From the NCBI GenBank assembly GCA_013349695.1, contig DUZD01000003.1, positions 1-32,711 of the forward strand: a stretch of 32,711 bases of DNA, read 5' to 3'. Origin of the DNA: Rhodospirillaceae bacterium. Lineage in GTDB: Bacteria; Pseudomonadota; Alphaproteobacteria; Rhodospirillales; 2-02-FULL-58-16. Below the pieces are notes generated by a model. The model saw only the letters and a list, made by a program, of their open reading frames with translations, did not search any database and was not told where the DNA came from. Positions 1 through 32,711 of the stretch are shown in pieces (within the stretch, counting starts at the first letter, position 1; each line of letters begins with the position of its first letter). The position numbers and the translations under genes were made by a program.

Positions 1-117
1 TCTCCCGGGGCGTCGAGAACGCTTGACGATGTACCCGCATCGCCGGCGCGTCCGCTCCTACCGGGAGAGCGGGAAAAGCGATCGTATGGGGTCAGGAATC
101 CCGCCGGGGTGTACTAG
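1..117. repeat. Partial copy (cut by window edge) of the CTAG-ended structured repeat/MITE family also found at 32294..32563
   Basis: Positions 1-86 align ungapped to the reverse complement of 32325..32410 with 71/86 identity (hand count). The copy ends in ACTAG at 113-117, at exactly the same distance as the terminal CTAG of the other copy. Confidence 0.85.
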
Positions 118-356
118 CCGCTTTTGCCGGTCTTGGGCGGCGCCGCGGGGATACTTTTTCCGCAGCCCGCGTTCAGCCAAACGGTACAGATCTTGATCCA
201 ATTGTCGACGGCATCGATGCGCCGCACGCTCAAATCGGGAACGCTGTTGCAATAGACCTGCAGCGGCTTGCCGCTCGACGTTTGCTGCTCGGCCAAGGCC
301 GGCGCCGCGCCGACCGTTAGCAGTGTCAAGGCGGAACTCAGCAAAATTCGTTTCAT
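114..356 (-). CDS. Small secreted hypothetical protein (80 aa, signal peptide, 3 Cys)
   Basis: ATG at 356 is preceded by a GGAGA Shine-Dalgarno. The N-terminus MKRILLSSALTLLTVGAAPALA-E is a classic signal peptide with an ALA cleavage motif. The TAG stop coincides with the repeat's CTAG. Confidence 0.65.
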   Translation of the reverse strand: MKRILLSSALTLLTVGAAPALAEQQTSSGKPLQVYCNSVPDLSVRRIDAVDNWIKICTVWLNAGCGKSIPAAPPKTGKSG

Positions 357-510
357 GGTTCGAATCTCCATCGGAAAATGTCGCCGACAGCATAGACGTT
401 TCCCGCCGCGTTTTCTCAAGTGCCGCCGTCACCGGACTGGCGGCGGACGCGGCTATGGGCTATGGTCCGGCGGCCGTTGATCAACCTGGCCCGATCCCTT
501 CGGCCCGCCC

Positions 511-2061
511 ATGAGCGAACGCATCCTCATCATCGATTTCGGATCGCAAGTGACCCAGCTGATCGCCAGACGGGTGCGCGAAAGCGGCGTCTATTCGGAA
601 ATCCATCCCATCAACAAGGTCAGCGAACGCTCGATCCGGAATTTCGCCCCCAAGGCGGTGATCCTTTCGGGCGGGCCAGCGTCGGTGACCGACAGCGGCA
701 CGCCCAGGGCGCCGGACGCACTCTTCGCATTGGGTATTCCCGTGCTCGGCATTTGTTACGGGCAGCAGGCCATGGTCGAGCAGCTGGGCGGCAAAGTGGA
801 AAGCTCGGAACGGCGCGAATTCGGCCGCGCCCATGTCGAGGTGACGGACGACTGCGAGCTGTTCCACGGCGTCTGGGACAAAGGCGGCCGCCAGCCGGTG
901 TGGATGAGCCACGGCGACCGGGTCAGCGAGCCACCGGCCGGTTTTCGCTCCGTGGCGGCCTCCGAAGGCTCTCCTTACGCCGCCATCGCCAACGACGAGA
1001 AACATTTTTACGGCCTCCAGTTCCACCCGGAAGTGGTGCACACCCCGCATGGCGGCAACCTGCTCAGGAATTTCACCCATCGGGTGGCGGGATGCAAGGG
1101 CGATTGGACGATGGCCAGGTTCAAGGATGTCGAAATCGCCAAGATCCGCGAACAGGTGGGCGATGGTCGGGTCATTTGCGGCCTCTCCGGCGGCGTCGAT
1201 TCTTCGGTCGCCGCGATGTTGTTGTTCGAGGCCATAGGCGATCGGCTGATCTGCGTTTTCGTCGATACCGGGCTTTTGCGCCTGGGCGAGGCGGAACAGG
1301 TGGTGGAGATGTTCCGCGGCCACTACAACATCCCGCTGGTGCATCGCGACGCCGCGGCCTTGTTTTTGCGCCATCTCGAAGGCGTCGGCGCGCCGGAGAA
1401 GAAACGCAAGATCATCGGCGCCACCTTCATCGATGTCTTCGAAGAGGAAGCCGAAAAGGCCGGTGGCGCCGATTTTTTGGCGCAAGGGACGCTCTATCCC
1501 GACGTCATCGAATCGGTTTCCTTCGCCGGCGGCCCTTCCGCCACCATCAAGTCCCATCACAACGTCGGTGGCCTGCCGGAGCGGATGAGCTTGCGGCTGG
1601 TCGAACCCCTGCGCGAACTGTTCAAGGACGAGGTCCGGGAACTGGGCCGGCAACTGGGACTGCCGGAAACGTTCGTCGGCCGCCATCCCTTCCCCGGGCC
1701 GGGGCTGGCGATCCGTATCCCCGGCGCCATCACGGCGGAAAAACTCGACGTCCTGCGCAAGGCCGACGCCATCTACCTGGAAGAGATCCGATCGGCCGGC
1801 CTTTATGACGCCATCTGGCAGGCTTTCGCCCTGTTGCTGCCGGTGCGGACCGTCGGCGTCATGGGAGACGCCCGCACCTATGACTATGTCTGCGCGCTAC
1901 GCGCCGTCACCTCCACCGACGGCATGACCGCCGATTGCTACCATTTCGACAATGATTTCCTGGCCCGAGTGGCGGGCCGCATCGTCGGCGAGGTCAAGGG
2001 CATCAACCGGGTGGTCTACGACGTCACCTCGAAACCGCCGGCAACCATCGAGTGGGAATAG
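511..2061 (+). CDS. guaA: GMP synthase (glutamine-hydrolysing)
   Basis: Motifs [40 protein letters not shown] and C-terminal KPPATIEWE. Confidence 0.99.
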
Positions 2062-2206
2062 GTTGTCTTCGCCGATCATCCGACAAGTTACCGGGAAACA
2101 GCCCCTTCAATGGTTTTCGCGAGTTACAAAGCTACCCCACGAGCGTTTGTCCGGCCGCGTGTTTGACTGGAACCTCGGCTCGGAATTCCAATGAAGAGGC
2201 ATAGAA

Positions 2207-3460
2207 ATGAAATCAAGCAAAGATGCCGCGGCGATGGGCAAAGCCGTGTTATCCGACTTATACGACGTCAACCTAGACTCGTTGCCCGAGGCGCTTTCGC
2301 GAGCTCATCTGGCGAGCAGTCAACCGGACCGCAATCTTGCCCTTGCTAACCACCTGTATGGCAGAATCGTGTCAAAAATTAAAATGCACCACGACGCCGG
2401 CAAGACAGTAGATATCTACGGGCCGGAGTGGTCTAGACAGAAAGCGAATGTTCAAAAGGCGGCCGAGGCGCATGCTCGAATCATCATCGACACGTACGGA
2501 CCGAATTACGCCTTCCCGAATAAGTACCCGGACCAAAACGCCAAAGTCATCGAGGCTGGCGCCGTGGACCTTTATTTTCTCGTCATCGACGGCGAGTTTG
2601 TTGGAACAACCTGCTTGTGCGATCAAGGAGAGATGAGAGCCGAGCTAGGGCGCTCGGCCGCCATTCGGCCGCGTGTCGGCAATACCATAATTCAAGACCT
2701 GAGCATTCTGGAATGGCTGCTGAATGACCGCGTATCCGACAAGTACCACACATTATTCACAACGCTTCGAACCGCGCCGGATCAGGATATCGGCTTGGAG
2801 CAACCGATGCGGGGCGGACAGGCGATAACAAGTCAATGGCAAAAGTTTCCCGAGCTGTTCGTCAACGGTACCGCACCGCTTTACTCGCTTTACTGTAAGC
2901 ACGGCAGCCTTGAGCAGTTCACCATCGCACAAATTACCCGAGCCGAATTTCAGACTGTACCCCTCTTCATCGCCGATGAGACCGATCGTCTGTTCGTTCG
3001 GCGGTGGCACGCGTTCTATGGGCTGGACGAGCCGCCCGCGGGAAACGTGGCCGAAGCGCCCCTCGTGGAAGCTCGTGTCCAAGTTCATGCGCCCCCTGAC
3101 CACTCCAGCATTTTCAAATTCGTATATGCCGCCATGACGTTTGGCGATGGGGCGATCGACGAACACGGCGAATCGATCGAAACTTACTTCACCAAGGAAG
3201 TTCCGTTTATCCAGGCAGCGGTGCCAATTGGCGACAACTCGATAGATGTCCAAAGGCAACTTCGAGATGCCGGCTTTCAGGCTTTCGGATATGAACCGGC
3301 AAATAATTTCCGGCCCGCCCATCTGTTCTTCGGAAAGGTAAGGCCCGGAAACAAGGTCGTTCCAACAAACTGGACGGTAGAGAGCGAGGCTCATCCATAT
3401 TGGACGGGCGAACTCGCAAACCACGCGGCACGAATTGAAAAAGCGTGGCAATCGATGTGA
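2207..3460 (+). CDS. Hypothetical protein, probable GNAT-fold acetyltransferase-like, lower GC than flanks
   Basis: 417-aa ORF with GAAGAGG upstream. Segments YFLVIDGEFVGTTCL...RAELGRSA and LRDAGFQAFGYEP resemble GNAT strands/motif B. Lines 2341 and 2701 are each 29/60 GC versus 39/60 for guaA line 1621. Confidence 0.7.
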   Translation: MKSSKDAAAMGKAVLSDLYDVNLDSLPEALSRAHLASSQPDRNLALANHLYGRIVSKIKMHHDAGKTVDIYGPEWSRQKANVQKAAEAHARIIIDTYGPNYAFPNKYPDQNAKVIEAGAVDLYFLVIDGEFVGTTCLCDQGEMRAELGRSAAIRPRVGNTIIQDLSILEWLLNDRVSDKYHTLFTTLRTAPDQDIGLEQPMRGGQAITSQWQKFPELFVNGTAPLYSLYCKHGSLEQFTIAQITRAEFQTVPLFIADETDRLFVRRWHAFYGLDEPPAGNVAEAPLVEARVQVHAPPDHSSIFKFVYAAMTFGDGAIDEHGESIETYFTKEVPFIQAAVPIGDNSIDVQRQLRDAGFQAFGYEPANNFRPAHLFFGKVRPGNKVVPTNWTVESEAHPYWTGELANHAARIEKAWQSM

Positions 3461-3687
3461 CGGAATGAAGCTTGGCATGAGCGGAGATTGGCACGAAGGC
3501 CGCCGAGAAGAATTCGACCGCGCCGAATTGGCGGCAAGCTATGGACCCGCCCGCTGTGAGCTGGATCAGACCGCCTGGCCATCCGCCGGCGGGATAACGC
3601 CGGCATCGCCTTCGCCAGCCTGAAGCCTTATATATCAACCAGGATCCGGTGCCGGCCGCCGGGGAGCCAAGACGCAACCACGAGCCG

Positions 3688-3799
3688 TTAGAGTGCGATC
3701 ATTTCAAATTGAATAAATTTGAAATGATCGCACTCTAATTCATATACTTTAGGGTCTTATCGTCCTGGATCGTTTCGATCCAGGACGATAAGACCCTAG
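3688..3799. repeat. Double-hairpin intergenic element (RIME/Bru-RS/CIR-like architecture)
   Basis: Two perfect 23-bp inverted repeats, 3688-3710/3716-3738 and 3750-3772/3776-3798, separated by an 11-nt AT-rich spacer. Ends are TTAG...CTAG. Confidence 0.85.
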
Positions 3800-3812
3800 C
3801 GGACGAGAGACG

Positions 3813-5729
3813 ATGAGAGCCAATAACATGGGCCCGCCGGCGGCGGGTCCGCGCAGTGATATCAAGACGATCAGAACCCTGCTGCCCTATCTCTGGCCCA
3901 AGGGCGAGGTGGAATTGCGCATCAGGGTGGTCGTCGCCATAGGGTTTCTGGTTGCGGCCAAGCTCGCCAACGTCACCGTTCCGGTTTTCTACAAGTACGC
4001 CGTCGACGCCCTCGACGGCGGGACGCAGGCGGTGGTCGCGGTGCCGGTGTTCATGTTGGTCGCCTACGGCCTGGCGAGGGTCATGGCGCTGGCTTTCGGC
4101 GAGCTCCGCGACGCCGTCTTCGCCAAGGTCGCCCAACGGGCCATCCGCTTGGCGGCGCTCAAGACCTTCCGCCATTTGCACCGGCTCAGCTTGCGTTTTC
4201 ATCTCGACCGCAAGACCGGCGCCGTCAGCCGCGCCATCGATCGCGGCACCGAGGGCATTGAGTTCCTGCTCAATTTCATGCTGTTCAACATCCTACCGAC
4301 CTTGTTCGAGATCTTCCTGGTCTGCGCCATCCTGTGGGTGCTGTTCGGCCCTAGCTTCGCCGCCGTCACCTTCGTCGCCATCGCCGGCTACATCGCCTGG
4401 ACCATGACGGTGACCGAATGGCGCATCAAGTTCCGCCGCGCCATGAACGAGGCCAACAACGAAGCCAACACCAAGTCCGTGGACTCCTTGCTCAATTACG
4501 AAACCGTCAAGTACTTCGGCAACGAGGCCCACGAGGAGCGGCGCTTCGACGCCGGCCTCAGGTGTTACGAGACCGCCTCGGTGAAAAGCAAAACCTCGCT
4601 CGGCCTACTCAACATCGGCCAGGGGGCGATCGTCTCGCTCGGCCTGGTCGTCGTCATGCTGATGGCCGGCGCCGGCGTCACCGGCGGCGCCATGACCATC
4701 GGCGACTTCGTTCTCGTCAATACTTACCTGATCCAGCTTTTCATGCCCTTGGGTTTCCTCGGCTTCGTCTACCGGGAGATCAAGCGCTCTCTCACCGACA
4801 TGGAGAACATGTTCGCACTTTTGCGGGAGCAGGCGGAGATCGAGGACGCCCCCAGCGCCGGGCCGCTTCAACTTGACGGCGCCCGGGTGGCCTTCGAAGG
4901 CGTTTCGTTCGCTTACGATCCCAGGCGGCAGGTGCTGAAAGACGTCACCTTCACGGTGTCCGCCGGCAGTACCGTCGCCATCGTCGGCGCCAGCGGCTCC
5001 GGCAAGTCGACCATCTCGCGCATCCTGTTCCGCTTTTACGACGCCGGCGCCGGACGCGTCCTCATCGACGGCCAGGACATCCGCGGTGTGACGCAAGAAT
5101 CCCTGCGCGCTGCCATCGGCATGGTCCCCCAGGACACGGTGCTGTTCAACGACAGCATTTACTACAACATCGCCTACGGCCGCTGCGGGGCCAGCCCGTC
5201 GGAGGTCGAAGAGGCGGCGAAGATGGCCCGCATCCACGATTTCGTCATGTCTCTTCCCGACGGATATCAGAGCATCGTCGGCGAACGCGGCCTGAAGCTC
5301 TCGGGCGGTGAAAAACAGCGCGTCGCCATCGCCCGCGCCATCCTGAAAAAACCCCGCATCCTGCTCTTCGACGAGGCGACTTCGGCGTTGGACAGCCGCA
5401 CCGAGAAGGAAATCCAGAAATCGCTCGCCGAGGTCTCGTCCGGCCGCACGACGCTGGTCATCGCCCACCGGCTGTCGACGGTGGTGGACGCCGACGAGAT
5501 CGTGGTCCTCGAGGCCGGCCGCGTCGCCGAACGCGGAAGCCACGCCGATCTCCTCGGCCGCAAGGGCCGTTACGCCGAGATGTGGGCGCGCCAGCAAGAG
5601 GCCGAGCAGGCGCGCCAGGTCTTGGTGAAGACGGGCGAGGCGGACGGCCCCGGCGGCGGCGATGCGGAAGAAACCGTGGAGGCCATAAAGGACGGTGGCG
5701 TTTCCGTAGCGGCCGAGGCGGCTGTATAG
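3813..5729 (+). CDS. ABCB/Atm1-type ABC exporter (fused TMD + NBD)
   Basis: LHRLSLRFHLDRKTG, DSLLNYETVKYF, Walker A GASGSGKST, signature LSGGEKQRVAIAR, Walker B LLFDEATSALD. Confidence 0.95.
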   Translation: MRANNMGPPAAGPRSDIKTIRTLLPYLWPKGEVELRIRVVVAIGFLVAAKLANVTVPVFYKYAVDALDGGTQAVVAVPVFMLVAYGLARVMALAFGELRDAVFAKVAQRAIRLAALKTFRHLHRLSLRFHLDRKTGAVSRAIDRGTEGIEFLLNFMLFNILPTLFEIFLVCAILWVLFGPSFAAVTFVAIAGYIAWTMTVTEWRIKFRRAMNEANNEANTKSVDSLLNYETVKYFGNEAHEERRFDAGLRCYETASVKSKTSLGLLNIGQGAIVSLGLVVVMLMAGAGVTGGAMTIGDFVLVNTYLIQLFMPLGFLGFVYREIKRSLTDMENMFALLREQAEIEDAPSAGPLQLDGARVAFEGVSFAYDPRRQVLKDVTFTVSAGSTVAIVGASGSGKSTISRILFRFYDAGAGRVLIDGQDIRGVTQESLRAAIGMVPQDTVLFNDSIYYNIAYGRCGASPSEVEEAAKMARIHDFVMSLPDGYQSIVGERGLKLSGGEKQRVAIARAILKKPRILLFDEATSALDSRTEKEIQKSLAEVSSGRTTLVIAHRLSTVVDADEIVVLEAGRVAERGSHADLLGRKGRYAEMWARQQEAEQARQVLVKTGEADGPGGGDAEETVEAIKDGGVSVAAEAAV

Positions 5730-5775
5730 GCCGGCGGGAACGGCTCGGCGCTTGCCAAAACCGAACGCCGGAGCA

Positions 5776-6900
5776 TCATTCCGCCGCCTTGGTCTCAGCC
5801 TCCTCGCGCATGATCCAGCCACCACCCAATAGACTTTCGCCATCATAAAAAACGCAGGCCTGACCGGCGGCGGCGGCGGCGAAGGGCTCATCAAGCATGA
5901 CTTCGGCACTGGCGCCGGCGCAGGCGACGATGGCCGGCACCGCCGCCATCGCCGAGCGCAGCTTGACGGAAACGCGAAGCCGCCGCGCCGGCGGCTCCCC
6001 GGGGCCCAGCCAGTTGACGCCGCGTAAATTGACATGGTTCCCGAGTAGCGCCCGTCTGGGTCCGACCACGACCCGCGCCGCCGCCGGCTCCAGGCGGACG
6101 ACGTAGAGAGGCCTAGGCGCCGAAACCCCAAGCCCCCGGCGCTGGCCGATGGTGAAATGGACGATGCCCCGGTGGCGGCCCAGGACCCGGCCTTCGAGAT
6201 CGACGATGTCGCCGGGGCGGCGAGCCTCGGGACGCAGTTTTTCGACGACGCCGGCGTAGTCGCCTTCGGGGACGAAACAGATATCCTGGCTGTCGGGCTT
6301 GGCGGCGACGGAAAGATGGAAGCGGCGGGCCAGTTCGCGGACCCGCTCCTTGGCCAGATCGCCAAGGGGGAAGCGCAGGAATTCGAGCTGCTGGCGCGTC
6401 GTGGCAAAGAGAAAATAACTCTGATCGCGGCTCTCGTCGGCGGCGCGCAGCAGTTCGGCGCCGTCCGGGCCCATCCCGCGCCGGACGTAATGGCCGGTGG
6501 CCAGCGCATCGGCGCCCAGTTCCCTGGCGGTCCGCAAAAGATCGCCGAACTTGACCGTCTCGTTGCAGCGGACGCAGGGGATCGGGGTTTCGCCCCGAAG
6601 GTAGGATTCGGCGAAATCGTCGATCACCGAGGTCCGGAATCGGTCCTCGTAGTCGAGCACGTAATGGGGGATGCGCAAGGCGGCGGCGACGTGCCTGGCG
6701 TCATGGATGTCCTGGCCGGCGCAGCACGAGCCCGGCTTCGCCACCGCTTGGCCGTGGTCGTAAAGCTGCAGGGTGACGCCGACGACGTCATAGCCTTCGC
6801 CGGCCAACAGCGCGGCCGTCGCCGAACTGTCGACGCCGCCGGACATGGCGACGACGACGCGGGTCTCGGAAGGCGCCTTGTCGATGCCGAGGGTGTTCAT
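5776..6900 (-). CDS. mnmA: tRNA 2-thiouridine(34) synthase
   Basis: [60 protein letters not shown]. Start taken at MNTLGIDK (6900); an alternative ATG lies at 6939. Confidence 0.97.
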
Positions 6901-7006
6901 GTGGGAAATATAGGTCTCGGAGCCTGTTTGGGAAGTCATAAACCTTGTGACTTCGCTCGGTTCCGTCAAACGCCGGGCGCTTTCACGGTATCCTCCCAGC
7001 AAGGTT

Positions 7007-7648
7007 TCAAAGACTCTTCGCGGCCCGCAAAAAAGCGCCTATTTTCTCCGCGTTTTTGACCCCCGGCTGGTCTTCGACGCCGGACGAAACGTCGACCGCG
7101 GCGGCGCCGCTGATATCGACCGCGGCGGCAAGGTTGCCGGTATCGATGCCGCCGGCCAGCAACCATGGCAGCCGCCAGCTTGCGCCGCTGATCAACCGCC
7201 AGTCGAAAACGAGAGCGTTGCCGCCGGGCCGCTCGGCGCCTTCGGGCGGCTTGGCGTCGAACAGCAGCAGGTCGGCAACGTCTTCGTACGTCCGCGCTTT
7301 TTCGATGTCCTCGGGTCCCGAAACGGCGATGGCCTTGATCACGCCGAGACCGAAACGGTCCTTGATTTCCCTGACCCGTCGAGGGTGTTCATCACCGTGA
7401 AGTTGCAGGAAATCCAGCGGCGTCCGGGAAAGGATCGTCCGCAAGGCCTGGTCATCGGCATCGACCACCAGTCCCACCTTGGCGATGCCTTCGGGAACGG
7501 CGGCGGCAAGCTCGCCGGCTTCGTCCGGCGTCACGCGGCGCGGCGATGGCGGGAAAAAAACAAAACCGAGATAAGCGGCGCCGCCATCGACGGCGGCGGC
7601 CACCGTCTCGGCCGTCCCGAGGCCGCAGATCTTGACGTCAACCTGCAT
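7007..7648 (-). CDS. trpF: Phosphoribosylanthranilate isomerase
   Basis: [44 protein letters not shown]. Confidence 0.97.
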
Positions 7649-7918
7649 CGGCGATTCCCTTGGCGATCTTTAATGCCGCATCGGCGGCGGCGGTGGAACC
7701 AAACAACCAAAATCGAGACAGCAAAGACATTCTCTCATGCCCAGCCAAGAAAGAAATAAGCTTTGATAGATTCCCATATATGGATTAGGTCATGTACTCA
7801 TTAATTTTTTGGAACGCCAATAATTCAATGAGCTAAGAGGAACGCGGGTAACATCGGCAAAACACCGGGCGAACTCATGCCAGATGGCGGACCCGCCAAT
7901 TCCCCGCCTTCCTATCGC

Positions 7919-8000
7919 GTCATTCCCGCGAAAGCGGGAATTCAGGATTATCAAGAGGCTACTGGATTCCGGCTCGGCGCTCCGCGCCGTCCGGAATGAC
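7919..8000. repeat. REP doublet (GTCATTCC...GGAATGAC type)
   Basis: Left unit GTCATTCCCGCGAAAGCGGGAATTCAG and right unit CTGGATTCCGGCTCGGCGCTCCGCGCCGTCCGGAATGAC are inverted; each is itself a hairpin. Confidence 0.8.
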
Positions 8001-8148
8001 ACCGGGAGGATAGTCCGACGCCTTTTCGAACCGGCTTGCCCGGTGTTTTGCCGATGTTACCAAGCCTGCCCATAACATAATGATTCTTACACCAAAACCC
8101 GGGTACCCTGTCGTCAAATCACAAGGTCATCTGGGCAATGCTTTCTTA

Positions 8149-8196
8149 GTTCGACGGGCAATCGATCCACTGGATCGATTGCTTTTCCGTCTCACC
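8149..8196. repeat. Short palindromic element (TCCACTGGA core)
   Basis: GCAATCGATCCA-C-TGGATCGATTGC (8158-8182) is a perfect 12-bp inverted repeat, extended by GACGG/CCGTC. Confidence 0.7.
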
Positions 8197-8335
8197 CTTC
8201 AGCGTGTAGAAAATTTCTCCGTTTTTCCATGAATTTGTGGTTTATTACCCGCCTCGCAAACCGGAGAAGGGAGGGAACGGCTGCTTTCCCAAGCCGAGGC
8301 GGGAACAAAAATCCGGGCAAATGCACGAGCTTGGC

Positions 8336-9546
<1,211 letters not shown>

Positions 9547-9547
<1 letters not shown>

Positions 9548-10389
9548 TGCCGGAAACCCGCATCGATCGCCGTTTCGCCGTCTTAAGGAGAGAAAACCGC
9601 GGTGGCTTGGTGGTCTTTGTGACGGCGGGCGATCCCGATCCGCGAACGTCGGCGGAAATCCTGCGGGGTCTTCCCGCCGCCGGCGCCGATTTTATCGAAC
9701 TGGGCATGCCGTTCAGCGATCCGATGGCCGACGGCCCGGCCATCCAGATGAGTTCCCAGCGGGCCCTAAAAAGCGGCGCGACATTGAAAACGACCCTCGA
9801 ACTGGTCGCCGATTTCCGCCAACGCGACAGCGAAACGCCGATCATCCTCATGGGTTATTACAATCCGATTTATATTTTCGGCGTCGACGCTTTCTTGAGC
9901 GAGGCGAAAGCCGCCGCCGTCGACGGCTTGATCATCGTCGACCTGCCGCCGGAAGAGGAAAATGAGATCTGCCTGCCGTCGCGAATGGCGGGAATCGACT
10001 TCATCTATTTGACGGCGCCGACCACCGACGAGATCAGGTTGCCCAGGGTGGTCAAAAACGCCAGCGGTTTCGTCTATTATGTTTCCATCACCGGCATTAC
10101 CGGCACCGCCTCGGCGCGGATCGAGGACGTCCGCAAGGCGGTCGAACGCCTGCACCGCCATACCGACCTTCCCATCGCCGTCGGTTTCGGCATCAAGACG
10201 CCGGAGCAGGCGGCCGGGGTTGCCGCCGTCGCCGACGCCGCCGTCGTCGGATCGGCCCTGATCGGCAAGGTAACGGAAAATCTGGACGAGGACGGAAAGG
10301 CTCGTCCCGGCCTGACCAACGCGGTGCTGGATTTTACCGCCGAATTGGCCAAGGGTGTGCGCGGCGCAAGGGTGAAAGGGGCAGCTTGA
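9547..10389 (+). CDS. trpA: Tryptophan synthase alpha chain
   Basis: TGATG overlap with trpB; motifs [40 protein letters not shown]. Confidence 0.98.
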
Positions 10390-11343
10390 ATGAATTGGCT
10401 TAAGAACCTGGTCCGGCCGAAGCTGAGGGAACTTGTCGGCAGGCAGAAGGGAACCGCCGGCAACCTCTGGCGCGATTGCCCCGAATGCGAGGGGATGATT
10501 TTTCACAGCGATCTGGAGAAGGATCACTGGGTTTGCCGGTTCTGCGGCCATCACATGCGTCTGGAGGCCGGAAAACGGCTGGTAATGTTGTTTGATGAAG
10601 ACGCCTATCAGACCGTCGAACTGGACGCCGTGCCGACCGATCCCCTGAAGTTCCGCGACCGCAGGAAATACACCGAGCGCATGAAAGAGGCGCAGAACCG
10701 AACCGGCGAGACCGACGCCCTGATCGTCGCGCACGGAAAAATGGGCGGCTTCAATGTCGTCATCGCGGCCCTGGATTTCTCCTTCATGGGCGGTTCCATG
10801 GGTGTTGCCGTCGGTCAAGGGTTGCTGACGGCGGCCCGCTTGGCGGTGGTCCAGGACGCATCGCTGATCGTGGTACCGTCTTCCGGCGGCGCCCGCATGC
10901 AGGAAGGCATTCTCTCGCTCATGCAAATGGCCCGGACGACCATCGCCGTCGAGGAGGTCCGTGAAGCCGGCCTGCCCTATATCGTGGTCCTCGCCGATCC
11001 AACCACTGGCGGCGTAACGGCCTCGTTCGCCATGCTGGGCGACATCGCCATCGCCGAACCGGGAGCCATCATCGGTTTCGCCGGCGCCCGTGTCATCGAA
11101 CAGACCATCCGCGAAAAGTTGCCCGAGGGTTTTCAGCGGGCTGAATACCTGCTCGACCATGGCATGATCGACATGGTGGTTCATCGCCACGAATTGCGCG
11201 ACACTTTGATTCGCGTCATCGGCCTTCTGCGCAACACCGTTCCGGCGGCTGATGTCGCCTCCATTCCCGCCGCCGCCGAAACGCCCGCCGCCAATCCGGC
11301 CCCCTCCGAGGACCACCCAGCCGAGGACCGTCCAACTGAGTAG
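10390..11343 (+). CDS. accD: Acetyl-CoA carboxylase carboxyltransferase beta subunit
   Basis: Zn finger CPEC...[42 protein letters not shown]. Confidence 0.98.
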
Positions 11344-12607
11344 CGAAGCCATCCTCGAACGCCTCACTCGGCTTCATCCCAAACTGATCGATCTCTCGCT
11401 TGGGCGCATCGAGACCCTGCTTGGAAGATTGGGCCATCCGCAAAGGCGGCTTCCCGCCGTCGTCCATGTCGCCGGAACCAACGGCAAGGGCTCGGTGATC
11501 GCTTTCCTGCGCGCCTTCCTGGAAGCGGCCGGCCACCGCGTTCATGTCTATACCTCGCCGCATCTGGTCCGCTTCAACGAGCGGATCAGGCTCGCCGGCG
11601 AACTGATTTCGGATACCGAATTGATAACCATGTTGGAGGAATGCGAGACGGCCAATGGCGGCGATCCCATCACCTTTTTCGAGATCACCACGGCGGCGGC
11701 GTTCCTGGCTTTTTCCCGCCACCCGGCCGACCTGTTGTTGCTGGAAACGGGCCTTGGCGGGCGGCTGGATGCGACAAGCGTGGTCGAACGGCCGGCACTG
11801 ACGGTGCTCACCCCCATCTCGTTGGATCACCAGCAGTACCTGGGCGACAGGCTGGAGAAAATCGCCGGCGAGAAAGCCGGTATCCTGAAAGCCGGCGTCG
11901 CCTGCGTTGTCGCCAGCCAGCAACGAAAGGTAGAAAAAGTTATCGCCCGGCGGGCGGCGGATCAAGGCGCGCCGTTGATCCGGGAAGGCAAGGAGTGGTT
12001 CGTCCGCGGCGGCGTGGTTTTCTCGGGCGGCGGAAAGACGCGGCGTCTGCCGCCGCCGCCGCTGGCCGGGGCGCATCAAGTCCGCAACGCCGGGCTGGCG
12101 GTGGCCTGCCTAGACCAACTCGGGGATTTCGCCGTCGCCGATGCCGCCATCGCCCTTGGAATGAAAGCGGTGCAATGGCCGGCCCGGTTGCAACGGCTTG
12201 CCGGCGGCCCACTTGTCGATATTCTGCCCGATGGCTGGGAGCTTTGGCTGGATGGCGGGCACAACGCGGCGGCCGCCCGCGCCCTCGCCCGGCAAGCGCG
12301 GCGCTGGCGGGAGCGGCCCTTGCACTTGATTTTCGGCATGCTGCGAACCAAGGATCCGCTGGCATTTCTTCAGCCTCTGGCGGGGAAAGTAAACGCCCTT
12401 CGCGCCGTCGCCATCCCCGGCGGGGAGAGCAGCCTGAGCGCCGAGGAAACGGCCGCCGCGGCGGCAAGGCTCGGCATCGACGCCGCCGCCGCGGTAGAGA
12501 TCGGCGCCGCCCTGCAAAGCCTTGTCGATCATTTTCCCAGCCCCGCCCGGGTGCTGATCTGCGGGTCCTTGTATCTGGCCGGCGAGGTGCTGAGGGAGAA
12601 CGGATAG
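11336..12607 (+). CDS. folC: Bifunctional folylpolyglutamate/dihydrofolate synthase (start uncertain, possibly CTG)
   Basis: [55 protein letters not shown]. Confidence 0.95.
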
Positions 12608-12634
12608 AGCGTTTGCGGCTTTTTGCATGAAATG

Positions 12635-12656
12635 AAAACCCCGCCGGGTGGCGGGG
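12635..12656 (-). terminator. Rho-independent terminator after trxA
   Basis: Stem CCCCGCC (12639-45) / GGCGGGG (12650-56) with a 4-nt loop, followed on the minus strand by TTTT; it lies between convergent folC and trxA. Confidence 0.65.
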
Positions 12657-12691
12657 GTTCGTTTCCGGTGGCGGAGATTGCAAGCTCCGGA

Positions 12692-13009
12692 TCAGATCAC
12701 CGATTCAATCCATTCGGCCATCTTGTTTTTGGGCAAGGCGCCGATCTTGGTGGCGGCGACCTCGCCATCCTTGAACAGAATCAGGGTCGGAATTCCGCGA
12801 ACGCCGTACTTGGACGGAGTTATCGGGTTTTCGTCGATGTTGATCTTGGCGACGGTGACCTTGTCGCCCAACTCCGAGGCCAACTCCTCGAGTACGGGAG
12901 CGATTTGTTTGCAGGGTCCACACCACTCCGCCCAGAAATCGACGATGACTGGCATCGAAGACTTGAGAACCTCGGAATCGAAGGTCTCATCGGTAACCTG
13001 TTTCGGCAT
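12692..13009 (-). CDS. trxA: Thioredoxin
   Basis: [12 protein letters not shown] and GIPTL motifs, 105 aa. Confidence 0.98.
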
Positions 13010-13088
13010 TAACTCTTTCCTATCAATATGTTAACTTAAAATACGTGGAATTTTCCTTGACTGGATCGCCGCCCCATGCACGGACTTG

Positions 13089-13117
13089 AACTTAGGCAGG
13101 CGCCGGCCTTGCGTCAA
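13089..13117 (-). promoter_or_regulatory. Putative sigma70-type promoter for trxA
   Basis: Minus strand reads TTGACG-N17-TAAGTT; the -35 box overlaps the addA stop codon. Confidence 0.55.
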
Positions 13118-16100
13118 GGCGCATACCGGTCCAAAAGGGGCTCGGGCAGGGCCATCAAGTCGGCGTTGGCGGTCCACAGCAGGAGGCACCGCACCGGCCG
13201 GTCCGGATAAATGCGCCGAAGCGCCGCGCGGTAGGCGGCCATCTGCGCGAGGTAGATGGCGGGAACCTCGTCAACGGCGGCCGGCGGCAATCGGTTGGTT
13301 TTGTAGTCGATGACGCTGACGGCCCTGTCGGTGACCAGCAAACGGTCGATTTGCGCCGAGATGACGGTGCCCGAGACGTCGCCGATCAAAGACACTTCGG
13401 CCCGGCTGCCCGGTCCGAAAAGGGCGGCGAAATCGGCATGCCCAAGGATGGCCAGGACCTCGGCGGCGATTTCCGCCTGTTCCTCCAGCGAAAGATCGTG
13501 GGCGGGGCGGGCCAGATAGGTCCGCGCCGCCTCGAAACGGAAATCGCCGGACACATCCGGCAGGCACTGCAACAACCGATGGGTAAGGCGTCCACGTTTG
13601 AACTTGGCTCCGCCGTCGTCCGAGAAGGGGGAGATCACCGGCGGTTCCTCTTTTAGCGGCGCCGACGGGGTCAGGGGTCGCGGCGGTTCGGCCTCTGGCG
13701 GTGCCGGTTGCCGCGCCCAGGCGGGCAACGCGCTCGCCGCCGCCGCCGTTTCCGCCATCGGCGAGCTTTGATCCGGCGGCGCCGTTTGCTCGTCCCTCAG
13801 GCGCCAGCCGGTTTCGCCGCTATCCGATAAGAAGGTTTCGACGTCGTTGGGGTTGGCGGCGGCGATGGCGGTTTCGAGCAAGTCGTACCAGCAACCCGGA
13901 CCGCGGCGCCGCTTGCCATCCCAGCCGCAGATGTAAAGGCGGTCCTTGGCGCGGGTCATGGCGACGTAAAGCAGGCGGTGGTATTCCCCGACGACGCGGC
14001 GGCGGGCTTCCTCGCGCAGGCGCCTGCATTGGGCTTCCTCGTTTTCCTTGCGTACCGGCCACAACAGGTAAGAGTCCGCCCCTTTTCCCCACAGTAACCG
14101 GGGGTCGAGCCTGGAGTCGGGCACGGTGCGGGTGTCGGGCAGGAAAACGATGTTGGACTGCAGGCCCTTGGCGCCGTGGACGGTCATCACCCGCACTTCG
14201 CCGCGCCCGTGCTCGAGGTCGCGCTTGATTACGGTCTCGCCGGCGGCGAGCCAGTGCAAGAACCCCTGCAACGAGGCGACGTGTTGGCGTTCGAAGTCCA
14301 GGGCCAGGGCGAGGAACTCGTCAATTGGGTCTTCGGCGTCGGGTCCCAGCCGCGCCAAAAGCCGTTGGCGGCCACCGCCACGGCCCAACAGGTCGGAGAA
14401 AAATTCGAAAGGCGGGGTGAAATCCGCCATCTCCAGCATCGCCGCCAGTTTTCCGCAAGCGGTGTCGTAAAGGGGGCGTTGGTCCCGGTTTTTTTTCAGC
14501 TCCATCCACAGGCTTCCAGCGCGGCCGTATGCGAGATCGAACAAGGCCTCGTCGTCGAAACCGAAAAAAGGGCTTTTCAGGACGACGGCTAAGTTCAAAT
14601 CGTCCTCCGGCAGCAGCGCGAACTGGCCGAGCGCCACCAGGTCCATCACCGCCAATTGTCCGGTCAGGACCATGCGGTCGCTGCCGGCGACGGGAATGCG
14701 GCGTTGCTTGAGGCAACTGACCATTTGCTCGGCGAACCGGCCGCGGGTGCGGACCAGGATCATGATGTCGCCCGGACGGATCGGCCGCCCCGTCGATTCC
14801 AGGATCTCTTCATTTTGCAGCCATCCCTCGATGCGCCTGGCGATGCGGTTGGCCAGCCGGGCCGGCGGGCTGGCGGCGGGCATTTGGTCGAGGGGCGCGT
14901 CCCACGGATCGGCGGCGGGATCTTCTTCGGGCTTAAGCGTCGGCCACAGCTCGACCAAGCCGGCCTGGCCGTCCCGCGCCGAAAGATGGCGGATCTGAGC
15001 CTCGCCGGAGGACATGCCGTCGCGGGCCTCCGCCGTCTCGAACACTCGGTCGACGAAATTAAGCACCGTCCAAGTGGAACGGTAGGAAAGCGTCAAATCG
15101 ACCGGCCGCCACTTGCCGCCGGCATCCCCGACCCGATCGGCGAAATGGGCGCGCATACGGTCGAATTCGTCCGGATCGGCGCCCTGGAAGCTGAAAATGG
15201 ACTGCTTTTCGTCGCCGACGGCAAAGACCGTGCGTGGACCTTCCCTGCTTCCCTCGCCGGCGAAAAACTCCCCGGCGATGGCGGCGATGACCTGCCATTG
15301 TTCGGGGCTGGTATCCTGGGCTTCGTCGACAAGTATGTGATCGATGCCGCCGTCGAGCTTGTAATGCACCCAGGAGGCGCCGCCCTCGGCGGCGAGGAGA
15401 TCCCGGGCCTTGGCGATCAGGTCGTCGTAATCTAGAAGGGCGCGGTCTTCCTTCATGGATTCGTACGAATCGAGAAGGGCGGCGCCCAGATGCAGCAAGG
15501 CGTCGGTCGAGCAGGCGACCTCCAGCGCCTTCAGCCTGTCCTTGACCGCCAGCACTCGCGCTTGTTCGTCAAGGAGGATGCCGAGCGCCCCTGGATCGGC
15601 GGTCTTGGCGGCTTTGGTGATCAGGTTTTTCTCGGCGCAAGGGCCGCCGTCCGTTTTTTTGATGAAAACCGGGGCGTAAGCCTCGAGGAACCCTGCGGCC
15701 CGTTGTAGCGCTCCGCCATCGAGCCAGGCGCGGATGGCGGCGGCCCGCTCCCGGTCTTTCGCCGTTCCGTGATCCAGCGCCGCCGAGGCGCGGCGAAGGT
15801 CCTCGTCATGGCCAGCCGCCGCGGCGGCGGCGAGGACCGTTTCCCTGCTGTCGTCCGGGTCCAAGCCGAGGGCGGCGCGCGCCGCCCGGAGCAGTCCCGC
15901 GCGGCCGCCGTGCTGGCGCAAAAGACCGCGCAGGCGGCCGCGGTTGGCGTCCAGTTCCCGCATCAGATCGGCGAACCCGTTTTCGTCCACCTGCCCGGCC
16001 AGATGCTCCAACGCCGCGCCGAGGCGATGGCTGTCGCCGTCGAAAGACCGGGCCAGCACCCGGTCCCTCACCTCAATGCGAAGTTCCGCCGCCGTGCGCT

Positions 16101-16551
16101 CGTCGATGACCGAGAAATGAGGCGCGACGCCGGCCTCCAGGGGGAAGCGGGCAAGCAGGGATTCGCAAAACGAGTGGATGGTGCGGATGCCGAGCCCGCC
16201 GGGCGTTTCCAGGGTTTCGGCGAATAGGCGCCGAGCCTTGGCGAGGGTTTCGCCGCCAGGATGCCGGGCCAGCAGTCGGCGCAACGTTTCGGCAAGTTCG
16301 CCCTCGGCCATCACCGCCCAATCGCCCAACTGGCTGCTCAAACGGTTGGCCATCTCCGCCGCCGCCGCCTTGGTGAACGTCAGGCAAAGGATTCGTTCCG
16401 CCTTCGTGCCCGCCAACAGCAGCCGCGAGATACGGTCGATCAGCACGCGGGTCTTGCCGGTTCCGGCGTTGGCCGAGACCCATGCCGAATGCGTCGGGTC
16501 GGCGGCGGTCATCTGCCCATGCGGGACCCGGTGGTTTTGGGCGCCGTTCAC
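13114..16551 (-). CDS. addA: Double-strand break repair helicase/nuclease AddA
   Basis: ANAGTGKT, LTFTKAAAAEM, LVDEAQDT, VGDEKQSIFSFQGA, MTVHGAKGL, LLYVAMTRA and a C-terminal nuclease IDRL...IDYKT. The GTG start overlaps the addB stop. Confidence 0.97.
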   Translation of the reverse strand: MNGAQNHRVPHGQMTAADPTHSAWVSANAGTGKTRVLIDRISRLLLAGTKAERILCLTFTKAAAAEMANRLSSQLGDWAVMAEGELAETLRRLLARHPGGETLAKARRLFAETLETPGGLGIRTIHSFCESLLARFPLEAGVAPHFSVIDERTAAELRIEVRDRVLARSFDGDSHRLGAALEHLAGQVDENGFADLMRELDANRGRLRGLLRQHGGRAGLLRAARAALGLDPDDSRETVLAAAAAAGHDEDLRRASAALDHGTAKDRERAAAIRAWLDGGALQRAAGFLEAYAPVFIKKTDGGPCAEKNLITKAAKTADPGALGILLDEQARVLAVKDRLKALEVACSTDALLHLGAALLDSYESMKEDRALLDYDDLIAKARDLLAAEGGASWVHYKLDGGIDHILVDEAQDTSPEQWQVIAAIAGEFFAGEGSREGPRTVFAVGDEKQSIFSFQGADPDEFDRMRAHFADRVGDAGGKWRPVDLTLSYRSTWTVLNFVDRVFETAEARDGMSSGEAQIRHLSARDGQAGLVELWPTLKPEEDPAADPWDAPLDQMPAASPPARLANRIARRIEGWLQNEEILESTGRPIRPGDIMILVRTRGRFAEQMVSCLKQRRIPVAGSDRMVLTGQLAVMDLVALGQFALLPEDDLNLAVVLKSPFFGFDDEALFDLAYGRAGSLWMELKKNRDQRPLYDTACGKLAAMLEMADFTPPFEFFSDLLGRGGGRQRLLARLGPDAEDPIDEFLALALDFERQHVASLQGFLHWLAAGETVIKRDLEHGRGEVRVMTVHGAKGLQSNIVFLPDTRTVPDSRLDPRLLWGKGADSYLLWPVRKENEEAQCRRLREEARRRVVGEYHRLLYVAMTRAKDRLYICGWDGKRRRGPGCWYDLLETAIAAANPNDVETFLSDSGETGWRLRDEQTAPPDQSSPMAETAAAASALPAWARQPAPPEAEPPRPLTPSAPLKEEPPVISPFSDDGGAKFKRGRLTHRLLQCLPDVSGDFRFEAARTYLARPAHDLSLEEQAEIAAEVLAILGHADFAALFGPGSRAEVSLIGDVSGTVISAQIDRLLVTDRAVSVIDYKTNRLPPAAVDEVPAIYLAQMAAYRAALRRIYPDRPVRCLLLWTANADLMALPEPLLDRYAP

Positions 16552-19505
16552 TTCCCTTCTCCGATTGCCGCCGCCCATTCCTTGACCCGGGCGAGATGGT
16601 CGTAATCGCCGTATTGGCTTTCGAACATCGGAACCGGCCGCGACCGGTAAGGCATCTCGGGTTCATCGAAGGCGGCAATGCGTTTTAGCAGTCCGCTAAT
16701 GGCCTTGTCGGCGGCCTCGGCGGCGTCCAGTTTGAGTACCTTCATCTCACCCGCCGGCCGGCCGCCCGACAGGCGCAAATAAATGAGTTGGTCGATTTTT
16801 TCGCCGCCGATGCCCTCGAAACCGCCATCTCCGGCTATCGCCGCCTCCAGAGGCAGCTGCGGCGCCAAGCCGCATTCCACCTGCGGCGACGTCGGTGTTT
16901 GTCCGGTCTTGTAGTCGATGATTGCCAAACCGCCGCCGCTCAGGCGGTCGATGCGGTCGGCACGGGCGGTGAGGGTGAAATCTCCCGCCGGGCCGGCCAG
17001 CGCGAGCCGGCCGTTGACCTCGGTGGCGGCGGTCATTTGTCCCCCGCCGCGGCGGCCGCGTTCGAAGTCGACGAACCAATGGGCGATGCGTTTAAACCTG
17101 GGCCACCAAAAAGCGCGCACGCCGGGACGGTCCAGGTGTTCCTCGAATACCTGCCGGCCGATGGCGATCAGTTCGCCGGCCGGGTCGGCGGGAAGCTCTC
17201 CGGGATGGGCGGCGATGAAGCGCTCCAAGGCCTTGTGGATAACACTGCCCCTTTCGGCGGCGCCGGGGTCGGCGTCGAGGGGATCGAGCGGCCGCAGGCC
17301 AAGGATACGTTCGGCGTAGATGGCGTAGGGATCGCGGACCCAGGTTTCGACGCGGCTGACGGACAACTGGCGGGGACGGGCGGCGACCGGCGGCGTCGGG
17401 GCCGGCGGCGGGATCGCGCCCGGTTTTTCGGAGGCATCCAGCCTGGACACCCATTGCAGCCATTCGAGGTCCGGCTTGAGGGCGTTTTCCAATCCTGAGC
17501 CGCGGAGCTGTGTTTGCAGCCTGAGGAGCCAGCGCGACGGCACCGTCGGCGTGCCCTCGACGCGGGTGGCGCGGGTCAGCACCACGTTCGGGGCGCAAAA
17601 AGCCTGGGCGAAGTCGTGGGCGGCGAGGCCGACGCGCCGTTCCGGCGGCGGCAGGCCGAAGGCCTTCAGCATGGGCCGGCTCATCCACGGATTGGCGGTC
17701 GCCTCGGGCGGCCAAGTGCCCTCGTTGAGGCCGCCCAGGATGAGGGTATCGGCTTGTTGCAGCCGCGCCTCCAGCAGTCCCCAAATGTGCAGCCGGGGAT
17801 GCCGGCCGTAACGAGGCCTGACGACCCGTCCGGCCATCAACGAATCGAGCAACGCCGGATACTGGCCGCCCTCGATGCGGGCAAGAACGCCGCCGGCTTC
17901 GTTCAATTCGGCGACGAAGGCGGCGGCGGCTTCACCGGCCTCTCCGGCCCAAAGCCGTTCGCCGCCGTCCGCTACGTCCGAAGCCGCCATTGCCTCGGCC
18001 ATTTCCACATGCAGCCGCAAAAGATCGTCGAAGGGGACGCTTTTGCGTTTCATCGCTTTCGCCAGGGGGGCCACGGCGGCGCCAAGTGTTTTGAGGAAAC
18101 CCTTCAGTTCCTTGCGCTCTTTGGGTCTTAGCGCGGCGCCAAGTCCTTTGATTCCCGCCGCTGGACGCGGCCCGCGCAAGGCGGCGATTTCCAGGCGGCG
18201 AACCTGGGCGCGGAAAAGAGCGGGGTTTCGGCCGGCCGCCGCCAGGGGGTGTTTGCAGGCGCCAAGCAGGGCCACCGGCGCCAGGTTTTCGGCGGCCATG
18301 CGGGCGGTGAGCCGGAGGAAAGCTCCCGGCGGCGTCCGCGCCAGGGGACGGCCGGCGGAATCGTCGACCTCCACCCGCCAGCGCCTGAGCTCGGCGGCGA
18401 CCCGCCGGGCCAGACCCCGGTCCGGTGTCACCAAGGCGGCGGTCCGGGTCTCCTTTTCGAGGACCCGGCGCATGATCAAGGCGATGACCGCGGCTTCTTC
18501 CCGCGGGCCGGGGCAGTCGATATGAGTGACGCCGGCCAGGGCGTTTTCGTCCATGCGCTTCGCCGGTTGCCGACAAACGGCGGCGGGTTCCACGGCGCCG
18601 TAAATCAACGCTTGGCGCGCCGGTGCCGTCGCCGCGATGCCGGCGGCCGGCCATTCCTTCACTTGCCCGGGAGTGACGCCGAGATGCCGCAACAAACTGG
18701 CCAAGCCATACTGGGGATGGGACGGCTCCAGAACCTCCCAGGCATCGGGCGAGGCCCGCCGGTAGAGGCCGGGCAGAACCACGCATCCTCTTGGCAGGTG
18801 GGCGACGACCTTCAGGAGGTCGGCGGTGGCGGGAATGGAACCGGTGGAGCCGGCGGCGATGACGGGACCGGCGGGAGGCTGGTTTGCCCAAGCTTCCGCC
18901 TGCCCCCGCAGAAGCAAATCGCGGCGGGTCGCCGGGTCGACGGAACCCTCCCGCTCCAGGATGGCGGGCCAGTTGTCGGTGACAATCTTGAGGAAATCCA
19001 GTGTCACTTGCCAGTGAACGGCGAAGTCGCCGGAAACCAGGCCCTCGAGCCCGTCGAAGCCGAGGCGCTCGGTATGGACCTGGTCGACAAGCCGCGCCAG
19101 TTCACCGGCCAGCCGCGCCGCCTGGTCCGGTGTCGTTTGCCCTTTATCCTTGGCCAGGATCAGCCTGGTCAGCAACAGCAGCCGTTTGAGACCGGAAACG
19201 GCCGGTTTTGCTTCGATGCCGCCGCCGTTCATTGCCGTTTCCCGCCAGCTTGCGAAAGCCAGTTCCTCTTCGTCGATATCGCCCAGCGGCGTCAGCCTCG
19301 GCAAAAGCAGCGGCCGCCCGCCGGAAAGGCGCAGGAAAGCCTCGCGCAGGGCACGGCAGGCGCGCCGGGTCGGTAACAGCACCGTCACAGTGGCCGCGGC
19401 ACTCGCCTCGCCGCCGGTTTTGGCCAAAATTCCCGCCGCCAGGGCGTCAACGAAAGGAATCCCGGCGCCGATGTTGTAAACTTCGGGTGGAGTCCTGTCG
19501 TTCAT
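16548..19505 (-). CDS. addB: Double-strand break repair protein AddB
   Basis: LPTRRACRAL, AGSTGSIPATA, LVTPDR, LEARLQ, GGLNEGTWP, DPYAIYA, ARADRID...IDYKTG; ATGA overlap with murU. Confidence 0.97.
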   Translation of the reverse strand: MNDRTPPEVYNIGAGIPFVDALAAGILAKTGGEASAAATVTVLLPTRRACRALREAFLRLSGGRPLLLPRLTPLGDIDEEELAFASWRETAMNGGGIEAKPAVSGLKRLLLLTRLILAKDKGQTTPDQAARLAGELARLVDQVHTERLGFDGLEGLVSGDFAVHWQVTLDFLKIVTDNWPAILEREGSVDPATRRDLLLRGQAEAWANQPPAGPVIAAGSTGSIPATADLLKVVAHLPRGCVVLPGLYRRASPDAWEVLEPSHPQYGLASLLRHLGVTPGQVKEWPAAGIAATAPARQALIYGAVEPAAVCRQPAKRMDENALAGVTHIDCPGPREEAAVIALIMRRVLEKETRTAALVTPDRGLARRVAAELRRWRVEVDDSAGRPLARTPPGAFLRLTARMAAENLAPVALLGACKHPLAAAGRNPALFRAQVRRLEIAALRGPRPAAGIKGLGAALRPKERKELKGFLKTLGAAVAPLAKAMKRKSVPFDDLLRLHVEMAEAMAASDVADGGERLWAGEAGEAAAAFVAELNEAGGVLARIEGGQYPALLDSLMAGRVVRPRYGRHPRLHIWGLLEARLQQADTLILGGLNEGTWPPEATANPWMSRPMLKAFGLPPPERRVGLAAHDFAQAFCAPNVVLTRATRVEGTPTVPSRWLLRLQTQLRGSGLENALKPDLEWLQWVSRLDASEKPGAIPPPAPTPPVAARPRQLSVSRVETWVRDPYAIYAERILGLRPLDPLDADPGAAERGSVIHKALERFIAAHPGELPADPAGELIAIGRQVFEEHLDRPGVRAFWWPRFKRIAHWFVDFERGRRGGGQMTAATEVNGRLALAGPAGDFTLTARADRIDRLSGGGLAIIDYKTGQTPTSPQVECGLAPQLPLEAAIAGDGGFEGIGGEKIDQLIYLRLSGGRPAGEMKVLKLDAAEAADKAISGLLKRIAAFDEPEMPYRSRPVPMFESQYGDYDHLARVKEWAAAIGEGK

Positions 19506-20302
19506 CGGCGTCTGTTTCCGGCGTAGCGGACCCGGATGTAGGCTTCGGCTTCGGCTAGACCTTCCGGGGTGCCGATATTGAACCATTCCCCGTCATGGAT
19601 GATGCCGTGGAGCCTTTCCGCCTCGATGGCCCGATCGTAAAGCAGGTTGAGGGAAAAGGCGCCCTCCGGCGCCTCGTTGAACAGCCGTGGATGGAGGATT
19701 TGCAGGCCGGTAAACAGAAAAGGCGAGACCTCGGATTCGGCGCGGCGGGCGAGCAGCCCCGCCGGATCGACGCAGAAATCCCCCCGACCCTGGTAGCCGT
19801 ATGCGTCCACCGTCGAATGGAGCAGCAGCAAGGCGTCCATGCGTCGATGGTCCCAGCCGGCGGCCATGCGGGCGAGCGTGCTTTGCGTGCCGTTCAGCCA
19901 CAAGATGTCGGCGTTGACGGCGTAGAACGGCTCCGCGCCCAAGAGAGGCAGGGCCTTGGCTACGCCGCCCCCGGTATCGAGAAGCTCGTCCTCGGATGAA
20001 AACAAGAGCTCCGGGCGGCGGCCTTTCCTTGGCCGGCGCTGGCGTCTTCCCAAATGCTGCTCGATCAGGTGGCCCAGGTGATGGAGATTGAACACCACCG
20101 TTTCCACGCTCGCTTCCTCCAGGCGGTCAAGGGTCCAGTCGAGCAAGGCCTTTTCCCCCACCTTGACCAGCGGTTTCGGCAGGCGGTGAGTGATTGGACG
20201 CATGCGCTTACCGAGTCCGGCGGCCAGCACCATCGCCCGGCGCGGGGCACCGGCGGCGCTGTCTCCGGCCGGGCGCTTGCCGGGGCTTGTTTTTCTTGTC
20301 AT
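19502..20302 (-). CDS. murU: N-acetylmuramate-1-phosphate uridylyltransferase-like nucleotidyltransferase
   Basis: AMVLAAGLGKRMRP, PKPLV, LLDTGGGV; adjacent to an amgK-like kinase in the conserved tsaE-amgK-murU-addB-addA order. Confidence 0.85.
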   Translation of the reverse strand: MTRKTSPGKRPAGDSAAGAPRRAMVLAAGLGKRMRPITHRLPKPLVKVGEKALLDWTLDRLEEASVETVVFNLHHLGHLIEQHLGRRQRRPRKGRRPELLFSSEDELLDTGGGVAKALPLLGAEPFYAVNADILWLNGTQSTLARMAAGWDHRRMDALLLLHSTVDAYGYQGRGDFCVDPAGLLARRAESEVSPFLFTGLQILHPRLFNEAPEGAFSLNLLYDRAIEAERLHGIIHDGEWFNIGTPEGLAEAEAYIRVRYAGNRRR

Positions 20303-21306
20303 TGGACCGTTTCCTCGCGGGGCAGGGCTCTCATCTCTTGCGGAACGTGTTTTTCGAACCAAGCGGCGACGGGGGCGAGGAACGGGTGTTCGAGGGACCG
20401 CGCCAACAGCCGCCACACCCTGGGAATATGAACAAGATAGCCGGACTTGCCGTCGCGGACCGATAGGCGGGTGAAAATACCGATCACTTTCGCATGTCTC
20501 TGGGCGCCAAGAATGGCGTAAACGGTCTCGAAGGCTTGCCGGTCCCGGTCGGGGAAAGCGGCATGGTAGCGGTCCAGCATCGTCCTCGCCAGTCTATCGT
20601 CGATGTCCCGGCGGGCGTCCTCCAGGAGAGACATAAGGTCGTAAGCGGCGGCTCCCGCCACCGCGTCCTGAAAATCCAAAAGACCGCAGGCCTTGATACC
20701 GGGCCTATCCGGCAGCCAGATCAGATTGTCGACATGATAATCTCTCAGCACCAGGGTCCGGGGCTGGGCGTGGACGAGGGGGAAAAGGCCGAGCCAGGCG
20801 TCGATGTAGCTTTGCCGGACGGGCTCGGGCGTCACCGTCCCCGTCGCCCGTGGCAGGTACCAATCGGTGAGCCAAGCGGCCTCGCAAAGAAGCGTTTCGT
20901 CGTCGTAGGCGGGGAGGCCGGACGGCACCGCCGCCGGCCGGCCGTGCAGGCCGATCAGCAGGTCGACGGCGAGGGCGTAAAGGGTTTCCTCGTCGCCGCC
21001 GGCGGCGAGCAAGGAGGTATAGGTGTCGTCGCCCAGGTCTTCGAGCAGCAGCAGGCCGGCCGTTTCATCGAAGGCGAGGATAGCGGGCGCGCTCAATCCC
21101 AGTCTTAGCAAATGACGGGCCACGGCGACGAAGGGGCGGACGTTCTCTCGCGGCGGCGGCGCGTCCATCAACACCGCCCGCCGCCGGCCATCGCGCAAAC
21201 GATAATAGCGGCGAAACGAAGCGTCCCCCGCCAAAGTCGAACGTTCCGCCTCGTCCCAGCAGGCGCGCTTGAGGAATGCGTCGATCGACGCGGCGCGATC
21301 AGACAT
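20299..21306 (-). CDS. amgK: Anomeric MurNAc/GlcNAc kinase (aminoglycoside phosphotransferase fold)
   Basis: LAGDASFRRYYR, LMDAPP, LEDLGD, RDYHVDNL, LDFQDA, YDLMSLLEDARRD. Confidence 0.85.
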   Translation of the reverse strand: MSDRAASIDAFLKRACWDEAERSTLAGDASFRRYYRLRDGRRRAVLMDAPPPRENVRPFVAVARHLLRLGLSAPAILAFDETAGLLLLEDLGDDTYTSLLAAGGDEETLYALAVDLLIGLHGRPAAVPSGLPAYDDETLLCEAAWLTDWYLPRATGTVTPEPVRQSYIDAWLGLFPLVHAQPRTLVLRDYHVDNLIWLPDRPGIKACGLLDFQDAVAGAAAYDLMSLLEDARRDIDDRLARTMLDRYHAAFPDRDRQAFETVYAILGAQRHAKVIGIFTRLSVRDGKSGYLVHIPRVWRLLARSLEHPFLAPVAAWFEKHVPQEMRALPREETVQ

Positions 21307-21790
21307 CGATGTCCGCTTCCTTCAGCCACCTCGCCCAGTTGCCGCGGCCGGTGAGCGTCGCCCGGCGGCTATTGGCGTCGCCGCCGTGCGCCAGCGACAG
21401 CCAACAATGGTCGCCGGGCAGGAGCCGGCCCAGCCGTTCCGGCCATTCGATCAGCGAAATGCCGCCCGCGAAGGCCTCCTCGATTCCCAGCTCGAAAGCC
21501 TCGTCCGGCCCGGCCAAGCGGAACAGGTCGAAGTGATGGACGGTGACCCAGTCCAGATCATAGGCCTGGACCAAAGTGAACGTCGGGCTGGGGATTTCCT
21601 CGGGGTTTGGCGCCAGCGCGTTGATGAAAGCGCGGGCGAAGACGGTCTTGCCGGCGCCGAGCTCGCCGGCCAGCGCGAAAACGTCGCCGGCCCGCGCCAG
21701 CCTGGCCAAGGCTCCGGCGAGGGCGGCCGTCGCCGCCTCCGAGGCCAGGCCGATGACGACGGAATGGTCCGTTGATTGGGCCTCGGGCAT
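21299..21790 (-). CDS. tsaE: tRNA threonylcarbamoyladenosine biosynthesis ATPase
   Basis: GELGAGKT, PSPTFTLVQ, HFDLFRL, LIEWPE. Confidence 0.95.
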   Translation of the reverse strand: MPEAQSTDHSVVIGLASEAATAALAGALARLARAGDVFALAGELGAGKTVFARAFINALAPNPEEIPSPTFTLVQAYDLDWVTVHHFDLFRLAGPDEAFELGIEEAFAGGISLIEWPERLGRLLPGDHCWLSLAHGGDANSRRATLTGRGNWARWLKEADIDV

Positions 21791-21903
21791 GTCCCGTCTT
21801 TCCATCGGCTCGCAAACAGGCCACAATGTGGGGGCGTACGACAGTCGTTCGCCAAGCTGCTGAACAGCACGCCAATAATAACCCCGCGGGTCGGCGAGTT
21901 TCC

Positions 21904-22932
21904 ATGGTCAAAACGCCCGAAAGCACCGATGTGGCGATTATCGGCGCCGGCCCCGCCGGTTTGTTCGCCGTTTTCGAATGCGGCATGATGAACATGCGCT
22001 GTCACGTCATCGACGTGCTGGAGGCGGTCGGCGGCCAATGCCAGGCCCTCTATCCGGAGAAGCCCATTTTCGACATTCCCGGCCATCCCGAGATTCTGGC
22101 CGGCGATCTGGTGATGAAGCTGGAACGGCAGGCGGCGCCGTTCGATCCCGTCTATCATCTGGGCCAGCAGGTGGTGAAGCTGGCGCAAGGGGAACGGGGG
22201 CGCTGGTTGCTGGAAACCTCGCGGGGCGTTTCGATCGACGCCCGGGTGGTGTTCGTCGCCGCCGGGGTCGGGGCGTTTGGCCCGAAGCGGCCGCCGCTTC
22301 AAGGCATCGAGCGGTTCGAGGGCAAAAGCATCCACTACCTGGTCAAAAACCGCGAGGATTTCCGGGGAAAAAAAGTAGTCATCGCCGGCGGCGGCGATTC
22401 GGCGGTGGACTGGGCGATATCGCTCTCTGGGCTGGCGGCGAAGGTTTCCGTGGTCCATCGGCGGGCCAAGTTCCGCGCCGCGCCGGCCAGCGCCGAGAAG
22501 CTGCAAAAGCTGGCCGACGGCGGCGCCGTCGATCTGGTGATCCCCTTTCAACTGGCCGCCATCGAGGGCGATGGCGACAGTTTGAAGGCGGTGCTCGCCC
22601 GCGACCTGGACGGAAACGAAAGACGCCTGGAGGCGGACGCGCTGTTGGCCTTTTTCGGCCTGTCGCAGAACCTTGGGCCGATCGTCGATTGGGAGCTCGA
22701 CCTGAACGGCGGCTTGATCGCCGTCGACCCGGCGACCGGCGCCACCAACAAGCCGGGCATTTTCGCGATCGGCGACATCGCCACCTATCCGGGCAAGTTG
22801 AAATTGATCCTGAGCGGCTTCGCCGAGGTGGCGCAAGCGGCGCGGGCCGCCCATCCCCTGGTCCATCCGGGCGAGGAGCTACATTTCGAGTACTCTACCA
22901 TCCAGGGCGTGCCGGGCAAGACACGAGGTTAA
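21904..22932 (+). CDS. Ferredoxin--NADP+ reductase, thioredoxin-reductase-like (YumC type)
   Basis: IIGAGPAGLF, GGQCQALYPEKPIFDIPG, GGGDSAVDW, GDIATYPGKLKLILSGF; lacks the TrxB CxxC. Confidence 0.9.
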   Translation: MVKTPESTDVAIIGAGPAGLFAVFECGMMNMRCHVIDVLEAVGGQCQALYPEKPIFDIPGHPEILAGDLVMKLERQAAPFDPVYHLGQQVVKLAQGERGRWLLETSRGVSIDARVVFVAAGVGAFGPKRPPLQGIERFEGKSIHYLVKNREDFRGKKVVIAGGGDSAVDWAISLSGLAAKVSVVHRRAKFRAAPASAEKLQKLADGGAVDLVIPFQLAAIEGDGDSLKAVLARDLDGNERRLEADALLAFFGLSQNLGPIVDWELDLNGGLIAVDPATGATNKPGIFAIGDIATYPGKLKLILSGFAEVAQAARAAHPLVHPGEELHFEYSTIQGVPGKTRG

Positions 22933-23057
22933 TTCGGTGACAGCATACTAATTTCCTGTTTCCTCCGTCCCCATTTCGCCAAGCGGTGCCGATCGCTGTC
23001 CCCCGACTGCACGCTATTCTATTGGTCGTCATTTGCCGCCTCCCTTAATTTCTTTTA

Positions 23058-24218
23058 GGGCACGTAACAAAACAATTGAATCGTATTGCCTCGGTCTGTC
23101 GGTGAGGGGTTCCGCATCCTTCGGGTATGCACTATATTTGGTATATGCAGGACACGGAAGGCATCAGGTATCGTTACGAGGCGCTTTATCCGCACCTTGA
23201 CGAGAAGGCACGGCGGCTCTTTGCCGCCGCGGAGGCGCGGACGGTGGGATGGGGCGAGATCAAGCTGGTATGCGAGATCACAGGGATTGCCCGCTCGACG
23301 ATCGGGCGCGGTCTTGATGAACTTGACGGCAAGACGGAGTCGCTCGGGGAAGGGCGGGTTCGGCGTCGCGGCGGTGGCCGCAAGCTGGAGACGGAGAAGC
23401 AACCGAGTTTGCTGGGAGCCCTTGAGAGCCTTGTCGCGCCAGCCACGCGCGGCGATCCGGAAAGGCCGTTGCCTTGGGTTTCAAAAAGCTATCGGCACCT
23501 TGCGAACGGCTTGAGGGAGCTTGGTTTTTCGGTCAGCCACCAACTGGTGGGGCGGCTCCTTGATCGGCTAGGCTACACTCTTCAGGCGAACGTGAAGAGG
23601 CGAGAAGGAACCCATCATCCCGACCGGGACGGCCAATTCGAGCACATCAACGGCCGGGTAACGGATTTCCTGGCCGCCGGGCAGCCGGTGATCTCGGTGG
23701 ACACGAAGAAGAAGGAACTGGTGGGCGACTTCAAGAACGGCGGGCGCGAGTGGCGACCGCAAGGCAAGCCCGAAGAGGTCAACGTGCATGACTTCGCCGA
23801 CAAGAAGCTTGGCAAGGTGGCGCCCTACGGCGGCTCCAACGGAGCCCGGGTCCGGCTATGGAAGGTCGAACTGCAAAAGCTCGCCTCCGAATTGGGGCTT
23901 GAGATCATGGTTTGCTATCTGCCGCCCGGCACCAGCAAATGGAACCGCATCGAACACCGCCTGTTTTCGTTCATCAGCCAAAACTGGCGTGGCAAGCCGT
24001 TGCGGACGCTCGCCACCATTGTCAACCTGATCGGCGCGACCACGACAAACACGGGACTCAAGGTCTATTGCGATGTGGACCATAACGCCTATCCCAAAGG
24101 TGTCGCCGTCAGCGATGATGAAATGACTGCCCTCAACATCCGACGCGCCGAATTCCATGGCCAATGGAACTACTCCTTCCTGCCCGCATAAACGAAGCAG
24201 TTTTTTTGTTACGTGCCC
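23058..24218. mobile_element. ISAzo13-family insertion sequence (internally deleted)
   Basis: Terminal inverted repeats GGGCACGTAACAAAA (15/15 perfect, 23/27 extended), flanked by TTA and TAA; contains an ISAzo13-type transposase. Confidence 0.92.
23145..24191 (+). pseudogene. ISAzo13-family DDE transposase with in-frame internal deletion
   Basis: Motifs LDEKARRLFAAAEA, RGDPERPL, HPDRDGQF, ISVDTKKKELVG, PPGTSKWNRIEHRLF. PYG is joined directly to GSNG. Confidence 0.8.
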
Positions 24219-24363
24219 TAAGGCGATGCGACGCATCATGCCCCCTTACGTATTCCAGCGAGATTAGAGTCGGATTCTCCCACCAAAATCCGGTCGGATC
24301 AACTGCTCCTTGCCCCGAGGCACGAAAGGGTTCATCGGCCTGGACGTTCGGTTCCGGTTTGGC

Positions 24364-25137
24364 CTATTTGTCGGTGAATTTGGGCTGGCGCTTTTCGGCA
24401 AAGGCGGCCATGCCTTCCTTCTGGTCATCGGTGGCGAAGGTGGCGTGAAACAGGCGCCTTTCGTAACGGATACCTTCGGCAAGAGGGGTTTCCTGGGACC
24501 GCAATACCGCTTCTTTTGCCATCATGACGGTTGGCCTGGACATCTCGGCGATGGCATCGGCCGTCTTCACCGCCTCGTCCACCAGATTGCCGGCGACGAC
24601 GCGGCTGACCAAACCGGAGCTCTCGGCTTCCACGGCCTCCATGATACGGCCGGTGAGAATCATCTCCATCGCCTTCGACTTGCCGACCAAACGGGTCAGA
24701 CGCTGGGTTCCCCCCGCCCCGGGGATCGTGCCGATGGTGATTTCCGGCTGGCTGAACTTGGCGTTGTCGGCGGCGAGAATGAAATCGCACATCATGGCGA
24801 TTTCACAACCGCCGCCCAAGGCGTAGCCGGCGACGGCGGCGATCACCGGCTTGCGGCACGTGGCGATGCGTTCCCAGTCCTTGCTAATGAAATCCTCGCT
24901 GTAGGCCTCGATAAAGGACTTGTCCCTGATCTCCTTGATGTCGGCGCCGGCGGCGAAAACCTTATCCGAACCGGTAATGACGATGGCGCCGATTTCGTCG
25001 TCGTCCTCGAATTCGTCGAGGGCCAGCTTAAGTTCCCCGATCAAGGCGACGTTAAGCGCGTTCATCGCTTTCGGGCGGTTGAGCGTGATCAGGCCGACGC
25101 GGCCTCTTTTCTCGACAATGATGTTCTCGTGTGCCAA
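24364..25137 (-). CDS. Enoyl-CoA hydratase
   Basis: [49 protein letters not shown]; TTG start after AAGGAGG. Confidence 0.95.
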
Positions 25138-25266
25138 CTGACCCCTCCTTCAAGACCAAGACGCTAGCGCAAATCCCGAGCGGATGGACTCATCCGCGAC
25201 GACGCATTTGCGTTTAAAACAAATAGATAGAGCATTTCAGGTGAACGCATGTGAACCGGAAATGCT

Positions 25267-25674
25267 CTATCGGGCGGCGGCGGCGTTTGCCGGCGACAGC
25301 GCGAACCGCACCGTCAGGGCCGGTTTCGCGGCGGCGGTGGAAAATTCCAGTTTCAGGATCTCGTTTTCCCGCTGAAAGGTGGTTTCGCCGCGTCGCCGCC
25401 AGCCCAGTTGCGGCAGGGTCGAGGCGTAGAATTCCAGAACTTGCCGCCGCGTCACGGCGCCGGAAGCGTAGGATTCGACAATCCGGCCCGCCACCGTGTC
25501 GAAGACCATGCTTTCCTCTTCAGCCTCGCGCAAGCCGTCCATCAGCGGCAGGTCCTCGATGCCGCTGACGAAGGCGACGCCATCGCGGTCGGCCGCCGCC
25601 AGTCCCCAACAGCCCATCTGGACAGTGAAGAGGACGGCGGCCAGAAACGTAAACCGACGCAACGAACGGGACAT
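25267..25674 (-). CDS. Hypothetical secreted protein
   Basis: Signal-peptide-like N-terminus; co-oriented between mutM and the hydratase; EDLPLMDGL...FDTVAGRIVE...FYASTLPQLGW reads as a natural protein. Confidence 0.75.
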   Translation of the reverse strand: MSRSLRRFTFLAAVLFTVQMGCWGLAAADRDGVAFVSGIEDLPLMDGLREAEEESMVFDTVAGRIVESYASGAVTRRQVLEFYASTLPQLGWRRRGETTFQRENEILKLEFSTAAAKPALTVRFALSPANAAAAR

Positions 25675-25689
25675 AAGATTGCTATTTAA

Positions 25690-26532
25690 TCACCGCTGGC
25701 GAGATGAACAATAAAAAGTTGCCCGTCCCGCCTGAACGATCCGCCTGACGCCGGCCGTTTTTGCGATCTCGCAATCGCATCCGGGGCAGGCCAGGCCTTG
25801 GCGTCCATAGACGGCGAAACGGTGTTGGAAATAGCCGAACCCGCCGTCGGGCAAGCGGTGATCGCGAAGGCTCGAGCCGCCGGCCTCGATGGCTTCCGCC
25901 AGCACCTCGCGGATGGCGGCGGCGAGGCGCCGGGCCCGCCGGCCCTTGACCGACGCCGCCTTTCTCTTCGGCGATATGCCGGCTCTATGGAGGCTTTCCG
26001 AGGCATAGATATTTCCCATCCCGGCGACCACGGCCTGATCCATGATCGCCGTCTTGATGGGGGCTTTCCGCCCATTGAGGCGCGATTCCAACCAAGCCGC
26101 GCCGAAATCGGCGCTCAATGGCTCCGGGCCGAGGCCGGAGAGCAAGGGATGCAAGGCGAGCTCCGGTTCGGGAACCAAATCCATGAAACCGAAGCGCCGG
26201 GGATCCGAGAAGCGGATGGTGGCGGCGGCGTCGGTCTCGAAGGTCACGTGATCGTGAACGTCCGCCGCCGCCGGTGGTTTCTCGAAGACCTTGAAGTGGC
26301 CCGACATGCCGAGATGCATGATCAACACCCAGCCGTCGTCCAGGGTGGCGAGAATGAACTTGCCCCGCCGCCCCAGGGCGAGGACGCGGCGCCCGGTCAA
26401 ACGCCGGACGAAGCCGGCCGGCAGGGGAAACCTGAGATCGGCGCGCCGTTGAAGGACGCGGCGCAACAACTTGCCCTCGAGGACGGGGACAAGGCCCAGT
26501 CGGACGGTTTCGACTTCGGGCAGCTCGGGCAT
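25690..26532 (-). CDS. mutM: Formamidopyrimidine-DNA glycosylase
   Basis: MPELPEVET, RRGKF, HLGMSG, DPRRFG, GMGNIYASE and a C-terminal Zn finger. Confidence 0.98.
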   Translation of the reverse strand: MPELPEVETVRLGLVPVLEGKLLRRVLQRRADLRFPLPAGFVRRLTGRRVLALGRRGKFILATLDDGWVLIMHLGMSGHFKVFEKPPAAADVHDHVTFETDAAATIRFSDPRRFGFMDLVPEPELALHPLLSGLGPEPLSADFGAAWLESRLNGRKAPIKTAIMDQAVVAGMGNIYASESLHRAGISPKRKAASVKGRRARRLAAAIREVLAEAIEAGGSSLRDHRLPDGGFGYFQHRFAVYGRQGLACPGCDCEIAKTAGVRRIVQAGRATFYCSSRQR

Positions 26533-26579
26533 CGGTTCAAGGTAGCGCATGGGACCGGCTTAGGCTATGGTTCGCCGCC

Positions 26580-27365
26580 ATGTCCCGACCCCGTAAGATC
26601 AAGTCTCCGCCCCAGCGCCGGCAACATGCGGGCGCGACCACCCATTTCGGATTCAAGAGCGTCGCCGAGGACGAAAAGGCGTCGCTGGTGGGCGCCGTTT
26701 TCGACAGCGTCGCGCCGCGCTACGACCTGATGAACGACCTGATGAGCTTGGGCATCCACCGTCTGTGGAAGGCGGCCCTGATGGACCGGCTGCATCCGCG
26801 TCCGCGAATGCGGCTCCTTGACGTCGGCGGCGGCACCGGCGATATCGCCATTCGCTTTCGGAAGCGCGGCGGCGGCCATGTCACCGTCTTGGACGTCAAC
26901 AAGGAGATGCTCGCCGTCGGCCGCGGCCGCGCCATCGACCGGGGGCTGTTGGATGGCATCTCCTGGGTTTCGGGCGACGCCGAGCGCCTGCCCGTGGAAG
27001 ACGGCTGCGTGGACGCCTACACGACGGCGTTTTGCATCCGCAACGTCACCCGCGTGGAACGGGTCTTGCGGGAGGCGAGGCGGGTGCTCGGGCCCGGCGG
27101 GCGGTTCCTTTGCCTGGAATTCAGCCGGGTGGCGCTGCCGCTCCTGGGCCGGCTTTACGACGCCTATTCCTTCCGCATGCTGCCGGCCCTGGGACAGGCG
27201 GTGGCGGGCGACCGCGAGGCCTACGTCTATTTGGCGGAAAGCATTCGCCGTTTCCCGCCGCAGGAGGCCTTCGCCGCGATGATCGCCGAGGCCGGCCTGG
27301 ATCGGGTCGAGGTGTGCAACCTTTCCGGCGGCATCGCCGCCATCCATTCGGCCTGGCGAATCTGA
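26580..27365 (+). CDS. ubiE: Ubiquinone/menaquinone C-methyltransferase
   Basis: THFGF, VFDSVAPRYDLMNDLMSLGIHRLWK, LDVGGGTGDIA, CLEFS, YLAESIRRFP. Confidence 0.97.
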   Translation: MSRPRKIKSPPQRRQHAGATTHFGFKSVAEDEKASLVGAVFDSVAPRYDLMNDLMSLGIHRLWKAALMDRLHPRPRMRLLDVGGGTGDIAIRFRKRGGGHVTVLDVNKEMLAVGRGRAIDRGLLDGISWVSGDAERLPVEDGCVDAYTTAFCIRNVTRVERVLREARRVLGPGGRFLCLEFSRVALPLLGRLYDAYSFRMLPALGQAVAGDREAYVYLAESIRRFPPQEAFAAMIAEAGLDRVEVCNLSGGIAAIHSAWRI

Positions 27366-27424
27366 GCGGGCTGGCAGCCCGTTGACGAAGTCGTCCTCCA
27401 CTGATTCAATGATCGAGTAACTAA

Positions 27425-27591
27425 GGGCTCGTCACAAAATAACCGTGTCACTTCACTTCCGTCGTCATGCCCGGCCTTGAGCCGGGTATCCACGCGGTCG
27501 ATGCCGAGCGCGGGACCCGTGGATGGCCGAATCAAGTCCGGCCATGACGACGGAAGGGAGGATGGTGATTCATTTATTCTGTTACGGTCAC
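27425..27591. mobile_element. Putative MITE with ISAzo13-like ends enclosing a REP doublet
   Basis: Ends GGGCTCGTCACAAAATAA and (rc) GTGACCGTAACAGAATAA match the IS left end GGGCACGTAACAAAACAA at 15/18 and 13/18; flanked by TAA and TTA. Confidence 0.6.
27456..27556. repeat. REP doublet (GTCATGCCCGG...CCGGCCATGAC type)
   Basis: Perfect outer inverted repeat CTTCCGTCGTCATG/CATGACGACGGAAG; inner units GTCATGCCCGGCCTTGAGCCGGGTATCCAC and GTGGATGGCCGAATCAAGTCCGGCCATGAC. Confidence 0.85.
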
Positions 27592-27597
27592 TTAAGG

Positions 27598-27633
27598 TCG
27601 GCGGCCAACTGATCAACGGTCTGGGTCGCCGTC
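27598..27633. repeat. Imperfect direct repeat, copy A (overlaps the stop codon of the TIR-CHAT gene)
   Basis: 31/36 identical to 32140..32175. Confidence 0.8.
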
Positions 27634-30600
27634 GCGGATGGACTCGGCCAGGGCGTCGAGGATTTCCCGGAGCTTCGCCGGCAGGGCGCCGGGAACCGGG
27701 GGCGGGGGCTTGCCGTCGGCGACGGCGCGGAGGAAGGCGCCGACGGCGTCCAGGGGCGCCGGGTAGTCCGCCAGTCGGGCGAGGGCCTCGGCCGCGTCGG
27801 GCGGCAGGGCGCCGCCGCCACGGGCCTGGAAGGCCGCCTGGGCGAGGGCCAGGATCGCTTTCACCAGGTCGTCGGGCACGGCCCCGTCCTCGCCGCCACC
27901 CCGGCGTAGCCGCCCGATCTCCTCGACCTTGGTGTCATGCTTGGCTTGCCATTCGGCGGCGGCGGCGGTGTCGCCCCGGGCGCGGGCGATCTTGGCGAGG
28001 TTGCCGTAGTCCATGTATACGTCGGGGAGGCGGAGCGATTCGCAGATGGCGAGCGATTCGCGGGCGTTCCGCTCGGCCTCGTCCAGTTCGCCCAGCATGC
28101 GGTGGAGAACGCCGAGTTGAAAATGGGATTTCGCCGCGCCGGGGCGGTCGTTCATTTCCAGCACTATCGCCAAGCTTTCCCTTATGGAGTCGACCGCCCG
28201 GCGAAGCCAGGCCTCGCGCTCCCCAGGGTCCTTTGTCTGCTCGGCGCGATTCTGGTGAAGTATGCCGACATTGTGGGCGTTGGCGGCCAGTTGCCGCCGG
28301 TCATTGAGGCGCTTCGCCAGTTCCCGTGCGCGCCCATACCAGGCCTCCGCCACATCAAGCTGTCCGCGTTGCGCCTCCGCGTTGGCCAGCAAGTCGGCGG
28401 TTTGCATCTCTCCACCCGCATCGTCGGCCCGACGGAAGAACTCCAGCGCCTGCTGGTAGAGCGCGACGGCGCGGTCGAAGCGACCCTGCGCGCCGTGCAA
28501 GATTCCCTGGTGCTGAAGGAACGTCCCCTGTAGTTCGAGGTCGCCCGCGTCCCGGGCGGCGGCAAGCGCCTCGGTGTAGCGGGCATCGGCCTCCGCGTAA
28601 CGCTGCAGCCTTGTCAGGATGGTGGCTGCTCGTCCCAGACCGGCAGCCACCTCCCGGTCGTGGCCGAGGTCGCGTCTGATGGCGAGGCCGCGCTCGGAAG
28701 CCTCCAGGGCTTCATCGAAGCGCCCCAATTCCATCAGCGCGTTGGCGAGGTCGCCCAGGGCGGCCGCGAGATTGCCGCGCTGGGCCTCGCCGAGGCCTTC
28801 GAATTGGGCGATGGCCCTCCCGAGCGGCTCGAGCGCCCGGTCCGGGCGGCCATGGGAGTCAAGCAACCGGCCCAGATAAAGTTGGCTCAGCGCCAACTGT
28901 AACGCCGGATCCGCGCTGTCCGCCAGGCCTTCGTCCGCGAGCCTGCGAATCAGATCCTCCAGGGTGGCGATGGCCTCGTCCCCATGGCCCTGGGTGAAGC
29001 GGCTCCAGGCATGGTCCCGAATCGCCGCGCAGGCGGCCCCGTCCAGCGTCTCGTCCACCGGCATCCGCTCCCGCACCCAGGCCACCACTTCGTCCCGTTC
29101 GCGAGGCCGCCCGGCCATTTGCAGGAATGTCCGCAACGTGCCGGCCAACGCCTGACCCTCGGACCGGCCGCCACGCCGGAAGGCCCGGCGGATGGCGGCG
29201 CGGTAGTTGGCTTCCTCCAGGCTCATGCTCAGCATCGCGGCGGCGGGCTGGCCGCCCCGGAGCGCCTTGTCGGTCGCCCGCATATCGGCGAGGTAGACTC
29301 CGATGAAGCGCTTCTCGGTGGCCTCCGGGTCCGCAACGTCGGCCGCCCGGGCGGCGTGGGGCAGGGTCGGATGGAAGCGCAGAAAGGGGGTCGAAAAAAC
29401 CTCGACGGTCTCCACCCGCACCAAGGCCGTCGCCACCAGTTCCGCCCGCGTCGCTTCCCACGCCTCCGGGTCCAACTCCGCGAAAATGATGAACAACCCT
29501 TCGAACACACCGCCCCGGAACCAAGCGAGATAGGGCAGCGCCGCCTGGGCGGCCTCGCTGAGCCGGCGTTTGGAGAAGGCGAGCGAGGCAAGCAGCGACC
29601 TGTTGCGGCCCTCCGCCGCCGCCGCGTCGGCGAATTCCTCCAGCGGTTCGCCGAACTCTTCGCGGATTCGGTCCGGCGTCCGCGCCTTCAAATGGGGGGC
29701 GACCAGGGCGATGGAGAGGGGATGGTCGGCGAGGGCGTCGAGTAGCCGTTCCACCCGTTCCCGCTCGTAGCCCGGGCGGCCGGTGTCGATGGACTTGGCG
29801 TCGAGCACGGCGGCCAGCAGGTGCAGGCTGTCGGGGCGGGCGAGGCCCTCCAGGGCCACCTCCTTGATGGCGGGGAGCTCTGTTTCCTCCGGACGGCAGG
29901 TCACCAGCAAGCGGCCGAGGGGGGCGCCGTCGGTGAGGTCCCGGTAGAGCCGCGCCAGCCCTTGGCGCGCCTCGGCCGTGTAGACGCCCAGGCCGTCCGT
30001 GCCGCCGTCCGCCGCCTCTTCCCCTTCCTGGAACGCCGGCAGGGTGGATTCGAAGTTGTCCCAGACCAGCAAGACCCGGCGGGTCCTGAACAGCGCCACC
30101 GCCTGGCGCCATTGCTCCTCTTGCGGCAGCGCCGCGAAGCCTTCGTCCCCGAGGGCGGCGCCGATCCGCTGGGCCACCTGGTCCGCCCCCGCCCATTGTT
30201 CGAAGCTGACGAACACCGCCGCCTCGAAGCGGCCGGCGCGCAGCCACCACGCCGCCGCTTCCCGCGCCAGGGCCGTCTTGCCCATGCCCCCCATGGCGTG
30301 GAGCAGCACGGCGGGATGGTCGCGGAATTGCCGCTCCAGGGCCAGCAGTTCCCGAGCCCGTCCGTGGAAGCGGTACACCGGCGGCGGCGGAAATCCGTGA
30401 AGCCTTGCCGCCACGCCGGTCCGCGCCCACTCCCTTTCCGGTTCCGCCGCCGCGCCGGCGGTCAGCGCCGGGTCGTCTCCCACTTGGTAAAGCTGGGGAA
30501 TGAACCAGTCGTCCAGGTTCACCGTCTCGGCCTCGGGTCCCAGGTGCAGCCAGCGCGCCCGGTTTGCGTGCAAGGCCCGGCGGGCCTCGGCGAGGGCCTC

Positions 30601-32001
30601 GCCGACACTCATGCCGGCGGCCAACTCGCCATAGAAGCGCTCGACCAGCAGGCGCGCCGCCTCCACGTGCACCGAATGGCTGAAGGCGACGACGCTCCCG
30701 ACGCCGCTGTTGAGCAGGGCCGGCGCCACCGAGCCGAACACCGGCCGGTCGGCGAGGTCGGCGCTACGGCAAGCCTCCAGCAGCACCAGCGGCACGCCCT
30801 GTCTCACCATCAGGTCGCCGAGGCGGGGTCCCGCGATCAGGTCGGTAGTGGCCGCGCCGTCCTCGAAGGCCAGGGCGCCGACGCCGGTCCTCGGCAGATA
30901 GGTGCCGTGGCCGTCGAAATGGACGATATGGAAGGGCTTGCCGTTCTTGCGCGCCTCGGAAACCTGCTTCTCGAGCTGTCCGAAGGTGGGCGGCTCGCAG
31001 AATTCGAGATCAAGCTGGCCGGGACCCAGGGCCTCGAGGGCGTCGAGCATGGGCGCGATGCTGTCGCGCGGGTCGAGGAATCCGGTGTCGGTGGGCCGGC
31101 TGACGATCGACAGAACCCGGAGCGGCAGGCCAAGCTCGGGTGTTCGGGTCTCGCCGGACTCGCGAAGCTGGCGGCGGAGGCTTACCCCCTGGAAGGTCAA
31201 TGGGCGGTCCTCGGCGTCGCGCAGCATCTCCCAGGGCTGGCCGAGGACCTCGGCGTCGTCGCTGGCCAGCGTCAGCAGCACCGGCCGGCCGTGGGCGACG
31301 GCCTTGGCCAGGTCGCCATGAACCTCCCCACCGGTTCGGTTGTCGAACAGGGCCTCGAATAGTTCCCCGCCCCATCGTGAAAGACAGGACTCCAAACCCT
31401 TGGCGCGCACCCGGTCGCCGGCGCCGGGAAACTGCGGGTAGGTTTCCAGGTACCAACGAAGCTCCTCCAGGCCCTTGCCGTCGAGGGGCAGGGCAAGCTC
31501 GAATGGCGGTGCGTGCCAGCGGCCCATCGGCGCGCCGTCCTTGCTCTCGACCACGAGGCGGGCGTGATAGGGCGGGCGACGGATGCGCGCCCCAGCGGTG
31601 GGCGCGCCCACATGCTTCCGTATGGCCGTCAGCAGCTTCGTCAGCCCGGCGTCGTAGTCGTCCCTGAAATCGGCGTGGCTTTTGTCGCGCAGCAATCGCG
31701 GAATGTCGCAGTCCTCGATCAGGACCGGGACGATGTGAACCTTCCGGCTGGTGGCCTCGTCCGCGATATGGGCCTGCCACTCCTTCTCCACCCAGCCCGA
31801 CCGGACACTTTTCCGGGACAGCACAAGAACGAGAAGGTCCGAGTCATCGAGCCCCAATTGGATGTTTTGCGCGATGGAATCGCCCGGCAGAATTTCGTCG
31901 TCGTCGAGCCAAACGCCGATGCCTTCCGCCTTCAGATCATCGGCGAGGCGCGTGACGAGCAACTTGTCGCTGCTGGAGTGAGAGAGAAAGACTCTGGGCA
32001 T
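27613..32001 (-). CDS. TIR - CHAT (caspase-like protease) - STAND NTPase - TPR multidomain protein, 1462 aa
   Basis: TIR: VFLSHSSSDK, VWLD, WVEKE (E74). CHAT: VHFDGHG (H365), LLEACRS (C411). STAND: FHGRARE, AMGGMGKT (K575), LLVWDNFE (D648), LLVTCR, DHPL. TPR repeats such as LGDLANALMELGRFDEALEASERGLAI. GGGAAGGG upstream of the ATG. Confidence 0.92.
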   Translation of the reverse strand: MPRVFLSHSSSDKLLVTRLADDLKAEGIGVWLDDDEILPGDSIAQNIQLGLDDSDLLVLVLSRKSVRSGWVEKEWQAHIADEATSRKVHIVPVLIEDCDIPRLLRDKSHADFRDDYDAGLTKLLTAIRKHVGAPTAGARIRRPPYHARLVVESKDGAPMGRWHAPPFELALPLDGKGLEELRWYLETYPQFPGAGDRVRAKGLESCLSRWGGELFEALFDNRTGGEVHGDLAKAVAHGRPVLLTLASDDAEVLGQPWEMLRDAEDRPLTFQGVSLRRQLRESGETRTPELGLPLRVLSIVSRPTDTGFLDPRDSIAPMLDALEALGPGQLDLEFCEPPTFGQLEKQVSEARKNGKPFHIVHFDGHGTYLPRTGVGALAFEDGAATTDLIAGPRLGDLMVRQGVPLVLLEACRSADLADRPVFGSVAPALLNSGVGSVVAFSHSVHVEAARLLVERFYGELAAGMSVGEALAEARRALHANRARWLHLGPEAETVNLDDWFIPQLYQVGDDPALTAGAAAEPEREWARTGVAARLHGFPPPPVYRFHGRARELLALERQFRDHPAVLLHAMGGMGKTALAREAAAWWLRAGRFEAAVFVSFEQWAGADQVAQRIGAALGDEGFAALPQEEQWRQAVALFRTRRVLLVWDNFESTLPAFQEGEEAADGGTDGLGVYTAEARQGLARLYRDLTDGAPLGRLLVTCRPEETELPAIKEVALEGLARPDSLHLLAAVLDAKSIDTGRPGYERERVERLLDALADHPLSIALVAPHLKARTPDRIREEFGEPLEEFADAAAAEGRNRSLLASLAFSKRRLSEAAQAALPYLAWFRGGVFEGLFIIFAELDPEAWEATRAELVATALVRVETVEVFSTPFLRFHPTLPHAARAADVADPEATEKRFIGVYLADMRATDKALRGGQPAAAMLSMSLEEANYRAAIRRAFRRGGRSEGQALAGTLRTFLQMAGRPRERDEVVAWVRERMPVDETLDGAACAAIRDHAWSRFTQGHGDEAIATLEDLIRRLADEGLADSADPALQLALSQLYLGRLLDSHGRPDRALEPLGRAIAQFEGLGEAQRGNLAAALGDLANALMELGRFDEALEASERGLAIRRDLGHDREVAAGLGRAATILTRLQRYAEADARYTEALAAARDAGDLELQGTFLQHQGILHGAQGRFDRAVALYQQALEFFRRADDAGGEMQTADLLANAEAQRGQLDVAEAWYGRARELAKRLNDRRQLAANAHNVGILHQNRAEQTKDPGEREAWLRRAVDSIRESLAIVLEMNDRPGAAKSHFQLGVLHRMLGELDEAERNARESLAICESLRLPDVYMDYGNLAKIARARGDTAAAAEWQAKHDTKVEEIGRLRRGGGEDGAVPDDLVKAILALAQAAFQARGGGALPPDAAEALARLADYPAPLDAVGAFLRAVADGKPPPPVPGALPAKLREILDALAESIRDGDPDR

Positions 32002-32139
32002 CCCTTCCCCCGAATATCGGAATGCGTTTTCGTTGAGTATAGCGAGCGAAATTCTCGATGGGAAATGTCATCGTCCGCCTGGCGAACCGTTATGGGCGAG
32101 AGGGCGATGCCCGGGGGCGCCAAGCGCAAGTCCTTTGCT

Positions 32140-32175
32140 TCGGCGGCCAGTCGATCGATGGTCTGGGTCGCCGTC
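32140..32175. repeat. Imperfect direct repeat, copy B (about 140 bp upstream of the TIR-CHAT start)
   Basis: 31/36 identical to 27598..27633. Confidence 0.8.
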
Positions 32176-32243
32176 CGACGGGTTCGTTGCGAAGTCGAAA
32201 CATCCGCTCGCCGCAACTGCATTCGAAGTTGGATCGCCAAATA

Positions 32244-32711
32244 GCCCTGAACATCAAAGCGGACGTCGGAGTGAAGGAGCGGATTTTCCATATCTAGTGG
32301 CCCGCGTCAGCCAAATTGCACCCCTACGATCGCTTTTCCCGTTTCCTCGGCAGAAGGGGGCGCGCAGGCGATGCAGGGACATCGTCAAGCGTTCCCGACG
32401 CCCCGAGGGGACGGGAAAAGCGACCCTTCGGGCGGTCTTGCGAGGCTTCCAGACGTCGTCGCGTGCCGCTTGTGGTGCACAGACACCACGGCGCAACGCG
32501 CTCCTAGCCGGAAACCTCGCAAGACCGTCGTAGGGGTGCAATTTGGCTGACGCGGGCCACTAGAACGTCAATGCCTACGACAGCCGGCTGAAGGGATGGG
32601 TGCAAAGGTTCAACGGAGTGGCGACCAGATACCTGGACAGCTATCTGGGTTGGCGACGGTTCTTTGAGCGTCATAAGGAAGAGGCGACCAATCCAAAATC
32701 ATGGTTGATCG
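32244..32711 (+). pseudogene. IS1595-family transposase C-terminal remnant, split by the CTAG element
   Basis: Removing the insert gives [50 protein letters not shown], matching the IS1595 HIQNVN...RLK.W..RF.GVAT.YL..YLGW motif. Confidence 0.85.
32294..32563. mobile_element. Non-autonomous structured element (MITE-like) with CTAG at both ends
   Basis: Perfect 37-bp inverted repeat 32293-32329/32528-32564 including CTAG; internal arms 32330-32342/32411-32423 (13/13) and 32433-32450/32510-32527 (17/18); no transposase. Confidence 0.9.

Follow-up and report, generated by a model that had tools for sequence, protein, structure and literature searches.

P0001 of a marine Rhodospirillaceae bacterium: a candidate NLR-like protein that unites TIR, CHAT, STAND and TPR modules in one chain

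Introduction

Bacterial NLR-like STAND proteins are single-gene systems that spread horizontally, and in the characterised cases given in the accessible part of the source an oligomer that has bound a phage protein activates the effector (PMC13581612). Proteases that are fused to a sensor, become activated by oligomerisation and turn on a second toxic enzyme are described, in the portions available, for the trypsin-MBL pairs of AVAST and Hachiman, in which pro-nucleases are activated, and for "caspase-nuclease" ("canu") loci (PMC12799240). In gasdermin operons, according to excerpts of a 2021 preprint, CHAT or C14 proteases, some of them fused to NACHT, TPR, LRR or WD40 domains, cleave the pore former encoded next to them. 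Type IV Thoeris, as outlined in extracts of the literature, pairs a TIR protein with the caspase-like effector ThsE, which is activated by the TIR product N7-cADPR, and acts by abortive infection. Caspase, TIR, AP-ATPase and TPR domains form a common vocabulary of effectors and sensors (eLife 2020, 2021; PNAS 2024). The available parts of these three papers contain STAND-GT4 proteins with N-terminal TIR and caspase domains and a DGR target with CHAT and TIR; a TIR-CHAT-NB-ARC-TPR family, its permuted clade and a hemolysin-fold neighbour are not described in those parts.

In plants and animals, innate immunity and programmed cell death have three signature modules, the TIR domain, the caspase-fold protease and the NOD/STAND switch. 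All three are united in one bacterial chain, P0001, which is encoded in the 32,711-nucleotide stretch of DNA analysed here (the window). In a literature search, neither a paper on such a TIR-CHAT-STAND-TPR fusion nor an experiment on any member of the family turned up, in agreement with an initial sequence-only reading that had regarded the architecture as uncharacterised.

Comparison with described systems

P0001 has the same tripartite layout as Avs/AVAST and bNACHT proteins, with an N-terminal effector, a STAND NTPase and a C-terminal TPR-like sensor. It differs from them in that it lacks a PADLOC Avs match, that its NTPase finds its closest, though weak, matches among NB-ARC/AP-ATPase-type proteins (PH0952, AfsR, plant CNLs and Apaf-1), and that it stacks two enzymatic modules, a protease common to the family and an optional TIR. 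These nearest NTPases bear out the NLR-like logic proposed from the sequence. PADLOC-DB 2.0, which predates the newer Avs families (2026), contains no whole-protein model for P0001. Its 23 families matching at E<=1, none of them Avs, are confined to the TIR (residues 1-129) or the TPR part except for BovA (0.096), and the "TIR-NLR" match covers residues 3-101 only.

Type IV Thoeris resembles P0001 in the pairing of a TIR with a caspase-fold protease. However, it consists of two genes and a diffusible signal, whereas P0001 is one chain on a STAND-TPR scaffold and stands alone between the convergent ubiE and a MITE-like repeat; moreover, unlike ThsE, the P0001 protease is of the CHAT family and also present in TIR-less relatives. 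The protease fold and the His-Cys dyad are shared with Csx29/TPR-CHAT (Craspase), SAVED-CHAT and separase. In Csx29 the TPRs are N-terminal to CHAT and the Cas7-11 RNA complex acts as the switch, whereas in P0001 the order is CHAT, STAND, TPR, and no cas gene is found among the ORFs of the window. SAVED-CHAT is switched by cyclic oligoadenylate. The trypsin-MBL and "canu" pairs follow the same two-enzyme effector logic as P0001, but the nuclease of the trypsin-MBL pairs is separately encoded and their protease mostly trypsin-like, whereas the TIR of P0001 is part of the same chain.

As in gasdermin operons, a candidate pore former adjoins the gene in nine TIR-less relatives of P0001. This neighbour has a predicted hemolysin/leukocidin fold, however, and P0001 itself has a TIR and no such neighbour. 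No gasdermin gene adjoins P0001 in the window, where the upstream view is 710 bp, and the earlier remark that no substrate gene is adjacent holds for the visible DNA. Among eukaryotic proteins, P0001 would resemble two at once: plant TNL resistosomes, in which the TIR is mounted on a NOD ring, and the Apaf-1 apoptosome, in which a NOD gathers a caspase-fold protease. In P0001, which is from a bacterial host, the sensor is TPR rather than LRR or WD40 and the protease is fused rather than CARD-recruited; homology to both eukaryotic systems is restricted to the NTPase core and consists of weak profile matches.

The gene and its genomic setting

The gene for P0001 occupies positions 27613..32001, including the stop codon, on the minus strand, as do all parts of it named below. 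It is a real, intact gene of 1462 codons for amino acids, with an ATG start and zero internal stops. The start is held in common with P0003, a 68%-identical homologue that opens with the same residues, and residues 7-1461 of P0005 align end to end with residues 4-1455 of P0001 at 55% identity. A chance reading frame was ruled out, because full-length relatives align over the entire chain. A sigma-70-like promoter match (TTCCCA-17-TATACT; 32036..32064, minus strand), which is a match to the consensus only, lies 35 nt upstream of the ATG; one such site was found upstream of P0001 versus 0.2 expected from shuffles.

The host is a marine bacterium with a small genome (2.28 Mb assembled, 89.8% completeness). 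Downstream, P0001 faces the convergent ubiE, and upstream 710 bp are left to the contig end. A MITE-like palindromic repeat (27421..27594) lies between the stop codons of ubiE and P0001; it has 41 matches in its own genome, several at contig ends, and in DNA run X1 its depth is 420-535 versus ~28, with contigs breaking there. The second bracketing repeat, which differs from the first, is a MITE-like 272-bp element (32293..32564) that ends in perfect inverted repeats of 37 nt and lies 292 bp upstream of the P0001 start; it has 72 matches in the genome, many at contig ends, and the form free of the element (joint 32294 to 32562) was found in runs X1, X17 and X18. Together with an ISAzo13-family transposase (23127-24191), these repeats justify the earlier description of the surroundings as rich in mobile elements, and the remaining genes of the window are housekeeping genes. 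Synteny with genomes of the same genus stops at the end of ubiE, the neighbouring ubiB has apparently been lost at the locus, and a search of 20 related genomes gave no match to P0001. The GC content of P0001 is 0.67-0.72 in 1-kb bins versus 0.54-0.70 elsewhere in the window. P0001 lies in an island, a recent insertion, and we infer that the gene was acquired horizontally.

The flanking MITE-like repeats, the remnants of repeated elements and the apparent loss of ubiB would also fit a gene that is carried along by a mobile island, silent or in decay, and has no current function. This is extremely unlikely in view of the intact 4.4-kb frame, the presence of all catalytic residues and the end-to-end alignment with homologues. 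Furthermore, 16 DNA runs from 12 studies contain P0001 with hardly any change; in run X1 a single contig spans 27592-32318 with 1 difference, and the depth is similar over P0001 (~28) and over the flanking core genes (33-44). Parts of P0001 are also covered, in 3 runs from 2 studies, by identical RNA-library contigs, for which the strand is not shown and which may include contaminating DNA.

Domain architecture of P0001

Pfam places the modules of P0001 in the order TIR, CHAT, NB-ARC-like STAND and TPR, so that the single-chain architecture first read from the sequence was recovered in an intact ORF; E74, H365, C411, K575 and D648, named then as key residues, are each exactly in place and conserved in the family. 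Counts of conserved residues given below refer to pooled, partly redundant sets of family sequences.

The TIR domain (residues 4-124; 31630..31992; Pfam TIR_2, E 7.8e-31) contains both W70 and the putative catalytic Glu74 (31780-31782) of the W-x-x-x-E motif, the glutamate of which is the catalytic residue in TIR domains. This Glu is retained in 101/103 family TIR domains of the pooled homologue set. The closest solved sequences are the bacterial TIRs 7uxr, 3h16 and 7uwg/8g83 and Cat1, and the TIR part of an AF2 model of residues 1-560 (pLDDT 85.1, pTM 0.78) matches TIR structures in Foldseek with target-normalised TM scores of 0.66-0.86. TIRs fused to other modules are the top profile matches, with retron-TIR (3.5e-19) and PDC-S66 (6.6e-18) best, followed by SAVED-TIR (3e-13) and SPARTA TIR-APAZ (1e-11), all ahead of ThsB (2e-8). 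These four types, which we take to be NAD+-depleting effectors, suggest that the TIR of P0001 is probably an NAD+-consuming accessory effector. It is joined to the rest of the chain by a Pro/Arg-rich linker (residues 125-144; 31570..31629) of low pLDDT (block mean 63), the end of which coincides with the beginning of TIR-less homologues at query position ~144.

The CHAT module (residues 145-530; 30412..31569) consists of a beta-hairpin and helical sub-domain (145-236) and a caspase-fold core (Pfam CHAT, 240-481, E 4e-21). In the AF2 model of residues 1-560, its top Foldseek matches are SAVED-CHAT (8tl0), Csx29/TPR-CHAT (7zoq, 7y84, 8eey), separase (5fc2) and DdvA (8rot), and gingipain is matched as well. 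The predicted dyad is formed by His365 in a DGHG motif (30907-30909) and Cys411 in an EAC motif (30769-30771), and in the pooled set each of the two is kept in 308/312 sequences. P0001 thus has the profile, the fold and the predicted His-Cys dyad of a CHAT, clan CD caspase-fold cysteine protease.

The STAND NTPase (residues ~540-770; 29692..30384) was recognised by Pfam NB-ARC with 26.5 bits versus a cut-off of 23.5 (E 4.8e-6), the match covering residues 564-648 only, while Pfam NACHT and nSTAND6 both stayed under their cut-offs on P0001. Compared with the PDB, the family STAND profile matched PH0952 (3.4e-8), AfsR (1.8e-5), Sr35/ZAR1 (~3e-4) and Apaf-1 (0.014), and the PH0952 alignment takes in a GxP-like "HPL" motif. 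Because these profile matches are weak, the assignment to an NB-ARC/AP-ATPase-like clade is tentative. The Walker A motif AMGGMGKT (P-loop pattern GxxxxGK[ST]) with Lys575 (30277-30279) and the hhhhD Walker B motif with Asp648 (30058-30060) are complete, and the Lys and the Asp are each present in 280/280 sequences of the pooled set; the first Walker A position, Ala in P0001, is occupied by both G and A in the family.

Residues 771-1039 (28885..29691) are helical and presumably comprise an ARC/winged-helix part and a spacer; no Pfam model matches over this region, which has numerous invariant columns in a 50-sequence alignment. The TPR array (residues 1040-1354; 27940..28884; Pfam TPR_12 3.8e-26, TPR_10 2.4e-15 and further TPR models), the presumed sensor, matches the TPRs of LGN/Pins and kinesin light chain in the PDB. 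It is followed by a conserved C-terminal tail (residues 1355-1462; 27616..27939), which is without a Pfam match and is reached by homologue alignments up to query position ~1455.

The CHAT-STAND-TPR family

P0001 belongs to a large family, which lies outside current defence-system models and the core of which is conserved at 50-60% identity across phyla. It comprises 804 cluster representatives at E<=1e-30, and 263 stretches encoding a relative were found among 185,579 species genomes of many phyla. The TIR is absent from ~104/120 of the best homologues, which are 50-60% identical to P0001 over ~1300 aa. Among 76 genome loci, 12 have the order TIR-CHAT-STAND-TPR and 21 the order CHAT-TIR-STAND-TPR, 34 are TIR-less and nine are truncated at the 5' end; the CHAT-TIR-STAND order was verified by Pfam in 6/6 tested. 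The architecture is not rare, being present at full length in 39 of the best 150 representatives of 50%-identity clusters. On a tree of 50 rows the presence of the TIR requires at least five gains or losses, and in the STAND-TPR tree both domain orders form sister clades with a support of 100. The identity between groups is 26-35% for the TIRs and 46-61% for the CHAT and STAND parts, which fits separate captures of TIRs by the scaffold. Judged by these alignments, the family has CHAT as its constant module and the TIR as an optional add-on. The initial idea of two stacked effectors therefore stands as far as the pairing is concerned, but the two are not equal. That TIR domains came to be paired with the protease-NOD-TPR scaffold repeatedly and in two orders supports the view that TIR and CHAT are combined for a reason.

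One such reason could be signalling within the chain, as in a type IV Thoeris system compressed into a single protein: the TIR would make an ADP-ribose-derived signal that activates CHAT within its own chain or in neighbouring molecules. Besides the N7-cADPR precedent and the repeated co-occurrence of TIR and CHAT on the scaffold, the TIRs of the CHAT-TIR clade, which match the ThsB_TIR Pfam model at ~1e-6 to 1e-7, would be in line with this explanation. The TIR of P0001, however, matches ThsB_TIR with an E of 0.044 only, and NCBIfam Thoeris models score far under their cut-offs on P0001 (e.g., ThcB4 with 34.5 versus 220 bits). The low TIR identity between lineages also fits poorly with a co-evolved pair of signal and receptor. 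Finally, the CHAT module of TIR-less relatives is the same, at 46-61% identity, and shows neither a missing nor an extra domain; therefore, CHAT activation cannot need a TIR product across the family. Signalling from TIR to protease in cis, one of the mechanisms suggested at the outset, is thus unlikely to be obligatory, and as an account of P0001 this explanation is very improbable.

Relatives of P0001 are concentrated in Chloroflexota, Polyangia, Chromatiaceae, Planctomycetota, Entotheonella and Acidobacteriota, which are groups with filamentous, social or aggregate-forming lifestyles. P0001 might accordingly act outside antiviral defence, as a device for regulated cell death, kin recognition or stress signalling or as a proteolytic regulator of host physiology. 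The strong conservation of the TPR array and the tail, the occurrence of the CHAT fold in DdvA and HetF-like regulators, and the lack of a defence-gene neighbourhood around the relatives surveyed are compatible with such a role, and the distribution fits the conflict systems of multicellular bacteria, as far as these are presented in the accessible parts of two papers (eLife 2020, 2021). However, a small host genome and a recent island insertion that was not found in 20 relatives are typical of accessory conflict genes, and effector pairs of TIR and protease on a STAND scaffold are a hallmark of immune and conflict systems in the portions of the literature at hand. A function outside antiviral defence thus appears quite unlikely.

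Predicted hemolysin-fold neighbours of TIR-less relatives

A conserved partner of ~230 aa adjoins the gene on the same strand at 9/34 TIR-less and 0/33 TIR-bearing loci; when the count is restricted to loci that have at least 1200 bp on either side, the numbers are 7/24 and 0/24. The five partner-bearing loci present in the tree belong to the same 16-row sub-clade as P0001. Searches of the partner protein against Pfam, PADLOC and NCBIfam gave no match. Its AF2 model (pLDDT 69.8) solely retrieved alpha-hemolysin/leukocidin pore formers as top Foldseek matches (E ~2e-5), VIA-align superimposed 163-173 of 232 residues on these pore formers with Z 9-10.5 and an rmsd of 3.4-3.8 A, and among named Atlas clusters Leukocidin is the closest (score 0.87). 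An alpha-hemolysin/leukocidin fold is therefore predicted for the partner from a model of middling confidence. Segment 112-156, modelled with low confidence, has an alternating Gly-rich pattern that resembles a membrane stem hairpin.

These neighbours point to a further, undescribed kind of executioner and hint that CHAT may be a specific processing protease, not a general executioner. After oligomerisation of the STAND module, it would cleave an interchangeable killing module and thereby free or activate it; this module would be the fused TIR in cis in P0001 and the CHAT-TIR sister clade or, in some TIR-less relatives, the hemolysin/leukocidin-fold neighbour in trans. The distribution of the partner, its occurrence in the sub-clade of P0001 and its resemblance to pore formers with a possible stem hairpin favour this explanation, and precedents are the gasdermin-cleaving CHAT proteases, some of them NACHT- or TPR-fused, and the sensor-fused proteases that activate pro-nucleases, both as described in the source excerpts cited above. 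On the other hand, 25/34 TIR-less loci have neither a TIR nor an adjacent partner; when four genomes with such loci were searched with the partner profile, three gave nothing at E<=0.001 and one gave a single weak match (1.3e-5). Nor was the partner found in the host genome of P0001 at its 89.8% completeness; the linker between TIR and CHAT varies in length from ~12 to 80 residues among 15 TIR-first homologues, which share no conserved motif in it; and the hemolysin-fold call comes from the middling-confidence model. Where the TIR lies between CHAT and STAND, it would stay attached to the STAND ring after cleavage, so that "release" cannot hold in general. On balance, this role of CHAT in P0001 is unlikely, though less so than the alternatives considered so far. 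The same holds for its extension to the family, a doubtful one, in which CHAT would be a built-in "caspase" switched by the NLR and processing interchangeable executioners, namely a fused TIR NADase, independently also in the permuted clade, or, in close TIR-less relatives, a cytoplasmic pore former of the alpha-hemolysin/leukocidin fold encoded beside the gene. If processing by CHAT were true, the family would provide a bacterial counterpart of inflammasome, caspase and executioner encoded by one or two genes, and the first hemolysin-fold protein used for suicide from the cell interior.

Proposed mode of action

The best explanation, to which we ascribe about an even chance of being correct, is that P0001 is a horizontally acquired, single-gene NLR-like (STAND) sensor-executioner that uses CHAT and TIR in parallel for abortive infection. 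The steps of this mechanism draw on the anatomy of the family and on the established biology of STAND, TIR and caspase-fold proteins. The TPR array, perhaps with the tail, would keep P0001 autoinhibited until a trigger is bound, most likely a conserved protein of a phage or other invader. The NB-ARC-like ATPase would next drive oligomerisation, and the oligomer would cluster the N-terminal modules so that CHAT and TIR are switched on together; we infer this parallel activation by proximity. Against such activation, the solved CHAT relatives separase and Csx29 are switched by conformational change or partner binding, not by dimerisation. CHAT would be the ancestral and constant effector, a caspase-like protease, to which the TIR was added as an accessory NAD+-consuming effector that the scaffold captured repeatedly. 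As a result, the infected cell would arrest growth or die.

The TPR part is highly conserved for an arms-race sensor, and this counts against abortive infection by P0001, as do the restriction of PADLOC matches to TIR and TPR and the absence of a defence-island signal from the neighbour survey of the relatives. Of the immune system postulated at the outset, the NLR-like layout was thus recovered, but a defence context was not, and the function is a proposal from architecture. An active P0001 would be a compact system in which to study how a single sensor coordinates the destruction of NAD+ with proteolysis, and it could show whether one enzyme gates the other and why bacteria stack effectors. 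The pairing of TIR and protease might provide redundancy in case a phage counters the defence by restoring NAD+ or by sequestering TIR products. Among the recurrent neighbours of the relatives, all but the 230-aa partner are generic (ABC ATPase, kinase-TPR, response regulators and dehydrogenases), and at L027 and L008 the relatives form tandem paralogue arrays.

Domain architecture and nearest known proteins

The gene at 27613-32001 (reverse strand) consists of one uninterrupted frame that begins with ATG and spans 1462 codons. Its product matches the Pfam models TIR_2 at residues 4-124 (E = 7.8e-31), CHAT at residues 240-481 (4e-21), NB-ARC at residues 564-648 (26.5 bits, cut-off 23.5), and TPR models from residue ~1040 to 1354; NACHT and nSTAND6 scored under their cut-offs. 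The open frame and the Pfam matches confirm the four modules on one chain that had been described in the sequence-only reading, and the residues named there all lie where they had been placed: E74 (in WVEKE), H365 (DGHG), C411 (EAC), K575 (AMGGMGKT), and D648 (VWD). A chance open frame in GC-rich DNA was rejected because homologues align end to end, as in the homologue P0005, whose residues 7-1461 match residues 4-1455 of the query. The first residues are identical in a homologue sharing 68% identity. These comparisons show a real, intact gene.

An AlphaFold2 model of residues 1-560, based on an alignment of 40 rows (pLDDT 85.1, pTM 0.78), comprises the TIR, a poorly ordered linker at ~132-144, a β-hairpin with a helical sub-domain at 145-236, and a caspase-fold core. 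The best PDB structures in Foldseek were SAVED-CHAT (8tl0), Csx29/TPR-CHAT of Craspase (7zoq, 7y84, 8eey), separase (5fc2), and DdvA (8rot), and the TIR part retrieved TIR structures, SPARTA TIR-APAZ among them. By sequence, this TIR is nearest to the bacterial TIRs 7uxr, 3h16, 7uwg/8g83, and Cat1, and in PADLOC and NCBIfam to the module-fused TIRs of retron-TIR, PDC-S66, SAVED-TIR, and SPARTA, with ThsB matching more weakly. A profile of the STAND region matched PH0952 (3.4e-8), AfsR (1.8e-5), the plant CNLs Sr35 and ZAR1 (~3e-4), Apaf-1 (0.014), and NLRP5 (0.017) in the PDB; these weak matches suggest an NB-ARC/AP-ATPase-like NTPase. No PADLOC model extends past the TIR and TPR parts of the protein. 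Membership in type IV Thoeris, Craspase, and the gasdermin systems was tested and rejected for each.

A conserved protease core with an optional TIR

A search with residues 1-700, in which 8000 candidates were scored, yielded 456 proteins at E ≤ 0.001. The TIR domain was found by Pfam in 16 of the best 120 homologues, the window's own cluster counted. The others are ~1320-1350 aa long, start at query residue ~144, and share 50-60% identity over ~1300 residues, though they come from many phyla. CHAT-STAND-TPR, together with a conserved C-terminal tail, is thus the constant unit of the family. On a tree built from the core columns with FastTree, TIR presence requires at least five changes. Conservation was assessed in an alignment of 50 rows, containing all 15 TIR-bearing hits other than P0091 (a further homologue) and P0002 (the window's own cluster), plus 35 of the ~104 TIR-less hits. 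In this alignment, 49/50 rows retain H365 and 48/50 retain C411, K575, T576, D648, and R703 are each present in 50/50, and all 15 TIR-bearing rows have E74.

A HMMER search of the whole library returned 48,882 representatives at E ≤ 0.001, of which 15,739 remained at E ≤ 1e-10 and 804 at E ≤ 1e-30; these hits favour TIR-bearing proteins because the query, residues 1-560, includes the TIR. Domain HMMs built for this analysis were used to score the best 150 representatives. Among these, 39 are TIR-CHAT-STAND-TPR proteins, five have the order CHAT-TIR, 93 are without TIR, and one is a TIR alone; eight TIR-CHAT-STAND and four TIR-CHAT proteins are shorter and probably represent fragments. When all retrieved homologues were pooled, a partly redundant set, the TIR glutamate was kept in 101/103, the CHAT histidine and cysteine in 308/312 each, and the Walker A lysine and Walker B aspartate in 280/280 each; purifying selection acts on all three enzymatic modules.

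The reading that we prefer, with about even confidence, is an NLR-like sensor-executioner in which the CHAT protease and a TIR NADase are activated in parallel. The TPR region would act as a sensor controlling an ATP-dependent STAND oligomer, and this oligomer would switch on both the constant protease and the accessory NADase. A signalling relay, in which the TIR product obligatorily activates the protease, is highly improbable because relatives without a TIR have the same CHAT module.

Permuted relatives and the origin of the TIR

When 185,579 species were scanned, each represented by a single genome, 263 stretches proved to encode a relative. The best 80 of these gave 76 loci, all from MAGs, which belong to Chloroflexota, Acidobacteriota, Polyangia, Planctomycetota, Chromatiaceae, Entotheonella, and others. 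According to our own HMMs, 12 of the 76 loci have the window's order TIR-CHAT-STAND-TPR, 21 encode CHAT-TIR-STAND-TPR, 34 are without TIR, and nine are cut at the 5′ end. The permuted loci are L033, L036-L043, L048, L050, L051, L054, L055, L059, L063, L066, L073-L075, and L078, in most of which the gene start lies near position 8000 of the locus; the CHAT-TIR order was confirmed by Pfam in all six proteins tested. A STAND-TPR tree of 49 rows, from which split or truncated genes were excluded, resolved two sister clades with a support of 100. One contains the window's protein and consists of CHAT-STAND proteins with or without an N-terminal TIR. The other is mostly CHAT-TIR-STAND, and the hosts of this permuted clade include Acidobacteriota, Planctomycetota, and Accumulibacter.

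Between four groups of these proteins, the TIRs share 26-35% identity vs. 46-61% for CHAT plus STAND; within groups, the values are 47-63% for the TIR and 60-73% for the core. In our reading, one scaffold has repeatedly captured different TIRs, at two insertion points. Alternatively, the lower identities may reflect faster evolution of the TIR.

Two loci, from a Holophagales MAG and an unclassified MAG, carry tandem copies: L027 has four CHAT-STAND-TPR paralogues, and L008 has three copies, two of them fragmentary. Such arrays look like receptor diversification. Family members 57-59% identical to the window's protein also occur on contigs binned as an archaeon (L024) and a Nealsonbacteria (CPR) MAG (L006), a placement that could be due to gene transfer or binning error. 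A plasmid search in protein mode returned 11 records, all below 33% identity and none covering 80% of the query; thus, no close relative was found on sequenced plasmids.

A putative pore-forming neighbour of TIR-less relatives

When all ORFs around the 76 loci were clustered, the sole specific recurrent neighbour was a conserved protein of ~230 aa, encoded on the same strand and directly adjoining the family gene, upstream in six loci and downstream in three. No other conserved partner emerged around these loci, the next clusters being generic families. The partner occurs at nine of 34 TIR-less loci vs. none of 33 TIR-bearing loci, or seven of 24 vs. none of 24 where both flanks measure at least 1200 bp. 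Its gene lies at L014:5664-6362, L005:12563-13258, L024:7017-7760, L028:7188-8000, L034:13220-14017, L045:6891-7628, L049:6520-7266, L053:11663-12460, and, frameshifted, at L009:7074-7903, each time beside a TIR-less gene. The five partner-bearing loci present in the tree group with the window's protein in one sub-clade of 16 rows.

A profile of the partner detected the partner's own genome, which served as the positive control. Run against four genomes whose loci lack both TIR and partner, this profile gave no match at E ≤ 0.001 in three and a single weak match (1.3e-5) in the fourth. None of five TIR-bearing genomes gave a match. One protein query found nothing at E ≤ 1 in the window's genome, which is 89.8% complete, so that the missing match does not show absence of the partner.

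Pfam, PADLOC, and NCBIfam hold no family for the 230-aa protein. Its AlphaFold2 model, based on an alignment of eight rows, is mostly β (pLDDT 69.8, pTM 0.71), and almost all top Foldseek matches are pore formers of the α-hemolysin, leukocidin, and Vibrio cytolysin types, with E-values of 2e-5 to 2e-4 and TM scores of only 0.24-0.42. The first 44 VIA-align matches all belong to the α-hemolysin/leukocidin superfamily (Z 9-10.5, rmsd 3.4-3.8 Å over 163-173 of 232 residues), and the nearest named Atlas cluster is Leukocidin (0.87), taken as a lead only. A low-confidence segment at residues 112-156 with an alternating Gly-rich pattern takes, in the predicted fold, the place of the stem in α-hemolysin/leukocidin toxins. 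Judged by this model, the partner is a candidate for the executioner or for a substrate of the CHAT protease.

This neighbour bears on a further explanation, namely that the CHAT protease processes its executioner, which in the window's protein would be the TIR. The predicted hemolysin fold beside TIR-less relatives fits such a role, as do published cases in which a sensor-fused protease switches on another toxic protein, namely gasdermin-CHAT operons and trypsin-MBL and caspase-nuclease pairs. However, the TIR-CHAT linker has no conserved motif, and in the order CHAT-TIR-STAND a cut would leave the TIR unfreed. We thus regard processing of the TIR as rather unlikely. A non-antiviral role, which we consider distinctly unlikely, would agree with the lack of any defence-island context in the neighbour clustering of the 76 loci and with the concentration of the family in groups that have social or filamentous lifestyles.

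Relation to described systems

A 2026 survey of STAND proteins (PMC13581612) defines 589 STAND clades and reports caspase-like N-termini on Apaf-1-like proteins with β-propeller sensors; the available main text contains no TIR-plus-CHAT case. In two eLife papers (2020 and 2021), caspase, TIR, AP-ATPase, and TPR domains form a shared vocabulary, and mention is made of STAND-GT4 proteins that bear TIR and caspase at the N-terminus. A PNAS paper (2024) mentions one DGR target holding both CHAT and TIR. A TIR survey from 2025 explicitly excludes the TIRs of Avs proteins and standalone genes. TIR and caspase genes are separate according to the type IV Thoeris preprint, and "TIR-caspase" denotes type IV Thoeris wherever the text of a source was accessible. 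Nothing closer was found in the accessible literature on TIR-CHAT, CHAT-TIR, and caspase-STAND fusions. The interpretation given in the sequence-only reading is partly supported and can be refined. The architecture is a recurrent, conserved variant of bacterial NLR-like systems, and the rank of its two proposed effectors is revised, as the protease forms the core and the TIR the addition.

Genomic context and mobile elements

The window makes up an entire contig of a 2.28 Mb genome in 255 contigs, and most of the window is housekeeping (guaA, an ABC exporter, mnmA, trpBA, accD, folC, addAB, mutM, ubiE). GC content is 0.67-0.72 in the gene's bins vs. 0.54-0.70 elsewhere. An ISAzo13-family DDE transposase (Pfam 2.1e-102) is encoded at 23127-24191 on the forward strand; since the DNA match to same-genus genomes begins only at 24313, it may be an insertion. 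Scans for tRNA genes and Rfam families found nothing in the window, and thus no tRNA-linked integration site was seen. Long ORFs without a Pfam match lie at 2207-3460 (+), 21451-22866 (-), and 24310-25167 (+), the last being conserved in two same-genus genomes (92% and 78% identity) and a same-family genome (54% identity).

The gene and ubiE are convergent. Two same-genus genomes are syntenic over orf24310, mutM, and ubiE, up to the ubiE end and no further; in one of these genomes, ubiE is directly followed by ubiB. Here, ubiB is missing after ubiE (27366 onward), and the only match in the genome, at 89.8% completeness, is an ABC1 paralogue of 32% identity. Synteny resumes ~58 nt before the ubiB stop on another contig (G000:C51:1-730, locus L095), where a MITE-like repeat copy and, as read by eye, an apparent sugar-nucleotide dehydrogenase gene fragment lie ahead of that point. 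We infer that the two contigs adjoin. Residues 145-830 had no match at E ≤ 1e-10 in 20 related genomes.

A palindromic repeat of ~174 bp at 27421-27594, between ubiE and the stop of the gene, has 41 genome matches and a depth ~15x that of the gene in the DNA run X1. It differs from a MITE-like 272-bp element at 32293-32564, which has perfect 37-nt terminal inverted repeats, lies 292 bp upstream of the gene start, and has 72 genome matches, many at contig ends and one at 6-90 of the window. The element-less form, with 32294 joined to 32562, is present in X1 and in the RNA runs X17 and X18. The contig end (32243-32294 plus 32562-32711) is another repeated element (X1 depth 245-371), within which the MITE-like element sits inserted. 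A resemblance of a 49-aa frame there (32564-32710) to an IS-family transposase tail was considered and dropped because the frame has no Pfam match. A sigma-70-like site lies 35 nt upstream of the gene's ATG.

Occurrence in metagenomes and RNA libraries

The window DNA occurs in 20 runs, which come from 12 studies of metagenomes from seawater, marine, and hydrothermal-vent sites; nine of these runs may be the source of the DNA and hence are not independent support. It is nearly unchanged in 16 DNA runs, each of which contains no less than half of the sampled words. Habitat naming excluded the RNA runs in which the share is small (X18 0.11, X19 0.08, X20 0.06). Inside the gene, RNA-library contigs with zero differences occur in X17 (six pieces), X18 (four, same sample), and X19 (two, another study), at a depth of 2-9, similar to ubiE and mutM; they cover only parts of the gene, and the gaps are uninformative on transcription. 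These contigs, strandless and possibly due to DNA carry-over, weakly suggest that the gene is transcribed. In X1, a single contig of 4727 nt covers 27592-32318 with one difference, at a depth of ~28 vs. 33-44 for mutM/ubiE and 245-535 for the flanking repeats.
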